DNA of 63,165 nt, counting the filler, from Reticulomyxa filosa (lineage: Eukaryota; Protista; Foraminifera), in the NCBI GenBank assembly GCA_000512085.1. It is 21 parts of 21 records of this genome, joined end to end, with 100 filler letters (N's around TTAATTAATTAA, not from the genome) between each part and the next. Parts side by side here need not be neighbours in the genome. Positions count along the whole stretch, not along the records: positions 14,409 to 18,594 come from ASPP01004310.1; 20 more parts are not named here. One strand, given 5' to 3'. Below the pieces are notes generated by a model, which saw nothing but the letters and a program-made list of their open reading frames with translations, made no database searches and was not told where the DNA came from. The position numbers and the translations under genes were made by a program. Shown here piece after piece: positions 1-63,165 of this stretch (positions within the stretch are counted from its first letter, which is position 1; each line of letters starts with the position of its first letter).

Positions 1-15
1 TTTTTTTTTTTTACC

Positions 16-806
16 TTGAATGGAGTTACGACAATTGACTTTACCAAATGCAGTTTGCGGAGATTGGGACTCGTCGCTAGTACGGTTGGACGGAAGATAT
101 TTGGGTTCAAAGCCGAGCCAAGGGCCGCTTATGCCCCACGAGTACAGCTCACAGTGTTCAGTGCTCCATGCGGCGGAATGTGTTTGCGAACATGCGATGC
201 GATTAATTCTGACCACACCAATGCTGGTATTGTTATCATCTTCATTGTCATTGTCATTGTCATTGTCATTGTCATTGTCATTGTCATTGTCATTGTCATT
301 GTCATTGTCATTGTCATTGTCATTGTCATTGTCATTGTCATTGTCATTGTCATTGTCATTATCATTGTCATTGTCATTTTCATTGTTATTGTTATTGGTG
401 TTACGTAGGCGGGACGAGAGAAAAGACAAGAGTTGGGGCGAGTCGTAATCTTGATCCAAATGGGTCAAGACTCGATATCCCCATCCATACACCATCCCAG
501 TTTTAGATAACGCCAATCCATGCAAGCTGCTGCACGCCACCTGGTCGATATAACACTTGGTCAAGGAGTGCAGCAGGAATGGCGTGGTGCTGGTGACAGT
601 GGCACGGCCCAAGCCAAAGGACGGAGGATATTCCGTTTCTCCCCACACAAACACCCAATTGTTGTTACTTATCCCAAAGCTGTGACTGCCATCTTTCGCA
701 CAACAAATGCTCTGAAAATTCTTATCTGTCAATGTCTTGTGTGCCAATGGATGCGTCCTGCCACTTTCGTCTGCAAACATCTGTAGTTGTTATGTTTCAT
801 GATTCT

Positions 807-858
<52 letters not shown>

Positions 859-2399
859 TTATTATTATTATTATTATAATTTTTTTTCATAAACAAAACA
901 AAAAATAAACTCTTTCGGGGTGCGGAATACCCCATACAAACACTGTGGGACAAGTGTCAGTGATTCGTTTTTTATCCGTCTTGGACTCTTCATCAATGTT
1001 TAGGTTCGGGGTCGATACGGAACTCGTCAGTTTATTGAACGAGAAGCGATCCAATGCTGCCATTGGCGACTCCACCGGATCCGATGCACTGTCAAGATGT
1101 GTCGTTGTGGCCGCACGTGTAAGCATGGTCTTTGGCATGGACGTCAATGGCAGTGTTCGTGTTGATGTTGATATTGATGTTGGTGTTTGTGTTTGTGTTT
1201 GTATTTGTGTTTGTATTGATGTTGATACCGGTGTTGATGGTGGCGTTGCGAAATACGATTCCGTGCTCTTTTTTTTTGTGACAGTGGCTTGGTCATAATG
1301 GCCGAACGTGGCAAAACGTGACACTGGTGGTTGTTTTATTGTCACTGGCGTCTGAGCGGTCGATAGCGACGACATAGCGTTGACGCTGACTTTGGTACTC
1401 TGGCGAGGAGGTGGCGGCGGCAAAGCGCCATGATCGCCCAGTCCAAATGCCACACTACTACTATCGTCGTCATCGTTGGCCTGTTCCAATTCCCATTTGA
1501 ATTCCAAATGCGACGTCAATGGGGTACCTTTCAGGTAAAAGCTACGTACATTTCGCAAATGGTCGACCAGATGTGTTGCCAATGTCTCGTCTTTAAGGCG
1601 AAGCAAGAATACTCGCCCTTGGCAACCAATCTTTCAAAGTAGATTGTATTGTATGTAGTAATAGGTTGATTTGTACGTATACTCGGATTTTTTTTTTTCT
1701 TTTCCCTTTGGCACAAAATAAAAAATAAATAATAATAATAAAAAAAACAAACTTTGTAGACAAAAACCAAACTTGAATGGTAGATCGATGTTTGGGAGAT
1801 AATGAAACAGTGCAATTGAGTTCAAGCAATGATAACACGTTTAATGGGTAAATGGATTTATGTTGGTCAATGTCCCGAAACAGTAATAGACGGTTTTCGC
1901 ATAAAAACATATCTCGATCGGCCCATTGAAATGTCCCTTTTTTTTGACATTTCCAATAATAATCAAAACAATTGCAAACATTTAAAAAGTGTCTATGGTC
2001 TTGTCTTTTGTCCAGTTGTTCCAATTCTATTTTCTGTGTTATATCTTCCTCCTTCGCATTTATTGCAATCAAACACGATATCAGTCGCTGCAATAATGCA
2101 CTCTCTTCTTTACTGTCTAAAAATAAGGAAATACGATACGATCCATTCCATGTACACTTGCATTCTTCTCTCAACAGAATTGTCAAACTGTTCGTCAATG
2201 TAGTGTTACCTAATACCTCTTTCATCATCCAAAAGTTATATTCATAAATCGCTTGCTCTTGTTTCACGAATATTAGTTTCTGTGGCACAATTTTTCTTTT
2301 TTTTTTTATTTTTTTGTGATTTTCTTGACTTTGTTTTGTTTGCTCTCTTTCTCTTTTCTTTTCTTTTTTTAATCTTGGCTCTGTTAAATTGTAATTCAC
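16..2399 (-). CDS. PH domain + RCC1-repeat protein (multi-exon, 3' partial)
   Basis: Exons ~2399/2229-1773, 1630-911 and 780-16. Splicing gives a PH-like domain (KKGTFQWADRDMFLCENRLLLF...STIQ/IGCQGRVFLLRLKDETLATHLVDHLRNVR). RCC1-type repeats follow (VFVWG; IDQVACSSLHGLALSKTGMVYGWG; IACSQTHSAAWSTEHCELYSWG). Introns 1631-1772 and 781-910 are GT-AG. Confidence 0.75.
243..378. repeat. (CATTGT)n hexamer tandem repeat, coding poly-(Asn-Asp) on the minus strand
   Basis: About 22 units, in frame within the RCC1 exon (RNTNNNNNENDNDND...NEDDNNTSIGVVRI). Confidence 0.85.
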
Positions 2400-4590
2400 T
2401 CAACAGATTTGTGCACGTCCACGCACACGACAAACCGGTCCTCCTTCTTCGTCTGCTTCCCTACCGCAGTTAAACTTGCCCCCCAACTAAACAAAAGAGC
2501 TTTGTTGGGAGAAATTATTTTTTTATTCCGCTTCGACATTAGTTTATTTATTTTTGACTTTGACTACCTTTTTTTCTGTCTGAAGTAACAACAGTTGTAA
2601 AACTGAAACCTTGGATCGAGGCTACTGTAACAGTACAATTTAGTTTTTTTTTTGCTTTTTGTTGTCATAGGTTTCATTTCTGTATTTGTCCAAACTAGCA
2701 AAAAAATAATCAATTCAAATAAGTTTCATTTTAATATCTTATTCCATTGGTAATACAATTCATTCAAACTCAAAAAATTAATTCACATAAACATAGAAAA
2801 AAAATCATTATGTTATAATATTTGTTATTTTGATTTGTCTTTTTTTTCTGATTTTTTTTGAAATGTACTGTTGCGCAATTAGATTAAGCTATTTAATCCC
2901 TTTCCAAAAGAAAGAGAATTTTCTATTTATATGTTTGTTTCTTTTAATATGTGGATTTTAGATCAATGATAATGGTGTCTGTCTGTGTATTTGATTTCTT
3001 TTGATTTAGTATGTTTGCTTTTCAATGTTTTTAGCTGTTTCTTCACTAGAGGTCTTTTACTTTCGATTTGTCCTATTGCAAAACAAACACGATTTAAAAT
3101 TAACATATAATTTTAGTTTCATTTCCATGAATTTTGTTATTTATATTTTCATTTTTCTTTTTGGTTTGAATTGCTATACTAAATTGTAATGATGTAACAT
3201 GATATGATTTCAAATATTAACAAATTGATATAATGTAATACAATTTATTCACAAGCTATGCTTTGACATGACAATAATATAATATCGTACACACTGAACA
3301 ACTACTTCTTTCTATTTATATTTATTATCGAAAACTTTTTTTTTTATTATTTTTTTAGAAGAATGGTTATAGGACCCCGCCCCAAAGGGACATAGCTCAA
3401 CCATAAAAAACGTAAATAAATTGAAAAGGTTTTTAAACGGACAAATTATGACATCAAATTGAACACTTTGTCTTTTTTTCTAACTAAAATTTACATAGAA
3501 CTAAAAGATCATTAAAAAATTTTCTAATTCTCAAACAATCTGAACGCAGCGAGGAATTTGTTACAACCTACCACAAACAGCTCGCTTAAGGGAAAGTAAC
3601 GTGATATTTGTCTCAACGGGCTACTATCTCAAAACCTCCAAAAAATTTCATAAAAAAAAAATTCCAAATTAAATTTAGGACAAAAAAGACTTAATAACAT
3701 CTTGGTGCATCTATAATCATTGATAAACTGGTTATGCGAAATTTCTTCTTTTATCGAATTCTTGATTTCATGAAAGATAATGTCTTCTTTACGAATGGTA
3801 AGGTGTTTGCTTGTTGTTAGGAAAGTACAAAAACCTAACATAGTACTATGATGTTGTCAATACTGTTCATCTTCTCAGACACCTAGCTTCTGAAGCTTTG
3901 CATGATAAGATGTGAAAAGGATTTTTTTTTTTTTTTATCGAAAACATAACTTGCATCAATTTTTCTTTTCTACAATTTGCAACTTTCTTGAAACATATAT
4001 AATATTGTTTTTTATAATAGATAATAAAATTTAGTACCATAATTGCTGCAATAATTTACTAATTGATAATTTTATTGTATTAACAACTGTTCGATTGTGC
4101 ACAAGTGATAACATGATTTGAGTAATTGCTTTATCATGCATATTTAGTTTATTTTTGTGTTGTAATGATTTTCAAATAATTTCTAAATTTTCAAGAAATT
4201 TCGTTACAACTTACAAGCGGAAACACTGACGTCGATTTTCAAAATGAACTTAATATATCGAACATGTTGAAGTATACAAACAATTCAAACAAATCTTAAT
4301 TTTTTTCATAAAAGTTTAATGATTATTAAGTGAGCTGGACTGATTTTTTTTTCTTTTTTCGATGTAAACTTACATTAATATAACTATATATTTGTAACCA
4401 TGAATAACAAATGAAGTATAAAAAACTTACAACCAGCATATAAGAAACATGGACCAAAAACGCAAAAAAGAAAGACCAGCGACACATAACGAAAAGTGTT
4501 GTAATAGCATAAAATGATTTATAAATTTGAAAAAAGTACATTTATTGTAAAAAAATAAGAAACAGAAATACAATAAGTGCGATGGTGAAA

Positions 4591-5760
4591 TCAAAGTTTG
4601 TGTGCACCACTCAACGAGCTTAGACTATCATCATCACTAGTTGACTGGTTACCAGCCATTTGAATTTTTTTCTTCACAGAAGCATTTGCCTCTGTATGTT
4701 TGGACTCTTTTATATTGGTACGAGATACCTTCGGTTTAAGTTCACGAGGAGATGTTTGTTTGGTTGAAGACAAGCTCATCTCCAAGTCTTCAGAGACAAT
4801 ATTGGATGGAAATACGTGCGTCATTTCTCCGATCTGATTATTGTGTATGTGTATATTGGGAGTTGCAGCCGTGAGCTTTGGATCAGTACCATGATGAAAA
4901 TTGAGTGGCATAGCATTGGAACTGGCGTCTATTTTTTATATATTAACTCATTTGTTTACAAGGATAGATGTGCAATTTCTTACAAGAAAAAAAATACAAA
5001 TGAACTTACAAGCAAAGGTCATCTCGGTGAATTGTTGCGGCATTGTGGATACTGGAAAGTGTTGTTCATGTGGAGACAAATAATGCCTACTGATTGTGAC
5101 TGGGCTACTCACTCCCGAATTTTCACTCATCGACATTGGATTGATTGCATTAGGAGTTTGAACAGGTTGCATCAATTGTGCTTGTGCCAAGTTCCATCCT
5201 TGCCATTGTTGTGGGACGGTCATGGTCATGTCCAAGTTGATCGAACCTGTTGGATACGATTGCAAACGGTGGCCGGACATTCCAATGTTGGCATTACTAC
5301 CATCGGTATTGCCAAAAGGAAGCGAGGGAGGCGGAGGAAAAGACATCAGCGCTTGATTCGGCTGAGCAAACAAAGGTCCAGGCGAATTGGAATGGGGATA
5401 TGAGTGTGTGATGCATGTAGCTTCGGACGTAGCGCTCGTGCGACGTTCTTGAGTGTTGGCAGGAACTTTTGGAGAAGGTTGAATTTCTGCATCGTGCACA
5501 TGTATTTCGTTGAAAGGTGTCATTTATGTGAGAGACACAAAAAAAAAAGAGGATGACTTACCTGGTGCTTCATTGTCACACGAGTCGTCGGATGGCAAAT
5601 TGGTGACTTGGCGATAGTCATGTTTCGGTGAACGCAATTGCGAGGGATTCTTGTGTGGCAACTGGAAAAGTCGTGTTTTTTTCGTGCTCGATTTCGACTG
5701 TGATTGGGTAGGTGAATGTAATTGGACCGATTTTCGACTCTCTTTGTTTTTGTTTTTGCT
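4591..5760 (-). CDS. Hypothetical low-complexity Ser/Pro/Gln-rich protein (multi-exon, 5' partial)
   Basis: GC-enriched ORF segments 4591-4911 and 4948-5523 are separated by short T/A-rich intron-like gaps. No domain recognised. Confidence 0.5.
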
Positions 5761-5840
5761 TTTGCTATCTTTTTTTTTTTTGTCTGGTTATTGAAATCAG
5801 AATGGGAGCATCAAGACAAAAAAAAAAAAAAAGGGGAGGA

Positions 5841-5871
<31 letters not shown>

Positions 5872-5971
5872 NNNNNNNNNNNNNNNNNNNNNNNNNNNNN
5901 NNNNNNNNNNNNNNNTTAATTAATTAANNNNNNNNNNNNNNNNNNNNNNNNNNNNNNNNNNNNNNNNNNNN
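5872..5971. other. Artificial contig-joining spacer (N44-TTAATTAATTAA-N44), first of 20
   Basis: Identical 100-bp linker with stops in all frames. Others start at about 7320, 9018, 13013, 14309, 18595, 21091, 22836, 32106, 33223, 34354, 36002, 37803, 39040, 40207, 49746, 51461, 56689, 58311 and 61616. Confidence 0.98.
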
Positions 5972-5972
5972 T

Positions 5973-7293
5973 GATGATGACGGCAGTAATGATGATGATG
6001 ATGACGGCAGTAGTGATGATGGTGATGACAGTGATGGGGATGATGATAATACTAATAACAGTAATGGGGATGATGGTAATTTTGATGATGGGGATGACAG
6101 TAATGCTAATGACGGTGATGATGATGATGACATTGACGACAGTGACAATAATGAAGAAAATAATGATGACAAAAAAAAAAAAGAAGAAGTAAAAGAAAAA
6201 GACGATAATAAAAATTATGCACATGTGCATCGAGTAACTGTCTTTGAAACTTTGGCTCCTTTGCCTACTCCGCTCAAAGATACCCAATGCATAGCATATA
6301 AAAACGAAATAATCATGTGTGGAGGTAGAAATAATCGAAATTGCTATTCTTATCATACAATCAAAAATAAATATAAGCTTATATGTGAGTATCCATTTAA
6401 AGAAAGTGGGCATTGTGTGGTGAAGCTTGTTAATAATGACAACTGCAAAAACGCAAATGAAATGACTTTGCTGTCTTTTGGTGGATATCCTAAACATACA
6501 TTGGTGATGAAATATATAAGCGTTTGGAAAAATGAGGATAGGCAGAAGCAATCATTAATAGATTACAATATATGGAAACCTCTAATGGATAGCCATAATA
6601 ATGAAATTTCCATTGGAAAAAAAGAAGATGATTATTACAAAGTACGTGCAGTGATTGGTGGACGCAATCGTAATTTGTTATTTATTACTCATTTCAAAAA
6701 TTACATTGACGTGTTTGATTTAAATACATTTCAATTTATTAAACACGATACTTTACCAAGTGATTGTATACACTCTCAATGCTTTGTATCCAAATCAGAA
6801 AATATGATGTTGCTATTTTGTTGGAAACTGGGATTATCTATTGAATATGATGAAATTAATAATACATTTCAGTATCAAGAATTACACGTAAGCAAAAATA
6901 TTGGAACACTTTGTGCATATGTATACACTTATATCAACGATCTCATTTTATTTTTTGGTGGTAAATATGGAGGATTTGCAAATGAAATTTATCAATATTC
7001 AATTATCGACAACCAATGGTCAAAATTTAAAAAAAGATTACCTCTTACATTGAAAAATTGTGTTGGAATATTGAATGATGACAACAAATTTATACATGTC
7101 GTTGGGATATATAAGGACACAGACACGTATATCGGCCATCTTTTAAATCAAGCTATCCCAAAACATATAAAAATAAGCACAAGTGAGTTATTGGAAAATA
7201 AAAAACAGTGGATTATGGAAAAAGAGTTGCTACAAATTGAACAACTATATCATGAATTTGAAGATATGGACAAAATTGATATTTCATTTAAAG
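5973..7293 (+). CDS. Kelch-type beta-propeller protein with Asp-rich N-terminal tract (partial)
   Basis: Frame is open from the contig start (DDDGSNDDD...) into FETLAPLPTPL..QCIAYKNEIIMCGG...CYSYHTIKNKY, with LLSFGG, RAVIGG and ILFFGG kelch blades. Confidence 0.8.
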
Positions 7294-7440
7294 TTATAGG
7301 TTTATTTTGTGCATTCACANNNNNNNNNNNNNNNNNNNNNNNNNNNNNNNNNNNNNNNNNNNNTTAATTAATTAANNNNNNNNNNNNNNNNNNNNNNNNN
7401 NNNNNNNNNNNNNNNNNNNATAATTTTTTATTTTTTAAAG

Positions 7441-8600
7441 GTCTGACGTCTTGTCAAAAATTACAACTTTTTTAAAAAAGGACCCTGACAGCGGAGAGAA
7501 GCCAACTTGATGAACGTCGATAAAGTTTGCAATCTGTCTTTAAAGTCAAGATCCTTCAAAGTAGATTTGAAGAAAAAAAGGATACTCGAAAAGAAAGACA
7601 TGGCGCCACAATTGCGACCAGTGGCGGAAACACTACAGCGACAGTTGTGTGCGTCAAGACCGCAGAATACTCCAAGCGAAGAGGTATCTTGAAACTAATG
7701 GAAGAGCCAATGACAACGATAACGGGTTCTGAAAATTTTGCGTAGTCAGACAAACAGAGTGAAGACGACATTGTGACAAAAGAGACACCACAAACCGGCC
7801 TCTTTGCATATCTTTTCAAACAAATTTGTGAACAAAGTCACATTGGACCAAATTGGCAAAAAGCTATTCCGCCACTTACAATCGTCGACTTGGGACTTTG
7901 ACAACGGCCATATTTGTAGACAACAATGACGTGAACCAACCGTCGATGATCTTGCAAGTGCAAGCTCGTACAAGAACTCACTATGATGACGCATACTATT
8001 CGACTACTCGTGACTATGTCATCGGTGATGAATTGAATTGACTAATAATAGAACAGGTGTTTTTTTTAACATGCACATGTATATACGTGTATATAATATG
8101 CATGCCCTTTTTTTTTTCTTCCAGTTTTCATTTGTTGAATTGCGAATCGATTTTTTTTGATAGCTTAAAAAAAAAAAAAAAAACAATCTGTTGACTTTTT
8201 GCAGGTGTAATCAAATACATTGAAAAAATCTATTTTGGGGAATTCAACATGAAAGACCACAATGGCAACAAGGCATGGCCCTCTTTGGCACTAAAGTAGT
8301 TGTTTGTCACAAGGGAGACAATTGTGAAACGACGACCACAATGAAGAAGTATTTTTGAGGTGTGCAGCTTAAAGACAAAACCACAGGTCAGTCTAAGCTT
8401 TTTCTTTTCATCTAAACATTTTATCAGCTTTAAGTGCTCCAAATTTGGTTATATCCAAAAAAAAAAAAAATATATATATACATATATATAAATATATTGA
8501 TGTATCCATATTGGACAAGCCAACATGTTAGATGTGCCGATTGTAGGATTGAGTCTATTGCAAATGGTGGCGATGGAAGTATTTGGAGAAACAAAGGTAC
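7441..8600 (+). pseudogene. Degraded gene with a CAP-Gly-like segment
   Basis: Reading has several in-frame stops and frameshifts. YVIGDEL..NNRT/GVIKYIEKIYFGE...DHNG...FV, across the intron at 8057-8204, resembles a CAP-Gly domain. Confidence 0.35.
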
Positions 8601-9117
8601 AAACACTAAAAAAATTTTGTTTTGTTTTGAAAAAAAAGAGAATAGAAATGTCAATATAGGATTTATTGAAAAGATAATCTCATTTGATGACTGAATGAAA
8701 AAAAAGATACTTTGAATGCAAACCGTGACAATAATGAAAATGCGCGCGTGCACAGAAGTGTCGAGCGACAAACAGCCCGAAACAATCTCAAAAGACCTGG
8801 AAATAAAAACCTTCTGCCGAATTTCAGCCAATGGATAGATCGAGCGTGTGATCATTATCCGATGACAAAAATGTGCAAGACGACGAGTTTGAACTGAATC
8901 GTCAGTTTACCGTCATCAGCAAAGATTGAGAAAAAGTTAAATCAGAACTAGTTGTTGATGTGGGCAGCATTAGCATTATCGCGTTGAAGAAGGAGTTGAG
9001 ATCTTATTATTTTTTTTNNNNNNNNNNNNNNNNNNNNNNNNNNNNNNNNNNNNNNNNNNNNTTAATTAATTAANNNNNNNNNNNNNNNNNNNNNNNNNNN
9101 NNNNNNNNNNNNNNNNN

Positions 9118-9291
9118 TTGTGAGGTTCTTTCTTTTGTCTTGTTTTTCTTTTCTTTTGAGTACTGTGTTCTACTTCTTAGAACGAGGTGCTCTTTTAACT
9201 TGAAAGACCTGAATTTGTGCAGGTAGAGGTGGCAAAAAGAAGAGTAGTCCGACGCTTGACACGCCCCCACTGCAACCCATCTAAAAAAAAA
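9118..9291 (+). mobile_element. 3' end (UTR + poly-A) of a non-LTR retrotransposon
   Basis: Ends in CTTGACACGCCCCCACTGCAACCCATCT(A)n. The same terminus occurs at ~11035-11073 (+) and 12721-12765 (-). Confidence 0.75.
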
Positions 9292-9619
9292 TTTTTTACC
9301 AAAGTAGTATGTTTTTGATTATATTAAATATTTTTTTTGCTTTTGGTTATACTTCCTTTTGGTTTTAATGATGAATGCACGAAACCTGCAAGTGTTTCGT
9401 TGATTACTTTGTAAGGCATTGTAATTTTATTACTTTATTCCGTGCGAGTGAGGTGCTTGGTTACAATATTTTTTCCTTTTTGGAATTTCAATATTAAAAA
9501 AAAAACAAAAAAAAAAGTTATATAAATTCTGTAAGTGATTTCTTGATGTCCTTCTGTTTGTCTCCGACGGAAACACTCCTGAAGACAGACATGTAGTTGA
9601 ACTACATGGAGATTCTGCT

Positions 9620-11073
9620 CCAGCAGTGGGTTGGAAATCGATCAAGAGATGAAATCAACATTACGAATACCAATATGCGATCAGCAGTCTATTAGAGATT
9701 TACTCTATTATGAATCGTATTTGTCCTGATCAAAATAAACCGTTATTGTTCTGAAAATTTGTAGTTTCGAGCAAGAATTACAATATCCTATGAAAATCAC
9801 TGAATATATTGTCATTGGAATGCGCATCATCTTGCATAATATCGATGATGTGGGTGAATTTATTCTTGATTTCATTGTATCCAATGGATTACATATTATC
9901 AATACATTGCCATTTGACTGCACGTTCATGAAAGATAATGCGACATCAAGCATAGATGTGTTCATTAGTAATTGGAGGACGGATGATATTGAATTGGATG
10001 TGCATTCAAAACCACGTGGTCTTCACCAGAAATTGAACGACAAAAGATTGAGACTTGGAATCTGAGAAGCAACAAATGGAATAATTTAGATTGAGATTGA
10101 AAAGGAATATTGATAATTGGATGAAATCTATTGACCCAGTTGTATCAGAGATCTTTGGACAAAGCAGTCGAATCTTGCAGCAAATGCGACAATTGGTATC
10201 AAAACCAATGGATTGAGATATAAAATGAGAAATGAACTTAAATTAAATGGATTATATTGTTTCTTAATTCCTACAGACGCGTTCCAAGCATCTATGGCAA
10301 AGCAGCGAGGAAACTTATGTTCATATAAAGGTGTCAGACCAAGTCTATTATACAAGACCATTATCCATCCGAGCATCAAGTATGTATCGGTATTTTGGAA
10401 TGGTGCAACAGACACTCATAAGAAACGATTGAAAGGATACAAAGGATTGCAATGTGTAGAATTCTTGGAGTAATGAAGTTGTATCACAATGCATCAGATG
10501 GTTATAATCTTGTGTTGGTATACAAGATTTGGAATGAATTAAGACCAAAGACCCATTTAAATTATTATCGACATTATCCCGTGGATGCAATGAAGCTGGC
10601 CTCAATCAAATAAATCACCATTTGCGATTTTCAATGAACCAACATCAGATGAAATTTTGTATTTTGATTGCTTTTTGTGGTGGAAGTACATTGCGAAGGT
10701 ATTGATATTCCAATGCCATGATATTTTCTAACTAACCTGATGGAGGCTCAATCATTTGAAAAGGTTGTGCATTCATTTTGATTACTGGAAAAGTTGGATC
10801 AAATGATCAGATTCTCCTAGTTGTATTTGGTGTGAGGAAGACGTTGAGCATTTCTGATGGAATGCTTGTAGTACATTGAATTACGTCGCAGTTGATGGAC
10901 AAATATCCAAGAATTGCTAGGATTAGCAGCTAAGTTCGTAGTCGATAACAAGAGAAAAATTTGAAAATTTAAATTGAAACAACTTTATCATTTTCTTTTG
11001 ATTATTTTGCGCAGGTAGAGATATTAGCCCAACACTTGACACGCTCTCACTGTAACCAATCTTAAAAAAAAAA
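9620..11073 (+). mobile_element. Degraded, internally deleted LINE ORF2 + 3' end
   Basis: AP-endonuclease C-terminus (FIVSNGLHIINTLPFDCTFMKDNATSSIDVF). RT-thumb segment (LLYKTIIHPSIKYVSVFW). C-terminal Zn knuckle (SPSCIWCEEDVEHF...C). Then the conserved 3' UTR and poly-A. Many stops. Confidence 0.8.
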
Positions 11074-11759
11074 GCTCCAGCAGTTGGACCTTTTCTTGAT
11101 TCAGTTGATGTTGTTCAACGATAATTGCTGAGCTGTTGATTTGATCCATTTGATCATTTCTGTTCTGTGTAAGAGTATCCAGTTTCATTTTTCTTTGCTG
11201 GCCAATTGATATATTTTTTTGTTGTGAATCCTTGTTTTTTGGATAACATGACACATTGAGTCACTTGGATGGTTTCCTTTGCATAACGTTTAATCCTTCT
11301 TCCACCATACATATTTCTGCTCTTGTGCAAACTTTTGCGAAATGAAATATTTCTTGCACTGAAAGAGATTGCGGTTGGAAGTGTCACTTCGACATTTCTT
11401 AAGTTTTGAAAGTCAAGTAAGGATTTCAAATGAGAAAATTCTAACTAGACCCAGTAAAAATTTTTTAGTGATTTTATGAGATTGTGGCTGGAGTGTGATT
11501 TTAAACATTTTGTTATCCTTGGGCAACGTTTTTTTGTTACAGTTTATTTTTGGGGTTTTCAGCATCTAATGTGACTGTGAGAGGTGGAAGTGCTTTTAAA
11601 CTTACCGTGTATCTTGACCTCAGTTGCTTTCGTGTACCGTGGTGTTAACTGAGATAGGGCGACTTGTGTGAGATGGTATCAATCCTTAAGAGTGCTCGAC
11701 GCTTTCGGTAAATTAGCATTCTCGAGGCAAATACCCGCCACCGATCCAAAGACATTCGC

Positions 11760-12480
11760 TGCTGAAAAGAAAAAGCGTGAAGAAGCATTGACTAATCCTG
11801 AAATGAATATATATGTCCTGCTTCGAGGAGTATCAACTCGCGAAAGCGATTGCAAAATCAAGGAGACATTGGAAAGTTATGGATATCAAATACAAGAGTA
11901 AAACTGTTCCATAAAATGCCAATTGTCAAAATGCTTCTACCCAAGACTGAAGATGTTGTCAAAATATTGAAAGACAATGGAACCATTCAACAAAGCCAAA
12001 ATCGCGTTTCAAGCAATGCATGTCATGAAGCGACACAACGCCAACACAAATGTGTACTATGTCGAAAGCAGCGCCAATGTGATGTGATTCGCAAAGCAAG
12101 AGAAAAAGGCATCTTAACACATTCCAATTAAATCAAATGTGCAAAAAATTATTCTTATACTGATGCTGCCAAAGGACAATGGCCAAATGAAAATGAAAAA
12201 ACTAAAGAAAAGGACCAATAGAAAGAATAATAAAGATCAAATGCTGCAGAACAAGAAATCTAATGATGATGAAATCTCGCTGATAAGACGTGAATTAGCA
12301 GATATTAAGTCAGCGTTCCAGTAATTAAAATCCTTACTGCGACGTTAATGCAGATGGGGATTGGAAATCGATCAAGAAATGAAATCAACATTGCGAATGC
12401 AAGCAGTCTATTGGTGTTTCAGGACAACATCAACGGATTTATTCCAAGGCCCAAACATTAGATTCTATTTTTCTGTGAAA
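11760..12480 (+). mobile_element. Degraded LINE ORF1 (gag-like) and ORF1/ORF2 junction
   Basis: VLLRGVSTRESDCKIKETLESYGY...KMPIVKMLL (RRM-like) and CH....HKCVLC knuckle remnants. 12361-12412 repeats 9631-9692 (TTGGAAATCGATCAAGA.ATGAAATCAACATT). Confidence 0.65.
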
Positions 12481-12720
12481 AATGGATTCAATCCATGGAA
12501 ATTTAGTAATTTTTTCCTTCTTTGGTTTTTACACTGATATAACAGACATCAATTCTGAAGTTTATTGTGAATTAAAGAAAAAGAAATTGAAAATACATAC
12601 GTTTTCTCAAACATGGAAAACGTTGTTTATGCATTTCCATAACCAAGTAAAGATGAATCAATTGAAGATCAATTCAATGCAAGGATCCCAAGAGACAAGA
12701 GACAACGAAAAACAAGTCGT

Positions 12721-13012
12721 TTTTTTTTTTTAGATGGGTTGCAGTGGGGGCGTGTCAAGTGTCGGACTACTCTCTCGCTTCATCCTCAACTCGTGCTGCT
12801 TTTTGAACTATCTACCTGCATAAACTCAGGTCTTTCTAGTTAAAAGAGTACCCAAAAAAGAAACACAAAAATAAAAGAAAGACACAAAATCTTACAACGA
12901 CCAAAAAGATCAACGCAAAAATAATCAAAAGAAAAAAAAAAAGTATTTCAATTTAAATTGAGATTTAATTGAAGAAACTTGACAATTATTCAAATCCTTC
13001 TCTTGGTATCGA
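12721..13012 (-). mobile_element. Inverted 3' end of the same LINE family
   Basis: Reverse complement matches 10940-11073 and 9180-9291, including AATTTAAATTGAAA, GCAGGTAGA and the terminal motif plus poly-A. Confidence 0.8.
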
Positions 13013-14086
13013 NNNNNNNNNNNNNNNNNNNNNNNNNNNNNNNNNNNNNNNNNNNNTTAATTAATTAANNNNNNNNNNNNNNNNNNNNNNNNNNNNNNNN
13101 NNNNNNNNNNNNACAAAACAACTTGAAAAAAATAATTGTTAAAATTTTTGTATATTGTTTCATTTTTGGTTATAAAAAATTGATTAATTTACAGATAATT
13201 GAAATTAAAATTGTTTTTTTTTTTTGAATGAATAATCACTTTTTCTTGAGTAATGATTTTTCTTAGAAAAGAAAAAGTTTTCCCTTTTTAGAAAAAATTC
13301 TCTTCGACATTACGAATATGGTGTTGGCTCTTCTTTAAACAACATATCCAAGCATATACAACATGGAGAGTTCCTTTGCCAATGTATTCCTCTGCAAAAA
13401 TGTAATAGCTGCCGAAAAAAAAGAATAGAGTCAGTGTAAACTCAAGACAATTAAAATAACAACATTATTCGAAAAAAAGGTTTAATCGCGGCCCAAACAG
13501 ATACGCTTATCTATTGTAATCTCTGCTGACATGAACAATATTCAGATTGATGTTTTATATCCATTTTCACAGTCGAAGTGAGGATACAAATTTCATGTGC
13601 CATGCACTTTCAGAACAAATAACAAACTGAACGTGAAAAAGAAAAAGCTAGTCTTTGGATGCTACAATATTTGATTTTCTTTTTTTTTTTTAAGGTGTCA
13701 AAATGAAAAATGGATATTTTAATTTTCTAAGGATCAATCGCAATAAAATAAACAAAATTGAAGCTTTAATTATCATCATCGTCGCTGAGCGTAGGTCATG
13801 CAACTCTTAAATTTCAAAAAACTTAAAAGAAATATTTAATGATAAGGAAATAAAGATTTGGGAGGGTTTGCCTATTTATTTTGTGTTAATCATTTGTGAT
13901 AATTCTCAATGGAAAAGAATTATTTTTAATTAAAAATTTACAGCAATTATTTGAAGATTTTGTGTTGGATACCTTCAACTACAATATTTTTAACATATTC
14001 TTGAGTATAACAAGAAAGGCAGACTTTTTTTTCCTGACAACTGAAAAATAAATGACGAGAAAAAAAAGTTTGACATTGGTTGTGAT

Positions 14087-14308
14087 ATGGCATATATATC
14101 AAACCAGAATCGAGCACTTTTTGACTTGTTCAATCAAAATGATAAGACTGTTTCAAGTATGGAACAGAAAATTCCAAAAGGTATAGATGACAAAGATTGG
14201 CCTAAACCACCATTTTTTGATCCTTCGAAACCGATAATGTCACAAAGATTCGAGCCAAGCCGAGCAAGTTTAAGAGAGAAGACAAACAAAACAAAAACAA
14301 AGGAGGAG
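14087..14308 (+). CDS. Hypothetical protein, 5' fragment
   Basis: ATG-initiated ORF running into a spacer; no domain recognised. Confidence 0.35.
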
Positions 14309-14408
14309 NNNNNNNNNNNNNNNNNNNNNNNNNNNNNNNNNNNNNNNNNNNNTTAATTAATTAANNNNNNNNNNNNNNNNNNNNNNNNNNNNNNNNNNNN
14401 NNNNNNNN

Positions 14409-14552
14409 AATAAAAAACTAAATTCAAAATTATATTTAAAAACTACACGATTTGTAGATATTTTTTTTTTAAATTTTGATTAAATGTTGTTTTTTCATGG
14501 AGAAACACAATCATCTCTATAAGGTGTCAACTTTCTTTTTTATCTTACTGTA
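14409..14552 (+). repeat. Dispersed ~130-170 bp repeat, copy 1
   Basis: Near-identical reverse complement of 38868-39036. Related copies at ~36463-36570 and ~59236-59362. Confidence 0.85.
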
Positions 14553-14819
14553 TATTGACAAAAGTTATTATCACTTTGGAGGTTGTTTAAAAATAACAAA
14601 TGGTAATTATTTTACTTAATTAATCAAAATGGATTAAACTATCTTTTGAACCATAACACAAATTAATACAACAACCACTATCACTGTTGCTTTTGCTGTT
14701 ATTTTTTATTGTGGAATTTAAATCATAATATTCTATTATCTTCTTTATCATCTCCTTAACCGCATACAATTCTTTTTTATTTGGTTGAATATCCCAAAAT
14801 CATATTGTATTCTTTTATT

Positions 14820-15505
14820 CTAGGGCATATTGCTTTGAACAGCAAGCACTCAAATTGTTAAACATATCGAATATATCACAAACGAACACTTTTATCTCTT
14901 GGCTCAGATAATATTGTATTTACTAATTTATTTCCTATTTTCTGAATTTGATACAAAGCAATTAGATTGAATATAATTATCAATTGTTAAAGTATCATGT
15001 TTAATACATTGAAATGTATTTAAATTAAATACACTAATATTAACAAGATAAGTAATAAATAACAAATTATTGCTTCTCCACCAATCACTACAGTATAATT
15101 ATCATTATCTCTTCCAATGATAATTGAATGATTGTGATTGTCTGTGAAAGGAATCCATTGATTGTAATTGTTTAATTCATTTGATTTGTTTGATATATCA
15201 CTCCAAACACTTATATATTTCATCATCAATGTATGGTTATAATCTCCACCAAAAGACAATAAAGTGATTTTATTATTGTCTTTGTTGTTGTCCTTATCTA
15301 CCAGTTTCACTACAGTGTCCCTATAATTCAACATCACTTGGATACGCACAGATCAACTTGTATTCATTTTTGAGTGTACGACAAGAATAACAAGCTCTTT
15401 TTTCATAACATCCACAAATGAAGAGTTCATGTTTGTGTAGCACATTGAGAATTTCTTAGTGGAATGGGCAACTCTTCCAAAATTTAAAAGTTTTCGTCAC
15501 TCATG
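14820..15505 (-). pseudogene. Kelch-repeat pseudogene (paralog of 5973-7293)
   Basis: ITLLSFGGDYNHTLMMKYISVW..., YNQWIPFTDNHNHSIIIGR and VVIGG are present, broken by frameshifts and stops. Confidence 0.8.
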
Positions 15506-16073
15506 TTGTAGTTTAATTTTTTTTAAAAAAAGGGAAAGCACATGGAAAAAGTCCTTTCTTTTTAAAAGTAAAAAGTGTAATTTGGCTAGAAAAACGAAAA
15601 TTAAGATTTTCTTATTATAAAATTACCACACAATTGCATATAATTATAGAATGTTTTAAAACTATATAAAAATCTTTGAAACATTGAAATGACTATTCAT
15701 CCTTTTTCCAAAAACAAAACAAGATCATCTTAAAAATTATTTTGTTTAAGTTCAGAAAAGAAAAAATTTATGCGTGAGATTTACACTGTCGAAAGTTGGT
15801 TAGTTTTGTTTGAAATTGGATGCAGCACGTATATATAGTTTAAACTGTTTTCAAAAGTTTTGTTAAAAATCTTTTGGAAGAAAAAGCTAAAGAGTGTGAA
15901 GTCAAAATATAACTGTTAAATTCGGTAAGATAATCAAGCCATTGGCAATAACAACAGCAATAAACTATGATTTTTTTTTTAAATTGGATGGAAATACAAA
16001 ATACGTATTGCCTTGTTTATACATATCCGTTCGATTGGAATCAACAACAATTTTAAAAAAAAACATGCAAAAT

Positions 16074-17894
16074 TCATAGTTTGTCACAGTAATCAGAAAA
16101 TACTGGCAACTCTTCTTTCAACCCTTTCCATTTTCTTGTTTGCAGTAAAACACGATAAGCATGTGTTCCTTCCTCCATTGGATTTCCAGCTATTAGTTTC
16201 CATTGGCTAAATTTCATTTGAGAGACTGCTTTTCCGTCAGTGCTTTGTCTCAACAAAGTAGTGAATCCAAAAGACTCCACGACGGGCAAATGTGCTCGCA
16301 CAACAAGTAATTTTGTCCTTGAACATTGTTGAATCTGTTCAATTTCTGCACGTCTGCTGTGCAAGGTGTTGATCACCCCTCCTTGCACATCTGGAGGAGC
16401 AACGATCTCCACCAAATATACTGGCTCCATAAGTCTCGGTCCACTCGCCAATTGGCAAGCATAGCATGCACGTTTAGTGCAAGGCATAATTTGTCCTGCA
16501 TTGCGACGAAGTGGATCAGGATGAAGCATGACACTTTCCAAATTGAAGCGAACACCGCGAAGAGGATTCTCACACAAAACGCCAGATCTGGTAGTATGCA
16601 TGAAAGCTGCAGTGACACTATCTCTAATTTCGTGTATATATTGTACCCCTTTGGTAAGATCAACAAGTACATTGGATATCCCATCCGGATAGCATCCAAA
16701 TGTCCAAACTTTCCGAGCCTCTCTAACATTCCACAAATATTTGTCTTCCAAATCACGAGCAAATACTTTCATATTTGTGATTTCCCCAGTTGGGATAGCC
16801 CCTATTTCGATGTCTTTCATAAATTCTTCCTCCAAAGGAGTCGCCCACATGAACAACCGGTTACGCTTGTTCGAGGACTCTGCTAAACATGTCTTGGGAA
16901 AAATGGAGTCAGTTCCGGTGCGGGTTGTAATGGTCTCTGTAGATAGCACAAGAGGCTCCGTTATGTTTATATCCTTTCCTTTCATTGTGCAATCTTCACT
17001 CAATATCTTCAGACAATAATCCAAATGAAATTCTCCTGCACTGGAAAGTACATGCTGTCCGGATGTATCCACGCATATCCTTGCAGAGGGCTCCAACTGG
17101 CTCAATCTTTTCAATCCTTGCACAAGATGAGACAAATCCGCTGGAGATTTGGAGTCAATGGCCACTTGCACGACAGCAGCCTTTGCGGTGGAATAGAAGG
17201 TGTTTCGGAATGGATAGAATTCTTTGCTATCAGTCAACGTCCCTGAATTCAATAAAAATTGATCCACATCCAATATTGTGCATACATTCCCAGCTGGACA
17301 GTCGTGAATTGGCTCTGGTTTGCACGTATATCCTCCCCCTCCGTTCCAACCGATGCTCCCAACTTTCTTTACATACAAATCCTGCTTTGCATTATATTCA
17401 TAATCTGGCCCCAAAATTCGAATCTCTTCACTTTCTTTAATTGTCCCACTAAACACTCGACCAAATGCATAACACTTTTGTCCATGATCTCCAAAAGGTA
17501 CCATTTTGGCAACGTATACTGACATGGGTCCACTCGCATCGCACTTTGCCACGGCAGCTGCTTCGAGAGTGTCCAAAGGGCCACTGTACAAGTTGACCAC
17601 ACGGTAATGCTGTGCCTCCAATGGAGATGGCAGCTGTCTTACCATCATATCCAATAATGCACGACTGGCTGGTATCCATGTACACATCACCTTTTTCATC
17701 AATTTCTTTGAATTTTGGAGCCAGGTGCCTCCAACGTCCATCTCTGCCTCTATCTCCTTCTGTTGCAATGACAATCGCAGTGCATTCACTATCGGCATTA
17801 ATTGGTCTTTCTTCCCAGCCATTATCGAGTCATACAGCGTTCGAATTGGATGCAACACAAACTGACAAAATCCTCTCATTAATTTACCCTCTGT

Positions 17895-17927
<33 letters not shown>

Positions 17928-18556
17928 TTTATTAATAATTACATTTTTTTGTCATTAAACAAAAATATGATATGTACATATATGTATACATACCAGAATT
18001 TTGAGTGACCCACTCTTTTGCAAGTGGGTCCCAATAGTGATCACCCCACAACATATTCAGCATCTTTTTAGTGGGCAAACCAAACTTTGATGCATATAAT
18101 CGAGAAAAATCACGCAATGTGAATCCCCATCCCTGAAGTCCACTTCCAAATGCAACGCGCTCAGTGTGTGGCAAGACCTTACCATGTCCATTTTTTTTTT
18201 TTTTTAAAAAAAAAAAAAAGTACTTTATATATGTGTATATATATATATACATATATGTGCATGTACATCAAACTTCATTGCTTTCCAAATTTTGGTATTC
18301 ATATGTTTGACAAATTACATTCACAGCCTCAATGATACCGGCGCAAATCTGATAGCAGTCTTCCAAAGGTGAACGCAACTCAGAAAATACACAGTCCAAC
18401 TTGTTCAAAAACAAAATGGGACGAACTCTGTCGGAAATTGCTTGTCGCAGCAAGGTCTCTGTCTGCATGCGCATGCCTTGCACACAATCCACCACAATCA
18501 ATGCACCGTCACTCACACGTAATGTCGTTGTTACCTCGCTCCAAAAGTCGGCAATA

Positions 18557-18557
<1 letters not shown>
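16074..18557 (-). CDS. EEF2: Divergent eukaryotic elongation factor 2 paralog (5' partial)
   Basis: Exons 18557-18274, ~18177-17994 and 17890-16074. Motifs: DF.SEVT..LRV.DGA..VVDCV.G...QTET.LRQA, NKLD, VAFGSGL.GW.FT, AFGRVFSG, GVQY..EI.DSV, PRLMEPVYLVEI, LPV.ESFGFT, and the C-terminal DKL typical of eEF2. Confidence 0.93.
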
Positions 18558-18594
<37 letters not shown>

Positions 18595-18738
18595 NNNNNN
18601 NNNNNNNNNNNNNNNNNNNNNNNNNNNNNNNNNNNNNNTTAATTAATTAANNNNNNNNNNNNNNNNNNNNNNNNNNNNNNNNNNNNNNNNNNNNAAATAA
18701 ATAAATTGTAAGGATATATAAAATGCATAAACCCTCAC

Positions 18739-21048
18739 TCAAACTGGTATTGGCGAGGGCGTGCTATATGCGTTAACATGCGCGGCAGTATTGGTAGTGG
18801 ATTGATACAACGGAAAGATAGGAACGCGACTTTCTCCGGATTGTTCTTGTGTCGATGATCGATATTCTTTGTCTCGATCGACTTGAGTCACCAATTCGCT
18901 TAGCGTGTGCGACCCAACTCTCTTGGACAGCCGAGAACTGCGATACTTTTCTTCTGCCTCTTTCTGTTCTAATGTCAAGCGACGACGTACACGTGGAGAT
19001 GGAAGCATTCCACTGGAGCTTTGTACGTCTTTTATATATATATGTATATATATGTATATGCATATATGTACACATATATACATATATGTATACACACGCA
19101 TATATACATATATATATATATATATAACCATGTGGAGCCAATCGTATGTTATCATAAATGGGTGGAAGTGGAGTGGAATCTATATATTGGAACACAAATA
19201 AGTAATTTCATCTTTTTATGTATACGTAACGGATGACAACGTGGAATGTATAGAGATGCACAAAACTATTCCTTTGAATGGGAGCGAAAGTTCGTGAGGA
19301 CAGATGATGGATAAACGGGGGCGTAAACAATTCGCTGTACAAATCTTTGGGTGGGAATGGCCATTGTCCGGTGCTGTCGTCGACATCCACAACGAATTGG
19401 TACTGATTATTGCGACGATTAATACCAAGCGTAGCGGAAATTTCAAAGAGATCGTGTTCGATCAGCTTCTGTTGCATGTCCGCAAGCAACGCCGACTCTT
19501 CCAATTGGGTAAAATACGAATGATCCAAGTGGAACTCGCTGTTCACATCGTCTTCAAACAACAAGACATCAAACTTGTTGGGATGGTTCACATCGGTGCT
19601 CACGGACACGTTTGACAATCTTTTTTGTCGCAGCATTTGCGTATCTGCGCCTTGCACCGGAATTGGCGGAGCCTGCGGTTGAACACTCCACAATAGCAAA
19701 ATACGGAACTTGGGAGCTTTGAAGTTGTCTTGTTCTTGTTCTTCTTCTTCTTCACTTGCAATGCTCAATTTCATTTCTTCCTCCAACACCTCCTCTTCCA
19801 ATTCATCATCTTCATCTTCGTTCTCGTCCTCTTCGCCGTCCATCTCTGCATCCGCATCACCGTCGGCATCTTCTTCGTCCCTCTCTTTGGTGTTGTTATT
19901 GGCATTCGCAGTGCCATTGTTGTTGTTGTTGTTGTTGTTGTCGGCAGACTTGTCACTTTTCACACTGAGTGGACCACTGTCATCGGATTGCACATTTGCT
20001 GACACTGTTTTCTTTTTCTCTTTGTCTTTATCTATTTCCGTCGTTTCTTGATTTATTTATATTGTAATAAATAAATAAATAAATAAATATTTATTTATTT
20101 ATTTATTTAATATATGATATAAAAATCAATACCATTGCTTTTGGCTGGTCGAGGTGAGGTTGCTTCTGGCGTAAGGCCTTCACGCTTTTCTTTTTTCAAT
20201 TGCTTCATGGCTTTGGCCAGGGACTTTTCATGTTGGCGAACGCCCTTTTCCACCATTTTGGACACTCGGGCCTCCCTCTTTTGCTCTTTGATTTGCTGAT
20301 TCATATCTTTGTTCTTGTACTGCTCGACGAGCTTTTCGATTTGCTTGTCCGCGAATTGCTGTTGCAAATGGTACATGCGATGCACCGACGGCGGGACGAA
20401 CATCAATCCGGCGGGGCCAATCATCCAAGGAGGGACCGGTCCATGATAATACGGCATGTGCTCGTCAAAGTACGAGGCGCTGACTTTGCCTTCCGTCACG
20501 GCCTCGTTGACTGGGACAGAAAAGGCATCAAACACAGGCATATGATGAATGTTTGGAGCGTTTGCGTAATGACGAATGTCTTGGTACCGAGGGTCCAATG
20601 TCAGTTCGAATGACAAGATTCCGACCAATGGGGCATCACTATAGTTGCTAAATACTTCGATTTCGATTACATTTTTGGAAAGAATTTTATTTGGAATTTG
20701 ATTGAACTGTCCATCGATCCACCACATTGGTCGACTCAGTCTTCCCATAAATGTATCATTCGTAATTCGCAAACGAAGACTTGCGGGATACACCGTGTAG
20801 TCTGGCTTCAATCTTGCCATCACACCGCTTTTATTCGTATGATTCCCTGTAAACCCACCATTTCCACTACCTGCCATCCCACCTGGGCTTGTCCCCAATC
20901 CCGTCGTGCTGCTCGGCCCTACTCCTGCGTTCACATTGCTGTCCACGTCTGTTTGAACCATTGGCTCGTACCCTGCTCTTGTCTCTTCCATTGCTGTGTT
21001 CTCATCAATGGGAACTGCATTGCCTCGGGATGGGCTCACTATTTGTGT
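18739..21048 (-). CDS. Hypothetical protein with acidic/poly-Asn region (multi-exon, partial)
   Basis: GC-rich ORFs 20107-21039, 19208-20005 and ~18739-19030 on the same strand, separated by AT-rich introns. No domain recognised. Confidence 0.6.
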
Positions 21049-21052
21049 TCAT

Positions 21053-21090
<38 letters not shown>

Positions 21091-21233
21091 NNNNNNNNNN
21101 NNNNNNNNNNNNNNNNNNNNNNNNNNNNNNNNNNTTAATTAATTAANNNNNNNNNNNNNNNNNNNNNNNNNNNNNNNNNNNNNNNNNNNNTACTCTAAAC
21201 TAAAAAAAAAAAAAAAGGAGGATAAATTCAATT

Positions 21234-21593
21234 TCAATTTTGTGAAAAAAAAAAAAAATATTCGCAAGCAAAGTCGCACCTCTCTGATAAGGATTTTTGT
21301 CGAACACTATCGGTCGACGCCGAACTATTTTCTTTCTCTTGGGGCTTTTTGTCGTTCGAGTACACTTTTGGACGGAACAGGAAGCTTCGAAAGGCCCAGC
21401 GAGATACTGGACGCAACACCAAATGCAAACCCACGAATCCCACTGCTGTGTACACCAGCTGATTTGTTTGGTCCGCGTTGAACGCTTCCACACCCCCGCC
21501 CAAATTAGACTGTGAATGTGTGTTCAGGCCCAAGGGCTGTGATGAAGGGGCTGGTGGTAAGTTCACTTTCGTTGATGGATTTTGAGATTGCAT
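21234..21593 (-). CDS. Small putative single-pass membrane protein
   Basis: ATG ORF with one hydrophobic segment (LVYTAVGFVGLHLVL). The 3' end is probably spliced. Confidence 0.5.
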   Translation of the reverse strand: MQSQNPSTKVNLPPAPSSQPLGLNTHSQSNLGGGVEAFNADQTNQLVYTAVGFVGLHLVLRPVSRWAFRSFLFRPKVYSNDKKPQEKENSSASTDSVRQKSLSERCDFACEYFFFFSQN

Positions 21594-21904
21594 ATTTATT
21601 TTTTGGTGTTTATTATAATAATAATTTTTTTTTTTAAATTCCTTCCCCTTTTGAGCTTAGTTTGTTTTTTTTTTTGTTTAGCAGCAAGAGAGGGTGCAGG
21701 TGACAAGGTTGAAATATCTGGAAAAAAATGAATTTGCAGTGGATAGTTGAGTGATTTACAAGTAAATTTATGTATGTGCATACATATATGTATATATCTT
21801 TTTTTTTTGTTTTTAATAACCCAAAAAGAACATTCCAAAATGATTAGCCCTTGCAAAGTGAGTTGTAAGAGAAAAAGAAGAAAGTTAAAAAGGGAAAGTG
21901 TGCA

Positions 21905-22835
21905 TTAATAAAGAGAATCCCATTTGTCATGTTTCCCGCATAACAAAGACCTAGGATCTGTGTTGTGATCGAGTTCGCACTGCAAAGCCCAATAGTCTCT
22001 TTGATCGGAGTCGAGCACAAAAGGAGTGCAAGAGCGTGTGGGCAGGAGTCGAGACTGCCGAAGGTGGGAGTGAAAGAAGGAGAGAGGGGAGGCATGGAAA
22101 TGTGGAGAATGATACGTCCAATTTAAGCGTTGCAAAAGAGGTTGAATGATGAGAGAGTAGACGCGACGAAAGAGAGAGGCTTTATGCAAGAGAGAGGGAA
22201 CAAATGAAGGTAGCTGCACATGCATGGATCGTTCGATGCAATGGACGACAGAGGAGATGTTGAGCATGGAGGCATTGCAGATGTATTCCAGTCTGTTCTC
22301 CTGTGCAAGGATGGACAAGGCATGATCGTGTTGGCTGTGGAAGCGCCGGCCTCCGAATTTGCGAAAGGTGCAGAATCCGTCCATGATATTGATAAACATT
22401 ACTCCGTATTTCATTGCTTCGAAAACGGAAGGAGCTTCGCAAGGAGTGCCTATTCCTTTTTTTTTTTTATATAAAAAAAAAAAGTAAACACATATATATA
22501 TATGTATATATGTATATATATATATATATATACATATACGTAACCAAGTAAAAAAGAAGATTCGGCCAACAAAGTATGCCATTGTTCGGTGGTTTGAAAA
22601 CCAATCCATTGAACAGACTTAATCAAAAGAGGCTGTATATTGACTCGAGGCAAATGCAAGATATCGGTGAGATTTAAGACACTGTACAAAGTGACATTGT
22701 GAACAAAGGCCCAACGCGCCACTCGAAGCAAGTACTCGAGTACCAAAGGTTCGAGCAGATAGTTGATGGTATGCGTGTAGATTATTCCTTGTCGTTTTTT
22801 GTTGAACACAGTTTCACTATTGCTGTTTGTAGTAG
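21905..22835 (-). CDS. GT18 / MGAT5 (GnT-V)-like glycosyltransferase, C-terminal part
   Basis: Spliced WHTLLAESSFLLG/IGTPCEAPSVFEAMKYGVMFIN...FHSQHDHA...LPSFVP...RVYSLI parallels MGAT5 LLRETKLFVGLGFPYEGPAPLEAIANG.AFLN...SQHPYA...PYMP...RI.AFI. Confidence 0.7.
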
Positions 22836-22937
22836 NNNNNNNNNNNNNNNNNNNNNNNNNNNNNNNNNNNNNNNNNNNNTTAATTAATTAANNNNNNNNN
22901 NNNNNNNNNNNNNNNNNNNNNNNNNNNNNNNNNNNAC

Positions 22938-22979
<42 letters not shown>

Positions 22980-22982
22980 TTG

Positions 22983-25900
22983 TTAAAAAAAATAACCTAT
23001 GACATAAGGATAATATGTATCTTCTCGAATTCGATTTGAAATAGTGATTGTGTTCAACGACCCATATGCAAAAGCACATTCCGATGACGAATCTGTGGTC
23101 ACAGAGAGGAAGGCATTGTTGTTTGTCGCATCAATGTTGGTGACAACAGCCGAGCAATTGGCCATTGGCGTTAAAGCAAACGAGATGTTGTTATCGGCGG
23201 TGTGTGGTGATAGCACATTGGATAGCTGCAGTCGTACACGTCCGTACATGGGGTTGAAGGACGCCGAGGCAAAAGGGTTGGGCGACTGATACTGCACTCC
23301 ACCTCGCAGGACAGATACATAAGGTGTCGTTTCAATCACAACGACTCCCGTAGCGAGGGTGTCATAGACCTTATCCCACAAGGTCAAAGTATACGTATAT
23401 GTGCTTCCTCCCTCTAACAATCCCGACTCGACTTGTGGTCGTCAAACCAGTACTACTCTGTCCAAGCAAAACAGACTCACACTCGTGCTGCACACCTCGC
23501 CAATCTACGCTAGTGCAATTCCATTGCGGACTGTAATACGTGGTGACATTGGCACTGGTGACAAACGAGGGAAAAACAAAGATCGAGTATGCAGACAGCG
23601 TGACATTACTATTGAAGTGAACAGCTGAATATCGCAGTCTACCACCAAAGGCAATGGGAGGTGGCAGTATGGTCAGATATACGTACTCTGTGGTATTCAC
23701 TTGAGAATTTATCGGATGCGTCGCGGTCACTGCAAATGCATACGTGGTCCAGTAGTCTAATTTTCCGACAGGCACATTAACGTCGTCACGTTTGCCGTGG
23801 TCACATTCCATGAGCGCAAGTCGATTGCTGTCCCTTCCATATACTTATCGTTTACCCATTTCCTATCGCTGGGATCATGTTCCACTGTATTGCAAAAAAC
23901 AGACACATTCACACGTGATCCTAATAAAAAAAATGCTAATGTTTACAAGTTTTGATACAAAACTTGGATACTTTGCCATTGAATAAAAGGGATATGGACA
24001 TCAGACGACGCAGTATGGTCGCAACTCGAAAAGGCCACGTCAACAGTAAGACTGGCGACGTCGACAAGTTTGCGTTGTGGGACAAGCACGTGATAGTGAA
24101 GTGCTCCCCCGTCAATGAAAACGCGCGGCGTCGAAGGGTTATTGGTAATGGTCACATTTACCGTACTGGTGCTTTGAACACCGAGCCAATTGGTAACGTT
24201 GACACGAATGTGCAGACTAGACGTGGAGGAGATGAGACCATGCGGTATGCGCAACACACTGCTGTCCAAAGCCACGTGGTTTTGAGTGAGCCAACTGTCG
24301 AGTGTCGTCGTGTCATCTTCACCGTCGACCACACTCCAGACATATTCCAAAGATCGTCCGTCACTGCCAGCAGACCCATTGGCGAATAATTCAATATCAT
24401 CGCACTTGGATATATACGTGGCGCCAAAAATGCGAGCATTCACCAAAGGATACGAATCTGGGGGAGCAACTTTAAAAAAAAAAAAAAAATTATGTTTCAT
24501 GTTGGGACATTCATTATACATGCATTGTAGAGAAGGAGAAAAGATTTTGTTTTAACCGACAGCATGAAGTAATGAAGCATTTGCTTGTGTTTGCAAAGTG
24601 TTGCATTGTAAGGCAATACGAGACGACAACACTTGCACTGAGGACGTCCCCAAAATAAGAGAATGACCATACCCCAAGAGCAGCAGCAATGTGTTGGCCG
24701 AGTGCCATGAGCACAAGGGACGAGCAGTGGAAGGAGAAGAAGAAATATCTCCCAACCATGAGACGGTGAGCGAGTCCACCAGCAAAGCGCAGTCAAAGTT
24801 ACCACTTGGCACCCCTCCCAAGTTGGTATCTTTGTCAAATGTCAACGCGACGATATTTCCACTGGAGAGGAGCTGAGCCGACATTAATTGCGGTGGTTGT
24901 GTCCCGCAGGCCTCCTCTTTCCTCGTTACATACGTTTTGGGCGTTGCACTTCCTGCTGTAACACTAAACGATATCATGTTGCTGTTCGTCACATCCAATT
25001 GCGTTAGCTCGTTCAAGTTCTCCACAATCTTGTCCTTCAACTGACTGTGGTAGTGTGGCGTATCGAATGTCGTCGCAAGCACGCTCACATTGTACCATTG
25101 CAACTCTGCCGTCACATCTTTATTTGCATTATTATTATTATTTTTTTTTTTTGTTAATTAATGAGTTGATTATAAAAAAAAAAAATGTTATGATTGAAAA
25201 AAAACCTGTCTTATTGGTAGTTGATTCGACCTCGGAACTGGTAACACCCAAATATTGCTGGAGGATTTGGAAAATGGCACTATCGGACGAATGTTGTATC
25301 ACTTGTTGAAAGGCGACCAGATTGTGCAGTGCATATGTAATGTCCAGACTGGAACTCGAACATGCAATGGTGGGTATGTTTGCATAGGTATTCCAGCCAA
25401 AGTATTGAGCAATTGACTCTTTGGCGTGGACTTGATTGGTCACGTTGGCACATTGCGAAAGCGACATTGGCGACTGCACCACATAGCGGACCGTCGCGAC
25501 AATGACATATTGAAGTAGACTGACAAAAGGGGACACGTCCTCCTCCACGACTCCAAACGCCTGCATGCATGACGCAAACAAGGCACGTCGCCAATAAGCT
25601 TGAAACGGAACGTCGTCGAGCACTTTGTCCAAGAATACATGAGATTACGTATTCATTGGAAAAATAACACTATGGGCGATGCAGTAGGAGATATACGCGG
25701 AAGTGGAGTCGGCGATTTGGTGAGACGTTTGGGTGGATGTGCTAGAAGGCAATGTAGTTAATTGTTTGTCGGATGTTTTGTGGGGACATTGGACGGGATA
25801 TACGTTGGGAAGACAGTAGATCAAATGGTCGATACGGTCGGATTGGTGGTTGGTAAACGTGTGACAAAGTGCACAGTTGATTGTGGTATGGGGATATGGG

Positions 25901-26283
25901 TCGAAGCAAAGGACACTTGCATTGGAATGGACGGAGATAGGACAGGCGCCACTTTGGGAGGGATAGCGAGAAGTGTTGGGAGAGAACGACAGAGAGGGAG
26001 AGGCCACTGGTGATGGAGTGACAGCTGGCGTCGGAGATAAGGTTGGACTTTGACTTGAAGGAGGAGGAGGAACTGATGAAGGGGTTGGAAGAGGACCCAC
26101 TGAAGAAAATGTGGGAGAACGAATGGGCGTCATTGCGGATGAATAAAAAAGAAGATATCGACGAAAAGTATCACTTTGCTTGTAATTTGTTATCAATCTG
26201 TCATTGCTGTTGTCAATACATTCCGATTCATTTGTGCACATGTAATAACATATCTTCAAGTCTTGCAGTAGAATCATCAACAA
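22983..26283 (-). CDS. Large REJ/PKD-domain surface protein (multi-exon, 3' partial, frame-disrupted near the N-terminus)
   Basis: PT/PS-rich stalk, then SAQLLSSG..ALTFDKDTN, C.W.SANTLLL.LG, CDDIELFANGSAGSDGRSLEYVWSV, V.VTNWLG and YTYTLT, typical of REJ modules. Confidence 0.65.
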
Positions 26284-26639
26284 TAATTGTCCGTAACACT
26301 ATAAACAACAAACAAACACATTGTATTATGTATAACAGATTTTATCATTCACTATATTATCTTCATTATAATGACAAAAAGATATTATATAAATACATAC
26401 CAAGCAAACTGGACCACTTTAATAAAAGACGGAATCAATTGACTCAAATAAAAAAAAATAACAATATTTTTATAATCTCTTTTTTTTTTAATAATACTTC
26501 TTCTTTTTTTTTATATTTTCTTTCTTTTTTTCTTTTTCAAATAATACTTCTTTTTTTTTAACTCTTTTTTAAATTCTTTTTTTGGTTTTGTTCTTTTTAT
26601 TAAAAAAAAAAAAAAAAGGGGAAAATAAATATAATAACT

Positions 26640-27930
26640 TGCGAGGATTGGAGTTTGGAGCCAGGAGAATTCTCTTGCCCCCTTTTTTATTCTTTTTTTT
26701 CTTCTTTATATTATTAATTTCCACATAATAATTTATTATTATATTCACCATTGCCATGTGATACAATCGACGCAGTTCACTTGTAAATCTATACACACAC
26801 AAACACCCCACCAATCCCCACAAAAGTGTAGTACCAAAAAAAAATTCAAAGATAACTTAAATTAATTTCAAGTATCAAAATCTTCACCATAAAATTTTCT
26901 TTATATCGCGCATATTTCTTGCACATATATATATAACATATAAATATAGTAGAAGGAGGTCAAGTGGATGTGGAGATGGAGGCGGAGATAGAGGTGGACA
27001 TTGAGTGGATGTGGAGTGAATGTATGGCCAGTGTGCTGAAGGAAAAGTGATTGTAGAATGTATGGAAATTGAAGTGAAATTGGGGTGAAAGTGTATGGAG
27101 AATATAGAGAAAGTGTATGGAGAATAGAGAGAAAGTGAATGTAGAATGGAGGGAAAGTTTAATGAAAATAGAGTTAAAGTATAATGATAATGTAGTGAAA
27201 GTGACAAAAAAAAACCTATACCACAAAAAAATAACTCATACAATAAAAAAATAACAATGCCATAAAAAAATAACACATACAATAAAAAAAATAACCCAAA
27301 CTACAAAAAAAACACAATACTTAGTTGAAATTTTTTTTTGGTTTTTTTCTTTTTTTTAAAAAGAATATGTGTGTATGTGTGCGTAAAAAATGTGGAAGTG
27401 TGGCCATCACCACTGGCACACCCTTTCCACTTTTTTATTTTATATACCTAAAAAATAAAAAATACTTATGATCGTTATCCCAATCCATAGTGGCATCCCC
27501 CACTCTACTATGAGTGAAATGATCCACAGCCAATCCACCTCCATCAAATCCAAATACGACCACTGCGTATTAATGATGTTTGGAGGATGACACTCATCCC
27601 CATTTGGGCCATATATCCGCCCACACCAATGTTCTGTGCCATTTGGCACTACTGGCCACCACGACCATTTATTTATGTTGGTTATGGCCAGATAACCAAC
27701 ATAAATTGATGCTGCCAGCATCATATAAAAAACAATTGCAAATAATATTTGCAATTGTTTTGCCATCGATGCCCTTACTGTTGGCTCAGTAGGATATAGT
27801 GGCATTACTATATTAATGAAATACACATACACACACATAATACACACTCAATAATATGAATAAATATATTATATAATATACTTGCGCTTGGAGATTTGCA
27901 TCCCATATTGCGCTTCGCGCTCCCCAACCA
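26640..27930 (-). CDS. Hypothetical multi-pass membrane protein (multi-exon)
   Basis: Exon 27444-27810 has two TM helices flanking a Cys-containing loop with an NGT sequon. Further short hydrophobic exons near 26750-26840. Confidence 0.45.
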
Positions 27931-28441
27931 ATCTATACACACACAAACAATCAAATATTTTATTTTATTTTAAAAAAATATATATTTATTTATTATCTTA
28001 ACATATTTTACTTGGGACTTCCTCATCCCACAAAAAATTAATTTTTTTCTTCTTATTAATTTTTTTTCTTTCTTTCCTTTCATTTCCCCAACTTTCACAA
28101 TTTTTTATTTTCATTATTTCCATCCTCATTTTCATCATCCACATTCCTATTTTTTTCAATTTTTCATCATGATCGTCGCTGTCACTATCGTAATCACTAC
28201 ATAAATCATTGTCATTGTCACCATAATAAAGAAGATCTATAATTATTATTTTTATAAATGTCACACACAAAGAAAGTCCATTCATATACCAAAAATATAT
28301 ATGTATTCATATACAATTAAAAAAAATAATGATCACTCATGTACACATTAAAAAACGTATACGTACATGCGATTATGACATAGAAGTGTCATATGGACAT
28401 ATGTATAGCTATTACACGTATAAGTCTAATGCTAATATCAC

Positions 28442-30166
28442 TCACTTCCTTTTTTTTTTTTCATACTTTGTTGCTGGAGCGGCTGTGGCCATGGTGGAGG
28501 CTGTGGTGGCAGTTGCTGTGGGAGTTGTGGTTGTTGCTGTTGTGGTGGGAGTTGTTTCTGTTGTGGTAATTGTTGTTTCTGTGATTGTGGTGGCCGTTGC
28601 TGTGATTGTAACTGTTGTTGTGGCCGTGGTGGCAATTGTTCTTGTTGTGGCTGTGGCTGTGATGACAATTGTTGCTGTTGTTGTTGTTGTGGTGGCCGCT
28701 GTTGTGATTTTCAACTGCTGTTGTAGTTGTTGTTGTGGCAATTGCTGTTGCTTTGGCCACTGTAGTTGTTGTGGTTTGTGTTGTGGGGGTTGCGGTGGCC
28801 TTTGTTGTTGTGGAGGTGATTGCCAGTGTTGTAGCCACTGTTGTTGTTGCTGTGACTGCTGTGGCTTTGGCTCATACTCTGGATGTGGCTGCAACTGCGG
28901 CTGTTGTTGCCGCCTTATCTGTGGTTGGGGGAGTGGTAGTTGTGATTGTTGTTGTGTCTGTGGTTGTACCTGTAGCTGTGGCTCTGGCTGCGGCTGCTGT
29001 CGCATTATTTGTGATGGAGTGTATGGCAATTGTAATTGTAGTTGTTGTAGTTGTTCTGGTGGTGGCGATTGTGACTTTGGAAAGTCTTGCCACCTGAATC
29101 TTGGAATAATTTTAGATGGAGAAAGAGGTGGAGATGGAGATTGTGACTCTTGTGACGATTGTGGTGACGATTGTGGGGTGGATTCTTGTGATGATTTTGG
29201 AGAGTATTCTTGTTTTGCTAGTGGTGGGGATTGTTGTGGTTGTTGTGGTTGTTGTGGTAGTGGCGATTGTGGCTTTGGAAAATCTTGCCACCTGAACCTT
29301 GGAATAATTTTAGATGGAGGTCTAGGTGTAGATGGAGATTGAGCCTCTGGTGAGGATTCTTGTGATGATTTTGTGGTGGATTCTTTTGATGATCGTGGGG
29401 TTGATTCTTTTGATGATTGGATTGGGGATTCTTGTTGTTCAGGTGGTGGGGATTGTCGTTGTTGTTGTTGTGATTGTTGTGGTTGTTCTGGTTGTTCTGG
29501 TTGTTGTTGTTGTGGTGGTGGCGATTGTGGTGGTGGCAATTGTGGTGGTGGCGATTGTGGTTTTGGAAAATCTTGCCACCTGAACCTTGGAATAATTTTA
29601 GATGGAGGTCTTGGTGGAGATGGAGATTGAGACTCTTGTGGTGATTGTGATTGTGAAGTGGATTCTTGCTGTGATTGTGGTGATGATTCTTTTTGTGATT
29701 GGGTGGGGGATTCTTGTTTTGGATGTGATACGGATTGTCGCTGCTGTTGTGGTTGTGGTGGGGGGGATTCTTGTTTTGGAGGTGATGCGGATTGTCGTTG
29801 TGTTGGTGGTGATGTGTGTCTTGGAAGTCGCCGCCATCTAAGCTTTGGAAAAAGGGGGTCCTCTATCCCAAATCGATACATTTCCAGTTCCAAATCCGAC
29901 TCTTCTCTTTCTTGGCGTGGGGGTGAGGGGGTGAATGGTGCCAATAATACCAATCCCTTAAGTTGTTGGGGGGGTACTTGCCCTATGTCGGGTGGAGTTG
30001 TCGATGATGGTCTTTGTAATGTCGTTGATTGCTGTTCAACCTGGCCTCCAACCATGATTTGTGGTGTTGACACAAATATGGTGTTAGGCCTTGAGTTATC
30101 ATCATGTATTGTAGCTGATTGCTGCTTTCGTGAAGTGGGACTCAATGCCATCAAGTTTGACTCCAC
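28442..30166 (-). CDS. Pro/Gln/Ser-rich repeat protein with a Thr-rich tail
   Basis: 574-codon ORF with three copies of PSKIIPRFRWQDFPK(P/S)QSP plus one degenerate copy, QES spacers and a poly-Thr C-terminus. Confidence 0.65.
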   Translation of the reverse strand: MESNLMALSPTSRKQQSATIHDDNSRPNTIFVSTPQIMVGGQVEQQSTTLQRPSSTTPPDIGQVPPQQLKGLVLLAPFTPSPPRQEREESDLELEMYRFGIEDPLFPKLRWRRLPRHTSPPTQRQSASPPKQESPPPQPQQQRQSVSHPKQESPTQSQKESSPQSQQESTSQSQSPQESQSPSPPRPPSKIIPRFRWQDFPKPQSPPPQLPPPQSPPPQQQQPEQPEQPQQSQQQQRQSPPPEQQESPIQSSKESTPRSSKESTTKSSQESSPEAQSPSTPRPPSKIIPRFRWQDFPKPQSPLPQQPQQPQQSPPLAKQEYSPKSSQESTPQSSPQSSQESQSPSPPLSPSKIIPRFRWQDFPKSQSPPPEQLQQLQLQLPYTPSQIMRQQPQPEPQLQVQPQTQQQSQLPLPQPQIRRQQQPQLQPHPEYEPKPQQSQQQQQWLQHWQSPPQQQRPPQPPQHKPQQLQWPKQQQLPQQQLQQQLKITTAATTTTTTATIVITATATTRTIATTATTTVTITATATTITETTITTTETTPTTTATTTTPTATATTASTMATAAPATKYEKKKRK

Positions 30167-32255
30167 GTCTTTGTCATTGTTGTTATTGTTGTCTGTTTGG
30201 AGTCAACAAAACAGAGTGTTTAGTTTCATTTTGTTTTTGTACAAAAAGACATTCAGCAATCATACCTCTGTTGTTTGTCATTATTGCTGCTATTTTTGTT
30301 TAAAAATTAGTTGTTTGTTGTTATTTGTTGTTACCGAAATACTGCCCTCTTTTTTAAGAAGAAATCCCTTTATCTCTTCCTCTTTCTTTGTTGTTTTGTG
30401 TGTCTAAAGTGTAGACTTTTTGTTTTTGCAGTCTCTGCCCTCTGTACAATCTCTGCTATCTGTGGAAAAAAGTTATTTCTTTTCGCAGAAAGTTTTTCCT
30501 AGTGTTGGCTGTTATTTATGAAGAAATTTTAGTCTCAATTGAAAAAAAAAAATTGGTTGTCGTTCATTACAAATTTTTTGTAGTAAAAAAAAAAAAGTGT
30601 ATATCATGTAAGATTTGTCGAAATAATGAAGCAATTTTTACCATCAAAAAATTGATCAATAAAATACTTGACAAATCCTTGCTCTTGTTGAGATATAGTG
30701 TGACAGATCTCCTTCAAGTATTGTGTAAAGTAGTATAGTTTGTCGCTTCAAAGTCTTTTTTTTTTTCAGCAAGACTGGAATAAAAAACATAAATGTCAAC
30801 CACAAAAGTATTGCCAACAAAAATAAAAAACCAAAAAACTAATTCAACTGCCATGTTTTATCAAACAGCAACACAGTAAAGAAATTCTTAATTATTAAAG
30901 GGTAATTAATTAGTGTAGTTGGCTTGCCTGTGGAATATTGAATGAGAGAAAGATTGGCACGATACCACCAACAGCATCAAGTTGTCTCGATTGTTGAGAA
31001 AAGGAAAGAAATAATGAAAAACAATATAGTGTAAAAAAACGTTTTGTTTTGGTTGATGTTTTCGAATATTGTTTTTTTGCGATTATACATCACTCTGTGA
31101 AATAATTTTGAATGCTCTAAAATAACTTTAGTTAAATTCAACAATTTTGTCTTGCACTTCAAACGAGGACGCAAATGCTTGGATAAAATACAATTCAATG
31201 AATACACGAAATAAATTAAAAATAATATATCATATAAAATAGAAAAAAATAAATTATAAATTGAAATAAGGCAGCTTATTCCATTTTTTATAAATAAAAA
31301 AATAAAAACAAGCAAATTCATACCTATTGATTGTATTCAACGAAATCCTTTAGATACACGATGAAGAGCTTCAATTTGCTTGGTTATTGTGCAATGAAAA
31401 GACATTATATCATTAAATGTTTTGATGGATTTATACAAAATTACCATTTTCATTTATCACACATGAAATACAGAAAATTCAAATATAAGTATTCCAATTA
31501 AACTATTCAAACAAATACAATCAATATATATATGACACTACCAAAGATATGAGACAAAAATTGGATAAACATATTAGAATTAAAAGTATTCTCCCAATGA
31601 ATGTGTTGTTGATGATTCATTTGTTCAAATCTAACATATTTATATGTTGTACTTATGAATAATATGCAAAAATATTTTTTTAAAACTATTTTACTTTCCA
31701 TCCAATATAAATTGTTGTATCATAAAATTTTTTTGTTGTGCTATTGCTATCCAAGCTGTCTCCTTCTTTTTTTTGTAGCATATGAAAACAAACTTTCATT
31801 GAATGTCCAATATCCAAGTAATCTTATGATAATTGATGAAATAGAATTTGATTGTATCATCCCCATTCATTTCATTTTTTCTCCCATTGTTTCCCATTCT
31901 TATGAAATCTTACATTTCTTTTTGTTTTTTTTTTCCACTTCACCACAATATCTCTTCTATTCAATTAAAATTGCACATAATCTTTTAAGCTTAATTCTAT
32001 CGCTTTCACTTTTTTCAATAATTCTATTATCTCTTTCATTCATTTTTTTATACATATGTTTTTAACAATTATTATTTTTCAAATAATTGCTTTACATTCA
32101 CATTCNNNNNNNNNNNNNNNNNNNNNNNNNNNNNNNNNNNNNNNNNNNNTTAATTAATTAANNNNNNNNNNNNNNNNNNNNNNNNNNNNNNNNNNNNNNN
32201 NNNNNGGTAACGAAAGGAGAAATGTGAACCAAAAAAAAAAAAAAAAAAAACGAAG

Positions 32256-33222
32256 TTACACTCTTTGTAAAAAAACGGTTCGATCGACCGGACATTGTAC
32301 CGGCCATCGAGGATTGTCTCGTTGTCGCACTCGAATCCACTCGTCAATGCACGCCGCGTGGAAGTGGCAGCCGCAGATGGGAAGTGTTTTGATGACGCTC
32401 TGTGCGTCGAACAGGTCGAAGCATATCCGACAAGTGACTCCATTTGTGTAGAACACCCTCAATTGTTGTGCCGTGACGCGATAGGCAGGGATGGAAGAGG
32501 CATTATCTCCCAAACTATCCGACACCAAATCTTGTGCAAGCTTTTCATCCTCCTTTTCGTCATTGATGTTGATATTGACATTGTGATTATTATTATTATT
32601 ATTATTGTTATTATTATTATTATTATTATTACTATTGCTATTACTCGTACGGTCCACTATCTCTTCGTACAAATGAACCAACTCGTTTTCGATTCTGTCA
32701 ATCCTTTGCGCGTCTGCTGCTTCTTTGTGTTCGCGTTCGTACGTATACGTATTGGACATGTCATCAAAATCGGAGCCACTTGCACTTGGATGTCGCTGTT
32801 GACTATAACTATATTGACTCTGATTCTGATTCTGATTCTTGTTTTGATTCTGATTTTGATTTTGATTCTGATGCTGGTTCTGGCTCTGATTTTGGTGGTG
32901 ATGGCTCTGAACTTGTCGCTGTTGGTGGCTCGGTCTTTGTCTCGGGGTCGAGTTGCGTGTCTGGTTGTGGCTCCGGTGTTTGCGTCGGCTCTGGCTCTGC
33001 CTTTCCTTCTCCCTCTGTTTCTGTCGCTCCTTCTGCGTCTTCTTGAGGCGGTGCAAGTTCTGCTTGGATATCTCCTCCATCTGCAATTGGTACGCATACG
33101 CCAAGTCGACGTCCTTCGTTGTAGCGACGTCACTTTGCGTTCTGTTGTCCCCTCTTCCTCCCTCTTCATCTATATTCATATTGTTATTCGAGAGTGTATT
33201 TTGATTGATATCATTGTCATTA
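32256..33222 (-). CDS. RING-finger E3 ligase-like protein (partial)
   Basis: C-terminal CRIC...LPICGCHFHAACIDEW...CPVDR, UIM-like DVDLAYAYQLQMEE, and QN/poly-N tracts. Confidence 0.8.
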
Positions 33223-33322
33223 NNNNNNNNNNNNNNNNNNNNNNNNNNNNNNNNNNNNNNNNNNNNTTAATTAATTAANNNNNNNNNNNNNNNNNNNNNN
33301 NNNNNNNNNNNNNNNNNNNNNN

Positions 33323-33721
33323 GGTAAAAATTTTCCAATTCATAATAAAAGTAAATCGGTGCTTTCATGTCATCTTCGATGGTAATTGTGAAGATGCATG
33401 TTCTTGGCAACACTGTGTAATTTTCACCAAATGCCAATTGACACCCTGGCATGTTGTCGTAGCGAAAGCTTTGATAATGACTCTATGTGTATATTATTAT
33501 TATTGTTATGTGCAATGTGTTGTTGTTTGTTTGGGGGTGATGAAGCAAACTGTGTCCGATCTATCCAATAACAACACTCCAATCGGAACGAAGACCAGTG
33601 ATATAAAAAGCAATACTCCTGATACTACCACTGGGGTTATCAGTGGCTGACATGCTGGCAACGCCTGCTGGCTGAAAGGGCCATCTGCACCTCTCGCCAA
33701 AAGTGTGCTCATGGAAGGCAT
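33323..33721 (-). CDS. CDC50: CDC50/LEM3 family P4-ATPase beta subunit (5' part)
   Basis: FSQQALPACQPLITP, TM1 (LVFVPIGVLL), RYD, C...I.I.DDMKAPIYFYYELENFY; one intron at ~33484-33550. Confidence 0.93.
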
Positions 33722-34690
33722 GATTGACAGATGGGTTTGTCTTTTTTAGACGCTACTTAGCTCAGCAAATGTTGCAAACTAACACAAATATTTTCAAGGT
33801 TTTTTTTTGTAGTAACCATGTCCGGCAGCCCCTTCGTTCCACTTTTTACTTTCTGAACAACTCGCACAATCGGTTTGAAAAATGTTTGCAGTTGAATTAG
33901 TTAAAATTGACTTTTTTTTACGTTACTTTTTTTTTTCAATTTCACAAACGCTTGATTTGTATAATTGATTTAATCAAATAAATTACCAATTGAAACAACA
34001 AAAATAGTATTTGTTGCAAAAATATTAAAATATTTTGATATACAAATGCCAATCACTAAAAGAGCTTTATTAAATTGAAAAAAAACAACTAACGTTTGGA
34101 CCAATGAATAAATAAATAACAAATAAAATCTGAACTGCTTGGGTGCTGGTTTGGAAAAAAGAAGGGAAAATCCCAAAAAAAGGAAAAAAATAATAAGTTC
34201 AAAAAACTTTTGAAATGTACCACTTTCGATGTCACTAGACAGGTATTGTGCAACATGCGGTAACATGTCTTCAAATTCTTCTTCTCTCTCTCACTTCCTG
34301 CAACACTACTCACAAACTTAAAGTGAGCCGCTAAGCTTCATACTAGAGACATANNNNNNNNNNNNNNNNNNNNNNNNNNNNNNNNNNNNNNNNNNNNTTA
34401 ATTAATTAANNNNNNNNNNNNNNNNNNNNNNNNNNNNNNNNNNNNNNNNNNNNTATATATATATTTATATATGTATATATTTATTATTATTGTTATCGTC
34501 ATTCGCTTATTTACTATAAACAAAAAACAAACAGTGTTGTAATATGCATATACATTGTATATATACCATTATATACATATATGCATATAATATATAATGT
34601 ATATGCACATTACGTGTTTGCAAAAAGATTGAAATTGGATGTTTGTATGTATGTGTGTGTGTGAACAGAAAAAAATGGACAAGCGAACAG

Positions 34691-35216
34691 ATTGGGGGAC
34701 CAAGGAGTGTACTCTTCGCTGCGTGAGGAAGAGGAACAACAGCGAGCTGATGACCGGGGAAGAGAGAAGGACAGAGATAGACAAAGACCACAGCAACAAC
34801 AACAGCAGCAAGAAGACCGGTTGGAGGTTGATTATGGGTTACACGAGATAGAAAGAAGAGAGGAACAAATACATCAAATGGTCGATGATTTAGATGAACT
34901 GCATCACATGTATCAAGATTTGAATGTCTTGGTTAATGAGCAGCAAGTTTTGTTTTTTTGCTTTCATCAACATTATTTGTTTGCTTGTTTTATTTTATTT
35001 TTTTTTTTGAATGGGATACAATAGCCACAATTAGATATATTGGAGACCAATATTGTTGAGACTCGTCAGCAAGTGGAGTCAGGCACTTTAAATATCACCA
35101 AAGCAAGTGAGCATCAGAAAGCCTATCGTAAGAAAATGTGTTATGTCCTGATGATTTTGTTGCTTGTTGCTATTGTTGTTGTGGCTGTTATTTTTGGTTT
35201 TGGCCAAAATAAGTAG
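34691..35216 (+). CDS. Qa-SNARE syntaxin (STX7/12-like), C-terminal part
   Basis: IERREEQIHQM..DLDELHHMYQDLNVLVNEQQ/PQLDILETNIVET...KAS.HQK followed by a C-terminal TM. Intron 34947-35024; stop at 35214-35216. Confidence 0.9.
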
Positions 35217-36101
35217 CCTTACTCTATTACTATTCTTTGCTTTTTTTTTTTCCTTCTCTCTCTTTCCTCTTCCCTTTCACTTGTGATAGATCCTTGTATC
35301 CTTCGCGATTATTATTTTTTTTATTATTTTCTGTTTCCAATTAATTACTGCACTTTTTGTATTTGTCAGCAAAAAAAATTTAACACATTGTTCTTTTAAT
35401 CTCTATCTGTCTTGTCGGATCAAAAACGAAACCGAGGGCTAACATTTGGTGAAATAAAGGTAATATATTACAAAAATTAAAGTTCATGCTATAAAATTGG
35501 CTATCGATTGGTGATACAGGGTGGCCCAGTTTCATTAAACCACAAAAAAAAAAATGTTAAACTAACACCAAAAAAACTAAATTTTTAAAAAACATTTTCA
35601 TTGTGTGGATTCTCTAGAGTAATGAACATATTTTTCGTGTTTTTAAATTTGACACATATGATAACCAATTTGATAAAAAAACAAAAAAAAATTAGGAAAA
35701 AAAAGACACAATTACACATTCTAACCTATAAGCTGCTCGAGAGTAAAGAAAGAGAGACTAATGTGATGACAACTGATAAATGGACTCTTCATTCTTAGCA
35801 ACATCTTTAATATAGCCATACAACTTGCTTGTCAAGTCTTGATCCAAAATATCTTTTGCGATTTGTAGCTGTGATTGTAAGTACTGTTGCACTTCTTCAT
35901 GTGGCTCAATATCAAACTTGGCCTTTCAACATTTTTTTTTTTTATTTGTTTGCTGTAGTGACGAGGAAAAAAAAAGGTGTTAGTTTTCAAACCAACAACA
36001 ANNNNNNNNNNNNNNNNNNNNNNNNNNNNNNNNNNNNNNNNNNNNTTAATTAATTAANNNNNNNNNNNNNNNNNNNNNNNNNNNNNNNNNNNNNNNNNNN
36101 N

Positions 36102-36455
36102 CACTTGAGATAATGTAAATGTAACATATACATAATAAGTATAACTTGGTAAAGATATTCATAATATCCCCAAGACATAATTATTTGATCTAATCCACAA
36201 AATGTATTATATTTCTTATTTTGAAAATCAGGATTATCTTTAAAATATTCATAAAAAAATATTTGTCTCACTAAATGGACATCCCACTGGGAATGTATCT
36301 CCAGTAACACATTCTTGTTCTTCATCTTTTAAATCCTTTGATTAATCGACGACAGTTAATATTTTTACTAAATCATGAATTAATCCAGTTAAATGAAACC
36401 AATCATATTCCGGTTCTGGATGCCTGATTTAGCAGTCAATCTTATAATTCAACAA
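36102..36455 (-). pseudogene. MIOX: myo-inositol oxygenase fragment/pseudogene
   Basis: HPEPEYDWFHLTGLIHDL, NPDF...YNT and CGLDQIIMSWG..EYLYQV match MIOX. Frameshifts and deletions are present, and the catalytic GHDEY has become GYYEY. Confidence 0.85.
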
Positions 36456-36462
36456 AACAAAA

Positions 36463-36570
36463 TTAAAATGCCACCTTATAGATTATTGTTTTCTCTATGA
36501 AAAAATAACATTTAATCAAAATTTTTTAAAAAAAATATATACAAATAATGTGGTTTTTTATTAAGTATTT
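36463..36570 (-). repeat. Dispersed repeat, copy 2
   Basis: AAAATGCCACCTTATAGA...ATGAAAAAATAACATTTAATCAAAAT...TTTTTATTAAGT, shared with 38900-39039. Confidence 0.8.
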
Positions 36571-38867
36571 AAAATTTTTTCAAAAATTTTAATCTTTCAT
36601 TTACTTTAAAAATAATTTTTGTAGTTGCCTGAATTTAATTCAAGTTTACTAACGTGTTAAATCTCCTTTGGCTTTTTAACTTTATGTATTCTATTTAGTA
36701 TAGACTTTATTAAGGTTTCACAATTGTTTATTTTTATTTTTTTACATTCTGTTTCAAATTGGTTACAAAGCTCTTCAGTTGTATTAAATGATCATTTTTT
36801 GTGAATCTTTGTCTTTAATATATACCAAAGATTTTTAATTAGATTTAAATCATGTAAATTTAGAAGAAAAGTCATTGTTTTTATTTTTTTTTTGTTTTAA
36901 CTATTTAATAATTTTTTACGATTTATGTCATGTTGAATTATCTTGCTGGAAAATCCAATCATATTTATTTTATAAACAATTGACGCTCTTTAGCATATTT
37001 CGTTAGATAAAAATTCTTTATATATATCAGTATTTACTCAACCTTCAACCTTGCAAGAGTAATGTTAAAAACATGACCAGACTAAAATGATTCAACTACC
37101 AAATTTTGCTATTCTTGTTATTAAATTTTTTAATGGTTGTCAATCAATATTTCGGAAACAAAATAATCAAAATGACAAAAATCAATATCAAATACCTAAA
37201 AAAAAAAAATATCAAAATTATTTTAAAAAAGATTGGCAAATTTCATGACTACGATAAAAACACGATTATCAAATTTTTTAAAGAAATTTTACCAAATCGA
37301 AAAAATTGTAAATACTTAATAAAAAAACCAAAATTATATTTAAAAATTATACGATTCAAGTATTGTCTATTTTTCTTTTTATTTTGCTCATTAAATTACT
37401 TTTTATTGTGTAAATGCAATATTAATTTTGCTTTGTGTGATGTTTTTTTTTGTCTTTACAATTGTGGATGTATACCAAACTATGTTTTGTTCAACTGTTA
37501 CTTACAACTGATAACTTTGTTCTTGTGTGTCCTGCCTTAATCAAAGATCTACTTTGTGTTTGTAGTGAGCAACTTCTTTTTTGAGCTTGTTACATGAAGA
37601 GATTTGAGAAAGATTTGTTTTCTATTTTTAAATGCACTTTTTTAGTCCCTTCCCACCTTTTTGTCAGAGTCAATTGATATATCAAATTTCATACATACTT
37701 TTTTTTGTTGGCGTTTCAAAAACAATGAAAATTTTATAGCCAAACAAAAAATATGTACTCTACATAAGAATGCACAATTTAATTCTTTCAAAAAAAAAAA
37801 AANNNNNNNNNNNNNNNNNNNNNNNNNNNNNNNNNNNNNNNNNNNNTTAATTAATTAANNNNNNNNNNNNNNNNNNNNNNNNNNNNNNNNNNNNNNNNNN
37901 NNAGAACCTGATGGCATCATTGATATAAACTGAAATAAGTCTGCAACAGTATTCCCAACAAATAGATCATGAAATTGACAATCTTATGTATCTACAAAAC
38001 AACAACATTTCATTCTTTTTATCATTTGGGTTTCATTTTCTGGCTTTGATGAAAAGCAATGAAAGTATATGTCATAGTCAGTTGAAATGTATAAATTAAA
38101 TATGCTAATAATTAGTGATAAATAGCAAATTATTATTATATACATATATGTATATATTAATATGTTTAACTTGAACATCCAACAAATTTCCAAACTAATG
38201 ATTGATGGACACTTATCTCGAAATTCCAATTCGAACGACGACAAAGGGAGATCATGAAAGCACGTGTAATTCTCATGTTTTTGATATGCTCTTGCACTGA
38301 AATTTCCCATCTTGGTTGGCAATCCACTGTCTTTGTCTCGCCAATTTTTATACTGACATATTTCGACTTGTCATCGAAATCTAATTTGTCCCAATTTTTT
38401 TTTTAAATTAAAGAGAAAAAGAAACGAGACAAAGTAAGTAAAGACAGTTAGTAAGTTTGTGAGAAGTGAATTCTAATGTTTATTTGAAACTTGTCAAAGA
38501 CACAGTTAATTTTTTTTTGTCTATCATGAAATGTATGATGAATCAGCAAAGTCTCTTCTTTTTCTACTCACATTGCATGCAATCTGTTATCAGAACATTT
38601 TCAACAAAAGCATTTGCTTTAAAAATATTAAAAACTGACCGATACGGATAAATTTGTTGGTAAACTGAGCATTTTCAGTATTGCTGTGTAAACTTTCAAT
38701 ATCTGCAACTTACACGCTCATTCACTCGGATAATCATTGTGCTTTGAAAATAACTTCAAAATGATATTGCACTGAAACTTATTTTCTATTTTTCGTTTAT
38801 CAAATAATATTTGTTTTAAAGTCAATTAAAGTAATCAAATACTGTTTTGCAATATTATTTTTAATAT

Positions 38868-39039
38868 TGTACGGTAAGATAAAAAAGAAAGTTGACACAT
38901 AAAATGCCACCTTATAGAAATGATTGTGTTTATCAATGAAAAAACAACATTTAATCAAAATTTTTTTTTTTATTTAAAAAAAATATCTACAAATCGTGTA
39001 GTTTTTAAATATCATTTTGAATTTAGTTTTTTATTAAGT
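38868..39039 (-). repeat. Dispersed repeat, copy 3
   Basis: Reverse complement of 14409-14552; ends at a contig break. Confidence 0.85.
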
Positions 39040-39184
39040 NNNNNNNNNNNNNNNNNNNNNNNNNNNNNNNNNNNNNNNNNNNNTTAATTAATTAANNNNN
39101 NNNNNNNNNNNNNNNNNNNNNNNNNNNNNNNNNNNNNNNAAAAAAAAAAAAAACACAACAAAAAAAAAAAAAAAAAAAAAAAAG

Positions 39185-39686
39185 TAAATAACGTTGTAAT
39201 AAATAAAATGTCGTTCATAGGATCGTAATTCCCAAATGCACTTTCACAAACAAAGTTCAGACCTTCCACATCGGCCCACTCGTTGTCTATGAAAACCTTC
39301 CAAACGTTGTTAATCTCTGGGTTGTTTTGTAAAGAGGCTGTAGTTCGGTCGTCGGGAGAAATACTCCACGACGAACGGTATGCCCAACCACTGTCTGTTT
39401 TGATCTCCTCTATCGAACTTAACATCCATCTCCCAGCCTCCCAGTTATCATCTGAACTCTCTTTGCCGCTGTAATGATAGATCACTCTTGTTCCGTTCAC
39501 TTCTTTGTACACAAAACGGTCGTTCACTTGCAACGTTGGATCGACCCTAAACACTCCTTGGATCCAGTCTAAATCTTCCCCACCTGCATATACATCGTCT
39601 TCAAGTTGGACTGATATTTGTGTGCAACTGAGAACAATATTACACACATTGGCGAGAGCAATGAAGGATAAAAACAAAGAACGCAT
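39185..39686 (-). CDS. Secreted or surface hypothetical protein (5' part)
   Basis: Signal-peptide-like MRSLFLSFIALANVCNIVLS followed by a Trp-rich beta domain (VNDRFVY...VIY...GRWML...VWKVF...W). Confidence 0.6.
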
Positions 39687-40306
39687 ATGAGCTGCAATCA
39701 AACAGCGTTTGACTTCAATTTTTTTTTTTTTAAAGTAACCCCCTGACTTTGAGAAAGACAAAAACACAAAGTAAAATTTTTCAAACGATGGAAAAATTAC
39801 TCCTTCCTCAATTTGACAATTTTGCATATCCGACACATTGTCTATAGAGTGAGATAAGTAATGTATATGCAAGGAAAGGGGCCGACACAAAGTTACAAAT
39901 CCCAAAGAGGAGCAAAAAAGTCTTCTTAGTTAGTGCAAGCTTGACTTCATAGAACACATCACTCTTTTGAAAAACTGAGATGGAATATAAGTAATCGACA
40001 ATATTTCCTAGGCACAAGGAAGATGCAAGTCCCTTTCCTCCTTAGTACTATGCCAGATTCTCTAATTTTCACCGATAACAAAAAAGAGAAAAGAAGAAAA
40101 ATATTTAAAAAGGTCACTCATACAATGTGTAAGACGCTATTTTTCAAATTGAAACATGTAATTATGATAATTAATGTTTGGAAAAAGAACCACAAAAAAA
40201 AAAAAANNNNNNNNNNNNNNNNNNNNNNNNNNNNNNNNNNNNNNNNNNNNTTAATTAATTAANNNNNNNNNNNNNNNNNNNNNNNNNNNNNNNNNNNNNN
40301 NNNNNN

Positions 40307-41052
40307 GAACTGAACGGGCCCCTGAACGAACTGAACGCATTAGATCTCCTGTCCCTGAACGTGAACGTACTCCCGAACGCTCTGGACGTGACATTCCTGA
40401 GCGCACTACTTCTGCTTCTCCTGCTGTCGAGAGACCCAAACCCGAAGTTTTGGAACGTCAGATCAAGCCATTGAGAGACCTCGACAGTCCAAAGGAGGAG
40501 ATCATCGTCAAAGAGTTTATATCATATACATATATACATATATACATATATATATATATATATGTATATAATATATGCATGTATTATGTATACATTTATG
40601 TCCCATTTTACCTAATCGTATTCATATTAGAGATGTCAATGTTCAAGTCCCTCCCATTGCCATCAGAGAAGAAAAATCTCCTGAAAATGAAGACGAAACG
40701 AGTGATAAATCCAAAAATAAAAAAAGTTTGTTGTCTTATATATTCATATGCATATGTACATGCTGACATTAAACAACATGGAAAAATAAATACAGAAAAG
40801 AAACAAGATAAAATCAAGCTGTTTTTAAGCACTGGCGAGAGAAAAATCAAATATGTGCTAATGGATATGGATATTTCATTTGATGACTTCAAAGCAAACG
40901 TCAGAAGCAGAACCAAAATACTTGATGATAATTTTTCCATTCAAATTGCCGGTGGAGATAACAAAGATAAATACATTGGCTGTAACGCTGATATAAAACT
41001 TCTTCAACATCCAGAAGGTGAATTAACTCTAAACATTATTCAACAAAAATGA
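40307..41052 (+). CDS. Protein with PER-rich repeats and a C-terminal PB1/ubiquitin-like domain (3' part)
   Basis: ERTERAPER repeats, two introns, and a C-terminal KIKLFL...KYVLMDMDISFDDFKANVRSR...FSIQI...YIGCNADIK segment resembling PB1. Confidence 0.55.
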
Positions 41053-41654
41053 AAGAGGAGGCAAAGGTGTTTTTTTTTTTCCTTTTAAAGCAAGAGCTAT
41101 TTCCAAGCTATGTTTTTGTCATTCTTTGCATACAAATGTTGTAAGAGAGTAAACTATCTCCAGGTTTTGGTAACTACGAGTTAGTTTTTAATTGGTCTCA
41201 TCAGTATTGAAGGATCCAAAGGATATCTTTTGTTTGGAGATTTTTACACAAAGATGTGAACCTTTCGCCTTACAAAACAACTCCAAATTTTTTATCAAGG
41301 GATTACACTTTGATTTTATAACCAATTTCGATCGCCTCATGAATAAACAAAAAAATTTAATTATATTCTATTCTGATTTTATTTAAAAAAATAAACGTTA
41401 GCAGGTCGTGGCTTATTTGTGAAACAAATGTTAATACTTACAATTTTTATTTACAAGAAATTTCTTAGAATCAAATTTTGGGAAACGCTCTTGGAACGAA
41501 AATGAGGATACAAAGTTGATTCCACATTATCTAAGAGTGCAAAAAGCATGAATAGCAACACACCACAGTTGGTTGGTTTTCTTTGAACACTTCAAAAAGC
41601 TTTTATCTTTGCTTTCAACACAAATCAACTGTCTTGTACGTGTGCTAAACTAGT

Positions 41655-42305
41655 CAGAAAAAGAAATAAAAATATCCATTCAAAGTTGGATTCAAATATT
41701 GAAATTAAATGGGTGTGGATCAATTATTTGGATAAAATTGTCACCAAATACGTTATGTATTGGTTTTAATATAAATGTATTATTAGTAAATCAGGCCAAA
41801 TATTTTCAATCGTTGCAAATTTTACAAGGATATGATAAAGTGATGACCAGCGTTAGATTTTCACCAGATGGTTGTAAGACTGTTTTGTCATCATGTGATA
41901 AAACAGTTCGAATATGGGATATTTCATCTGGAAAACAAGGTCCAAATTTTTAATGGGCATGAATATTGAGTTCACCAGATGGAAATACTGTTGTTTCATG
42001 TTCAACAGACGGAACAATCGAATATGGGATTTAAAGTCAGGAAAGCAATCGAAAAATTTGATGGAACATTCAAAGTGGGTACGTGATGTCAATTTTTCTC
42101 CAGATGGCAAATATGTTATGTAGTGTTCAGATGATGAAACAATACGAATATGGGATATTAATTCTGAAAAAGAAATCAAAACATTTTAAAATCAGGAAAT
42201 GAAATACAAAGATTATTCCAAGATAATAAAATCTGTAGATGTTTCTTCAGATGGTAGTGCAATTGTATTGTGTTCTAATGATATGAAAATTCAAATTTGG
42301 GATAA
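41655..42305 (+). pseudogene. WD40-repeat pseudogene
   Basis: VRFSPDG..VLSSCDKTVRIWD and HSKWVRDVNFSPDG repeats, with stops and frameshifts. Confidence 0.85.
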
Positions 42306-42479
42306 AAAAACTTGTTGTTTGAATTTTATGAAAAACAATTTTGTATTAAATACTTTAAAAAAAAACTGAAACAAATTTTTAATCAAAGAAAAACAGTGGA
42401 GTATCATAATTCTTTTTAAAAGAGAAAACTATTGAAAGAAAAATAACAAGTTATTAACGATTTTTAAAATTGTAGAAAT

Positions 42480-42830
42480 AGAAAAAGAGTAATTATTGTC
42501 AAGCTTTCAAATAATCCAAAGCTCTCTTAATTTTCGAATTTTTAATCCATTTTTATATCCCATTTTCAAATAGTTTTATCTTCTGAAACTGAAATAATAC
42601 TGTTATTATCTGGAGGAGAAATGTACACTATTTATTCCGAATCTTGATAAAATTCATGTAAAAATTAAAGTATTTCATCTACTCTAATTAATTATTTAAA
42701 AAATATAATAAATTAATAAATAATATCATTGTATCCTAAAATAATTTTATTAAACTTATCAAGAGTGTTAATATATTTCATAATTAATGTATGTTTGAAA
42801 TAAATAGGTCCACCAAATGATAATAAAATA
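42480..42830 (-). pseudogene. Highly degraded WD40 remnant
   Basis: SPPDNNSIISVSEDKTI..WDIK-like text on the minus strand. Confidence 0.4.
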
Positions 42831-43674
42831 GTTTCATTGGATTGTCATTTATACATTTTAAAATATAATATAATATAATATAATATAATAGAGGAAAAAA
42901 AATGTAGAAACGAACTTTAAAATTAGTTTGAATATTTCGTAAAGCTAAAATAATGCAAAAATGAGTAACTTCGAGTTATTTTCAAAACAAAACAAAAATG
43001 AGAGTTTGAAACAAAAGAGCTTAAAGTGAGCAAAAAAAAGACTGCTCAAATATCTTCACTGTATTCAGATAACTGAAATCAAGGCTTAAAAAAAAAGACT
43101 TTGTACTTACTTTTTCAAGACATACCAGCTAATGACAACAAGTAAAAGCAAAAAGGGCACTCATAATTACTACGACGTAGCAGCAGTAGCGACACGCAAC
43201 TTGCGCTTAACCGTGGAGAAAAAAAATTATGAGACGCTCTTAATCATGTCAGGTAAATACGATATAATAAAAAATCTATCGATAATTAAATGCCATATTT
43301 TGATAAAAAAAAATGTAGACCAGTCTATCAAGGATAAGATAATGTATTTCCGTGTTGTAACAAATACGCTTTTGTTATTCAATAAGGAAGGTTTTGCAAA
43401 GGTTTGTTTTTTAATACGTAACTGTGTATATAGCTTCTTTTTTTTTTAAAACAAAAATATAAAAATACAAAAAAGATTGATTTCCAAGATATTTATCGAA
43501 AAAAAGATTTTATTATACATAATATATTAATATCAAATAAACTTTATGGAGGGATGAATGGAGTAGATAATCAAATTTATAATAATATACATTTAGTTTA
43601 TAAATATTTTATTTTTTTTAAAAAATAATTAATAAAAAAAAATGTATGCACATATATATTGTGGTGTATAGACA

Positions 43675-44726
43675 GAAAAAGAAATAAATATAATTTTAGA
43701 AAATTGGATTAGATTACTTTCAATTGATTTAGGTTGGATTGATGAATTTAATAAATTAATTGCACGATATGTTAAGTTTTAAAATAAGATAATATATAAT
43801 AAATAATATAATATATAAATATGTACAAATATATAGGCTAAATATTTTAAACTTCTAAAAACGTTTCATCATCATAATTCAGTAGTTACTCGTGTAAAAT
43901 TTTCTCCAGATGGATCTAAAATAGTTTCATCATCTTATGATAAAACAATAAGAATATTAGATGTTGAATCAGGAAAACAAATACAAATATTAAAAGGACA
44001 TTCTGGTTGGGTTCTTGATTCACAATTTTCACCAAAAAATGATAATATAATATTATCTTGTTCAAAAGATAAAACAATTCGTATATGGGATATAAAATTA
44101 GGGAAAGAAAAAAGAATATTAGAAGGACATTTACGCCAAGTAACAAGCGCAAGTTTTTCACCAAAAGATAATAATATTATAATATCAAGTTCACATGACA
44201 AAACAATTAGATTATGGAATATAGAAAATGGTAAAGAAATTAAAAGATTTGAAGGACATTTAGATGTTATAAATGATGTACAATTTTCATTTAATGGTAA
44301 TAATATTGTATCTTCTTCTAATGATAATACCATTTGTATATGGGATATTATAACTGGTGAAAGAATACATATATTAAAAGGACATACTGCTAGTGTTATG
44401 AAAGCACATTTTTCTCCTAGTGGTCTTTTTATTATATCTGGTTCTTATGATAAAACTATTCGTATATGGGGTGTTATTTCAGGAAGAGAATTAAAAAAAT
44501 TAAAGGACATTCTGCTGTTGTTAAAGATGTTCAATGCTCATTAGATGGTCAAACTATTATTTCTTGCTCATTTGATAATACTATACGTTTATGGGATGTT
44601 CATTCTAGTCAAGAATTACAAAAATTAGGAGGAAATTCTGAAGTTATTGCAGGAATAGATATATCACGTGATGGAAATAAAATTGTATCATGTTCAAATG
44701 ATCAAACAATTCAATTGTGGGGATGA
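43675..44726 (+). CDS. WD40-repeat protein (7 blades; one homopolymer frameshift at ~44500)
   Basis: N-terminal box exon 43675-43770 and intron 43771-43836, then GH...FSP...SS.DKTIRIWD repeats ending IQLWG*. Confidence 0.85.
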
Positions 44727-44774
44727 ACAAAAAAAAAAATAAGTAAAATTTTTTAAAAAGATACACTCTTTTTT

Positions 44775-45880
44775 TCATGTAAAGTATTTTGTGTGTAAAT
44801 AATAATCTATTTTACCCCATAATTGAATTGATTCATCCCAAGAAATAGATATAATTAAATTACTATCAAATGAAATATCTAATCCTATTATCTCACGATA
44901 ATGTCCTTCTAATTTTTCAATCTCTTTTCCTGTTACAATATTCCATAATCGAATAGTTTTATCTTTTGAATATGATACAATTATTTTACTGTCTAAAAAA
45001 AATTTTATTCCATTTATTGAATTTAAATGTCCTTCCAATTTTTTTAATTCTTTTACTGACTCTATATCCCATATACGAATTGTTTTATCAGTTGAATAAG
45101 ATGCAATTATAAAACCATTTGGAGATAATTCTATTCCATTTACGCTATTTGTATGTCCTCTTAACTCACTTATCTTTTTACCTGATTTTATATCCCATAT
45201 ACAAATTATATTATCGTTAGATGATGATACTATTCTTTTTCCATCTGGTAAAAATTTTGCGTCTGTTACAATATCTTTATGTCCTTCCAATTTTTTAATC
45301 TCTTTTCCAGTTATAATATCCCATATTCTAATTGTTTTATCTTTGGAACATGATACTATCATTTTGTTATCTGGTGAAAATTGAGATCCTAATACATCAA
45401 GAAAATGTCCTTCAAATTTTTTTATTTCTTTTCTTAATTTTACATCCCACAATCGAATTGTTTGATCATATGAACAAGATACTATCATTTTACCATCTGA
45501 TGAAAATTGAACTTTATTTATCCAATCTGAATATCCATTTAATATTTTAAATTCTTTTCTTGTTATTATATCACATAATTGTATTTTTCCATCGCCTGAG
45601 GACAAAATGATGTCATAACTATCTGGTGCAAATTTTACATTTGTTATGGATTTCAAATTGCTTTCCAATGATTTCAATGATTTAAAGTATTTCATCTATA
45701 CAAGTTTGGTTTGTTACAACTTGATGAAGTACTTTTTAAAAGAAACATAATAAAAATAATCAATAGTCATGCCTTAATATACTGCCCAATGATGTTATCC
45801 AAGTCATCAACCCAATTTAATTTTTGAGGGACAAGTATATGAAACCAATTTTTTAAAATGATTTTCATTTCAGTTTCAGT
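44775..45880 (-). CDS. WD40-repeat protein
   Basis: Intact 306-aa ORF of WD40 repeats plus an upstream box exon (MKIILKNWFHILV...WVDDLDNIIGQY). Confidence 0.9.
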
Positions 45881-46265
45881 CTTTATTTTTAATTTATGGA
45901 AGTTTACACGTTATTGTTGGAAATTTCCTGAAACAGATATCTAACTTTGCAACCAGTTCTACTTGTAAGGATTCTTCATGCCATTTTTGGTATATTTCTT
46001 GCCTGTTTCTATTTTCGCTTGCATTCATCCCTCTTGTTCGAAACATGTTTTTTTTAAACTCCTGAAATGAATGAACTTTTCTCCCGTTTTTCCCTGAAAG
46101 ATCGTCTACTGAAAAATTTCTGTCGTAAAATTCTTGCTCGAAAAAAAAATGAACAAACACAACGACAATTCGAAAATGAGTTATTCTATTGAAAAAGAAC
46201 AGTATCAACATTTGCAATCGGTTTTTTTTTCTCAATAAAAAACTTGGGTTTTATAGTATTTGATG

Positions 46266-47485
46266 TTATTGCCAGAATCGGATGGTGAGATCCGCAGACG
46301 AAGAGACAATAGTATCACCATCTGGCGAAATATCCACTCCTGTGACCCCTCGTGTATGTCCCTTTAATACTTGTATTTCCTTGCCTGACTTTACATTCCA
46401 CAAACGGACTGTATTGTCATCCGAGCCAGATATAAGTATGGAGCCATCTGCAGAAAATTGTATCGTCCTAACTATATTGGAATGCCCTTGGAATAGCCTA
46501 ATCTGTTTCCCTGATATCGTATCCCATAATCGAATGGTATATCTTTGGAAGATGACGCAATAGTTGAATTGACAGGAGAAAATTGCACACTGGTTACAAC
46601 ATCCTCGTGTCCTTTCAATTCGAGTGTGATCTTTCCTGACTCTACATTCCATAATTGAATTGTTTTATCAACAGTGGATACCGCCACCTTTTTATCATCA
46701 AGTGAAAATTTTACATCTGTGATATAGCTTAAAGCATTCCCTAATTGTTTGATCGCACTCATAGTATCCACATTCCATAGCCAAATTTTTCCATCTGCAC
46801 TGCTGGATACTGCCGTCTTATTGTCGGATGAGAAATGAGCCCCTGTTACCCGCTCGGAATGTTGATAACGTATTTCCGGTATAGTCTCAGTCCCTATCTT
46901 CCATATTCGGACCTGGCGATTGTCAAATGGCGCAATAATCATTTTACCATCCACAGAAAAATGAACCTTTGTTGCCCATCCCATACCATTGTTATAATTT
47001 TTTATTTCTTTTCCTGATTCGACTGACTGCAATGAAACCCCATAACTGCCAGTCGAAGCAATTGTGTGACCATCTGGTGAAAATTTTATGCTTGTTAAAT
47101 ATGCTGTTTCACGGCGTATTACTCTTACTTGCTTGAAATGTCTGGCCTATCACATTTTTTAATTTTTTTTTTTTTTTTTTTTTTGTTTGTTTGAAAATTG
47201 TCAAAAAAAAAAAAAAAAAAAAAAAAATGAACATATTCTGCTATGAATTTATTGAATTCGTTAATCCATCCCCATCTGATATACGACAACCGAAGCCAAC
47301 TTTCTAACACAATATCTATTTCTTTTTCTCTCTTTTTTTTTTTTTTAAAGTTGAAATACATACAAATTTGATATCACTTGCTTTTATGGTTCTCAACATT
47401 CAAATGCTAGAATTACCTTGTACTTTGGCTGCAATTGCTCGCTCGTCACAACAGCGCTTTTTTCAACCTGCGCTTCATTACTCAT
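46266..47485 (-). CDS. WD40-repeat protein (one frameshift at ~46545)
   Basis: Exons ~47485-47418, ~47330-47233 (EIDIVLESWLRLSYIRWGWINEFNKFIAEY) and 47146-46266 with WD repeats. Confidence 0.85.
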
Positions 47486-47870
47486 TCCTCTACAGAGTCC
47501 AAGTTTGTCAAAATACAAGCTTCCTTCTTTGCTCGTCAGAATGATTTCAGACCTTTATTAATGATTTTTTTATCCTTTGCCCCTTTAAAAAACTTGCTGC
47601 GCTAAGTTTTTGTAGCAGACATGGAAAAACACAAAGATAAACTGCATTAAGCCAAATAAAAGCAAGTAAAATGAATCTTAGTTATAAATGTAGAAAAAAA
47701 GATCAAACTCAATCAAATTATAATGACATGACAAAACTTGACGTGCGATAATGTAAAAAACTATTATCAATATTGGTCGGGAAACATGGGCGTAACAAAA
47801 AAAAGAATAAGAGTAGATAAAAGGGGAGAAAGGAGGGCGACATCAAAAAAAAAAAAAATTGAATAAAACA

Positions 47871-48299
47871 ATGAGCTGGGATGAGTATTGTCAAGCAATT
47901 CAACAATTAGGCTTCAGCAAAGTGACGATAGTGAATAGAGAAACATATGTTGCAATAGCACAATCTCCCAAGGAGGCCATAGCAACAACGTATATGGACG
48001 GAAGCACAACAATAAACGAAAACGAGGAATTGTCGAGTGATTGGAAGTCAAGCAAACGACAGTTGTTTCGTTTTTATGGAATGAAGTTCAAAATAGTGAA
48101 ACGAGATGAATCACAAGGGAAGTGGCTAATTGGAGAAAGACCAAGCGATTTCATTGTCGTGAGAGCCTTTCAAGCTGTTTGGTTTATCGCCAGCGCTCGA
48201 AAAAAATCGGACCAATCCAAAACTGGATTCACTTCTGCCCAAGAGGCCTTTGACACTATCAATAAAGAACTCTGGAGTGGTCTTGAAGGATATATTTGA
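47871..48299 (+). CDS. Divergent profilin-like protein
   Basis: Starts MSWDEY (profilin N-terminal signature). Contains F..YGMKFKIV.RD and a C-terminal amphipathic helix; 142 aa, intronless. Confidence 0.7.
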   Translation: MSWDEYCQAIQQLGFSKVTIVNRETYVAIAQSPKEAIATTYMDGSTTINENEELSSDWKSSKRQLFRFYGMKFKIVKRDESQGKWLIGERPSDFIVVRAFQAVWFIASARKKSDQSKTGFTSAQEAFDTINKELWSGLEGYI

Positions 48300-48960
48300 A
48301 CATGGTTTCAGAACGTCTTTTTTTTTGTCCTAGTGTATCAATCCAAGGATCCCCACACATTTGAGGTTCATTTTTGTAAAGTTTTTTTAAAATTTTTTTG
48401 ATTGCTCGAATTTAAAATAAAAAATACACAAATTTGTAAAAAGTAATCTAAAGAGTTGTAGTCTCTTGCCACCTTTTTTTTTTAAAAAAATTACAATCTC
48501 TTCTTATTCATAAACTTCTAATTTAGAAAAGAGGGAAGATATATCACGTGAGTGTTTTTCTCCTTCCACTTCTGGAAATGTTAGACGGACTGTATGTCCC
48601 TTTGGCACTTTTACAAGTTTAAACGGAACTGATCGTAGTCGTAAGACAAACAAATTTTTTTTTTTTTTTTAGAAAAGATTTTGGTTTCATTCTTGCTATC
48701 CCCCTTTTCTAAATTCAAAATACATTATGGCATCCCTATTTACACGTTTGAATAGAACAGTGGCTCACAATGCAAGTTTTTTTCTTATAATTATTTCATA
48801 GAATTGCATTTTCTTTTTGTCTGAATCACCAATTCGGTGGTTTGGCGCTAATGTCGATGAAGGTTTAAACACAAGGAGGGAGGGTAGGTGGGGGGGGGAT
48901 TTAGTCAATTATGAGTTTTGTTGTATAAATCATTTGCGATGACGGGATGGGTGGGATGGA

Positions 48961-49701
48961 ATGAACATAAATGGCACCGAAACACAGAGAAACTATGCAT
49001 TCGCAAAGACCAGTGTGCAACACATGTCGAGACGCAATGCAGTGATAGGCATCGACTTAGGGACGACAAATAGCGCAGTGGCCATTTACGAAGGCAGTGC
49101 AAAGATAATAGAAAACAGCGAAGGAGCGAGGACCACGCCATCAGTTGTGGCCTTTGTCACGAGCAAGCAAGGTCAAGTCGAAAGACTGGTGGGAATGTCA
49201 GCCAAGCGACAAGTCGTCACAAATTCAAAAAACACATTTTACGCGACCAAACGTTTGATCGGAAGGTTTTTTTTTTTTTTTTTTGTAATGTGATGTGATG
49301 TGAAGGAGAAGGAGGAGGGGGAGTGGACAAGAAATTTCCAGAAATTTCTGGGGAAAATAATATACTATTTTACATCACGAATGAGAAGAATCCAAACAAA
49401 ACAAAACAAAAAAAAAAACACCAAAAGACGATTTGATGACCCAGCGATCCAAGAGATTGTGAAGCATCTATCGTACAAAGTGGTTCAAGGCGACAACGGG
49501 GACGCGTGGGTGTATTGCGAAGCGACAAAGTCAAAGTACAGTCCGTCGCAAATCGGTTCGTTTGTCTTGCAAAAGATGAAAGAGACAGCAGAGTCGTACG
49601 TGGGGTCCAAAGTCACGGACGCAATCGTCACCGTCCCGGCATACTTTAACGACTCGCAAAGGCAAGCCACAAAAGACGCAGGCGCCATTGCAGGGCTCAA
49701 T
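48961..49701 (+). CDS. HSPA9: Mitochondrial Hsp70 (DnaK-type), 5' part
   Basis: [36 protein letters not shown], mitochondrial/proteobacterial signatures GDAWV and [25 protein letters not shown]. Intron 49266-49427. Presequence exons probably lie at 48727-48862, splice pattern ambiguous. Confidence 0.93.
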
Positions 49702-49929
49702 GTTTGGTTGTTTTTTTTTTTTTTTTTTTTGAGTTCTTTCGAATCNNNNNNNNNNNNNNNNNNNNNNNNNNNNNNNNNNNNNNNNNNNNTTAATTAATTA
49801 ANNNNNNNNNNNNNNNNNNNNNNNNNNNNNNNNNNNNNNNNNNNNGATTCATGTTGTAAATAATCGATTTTCTATTATGTTTCAACAATTCAAGCATTAA
49901 TGAATAGAAAACAAATAAATATTTAAATA

Positions 49930-50613
49930 AAACTTTATACATTAAGTTGTTGAATTTCTGTGTTACTTTTCAAATGCATCTCTTTTAATTCATCCTTTTA
50001 TTATGTATATATTTATGTTATATTTTTCCTTTATTTATAAATAGCAAATATTATAAAAAAAAAAAAATGATAAAACTGTTTTCAGTTTTTCAATTTGCAA
50101 TTGCAACTCTTTGATCAATAAAATAATGCGTTGAATTGAAATTAATTGACATTGTTTATCCAAATGATCTTTCATTTCCTTTATTTTTCCTTTATAATTG
50201 CATTGGTTTTCGTGTTCTTCTTTTTTTCCTAGTATTATTTCCTCTTTTGATTGTTTCTTTTTCAAATCATATTGTCGAGAACAGATTACCAATAAATCTG
50301 AAACTTGTTGTCTTATTATTTTATTTTTTGAAAATTCGCAATGTTCGTGTTGTTGAATTGGACATTTTCCATTGCTTTTTTTTAAATATCTTTGCAGACA
50401 TTCATCTCCAAACAAATACACTTGTTCTGCATTTTCATGCTCATCACAATGCAATTCCACTGCGTTATTTGCAATTTGTTTGCAAATATAGCAGACTAAT
50501 ATGTTTACTTTTTCTGATTTGTTAGTCAACAAAATCCAATTTTTGTTATAACAACCAGAACTGGAAAATGTTTCTTTTTCATGTTCAGAGTTTTTTTCAT
50601 CTCCTTCCAACAT
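49930..50613 (-). CDS. TRAF-like degenerate RING + Zn-finger + coiled-coil protein (partial)
   Basis: CYNKNW...CYICKQIANNAVELHCDEH...ECLQRYL...CPIQQH...LLVIC...CNYKGKIKEMKDHLDKQC followed by a coiled coil. Confidence 0.75.
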
Positions 50614-52029
50614 AATCCCTTTCTTTGTTATGATGAAGAGTTTTTTTTTCAAAAAAAAAGTTTTGTTTAAAAAAAAAAGGAGCGTATTTGATTCGTTATT
50701 TCCAAAACTACCACAAATTAGAATCTCATTAATGTGGATCACACATTAAGTCAAAATTTGAAGTTTCTGATTTTATGGTTGTCAATTCCATCTCAAGTAA
50801 AAAGACAAAGGAACCTACAGAATTGCATTATGATGAATGAAATTTATTATGCTTGAGAAATTTAATTTATTTTGGGATAAAGAACAACTTAAAAAAAAAA
50901 AATATCAAATCTTTGACATTTCTTCACTATGCTTTTTCTTATTCAATTTTCAATTGCACTGATTTATTTGCATAATTATCGTTCTTATACTTTCGTTCAT
51001 TCAAATTCAATTTACAGTTATTTGATAGGTTTAGTTACTTCTTAAATTTATATCTTAATTAATTATCAAATCAAATTGCTATGTAATTGTATAAATTATT
51101 GTCTTTATCAATTAATTTAAAATAGTTTAATAATTAAGTTTTTTTTGTTATAAATTATTTGTACAATTTTTCATGTGGACTTTTGTTAGAAAAGGATAAA
51201 ATTGGAGTAAAAAAATGGTCAATTGGACATTAATTCATCCTTCTGTTTTTTGATTTGAAAAATTGGAAAAAAAAAGTGTTGATTAAATTTATATAATAAA
51301 AGGTAACTTAATTGCATTAAGTAATACTCCATTGATTGTTTTATTTAGAACAAATACTGATTTTCAAAACATTTGAACACTCAAATACGTATCAAAAATA
51401 AACAGATGAGATATATAAAAAAATAAGGAATATTTGAACATGTACGATAAAATATCTCATNNNNNNNNNNNNNNNNNNNNNNNNNNNNNNNNNNNNNNNN
51501 NNNNTTAATTAATTAANNNNNNNNNNNNNNNNNNNNNNNNNNNNNNNNNNNNNNNNNNNNAAAAAAAAAAAAAGACCGTACAAGAATGGAAAGGTGACTT
51601 AATGAAAGAGATAACTGCATTGACGAAACCAAATGCGACCTCTTCTTATCAATCGTCATGGGAGGAAGTTTAGTCCATCGTGTTTATAGTGTTATCTTCA
51701 TTGTTTGCTTGAAAGGCGCTGCCGCCTTTCCAAAGATCTGAAATAGTGTATCGTACATATACAAATGGATAATTTAATTGTCTTATGCAGGATTCATTCA
51801 AAGCCATTGGAGCATTAGGCGTTGGTCAAAACGAAATAATGGAAAAACTGAATAAAATTCTCGAATTCCAGTTGAGTGAAAGAGGGGGGGGGGGACAGCG
51901 GGCAATGTGTAGAGTTTTTGTTACTGTTAGGCTTAGAAGAGGATAAGAAGGGGAGACGACAAAATCTGAACTTACAAAATGAAATGTTTTTTGATGAATT
52001 ATGACACAAACGCATAAAGAAAGCATGTC

Positions 52030-52485
52030 TATCAAAATTTGTCAAAGGCCCCAAATGCACAAGGGCTGGCGGGTAGCAATGGCACGTTTCTAAGAAATGA
52101 TTCTGTGGCCACAGAAATACAACAGCTAACACAACTAACTACCAAATTAATCCAAGATGTTGGTGCTGTTAGCATGTTGTCTGCATTGAGAGAAGAATAT
52201 AAACTTATTCGTGAAGAGAGAGACACGCTGAAAAAAAGTGTTGATCAATTTAGGTATGTTTTTTTTTTTTGCTTGAATGTGCCGGAAATACATTACAAAT
52301 CAATTGATAGAAAACACAATTCTGAACTATTAACACGTGTGAATCAATTGGAGGAAGATGCCATCTACTTGAGAGAGTCAAAGCGAACAACTGTGAAAAA
52401 TATGGTTGGTGAATTGAATGAAATGCGAGAAAAATTGGCTTCGTTGTCACACATTGTCAAAAATAATACACCTCCATCAAGCTGA
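52030..52485 (+). CDS. Small coiled-coil hypothetical protein (multi-exon)
   Basis: Heptad-rich ORF with an in-frame intron at ~52253-52310. Confidence 0.5.
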   Translation, partial: YQNLSKAPNAQGLAGSNGTFLRNDSVATEIQQLTQLTTKLIQDVGAVSMLSALREEYKLIREERDTLKKSVDQFRYVFFFCLNVPEIHYKSIDRKHNSELLTRVNQLEEDAIYLRESKRTTVKNMVGELNEMREKLASLSHIVKNNTPPSS

Positions 52486-53004
52486 ATAGTGGTGCCGAAC
52501 TTTTTGATGAACCATCTTTTAGCTTTTGTTTTTATTTTTTCCTTTTTTGTAAATGGTCCACACAAATCAATTAAAATACTTTTTTTTGTGTTAAATTTTG
52601 AAAAAGCTTTTGGTTTGCTGCTCAAAAAAATTTGTTTTGGCATTCCATTATTTTCTTGATTGTATTGTAATACTGATGCTTGTTGAATTGCCAGTTTTTT
52701 GTTTATTTTCAACTGCTTTTTTTTCGAAATACTATGAGGAATCGTTCGCACAAAAAATCATTTCTGGAGCAGCTATAAATTATAAGTGACTGCAAGCTGA
52801 GGTACAATCTCGATGAAGCAAGATACGTCAAAGAGAATAACATACAAAATTGTTTAATATTGAATTTGTGCACGCTTGCAAAAAAGTAGAAAGCTAAAGA
52901 ATTTTTAGTTTAAAAACAACAGTTAAAAAAGTGGTTGTTTTACAAAAAAAATCCATTCAAATTAAAACTTTTAATTCTTATTTCCTTTCATATGCGTTAT
53001 TCCA

Positions 53005-53300
53005 CTTGGCATGAGTCAGTATCAGGGTGACTGCATGCAACACAAGCACATTTGCAACACTACCAAATACGTTGAGTACTTGTTAAGAAAGGTTCACGAA
53101 TTCCTCGGACTGACCAATCGATTTTTGAGGTGGACTCATCTAGTTGATTAGGCACCTAATTGTCTTCTGATGTGCTGATGATAACTCTAGTGTATTTTGC
53201 TCAAATTTCCGTTGCTGAACAGTACTGACTGATATTACACCAAATGTATGATCACAAGTGATCAATTGTGTAATTTGATTGAACAGTGCTCATTATCCAA
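53005..53300 (+). ncRNA. Candidate structured, pseudoknotted ncRNA (RNase P/MRP-like topology)
   Basis: Intergenic island, less AT-rich than its flanks, without the long homopolymer runs of the flanks and with no ORF over 46 aa. Several helices were found by eye, with G-U pairs mostly favouring the + strand (see findings). Confidence 0.4.
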
Positions 53301-53790
53301 CTTATGTAAGTACTATTTTGAATAGCACTTAATACTACCTTATCAATGTAAATTTCTCCAATTATGTATTCACTGACAATATATTTTATTGTGTCTTATA
53401 TGTGTCAATTATTTTTTAAATAACTTTAAATTGAATTACATCACCAAAAAGTAGAACCACAAGGATAAATACTATTGTTGCAAAAAAACATCATAAGAAA
53501 TCATTAATTCTTTTCTATTTATTTTGTAAAATATGATTTTTGCTACATTAAAGCAAAAGTGTCATCAAGTCTAATTTGAAAAACTATTTGGCTACAGTTC
53601 AATGTGTTTAAAATGGAAAATTGAAATACATTCAATGATCTTCTGTCAGTATGAAACTTTTCAAAAATTTTTCATTTATCAAAATGAAGAAGCTATTTCT
53701 TATTGATTTCTTGAAGATACAACATTTACTATTTCACGTAATGGATCTTGTTGTAGAGTTATGGTGATGGAAAGGATCGCTCATGCGATC

Positions 53791-55039
53791 TCATTTCAGC
53801 CAATTTTTTTTTTGTTCTCGTACCCTCCATCTTATTCCCTCCGATAAAGCATTACGGGTAAAATTTGCAATAACGCTAATCAAGATAGGGTTATCTCCCC
53901 AAGCATAAGATGGAGGATGGATACGATTTGCTTGTGGAAAGTATCGTACGGCATACATTCCGGAATAATGCATCCCACACACTGCTAATGCAATGACCAT
54001 AGCACTTAATACATTTGGCCATAATCCTTCAATTGCAGTCAATACAAATAAACCGACCATTGAATCAATAATTGCAATGACGACGGATAAGATAATTATA
54101 CCATAATCCCATTCTTGACGTGCATCAACATACATGGCGAGCATTCCACAATAATGCATTAATGACACACCAATTCCCATCACAATTCCACTTTTTACAA
54201 TTTGTACCATTGTAGTTTTGTCGGGCATATGAAAGTTCCAAGTCAGCCAGTTGATTTTCATTGCTTGTCGAATTCTATGTTTTGTTTTACCTCTTTTGAA
54301 TTGGAATTTTTCTCCATTGCTGGGACTTTTGCGATCTTCAGATAGTGAAATAGATTTCTGTATAGGTGGAACTCTCAGGACTTGATCTTTTTGCCTTCAT
54401 TCAAACAAAGTTGTCGTTTTTAATGTCAAACTAAAAAAAAAAAGTCTTATAAGGTTACTCGTCTTCTTCTGGAACGTCTGCCACAACAACATTCTTTTCA
54501 TCATCGCTATCTACTTTAGGTTGTTCTGTAGATGAATTATAACTTCGCTCTGTTGAATTCCAGCGCGTTAAATATTTTCTTGTATCAGCAATGGATACAA
54601 TGTAGATAGCATAAAATACGACTGCAACACACACAACTGCGCTTAGTGCAACATAAAAAGGATTATATACAGTTTTTACAGGCAAAATTAGTGCTGCCAT
54701 GCCAACATAGTGCATGGACCAAATACCAGTTAAACCAATGCCTTGAATTTATTTATTATTGCTTACTTTTTGGTCGTATACACAAAGAAACAATTTTGCA
54801 AAATCTAACCAATTGAACAAAAAATACGAGTGATAAATATTGACCACGAGATTCTCCGTTTTTACTCGCATCTCGTGATTCTTGAATCAACGATAGTCCA
54901 ACCCATGCCCCTTTTAATTTGTTGTGTTAAGTTGTCGTGTTTGTACAAAAAAAAAAAGTTATTTACCTTGAAATGCATTGATATATGATAACAGGACATA
55001 GCTATAATCCCAGTGCTTCACATATTCCTTACCCGACAT
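53791..55039 (-). CDS. MHYT-domain integral membrane sensor protein
   Basis: Four exons (55039-54967, ~54911-54810, ~54742-54457, ~54395-53791). Three MHYT motifs (GIWSMHYVGMAAL, GVSLMHYCGMLAM, AVCGMHYSGM) plus the typical N-terminal V.LSY..A..GA helix. Confidence 0.9.
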
Positions 55040-55602
55040 TGTAGTAATTTGAAAACAGTTTTTTTTCGTTCTAATCGTTTAAAGTTGTGACGAACAAATC
55101 AGCTCATCTCAGATTCCCGTACGTAATATTTTTCACTAAATATTTCCAGGGCCAGATATGAAAGTCAATTCAACTAGAATAAAAAAGTAGATAAGTCATG
55201 AAGATAAAAATTCTTTTAATTGACAAGAGAAGTTTCAATAATTATGTTATTTGGAAAAGATTTTCTTTGAAACGTTTCAAAATAGAATTTTAAAAATATT
55301 GCAACAAACATCAGATATTAGTCTGCCAAAACAACAACAAAAAATTCCACACTCAGCAAAGAAAACAAACATTCATGCACATTTAATGAGACGCAATCAT
55401 GTTTGCTTTTCGTCATATCCTTTGCGAGGAGGAAGAGAAGACGAAAAAAAACCAAACAAATCAACCAAACTAAAACACGAATTGATATTCTTAGTCCAAT
55501 GAATCTCCCGTGGAACAGTTTTTTTTCTAATTGTGTCAACCAAATATAATTTATGCTGAACTAGGAGATTTTTATTGTTTTTGTTTTGGTCGTTTAGGCC
55601 TA

Positions 55603-56500
55603 TTAAAAAATCGATTTGTGGTTGTGCGTCCCTTTGATCAAAATTCTGGAAATGCCTTTGTTGAAAAGGGGATTAAGTGAAACAATGTTTATTTCATAGC
55701 TTTGGTCAGCAGTGACGATAATCTTGGCATTGCATTGAATAGAACTGTCCTTCATTTTACTGCACACATAACGGTAGTTCCACATGTGCGCAGTCTGAGG
55801 ACACACATTGAGCAAGCAATTCTTTTGGTTACCTTGACTTTCATGGTCACTTGAACAGATGGAGCCGACAACATTGTTATTATTGTTGGTATGATGGTCG
55901 CTCATATTGAAGTATTTCATATTGTTGCTGTTTGATGTTTCATAATTTTCACAGCTTTTGTTTTTGGTCCAAAGCTTTTTATTATTGAAATGATACTCAT
56001 TGTGATCAAACAATAAAACATAACAACGAAAATCATCTCTTCGATTGACCGCGCGAAATTGGATACACCCTAAAATAGCAGACACTTGTTGAGGCGATTC
56101 AAAAACAATTTTTACTTGATTATCCAATTTCTTTATCGAATTTGTTGTATTCAAAGGGCTAGTGTAATTTTTTTTTTCTGTTTTTTGTTCATCCATTCTT
56201 CCCCTGACGTTTCCAAGCCTCGGGTATTGCTTTCCATTCCTGTGCTTTCCACTACTGCGTTTTCTCCATTATCGTTATCATTTTCATTTTCATTTTCGTC
56301 ATCACCATCATCTTCATTATCCAATATCCTTCTCCCCATTTGAATGATATTGGATTGGGGTAAAAATGCAGAAAGCTGATTTGAGCCATTGGGACGACTT
56401 GTCATGTTCGTTAACGAACTGGAGGTCGAATTGAAAGAAAGAGGCGCTCCACCAATGCCATTGATCACCAACGACCCAGGGGGATGAGAAGGAGGACCTA
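55603..56500 (-). CDS. Low-complexity protein with a C-terminal FLYWCH/WRKY-fold Zn finger (frameshift in a poly-A run at ~56175)
   Basis: LLFDHNEYHFN...YRYVCSKMKDSSIQCNAKIIV...KGTHNH, a C-x9-C...H-x-H pattern. Confidence 0.6.
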
Positions 56501-59235
56501 AATACTACTTTCAAACCCAACACATCACGCGCTCACAAAACGTGTGTTTGCCCTTTCCCTCCCTGCCCCTTGCTTTTTGGTTCGAAAGAAAGGAGAAAAA
56601 AAAATTGACAAGGGGGTTCCAATAAAGTGCAAAAAAAAAAATACGGGGGGAAAAAAAATAAATCTATTTGCCAAGGGAGTGGTACCTCNNNNNNNNNNNN
56701 NNNNNNNNNNNNNNNNNNNNNNNNNNNNNNNNTTAATTAATTAANNNNNNNNNNNNNNNNNNNNNNNNNNNNNNNNNNNNNNNNNNNNATAAAAAGCTAC
56801 GAAATTCGAACAATTGGAAAAACACGTCCAACGGTGGCGCCAATCCAAATAAAAGACATAGCCCAAAGAAGATACTCAACAAAAAGAATCCATTATCACA
56901 AGCAAAACAACAAATTCGTCAAATGCTATTTAGATGATGTCACATTTCCATATTATGTCATTTTGAACGATATTTTCTCTTTGCCTTAAGTTGTTGCAGA
57001 TGAGCTTAGACAAATTTAGCTTTTTCGTGCTTTTTTTTTGTCTGTATTCATTAATCATTATTTCCTTGTTTGAGTTTTCCAATTATTTATTTTTAAGTTA
57101 AATGTAATCAAAAGTATTAACAATTTTAACTTCAACTACGACAGCTCTTGACACAAACTATTTTTTCATTGTTAAAAATAAAATATTTCCAAAAAGACGG
57201 CATATACTGCAATCAATCCAAAACTAAACAGCCAAAGAATGAAAATTTGTGTTGACTGTTTTGGGAAAGCGTAATAAAATAGTAAGTCTGAATGTGATAT
57301 AATTTTACAAAAGTGAAAACACTAGTTGCGTTTTGTTAGATTATGTGTTTCCTTGTATGAATTTGCATTTGTATTGTATATTTTTTTTTTTTAAATATTG
57401 TTGTATTTTAATTTGGAAATAGTTTTTTTTAAAACTTGAATATAGTTTGTTTTTTTTTTGAAGTTTGTAAAAAAAAGTTTTTTTGGATATCATTTCGATT
57501 GCACTTAGACAAAGAAAAAAAGCAAATTAGAGAATGGACGGATTTGGCATGTATGATGAAAATAAACTTGAGTTAATAAACAATGTTTGAGTGTTTGCTT
57601 GTTGTTTGTCAAACAAACGAACGGACAAACGTAGACAAAAAGATGACAGTCGATTTTTGGCTTTATTATCGACAAGGTTGTAAATGTCAATTGACGATTT
57701 GAAGGCTTGTATTACCAGTGAATTTAAGTTATATAAAATAAAGACAAAAGTAGAAAAATAAATAATATAAATGAAGATTTAACTCAAATTTCGAAGCAAA
57801 TAGAATATATTAAAACACAATTTGCTAGCTTGGATAATAATTTTCAAAAAGCTAAAAAAGATATTATTAATTTTTACATAAAATTAATTAGTACAATTGA
57901 GGTTCAGAAAGAAAATACATTGAAAAATTTGTATGATTATAATGAAAATAAAAAAAAATTAACCAGACGGTTGAACTAAATGTAATCGATTAAAAAAAAT
58001 ATTCAATCAAAAAAAGATTTAGTGGATCAATGCATTTATCAGCCTACTTTTACTTCACCTATGAGAAGAGCTATTTTGAAAGGAGATCTTATCGATGATC
58101 AATCCCACCAAATTGAGCAAAATAATATTAATATATTGATCAATGTCAATGAAATATATGCTAATGAAACAGAAGTTTTGATCAACGATTTTCTCAAGTC
58201 GTTGGAAACATGTCAACTTAAACCTGATAAACTCGATCATAACTATTCATTACAAATGCAAATGTATATGCATGTAACTCAATTAAATTCATTAATCATA
58301 AAAGAAGAAANNNNNNNNNNNNNNNNNNNNNNNNNNNNNNNNNNNNNNNNNNNNTTAATTAATTAANNNNNNNNNNNNNNNNNNNNNNNNNNNNNNNNNN
58401 NNNNNNNNNNTTTAAGAAAATTAGTAATTTGTGATTATATGTCCATAAAAACTACCAAAATTTTTTAGTATTAATAATGGCAACAAAAAAGTTGATATAT
58501 TGATACGATTTTCATGTCCAGTTTTTCTTTGCTTTTGTGATTTAAGCTTGTCTTGTTTGAAATAAATCTTGATTACAATTTTTTCATTAAGAAATAAAGA
58601 AAGAGAAAACTAACAATGCTTTGTTTAAATCTTTAAAAGTCCGTCATCAATTGCCATGCTGTTTAGTGAAAACTATTGGAAAAAATGTAAAACAAAGTAA
58701 AAAAAAATTTGCATGTTTTGGTTATTCACTTTTTGAGAATTAAACGTTGTTTGTTATTTTTTTATTGAAACAAATCTAATTTTTTATAGTTTTGGGGTCA
58801 AATTCAATAAATAAATTGCATTTCTTAATGCAAATCTTTTTCCTTCTTGTTTGACATGTTAATTGGTCTTTTTTTATCTTTTAGCTCCAAAAAAAAATGT
58901 AGATAGATGAAAGACTAACGAAAGTATTAATGCAATAACTTGTTTCAACCGAAGGACAGACAACTGTTTTTACTAGTCAAGCCATACGTCGGTTACTTTG
59001 GCTGACGATAGCTATTTGGTGGCTTAAATATAAAACTTTACATTACATATATATTGATTTTCTTCATGAAGAAACAACATCCAAATATAATTTTAAAAAA
59101 TATATCTATAATCATCGGACACTTTCTGAAACTGCTTTTAAAAAAGTTGGTAAATTTCATGGTCATCATACAGTCACTATTGTCAACTTTTTCTCAAAAA
59201 TCAATAAAATATTCAACTTTTTCAAACAATTAGTA

Positions 59236-59362
59236 AAAACTTAATAAAAAACCAAAATTACATTTAAACTACACTATTCGTATATTTTTTAAAAATTATG
59301 TCTATATGCTGTTTTTCATGAGAAAATCAATTATCTATATGATGTGTCGTTTTATGTGTCAG
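59236..59362 (+). repeat. Dispersed repeat, copy 4 (diverged)
   Basis: ACTTAATAAAAAAC...AAACTACAC...GTTTTTCATGAGAAA...TCTATA...TTTTATGTGTCA aligns with copies 1 and 3. Confidence 0.65.
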
Positions 59363-59991
59363 ATTAAATTAATTGTGATTATATCTCCAATTTAGCATAC
59401 ATCATCTTTAGATGCATTTGCACAATTTCTTAAGTACTTCAAAACTGCATTTGCGATACTGATGCTGCGTGTGTAATAAGAGCTAATGAAAAAGAGCAGG
59501 AAAAAATGGATTAGAGTCGATGTATATCAAATGAGGAAAGTACATAGTATCTGTCGAAAATAGTCAATATTGTGTCTCTCATGCAATTGGCTTGCGTGCA
59601 ATTTCAGTCTTGTTATACGTGCATACTTACTTATACATTATCCATCACCAGCTTGTATTACATCAACTTCAGGAACTTAATTGCCACTAATAACAAGACG
59701 CTGAATAGTTTTTTCCTCTCTTACAAGTAAACTTAGCGTTTTTTTGAAGTTTTACGATTTTCCCAAGTAAAAGGATTCGTCGTTTAAATTGGGAAAAAAG
59801 AAAGGAAAATATTTAAAAATAAATTTCACAAAAATTGAACTTCAGTTCAAATTTTTAGAAAAAACAAAGTTGTAGCAATTTTATTTCTTTGATAGTTTTT
59901 TATTTTACTGTAACTACAAAAGTTCACTCCAAACCTTACTTTAAAACTTGAGAACAAACTTTTTAAAAGCTCTTGTCGAATAAAAAGAAGC

Positions 59992-61070
59992 ATGTCTCAG
60001 GCAACAGAAAATGAAAAGAAAGTAGATACTACTTTGTCGTCTTCGAGCTCGAAAGATGAAAGCGTAGCAAAAAAGCAACGCCAGCCGTCGTTGTACGTAT
60101 GCCATGGAGGAGGCCCAATGCCGTATCTTGCTAAGCTAAGAAAGACATCATACGACGATGAAACGAATGGGTTCATATTGAAGTCGTTGGATTGGTTAGG
60201 AGGTTACATCGACAAGTATAAGCCCAAGGCGTTGCTGTTGATCTCCGCCCATTGGGAAGAGTCTCAATTGGCGTGCATCTATCAAAAAAGTCCGTCCTTA
60301 TTTTACGACTACTATGGCTTTCCAAAGGAGTCGTACAAGTTGGCATACAGCCCAAAGTGCGACCTTGCGACGACGGATGCAATGGTAAACATTTTGAACG
60401 CGGCCATAAAAGGCAAAGCAAAAGAGTTGAAATTCTTGAAATCGGAAGTGAAGTATGACAAATCACGAGGATGGGACCACGGAGTGTTTATACCTTTAAT
60501 ACTTGCCCGACCAAACGCAGATATCCCAATCCTGCAATTGTCATTGTTGACAAGTTTGAATGCAACTGATCATTTGGAACTTGGCAAAGTTAGCAATTTT
60601 TTTTTTTTTTTAAAAAAAAATACTAATAAAAAAAAAATTTACCAATAAAAAAAAAAATTTAATAATAATAACAATTTTCTATTAAAAAGATACTTTCGCC
60701 CTTACGTGATGAAGGTGTAATGATCATTGGGTCTGGTATGTCTTTCCACAATATGGGAGCGTTCATGGGAGATATGACAGAGGAAGAAGCGGGCAAAAGC
60801 AAACAGTTTGACGATTGGCTGTCAGATTCGCTGTGCAGTCAAAAACTTACTGGTAAAGAAAAATGGGACTTGTTAAGTAAATGGGACAAGGCTTCTCCTC
60901 ATGGTTCTGGTCGCTTCTCACACCCACGGGAAGAACACTTGTTGCCTTTGCACGTGTGCTTGGGATCGAGTTTTCTCCCTTCCGTTGTCGACGACAAGCA
61001 TCAGGTCAATGTCGAAGCTTGTCGTGGTGTTGCAATGGGGGTCAATTTGTCATGTTTTGCTTTTCTTTAA
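59992..61070 (+). CDS. LigB-family extradiol ring-cleavage dioxygenase (YgiD / 4,5-DOPA dioxygenase-like)
   Basis: Exons 59992-60588 and 60690-61070. Motifs: HGGGP, ISAHWE, YDYYGFP, RGWDHG, LR.EGV.IIGSG.S.HN and HPREEHLLPL. Confidence 0.93.
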
Positions 61071-61715
61071 GTCTTTTTTAATATCGTCTCTTTTTTTTTT
61101 GTTTTTCTCATTCGAATTTTCCATCAAAAAAAAAGCCTCACTATTATTGTGTGAGGTCAACCGGTTGTACCTTGTCTTTTTTTTTTTGGAAAGTTCGTAA
61201 TGGAAAAAATCTATTGCAATAGTGGAAAAAGATTTAAAATCTACTCTCTTATTTGGTGGCTTTAATGACCTTTCTTCTCTTTTAGTTTCATTTTAACTTG
61301 CTAGCGAATATCGCGCACCTTTGATTGATAGCTTTCATTAATCCTGGAAAAAAGTGTTATCAATCAAGGCTATTCTTGTTACGCAAAAGAGGTGCACTCA
61401 AGTAAACAGAACAAAATTCTGTTTGATCACGTTTTCAAATATATGTTTACCTTTCGATGAGACGTTTACATTTGTTTTGAAACTCAGTCAGTCTCTTTGT
61501 GATTCGTGGATATAATGCTGGACCAGAGAAATATTGAAATGAAAGGTTGTTTGCCTGAATAATAATTGCTGAGCTTGTATACGCATGGTAAAAAAATAAA
61601 GCTTGACTTTGTATGNNNNNNNNNNNNNNNNNNNNNNNNNNNNNNNNNNNNNNNNNNNNTTAATTAATTAANNNNNNNNNNNNNNNNNNNNNNNNNNNNN
61701 NNNNNNNNNNNNNNN

Positions 61716-61754
<39 letters not shown>

Positions 61755-61789
61755 ATTTATTGCAAATGTGAACAAACTCTTTTTTAGTG

Positions 61790-63110
61790 CTTATGGCAAG
61801 TGGAAGGCATTGAAAAAAAAAAAGAAATGTTAGTCGAAATATTGGACTATACTTCCAAATTTGCTTGGTATTCAGAAGCGATATTGCAACAGTGTATGGT
61901 GACGATAAGTAAAAATCTGTTCCGCAGTGTATCTTGCTGCAGCAGAAACCAGGAGGGAAGCGAGGAAGAGTCATTTGAAGATCCTGCTTGGCCACACTTG
62001 CAGCTGATTTATGATTTGTTACTGCGGCTAATTATTTGCACCGATATCGACAAAAAAGTTTGCTTATTTTTTTTTTTTTTTGGAAAAAAAAAGGGGGGGG
62101 GGTACAATAATTGGAGAAAAAAAAACAAAACAAAAAATATATATATATCTATATGTACATGTATACATAAAATTTCGAAATTTATATGGCAATACATATA
62201 CATACATATACATACATGTACATATATGTACATATATTTATATCAATGTATTCAAAAAATGTGTATAAAACATTGATAACCGAAATCTAATGTGATGAAT
62301 TATTTTCCACCAAAGATAATTCGGAAATGTTTGGAAAAGAGATTTGTCGGCAACTTGATTGGATTGTTTGTCTCTGAGGACATAAGAGAGCGCGAATACC
62401 TGAAGGCGATCTTGCACCGCGTGTATGGACAGTTTATGTCGATGAGGATATTTATCCGTACTTCAATCGCGAACGCATGTTTCCAAACTATATACGACCC
62501 CAATCGGACCGAAAATGGCATCGCAGAGTTTTTGGAGATCTTTTGCAGCATCATCAACGGCTTCAGTGTACCTGTAAAAGAGGAACATAAAGAATTTTTG
62601 CAAAACGTTTTGATGCCCTTGCACAAGTGCTCGCGTCTGGAAAAATTCTACGACCAATTGGTTGCATGTTGTGTTCAATTTGTTTCCAAAGACCCTACCA
62701 TTTCTTTTATTATCTTAAAAGGGTTACTTCGAGTTGAGTTTTTCCTCCTCCTTGCACTTTTTTTTTTTTTGTGCAAACACAAATAAAACTTTTTTTTTAA
62801 AAAAAAAAAAAAAAAAAGTTTTGGCCCATTCAATCGCCACTGAAAGAAGAAATGTTTATTGCAGAAGTAGTAAATGTGATCAATGCAATGGTAACTGATA
62901 AAAAGGAGGAGTTCACTATCCATGCACGCCATCCTGTATTTTTTGCGGTTATCACGCAGTTGATACGGTGCATGAAGTCGTATCACCATTCGGTGGCAGA
63001 AAGTGCCACTTCCGTTTGGAGCGAAGAAATCATGGAAACATTGGTCGATATGTACAAAGAACGTGCGTGGCCTAAAATTATTGCTGTTTTTATCAAAGTT
63101 ATTACGTGTC
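61790..63110 (+). CDS. PPP2R5: PP2A regulatory subunit B' (B56), partial
   Basis: NLFR, EDPAWPHLQLIYD, SED.REREYLK.ILHR.YG.F, NGIAE.LEI..SIINGF..PVKEEH, LMPLHK and LLR/FWP. Introns ~62058-62315 and 62733-62818. Confidence 0.95.
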
Positions 63111-63165
63111 ATTTACTTTTTAATTTTTTACGCACGAAATTAATCATAATAATAATAAGAGGGGG

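Follow-up and report, generated by a model that had tools for sequence, protein, structure and literature searches.

The window, the whole stretch of 63,165 nucleotides analyzed here, consists of small contigs of the foraminiferan Reticulomyxa filosa joined by N44-TTAATTAATTAA-N44 linkers, and one of these contigs codes on its minus strand for a copy of translation elongation factor eEF2 with an arginine at the diphthamide histidine (hereafter the focal copy). The gene is cut at 18594, which places G1 and G2 outside the window; what remains splices from three exons with GT..AG borders (18557-18274, 18177-17994 and 17890-16074) into an open frame of 760 codons plus a stop codon. Its features, all on the minus strand and in the order of transcription, are as follows.

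14409-18594, minus strand: 4186-bp contig with the eEF2 copy bearing Arg; 5' end cut by the contig end at 18594
18274-18557, minus strand: first exon, with AG/GT borders and an open frame (Pfam GTP_EFTU, E=2e-16); its share of the G domain runs from G3, whose Gly codon is split, through G4
18553-18555, minus strand: codon ATT, which puts Ile at the position of the catalytic His of switch II (H108 in yeast), the split Gly and IADFWSEV standing against canonical GHVDFSSEV
18394-18405, minus strand: retained G4 motif NKLD, the next residue changed from Arg to Cys here and in the sister P0165
18178-18273, minus strand: GT..AG intron, phase 0, the splicing of which restores collinearity with canonical eEF2
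17994-18177, minus strand: middle exon with the G5 region FGSGLQGW, 60 of 61 residues being those of the sister P0165
17891-17993, minus strand: GT..AG intron, phase 1
16074-17890, minus strand: last exon, with the end of G', domains II-V and stop codon TGA; 604 open codons, C-terminal DKL
17307-17360, minus strand: rewritten domain II loop, GSIGWNGGGGYTCKPEPI against QRCLLMMGRYVEQI, four residues longer, with the same rewrite in both sisters
17022-17042, minus strand: SAGEFHL in domain III, where canonical eEF2 has GAGELHL; the same motif stands in P0001 (ETO32189)
16860-16880, minus strand: second loop of the domain IV tip, ESSNKRN for canonical KSPNKHN, with CGT at 16865-16863 giving Arg for His
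16500-16523, minus strand: diphthamide loop, HPDPLRRN for canonical HADAIHRG, with CGT at 16508-16506 giving Arg for His, and with Asn for Gly, a change that most parabasalid EF2s also have

An initial annotation of this DNA had described a 601-codon open exon ending in DKL; the last exon is indeed open with that terminus, but it measures 1817 nt (17890-16074) and holds 604 whole codons, the figure of 601 being the count from its first Met, which equals the deposited protein P0327. The near-identity of the middle exon (17994-18177) to the sister copy, against 80-86% for the flanking exons, reflects either strong constraint or recent gene conversion. The contig from 18695 was rejected as the missing 5' end of the gene: it lies past an N-linker and contains no eEF2 match. 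Codon bias of the focal copy (ENC 49.6 vs 46.9) says nothing on its expression. Elsewhere in the window are ORFs with an MHYT bacterial signaling repeat in a eukaryotic contig (53794-54396, minus strand; PF03707, E=1.5e-18), a LigB-type aromatic ring-opening dioxygenase domain (59914-60645, plus strand; E=1e-7), a Kelch-like beta-propeller (5973-7319, plus strand) and a RING finger (32259-33221, minus strand), three WD40-repeat ORFs on both strands of one contig (43837-47146), and long overlapping ORFs in a skewed low-complexity stretch (28230-30407; GC skew 0.37, AT skew -0.38), the longest of which has no Pfam match.

Several lines of comparison identify the gene as an eEF2 paralog, as the initial annotation had held, and not as EFL1/Ria1 or Snu114. 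Against solved structures the last exon scores 493 bits with eEF2, at most 284 with Snu114 and 161 with EFL1; domains II-V, modeled with AlphaFold (mean pLDDT 82, pTM 0.62), find their best matches in eEF2 structures; and the focal copy has the G, II, III, IV, V architecture and the eEF2 fold, being collinear with eEF2 with insertions of at most 7 residues, the long EFL1 insertion being absent. The protein searches also recovered the canonical, His-bearing R. filosa eEF2 (ETO21497.1 plus ETO21496.1; P0166 plus P0122), which has all motifs intact and is 61% identical to the focal copy. Its deposited form is split into two proteins by what looks like a frameshift, for which an assembly error is the probable cause. 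Two further divergent sequences are closer: ETO14681/2/3, deposited as three pieces with shifted frames, is 80-86% identical, and ETO32189 is 74-76% identical; among the matches listed, the closest named relatives are all R. filosa proteins. We computed two trees, one of 64 rows and one of 33 rows with three Snu114-like outgroups labeled by motif, both quick searches without bootstrap and without EFL1 or archaeal rows. In both, all three divergent copies group together (SH-aLRT 100); their long stem, of length 0.56 in the 64-row and 0.43 in the 33-row tree, arises inside the Reticulomyxa canonical clade (support 100; canonical tips 0.02-0.08). In the 33-row tree the focal copy falls within eEF2 to the exclusion of the distant Snu114-like rows. 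Snu114 is thus rejected by tree and bit score, and EFL1/Ria1 by bit score and by nesting in trees that held no EFL1 row. On these sequence comparisons the focal copy is a lineage-specific eEF2 duplicate of R. filosa, which has no fewer than three such divergent copies beside the canonical gene. Three protein searches, which listed the best 120 of 2792 matches, all 54 and the best 120 of 196, included no ortholog from outside R. filosa, and a metagenome scan with a two-copy alignment returned 26 loci, none of which belongs to the divergent clade by identity (44-61%) or motifs. A Logan/ENA pair with the look-alike loop HPDPIRR (P0434, P0486) was set aside, as it falls elsewhere in the tree on long branches.

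At the tip of domain IV the minus strand from 16532 to 16482 reads VMLHPDPLRRNAGQIMP, and its CGT codon aligns with the diphthamide His of eEF2 structures. The replacement by Arg reported in the initial annotation is thereby borne out, the more so as P0207, a protein from a separate 739-bp NCBI record, is 100% identical to the focal copy across 223 residues, loop included, which makes a single base-call error very unlikely. The column holds His in all 114 of 114 reference eEF2s kept from the first search, a set from which four divergent matches and the two top matches had been excluded, all six of which also have His. In place of the motif HxDxxHRG the focal copy has HPDPLRRN, and 6 of 17 residues depart from the canonical R. 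filosa loop, VKLHADAIHRGAGQIMP; flanking residues do differ, as had been noted, but the 'A' and 'M' of NAGQIMP are the canonical R. filosa state. These observations support the conclusion that the focal copy cannot carry diphthamide. The second tip loop has likewise lost its canonical His and Pro, SSNKRN replacing SPNKHN; this loop is intact in P0001 (ETO32189) and unreadable in the frameshifted third copy. Both divergent sisters retain the diphthamide His (HSDAIHRG, YADAIHRG), and among the divergent R. filosa copies the rewriting of the tip is confined to the focal copy.

A second histidine is missing from G3 of the G domain, and this, which the initial annotation had passed over, is the larger change. 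The first exon begins, after the split G of the Gly codon, with GT ATT GCC GAC TTT TGG, giving G-I-A-D-F-W-S-E where canonical eEF2 has G-H-V-D-F-S-S-E, and the sister P0165 has Asn in the same column (GNVEFWSE) after what is apparently the same intron. The G3 motif DxPGH thus lacks its catalytic His in 2 of 2 divergent copies for which the region is available; no G domain was found for ETO32189. As the residue was lost in two separate sequences, the loss probably predates their split. As described in PMC5084732, the switch II His positions the catalytic water, and when it is replaced, the ribosome no longer stimulates hydrolysis by EF-Tu, and EF-G and IF2 lose hydrolysis altogether. The G4 NKxD motif and the G5 region (NKLD, FGSGLQGW) are retained. 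In domain II the LMMGR motif is rewritten in all three divergent copies, with no compensated frameshifts seen behind the new loop on inspection by eye against the canonical relative L001, and the Pfam score of the domain is 20.9, below the cutoff of 30.3, against 53.9 for the canonical protein. SAGEFHL replaces GAGELHL in both divergent copies readable there, and the near-invariant sites of domains II-III have changed about as often as variable sites.

We then considered how these changes are distributed over the copies. In ETO32189 (P0001), 27 of 76 near-invariant sites in domains II and III have changed as opposed to 1 of 35 in domain IV (p=1e-4). In domain IV of the two sisters the near-invariant sites are nearly untouched (1/35 and 2/27), while variable sites have diverged normally (27/75 and 28/58), which argues for selection as the agent that preserved this domain and leads us to reject gene conversion. 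Since the sisters keep the tip while domains II and III have changed, the stem lineage released the motor and kept the tip, and the order of the tree makes it probable that the catalytic His disappeared earlier than the diphthamide one. In the focal copy the pattern is different: 6 of 12 protected tip sites have changed vs 6 of 97 protected sites elsewhere (p=3e-4). Of 646 sites, 54 carry a change unique to it, and 5 of these lie within the seven residues of the loop; a binomial test gives p=7e-5 when this loop is specified and p=0.024 when a window of that length may lie anywhere. Under stricter polarization 4 of the 7 loop residues remain, with p=7e-4 for the specified loop and p=0.17 for a window anywhere. 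As the loop was picked after its difference had been seen, and given the last of these values, positive selection on the tip is suggested rather than shown.

Along the gene as a whole, a GY94-type three-taxon model (our own script; canonical relative L001, outgroup L009 or L005) gives dN/dS of 0.18-0.19 on the path to the focal copy vs 0.05-0.07 for L001, about 3-4 times higher, the estimates being averages over stem and terminal branch that use the relative's canonical gene and an outgroup with dS near saturation. Fixing dN/dS at 1 is rejected for this lineage (LRT 26 and 31), and the value lies well below the figure near 1 that the initial annotation had named as adverse to a functional gene. 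By this measure the focal-copy lineage is under relaxed purifying selection (dN/dS ~0.18). Five insertions relative to the canonical protein are present, none of which shifts the frame.

Degenerate copies of this kind are not restricted to R. filosa. We surveyed the best 150 representatives of 50%-identity clusters, removing five Snu114-like rows by motif; a few rows may be misaligned. The diphthamide His is missing in 22 of the 145 remaining rows, a set enriched for divergent proteins that gives no prevalence, and Arg is its commonest replacement (8 of 22). Among 59 rows with G3 fully aligned, six lack both histidines, five only the diphthamide one and three only the catalytic one. Ten proteins were looked up (nine His-less, one His-bearing), of which seven are named: two from Bolivina, one each from Naegleria, Dictyostelium, Tieghemostelium and Cunninghamella, and the His-bearing protein of Nonionella. 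Arg or another residue occupies the diphthamide site in Naegleria EFC46271, Dictyostelium KAM9958618, Tieghemostelium KYR02430, Cunninghamella CAO3634839 and the two Bolivina proteins, and one Naegleria protein lacks both histidines. As no named degenerate copy joins the Reticulomyxa clade, parallel origins are indicated, and orthology to the Bolivina and Nonionella copies is unsupported. We also observed divergent eEF2s that keep the His and have NKLN in the second loop (P0049/P0328, P0055 (L021), P0058, P0111, P0181 and P0337), with an altered first loop (HRDPPHRN, HSDPSHRG, HPVAVHRS). As far as they were placed in the tree, they lie among rows from Foraminifera. They resemble the SANKLN/HRN type of parabasalids and may have converged repeatedly on independence from diphthamide. 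Drosophila 'elongation factor 2-like' proteins (P0187-P0197) have the tip loops HADAVHRSGSQ and SRNKHN, with the His kept.

With both the toxin-target and the GTP-splitting histidine missing, a ribosome-binding brake is a likelier role for the focal copy than a toxin-proof motor. We tentatively propose, as a reading that may well be correct yet is far from assured, that it is a hydrolysis-impaired, non-translocating factor acting as a ribosome brake or dormancy clamp. It arose by duplication within the Reticulomyxa eEF2 clade and changed in two steps. On the stem, the switch II His was probably lost (its absence is seen in the two copies with a G domain) and canonical constraint on domains II-III was released, while domain IV, the G4/G5 region and the overall fold were retained; in the focal copy, the diphthamide loop was then rewritten and the second tip loop changed. 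GTP binding would presumably persist (G1 and G2 lie beyond the contig), but the sarcin-ricin loop would be unable to fire the factor, which would linger where translation factors bind and compete there with normal eEF2, and the rewritten tip would free it from DPH1-7 and from diphthamide-directed control. Structural matches of the AlphaFold model include eEF2 on dormant ribosomes. Against a clamp, domains II, III and V contact the ribosome and their near-invariant sites have changed at 19-37%, so ribosome binding could be weak or lost; moreover, a clamp working through its domain IV tip would have no need of a new one. The terminal branch of the focal copy, with 14 of 249 near-invariant vs 21 of 246 variable sites changed (p=0.22), shows no significant sparing of the former, and this too counts against a clamp.

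The same branch is what might be expected of a duplicate that was once useful and is now drifting toward a pseudogene, the change from His to Arg being one of many recent unselected replacements. We regard such decay as a serious possibility, though on balance a doubtful one. That change is a single transition and yields the commonest replacement in divergent eEF2s, no ortholog was seen outside R. filosa among the listed protein matches or the 26 metagenome loci, and the nearest sister lies in three frame-shifted pieces; the canonical gene, too, is in two frameshifted pieces, which makes such assembly breaks weak evidence of decay. In neutral simulations, none of 1500 runs per setting kept a 760-codon frame open through 150 or more amino-acid changes, and just 1.5-3.5% kept it open through 53, indels not counted; drift predicts no such excess of change at the tip over other protected sites as we observe.

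That excess would also suit a further explanation, namely that the clade comprises decoys or baits, dead eEF2 mimics that show the domain IV tip to ADP-ribosylating toxins or effectors of prey bacteria, with the focal copy as an arms-race variant. This would account for the conservation of the diphthamide-bearing domain IV in both sisters alongside released motor domains, for the burst of replacements at a toxin-recognized tip and for the recurrence of similar copies in other protists. We nevertheless consider it unlikely: a decoy must be abundant relative to eEF2, one of the recurrences is in a fungus (Cunninghamella), and we know of no toxin from this habitat or host. The loss of the His would make a poorer bait for diphthamide-specific toxins, eEF2 H715R being modified much more slowly, although Arg at the site can accept ADP-ribose from cholix, as reported in PMC4265445. 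The more general scenario, in which protists repeatedly convert spare eEF2s into pseudo-GTPase bait or clamp and the focal copy stands in a second, positively selected step of tip rewriting, the arms race being carried by the decoy, seems to us similarly improbable.

The initial annotation had instead favored a working, toxin-immune backup translocase, which we judge very unlikely. The catalytic His is gone, here and in the sister, both tip loops are altered, the motifs of domains II and III are rewritten in domains released from canonical constraint, and the catalytic His was probably lost first, the reverse of the order that immunity would drive; furthermore, the canonical His-bearing eEF2 persists as a toxin target. 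An Arg at yeast position 699 or human position 715 is reportedly non-functional. The modeled fold does appear to be kept throughout domains II-V, yeast eEF2 alleles H699N and H699I support growth according to PMC3585130, and the Asn beside the site matches that of parabasalid EF2s, where it is a proposed diphthamide substitute (PMC6143161); yet cholix does ADP-ribosylate H715R, if slowly (PMC4265445). We found no open text in the literature on the viability of H699R. That the gene is EFL1/Ria1 or Snu114, or a sequencing artefact, has next to no plausibility despite the altered tip loops of Snu114-like sequences and the indel errors of the assembly, given the bit scores, the 61% identity to canonical eEF2, the nesting in the tree and the second record that repeats the loop.

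Returning to the proposed hydrolysis-impaired ribosome binder, eukaryotic eEF2 copies that lack both histidines appear to be undescribed, though His-less archaeal EF2 paralogs and divergent protist eEF2 duplicates are already in print; we found no literature on this gene or on such copies in a search of literature outside the subscription journals, one of which holds the R. filosa genome paper. A single Reticulomyxa genome holds a resolved series, from canonical, through motor-degenerate with the tip intact, to motor-degenerate with the tip rewritten, which orders the losses and makes clamp, decoy and decay directly testable against one another. Dictyostelium and Naegleria offer parallel cases in tractable hosts, and degenerate copies of this kind can mislead eEF2-based phylogenies.

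Compared with canonical eEF2 (yeast Eft1/2, PDB 1N0U/1N0V; R. filosa), the focal copy shares domain order, fold, length of domains II-V, the G4/G5 region and the DKL end, but it has neither the catalytic nor the diphthamide His, nor the second-loop His and Pro, nor the motifs LMMGR and GAGELHL. A comparable case is the archaeal EF-2 paralog aEF-2p (Narrowe et al. 2018, PMC6143161), which likewise accompanies a canonical EF2, is degenerate in both loops of domain IV and has lost the His; that paper judges it unlikely to translocate. According to the same source, aEF-2p has G1-G5 intact, is thought to hydrolyze GTP and occurs mostly in dph-lacking genomes. In contrast, the focal copy has a separate eukaryotic origin, has lost the G3 His and with it a fully conserved G1-G5 set, has sisters that keep the diphthamide His, and nests in foraminiferan eEF2 rather than in an archaeal clade (in trees without archaeal rows). 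The initial annotation had cited His-less EF2 paralogs from archaea and parabasalids; the archaeal part stands with aEF-2p, but parabasalids keep the His (HRN or HRG) and have lost the DPH genes (PMC6143161, supplementary Fig. S2b). Parabasalid eEF2 of the HRN/SANKLN type has in common with the focal copy the change from Gly to Asn after Arg in the first loop, proposed there to stand in for diphthamide, and the loss of the second-loop His; unlike the focal copy, it is a canonical translocase with the target His, its DPH genes gone. The same study reports dph homologs in all surveyed eukaryotes except parabasalids, and in the searched part of its supplement (Fig. S2b) R. filosa appears as canonical ETO21496 only. 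Species-specific divergent eEF2 duplicates of protists such as Naegleria gruberi (Atkinson 2015, PMC4342817) are likewise lineage-restricted, highly divergent extras; the word 'diphthamide' has 0 occurrences in the main text of that paper, and its relevant passages do not discuss loop or catalytic residues. Finally, EFL1/Ria1 and Snu114 are also eEF2-derived, non-translocating paralogs, but those are products of ancient pan-eukaryotic duplications (PMC4342817), whereas the focal copy is nested within the eEF2 of Reticulomyxa itself.

Follow-up and report, generated by a model that had tools for sequence, protein, structure and literature searches.

An eEF2-like gene at a contig end

The window, that is, the whole 63,165-nt stretch of Reticulomyxa filosa DNA analysed here, is made up of short contigs with N linkers between them. 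The contig at positions 14409-18594 carries an eEF2-like gene (hereafter the window copy) on its minus strand. The gene's three visible exons and two GT..AG introns, with splice sites placed by homology, amount to 761 codons without a single stop. The 5′-most intron is cut by the contig end, which leaves its donor and all 5′ exons, including G1, G2 and the DxP of G3, off the contig. The features are as follows, the two loops of domain IV being listed after the exon that contains them:

18558..18594, minus strand: 3′ end of the cut intron, 36 A (18594-18559) followed by G (18558), with the acceptor AG at 18559-18558 (from the sequence and contig limits; splice placed by inference)
18274..18557, minus strand: first visible exon, encoding switch II, G4 and the G-domain core (Pfam GTP_EFTU, E 8e-17; aligns to yeast eEF2 108-195)
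18553..18555, minus strand: ATT (Ile) at the position of the catalytic His (yeast H108), Asn in the sister record P0121 (sequence, phmmer alignment)
18394..18405, minus strand: G4 motif NKLD, intact, with the next Arg changed to Cys in the window copy and in P0121 (sequence)
18178..18273, minus strand: GT..AG intron of 96 bp (placed by homology)
17994..18177, minus strand: second visible exon, encoding G5 (GSGL, 18147-18136, intact) and the start of G′ (sequence)
17891..17993, minus strand: GT..AG intron of 103 bp (placed by homology)
16074..17890, minus strand: terminal exon, encoding the remainder of domain I, domains II-V and the stop codon, open and without frameshift (sequence, Pfam)
16857..16880, minus strand: domain IV SPNKHN loop, here ESSNKRNR; intact in the sister P0001 (sequence comparison)
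16491..16523, minus strand: diphthamide loop, HADAIHRGAGQ changed to HPDPLRRNAGQ, with His to Arg at 16508-16506; the His is retained in both sisters (sequence comparison; P0152, on a separate 739-bp contig, has the same residues)

Domains G, II, III, IV and V follow one another in eEF2 order according to Pfam, the predicted model and the fold search. Five insertions are found in the terminal exon, each in frame, and structure prediction combined with a fold search gave this exon an eEF2 fold (pLDDT 81.7), an outcome that alignment to eEF2 tends to yield anyway. No match to the canonical N-terminus was detected in the window by tblastn (best E 0.054), an Atlas search with the window copy returned GTP_EFTU fragments only, and a survey of poly-T/poly-A tracts across the window produced no workable acceptor model. 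A poly-T/poly-A intron end like that of the window copy has been read through in the annotation of P0121. The GC content at fourfold sites (0.34 vs 0.12-0.19 in introns) was judged too weak a signal for use. The downstream part of the contig (14409-15500, minus strand) is an AT-rich relic in which coding-like stretches are interrupted by stops and frame changes. It gave no Pfam match at E 1, and it may resemble the kelch-like repeats of R. filosa.

Sister copies and descent

The window copy is likely one of three young, fast-evolving eEF2 copies in this foraminiferan. Its own protein records are P0151 (the third exon) and P0152, an identical 223-aa piece on a 739-bp contig that may be allelic, stem from a very recent duplication or reflect redundancy in the assembly. 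Copy B comprises P0121 (R. filosa RFI_22685), P0154 and P0153, which have consecutive accessions and are each on a 2521-bp contig; copy C is P0001, 74% identical to the window copy and located on a 3797-bp contig where its G domain is not visible. All copies are assigned to one genome on the basis of the names on the sister records, and the canonical eEF2 of R. filosa is present separately (P0132). The annotation divides copy B into three pieces, two of them from its last exon, and the first residues of P0153 correspond to a different reading frame of the window exon (9 of 19 residues, the last seven identical). This would point to a one-base frameshift, whether real or a sequencing error, and such a reading would place a non-His residue in the SPNKHN loop of copy B.

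In a quick maximum-likelihood tree of 41 rows, with no EFL1 or Snu114 rows among them, the window copy, P0001, P0153 and P0154 formed a clade with an SH-aLRT support of 100, placed among the foraminiferan eEF2s P0132, P0135 and P0138; its stem measures 0.64 substitutions per site, vs 0.025-0.047 in the canonical neighbours. Identity as EFL1 or Snu114 was rejected because of this nesting and because the window exon scores better against eEF2 (E 2e-25) than against EFL1 (4e-16) or Snu114 (3e-12). An earlier note on this DNA, made from the sequence alone, had called the gene an eEF2 paralog, a description with which the tree, and the canonical P0132 alongside, agree. The identity to the closest canonical relative is about 60%. 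Among 1.84 billion representatives, P0121 was the sole match below E 1e-30 for the window exon; no ortholog beyond R. filosa was found in the protein, representative and metagenome searches, in which foraminifera are thinly sampled, and a metagenome scan with the window protein gave 595 pattern matches and no confirmed relative.

A number of further divergent eEF2 paralogs were encountered. Among them are P0062, P0063, P0049, P0059 and P0285, four of which fall among foraminiferan-type eEF2s in the quick tree, and on this account eEF2 duplication seems frequent in the foraminiferan group. The diphthamide loops of P0062, P0063 and P0285 are altered (e.g. HSDPSHRGQGQ). P0128 (EukProt, Bolivina argentea), from a second foraminiferan, and P0130 (EukProt, Soliformovum irregulare), an amoebozoan record, are divergent, unrelated eEF2 paralogs. 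Both are eroded in G1-G2, the G core and domains II, III and V, and both keep the catalytic His and the two domain IV loops (domain IV changed at 1/40 and 4/40 sites, respectively); P0130 has G3 DSSSH and G1 SIDHGKSS, and P0128 a shortened switch I.

Catalytic histidine, domain IV tip and constraint

Past the A run and the G, the minus strand reads GT ATT GCC GAC TTT TGG AGC GAG GTA, and the exon translates as G-I-A-D-F-W-S-E-V-T in a frame that continues to NKLD, the first base of the G3 Gly codon being supplied by inference. In an ungapped phmmer alignment the Ile corresponds to residue 108 of yeast eEF2 (1n0u_A), reported as the catalytic His (PMC4896748). P0121, which is 84% identical to the window copy, reads ...YIYFFFFLKKK-G-N-V-E-F-W-S-E, i.e. 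an intron read-through followed by Asn at the His site. The replacement of the catalytic His by Ile that the earlier note had described was thus confirmed by the ungapped alignment and by a sister that also lacks the His, and the G4 motif was found intact at 18405-18394 as the note had said. Its caveat that the site adjoins a homopolymer at the contig end loses most of its weight: the codon does lie 40 bases from the end, but P0121 is His-less as well, at a site 22 codons inside its contig, making a contig-end artefact a very unlikely source of the loss. Only the exact residue, Ile (ATT) vs Asn (AAY), depends on the window contig.

The His is retained in 108 of the 109 proteins covering the column (P0121 is the sole exception), in all 28 metagenome loci covering the site (from 38 loci detected in a scan with the canonical P0135) and in 132 of 137 representatives at 50% identity, a further 12 of the 149 not covering the column; among the five non-His representatives, two appear misaligned. 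Long, mostly divergent eEF2-like representatives have it in 31 of 32 cases. P0364 (Papaver armeniacum), a degenerate plant eEF2 copy, shows His to Asn in switch II and has lost both tip loops, and the short fragments P0350 and P0413 have Ala and Asp at the site. In the present family a change from His to Asn likely came first, with Ile as a second step, since CAY to AAY to ATT requires two single-base changes and would be the simplest path. A conserved hydrophobic replacement was rejected because the sister residue is Asn. The H-to-hydrophobic variant that the earlier note proposed to follow through Rhizaria therefore does not hold as a conserved feature, and no ortholog was found in other Rhizaria. 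For the same reason the family is set apart from HAS-GTPases, in which a hydrophobic residue is conserved at the Gln/His site.

As to the consequence, EF-G H91A has been reported as inactive (PMC4718068) and, elsewhere, as only 7-fold slower (28 vs 202 per s; PMC4517844). By analogy, loss of the His likely impairs GTP hydrolysis and need not abolish it, so that 'required', the word used in the earlier note, was too strong; impaired hydrolysis is the part of its GTPase-deficient pseudo-translocase that stands, as a likely result of the His loss. Compared with a canonical eEF2, the window copy has G4 NKxD and G5 GSGL, the catalytic His that normally follows G3 DxPG is replaced by Ile (Asn in P0121), and the SPNKHN and HxDxxHRG loops read ESSNKRNR and HPDPLRRN. 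Judged by its sequence, it is an eEF2 by descent in which two defining features of a working translocase are missing.

Invariance classes were defined on 87 long eEF2s. In the window copy, changes were counted at 63/253 sites of the invariant class, 71/199 of the intermediate and 137/280 of the variable class; in four canonical relatives, changes at invariant sites ranged from 0/170 to 0/302. Neutral simulation carried to an equal divergence (37.4% of 745 sites) changed 37-38% of sites in each class, as against 25% of the invariant sites in the window copy. Likewise, no stop occurs in the 761 codons, where 21-27 were expected (minimum of 8 in 300 runs). A rough branch dN/dS, obtained from a codon alignment built on tblastn segments, was 0.14-0.48, a lower bound, with dS near saturation and pre-duplication time included. 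Neutrality is thus rejected along the whole path leading to the window copy. A long-dead pseudogene was rejected given the lack of stops, the in-frame indels and the below-neutral change at invariant sites; in the 761 visible codons and two introns, no stop, frameshift or broken splice site was detected. Constraint is much relaxed, the His being one of many losses: invariant sites are changed at 19/66 in the G core, 16/47 in domain II, 13/35 in domain III, 6/31 in domain V and 0/26 in G′.

Erosion of invariant residues in the GTPase core and in domains II, III and V is common to all copies, and G′ is retained throughout. Domain IV was spared in the sisters, with 1/40 invariant sites changed vs 38/117 elsewhere in P0001 (Fisher p 4e-5) and 1/31 vs 46/193 in copy B (Fisher p 0.008). 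Gene conversion as the cause was rejected because the domain IV variable sites of the sisters are as diverged as those elsewhere. In many other divergent eEF2-like proteins domain IV is not spared, and the His is kept by 31 of the 32 long ones, so the family pattern is not generic.

The window copy is the only one with both tip loops (as delimited in PMC6143161) changed, and its tip is the most eroded among the copies at this ribosome-reading end. Its private changes affect 7/20 tip-loop sites and 27/702 sites outside the loops (p 1e-5), a clustering that looks directed rather than drifting, although a two-window control chosen post hoc gives 0.22. The change of HRG to RRN includes, after the His-Arg pair, the Gly to Asn replacement that in parabasalid EF-2 was proposed to compensate for absent diphthamide (PMC6143161). 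Copy B has no catalytic His and retains HxDxxHRG, which indicates that the two losses occurred at different times; together they are two of the 63 changed invariants, and the pairing of His loss with diphthamide loss suggested in the earlier note thus does not appear to be a designed one. Outside the tip, private changes are equally frequent at invariant (8/235) and variable (12/268) sites (p 0.65), so that a recent release from constraint is possible. The probability of no stop on the window copy's own branch, 0.002-0.03 in simulations at a branch of 8-12% (the strict private count being only 4.7%), would argue for some remaining selection.

A possible GTPase-uncoupled family and its alternatives

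The explanation we tentatively favour, at somewhat short of an even chance, is an eEF2 offshoot family uncoupled from GTPase activity, whose members would dock but not cycle; the window copy would be a later member that has lost the tip and is drifting. In eEF2, 40S helix 5 and uS12 are reported to be contacted by domains II and III, the stalk base by domain V and P0 by G′ (PMC4896748). After duplication, the ancestral copy would have shed GTP-driven cycling through the change of His to Asn and the loss of the surfaces contacting the 40S body and stalk base, and would have retained a selected job for which the A-site tip and G′ are needed. In the simplest case the factor would dock on the ribosome but hydrolyse no GTP, serving as a plug or translocating slowly, in the manner of EF-G2 and Ski7. 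Docking is the economical reading because the catalytic His and residues in the surfaces coupling hydrolysis and release were lost while G4, G5, G′ and the A-site tip were kept. The window copy would later have lost the tip and drifted, Asn to Ile being a second one-base step at a disused site. Its protein likely still folds and binds guanine nucleotide, the ribosome is likely unable to switch it on, and it is likely not the translocase of the cell. It is equally possible that, with domains II, III and V eroded, the factor no longer binds the ribosome, in which case the docking step would be undermined.

That the window copy is itself a re-specialised, selected pseudo-translocase, GTP-locked like EF-G H91A and with a retuned tip, parking or inspecting ribosomes, e.g. 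in resting stages, we regard as unlikely; it is essentially the idea of the earlier note, which suggested action in ribosome hibernation, in quality control or as a decoy, all of them conjectural. The tip Arg and Asn would then replace the charge and amide of diphthamide. This reading is consistent with the open frame, the intact G4 and G5, the gathering of private changes in both tip loops, the parabasalid precedent for Gly to Asn (PMC6143161) and the report that EF-G H91A binds GTP normally and remains on ribosomes. However, no ortholog was found elsewhere, the residue that took the place of the His varies, no constraint is seen outside the tip on the own branch of the window copy, and the domains that contact the 40S have changes at about one in three invariant residues; moreover, mammalian hibernating ribosomes are reported to use ordinary eEF2-GDP through domain IV (PMC6226290), the surface altered here. 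Residual GTP hydrolysis, either slow or HAS-GTPase-like with a hydrophobic residue, would make the window copy a sluggish translocase. EF-G H91A does retain 28 per s (PMC4517844), and HAS-GTPases are reported to hydrolyse GTP with a hydrophobic residue at the site (10.1101/2020.08.16.253419), but the Asn of the sister is not hydrophobic, the G core is changed at 19/66 invariant sites, the H88Y variant of Mycobacterium smegmatis EF-G1 reportedly lost nearly all activity, and translocation requires the two tip loops, which are both altered, making this very unlikely.

The sparing of domain IV and the diphthamide His in sisters that have lost ribosome-contact and catalytic residues, together with the similar profile of the unrelated P0128 and P0130, could also reflect an off-ribosome decoy or sink for proteins recognising domain IV (diphthamide enzymes, bacterial diphthamide-directed ADP-ribosyltransferases), with the window copy as an escape or spent variant. 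Yet P0001 also keeps G′ and the SPNKHN loop, which fits ribosome docking equally well, the window copy is without the His that such enzymes modify, and a link of the organism to such pressure would be purely conjectural; we consider a decoy distinctly improbable. Fairly improbable, too, are redundant duplicates in slow decay, with the window copy a recent pseudogene and its His loss devoid of functional meaning. The inferred frameshift of copy B and its annotation in three pieces, the neutral look of the window copy's terminal branch, the degenerate plant copy P0364 (likewise His to Asn, with both loops lost) and the report of highly divergent species-specific eEF2 duplicates in protists (PMC4342817) speak for decay. 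Against it stand 0 stops vs 21-27 expected, indels that are all in frame, 25% vs 37% change at invariants, the strong domain bias, two visible introns with GT..AG ends and a dN/dS of roughly 0.14-0.48 (a lower bound), and the frameshift of copy B may be a sequencing error. Finally, the Ile codon, only 40 bases from the contig end, might be an error beside a homopolymer or a wrong splice call, the transcript in fact reading DxPGH. This is scarcely credible: P0121, in which the position is internal to the contig, is His-less there too, the surrounding G, D, F, S, E, V and T are in register, the stretch from the A run to the site contains no further AG, and a misreading between Asn and Ile, though possible, would not restore His.

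Several known systems resemble the family in part. The window copy has domains I-V, G4, G5 and the predicted fold in common with canonical eEF2 (yeast Eft1/2, PDB 1n0u; foraminiferan P0132, P0135), but differs from it in the catalytic His, in the two His of the domain IV tip and at 63/253 invariants, and the canonical gene is separate. Ski7, the yeast pseudo-GTPase derived from Hbs1, is likewise a young translational-GTPase duplicate with the G3 His replaced (by Ser), reported to bind GTP without hydrolysis (PMC4933942); it differs in being an EF1-family protein with an N-terminus that binds the exosome, of which nothing is seen here, and in its conservation between species, whereas the present signature occurs only in records of one species, within a thin foraminiferal sampling. 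Bacterial EF-G2 (Bacteroides thetaiotaomicron, M. smegmatis) is also an EF2-family paralog beside a canonical copy, with reports of little or no ribosome-dependent GTPase and of slow translocation or a stress role (PMC12775393, PMC12172202, 10.64898/2026.05.25.727771). It is, however, described as an ancient bacterial subfamily with EF-G1-like G3-G5 and a divergent G2, whereas the window copy lost the G3 His. In the Asgard/Korarchaeal EF-2 paralog aEF-2p both domain IV loops are lost, including the diphthamide His, as in the window copy, but G1-G5 are kept and GTP hydrolysis is predicted (PMC6143161); the order in the present family is reversed, the GTPase site having been lost first and the tip later, in one copy. 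The window copy also differs from the archaeal aEF-2p clade in nesting within foraminiferan eEF2 and lacking the G3 His. EFL1/Ria1 and Snu114 are eEF2-derived paralogs with other jobs, as proposed for this family, and aSelBL is another translational GTPase reported as His-substituted or GTPase-poor (PMC4342817, PMC6143161). No published account of this family, or of any His-less eEF2, was found in the literature searched, mostly open-access main texts; the supplements of PMC4342817 and PMC6143161 may list copies.

A broader and doubtful possibility is that amoeboid protists repeatedly evolve GTPase-uncoupled, tip-keeping eEF2 paralogs that park or move ribosomes without GTP, a eukaryotic counterpart of EF-G2. 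This family and, independently, P0128 and P0130 would be the first examples, and the window copy, with its Arg/Asn tip, a diphthamide-independent form. The family appears confined so far to one species, and GTPase-poor or His-substituted relatives are already known. As most very divergent eEF2-like proteins retain the catalytic His, a natural eEF2 family without it, yet open and with domain IV kept, is rare. If unexpressed, the copies would be an ordinary, tidy example of decay in a duplicated core translation factor. If expressed, the three would constitute a natural allelic series, with the tip kept or lost, bearing on EF2 docking and translocation without GTP hydrolysis or diphthamide.
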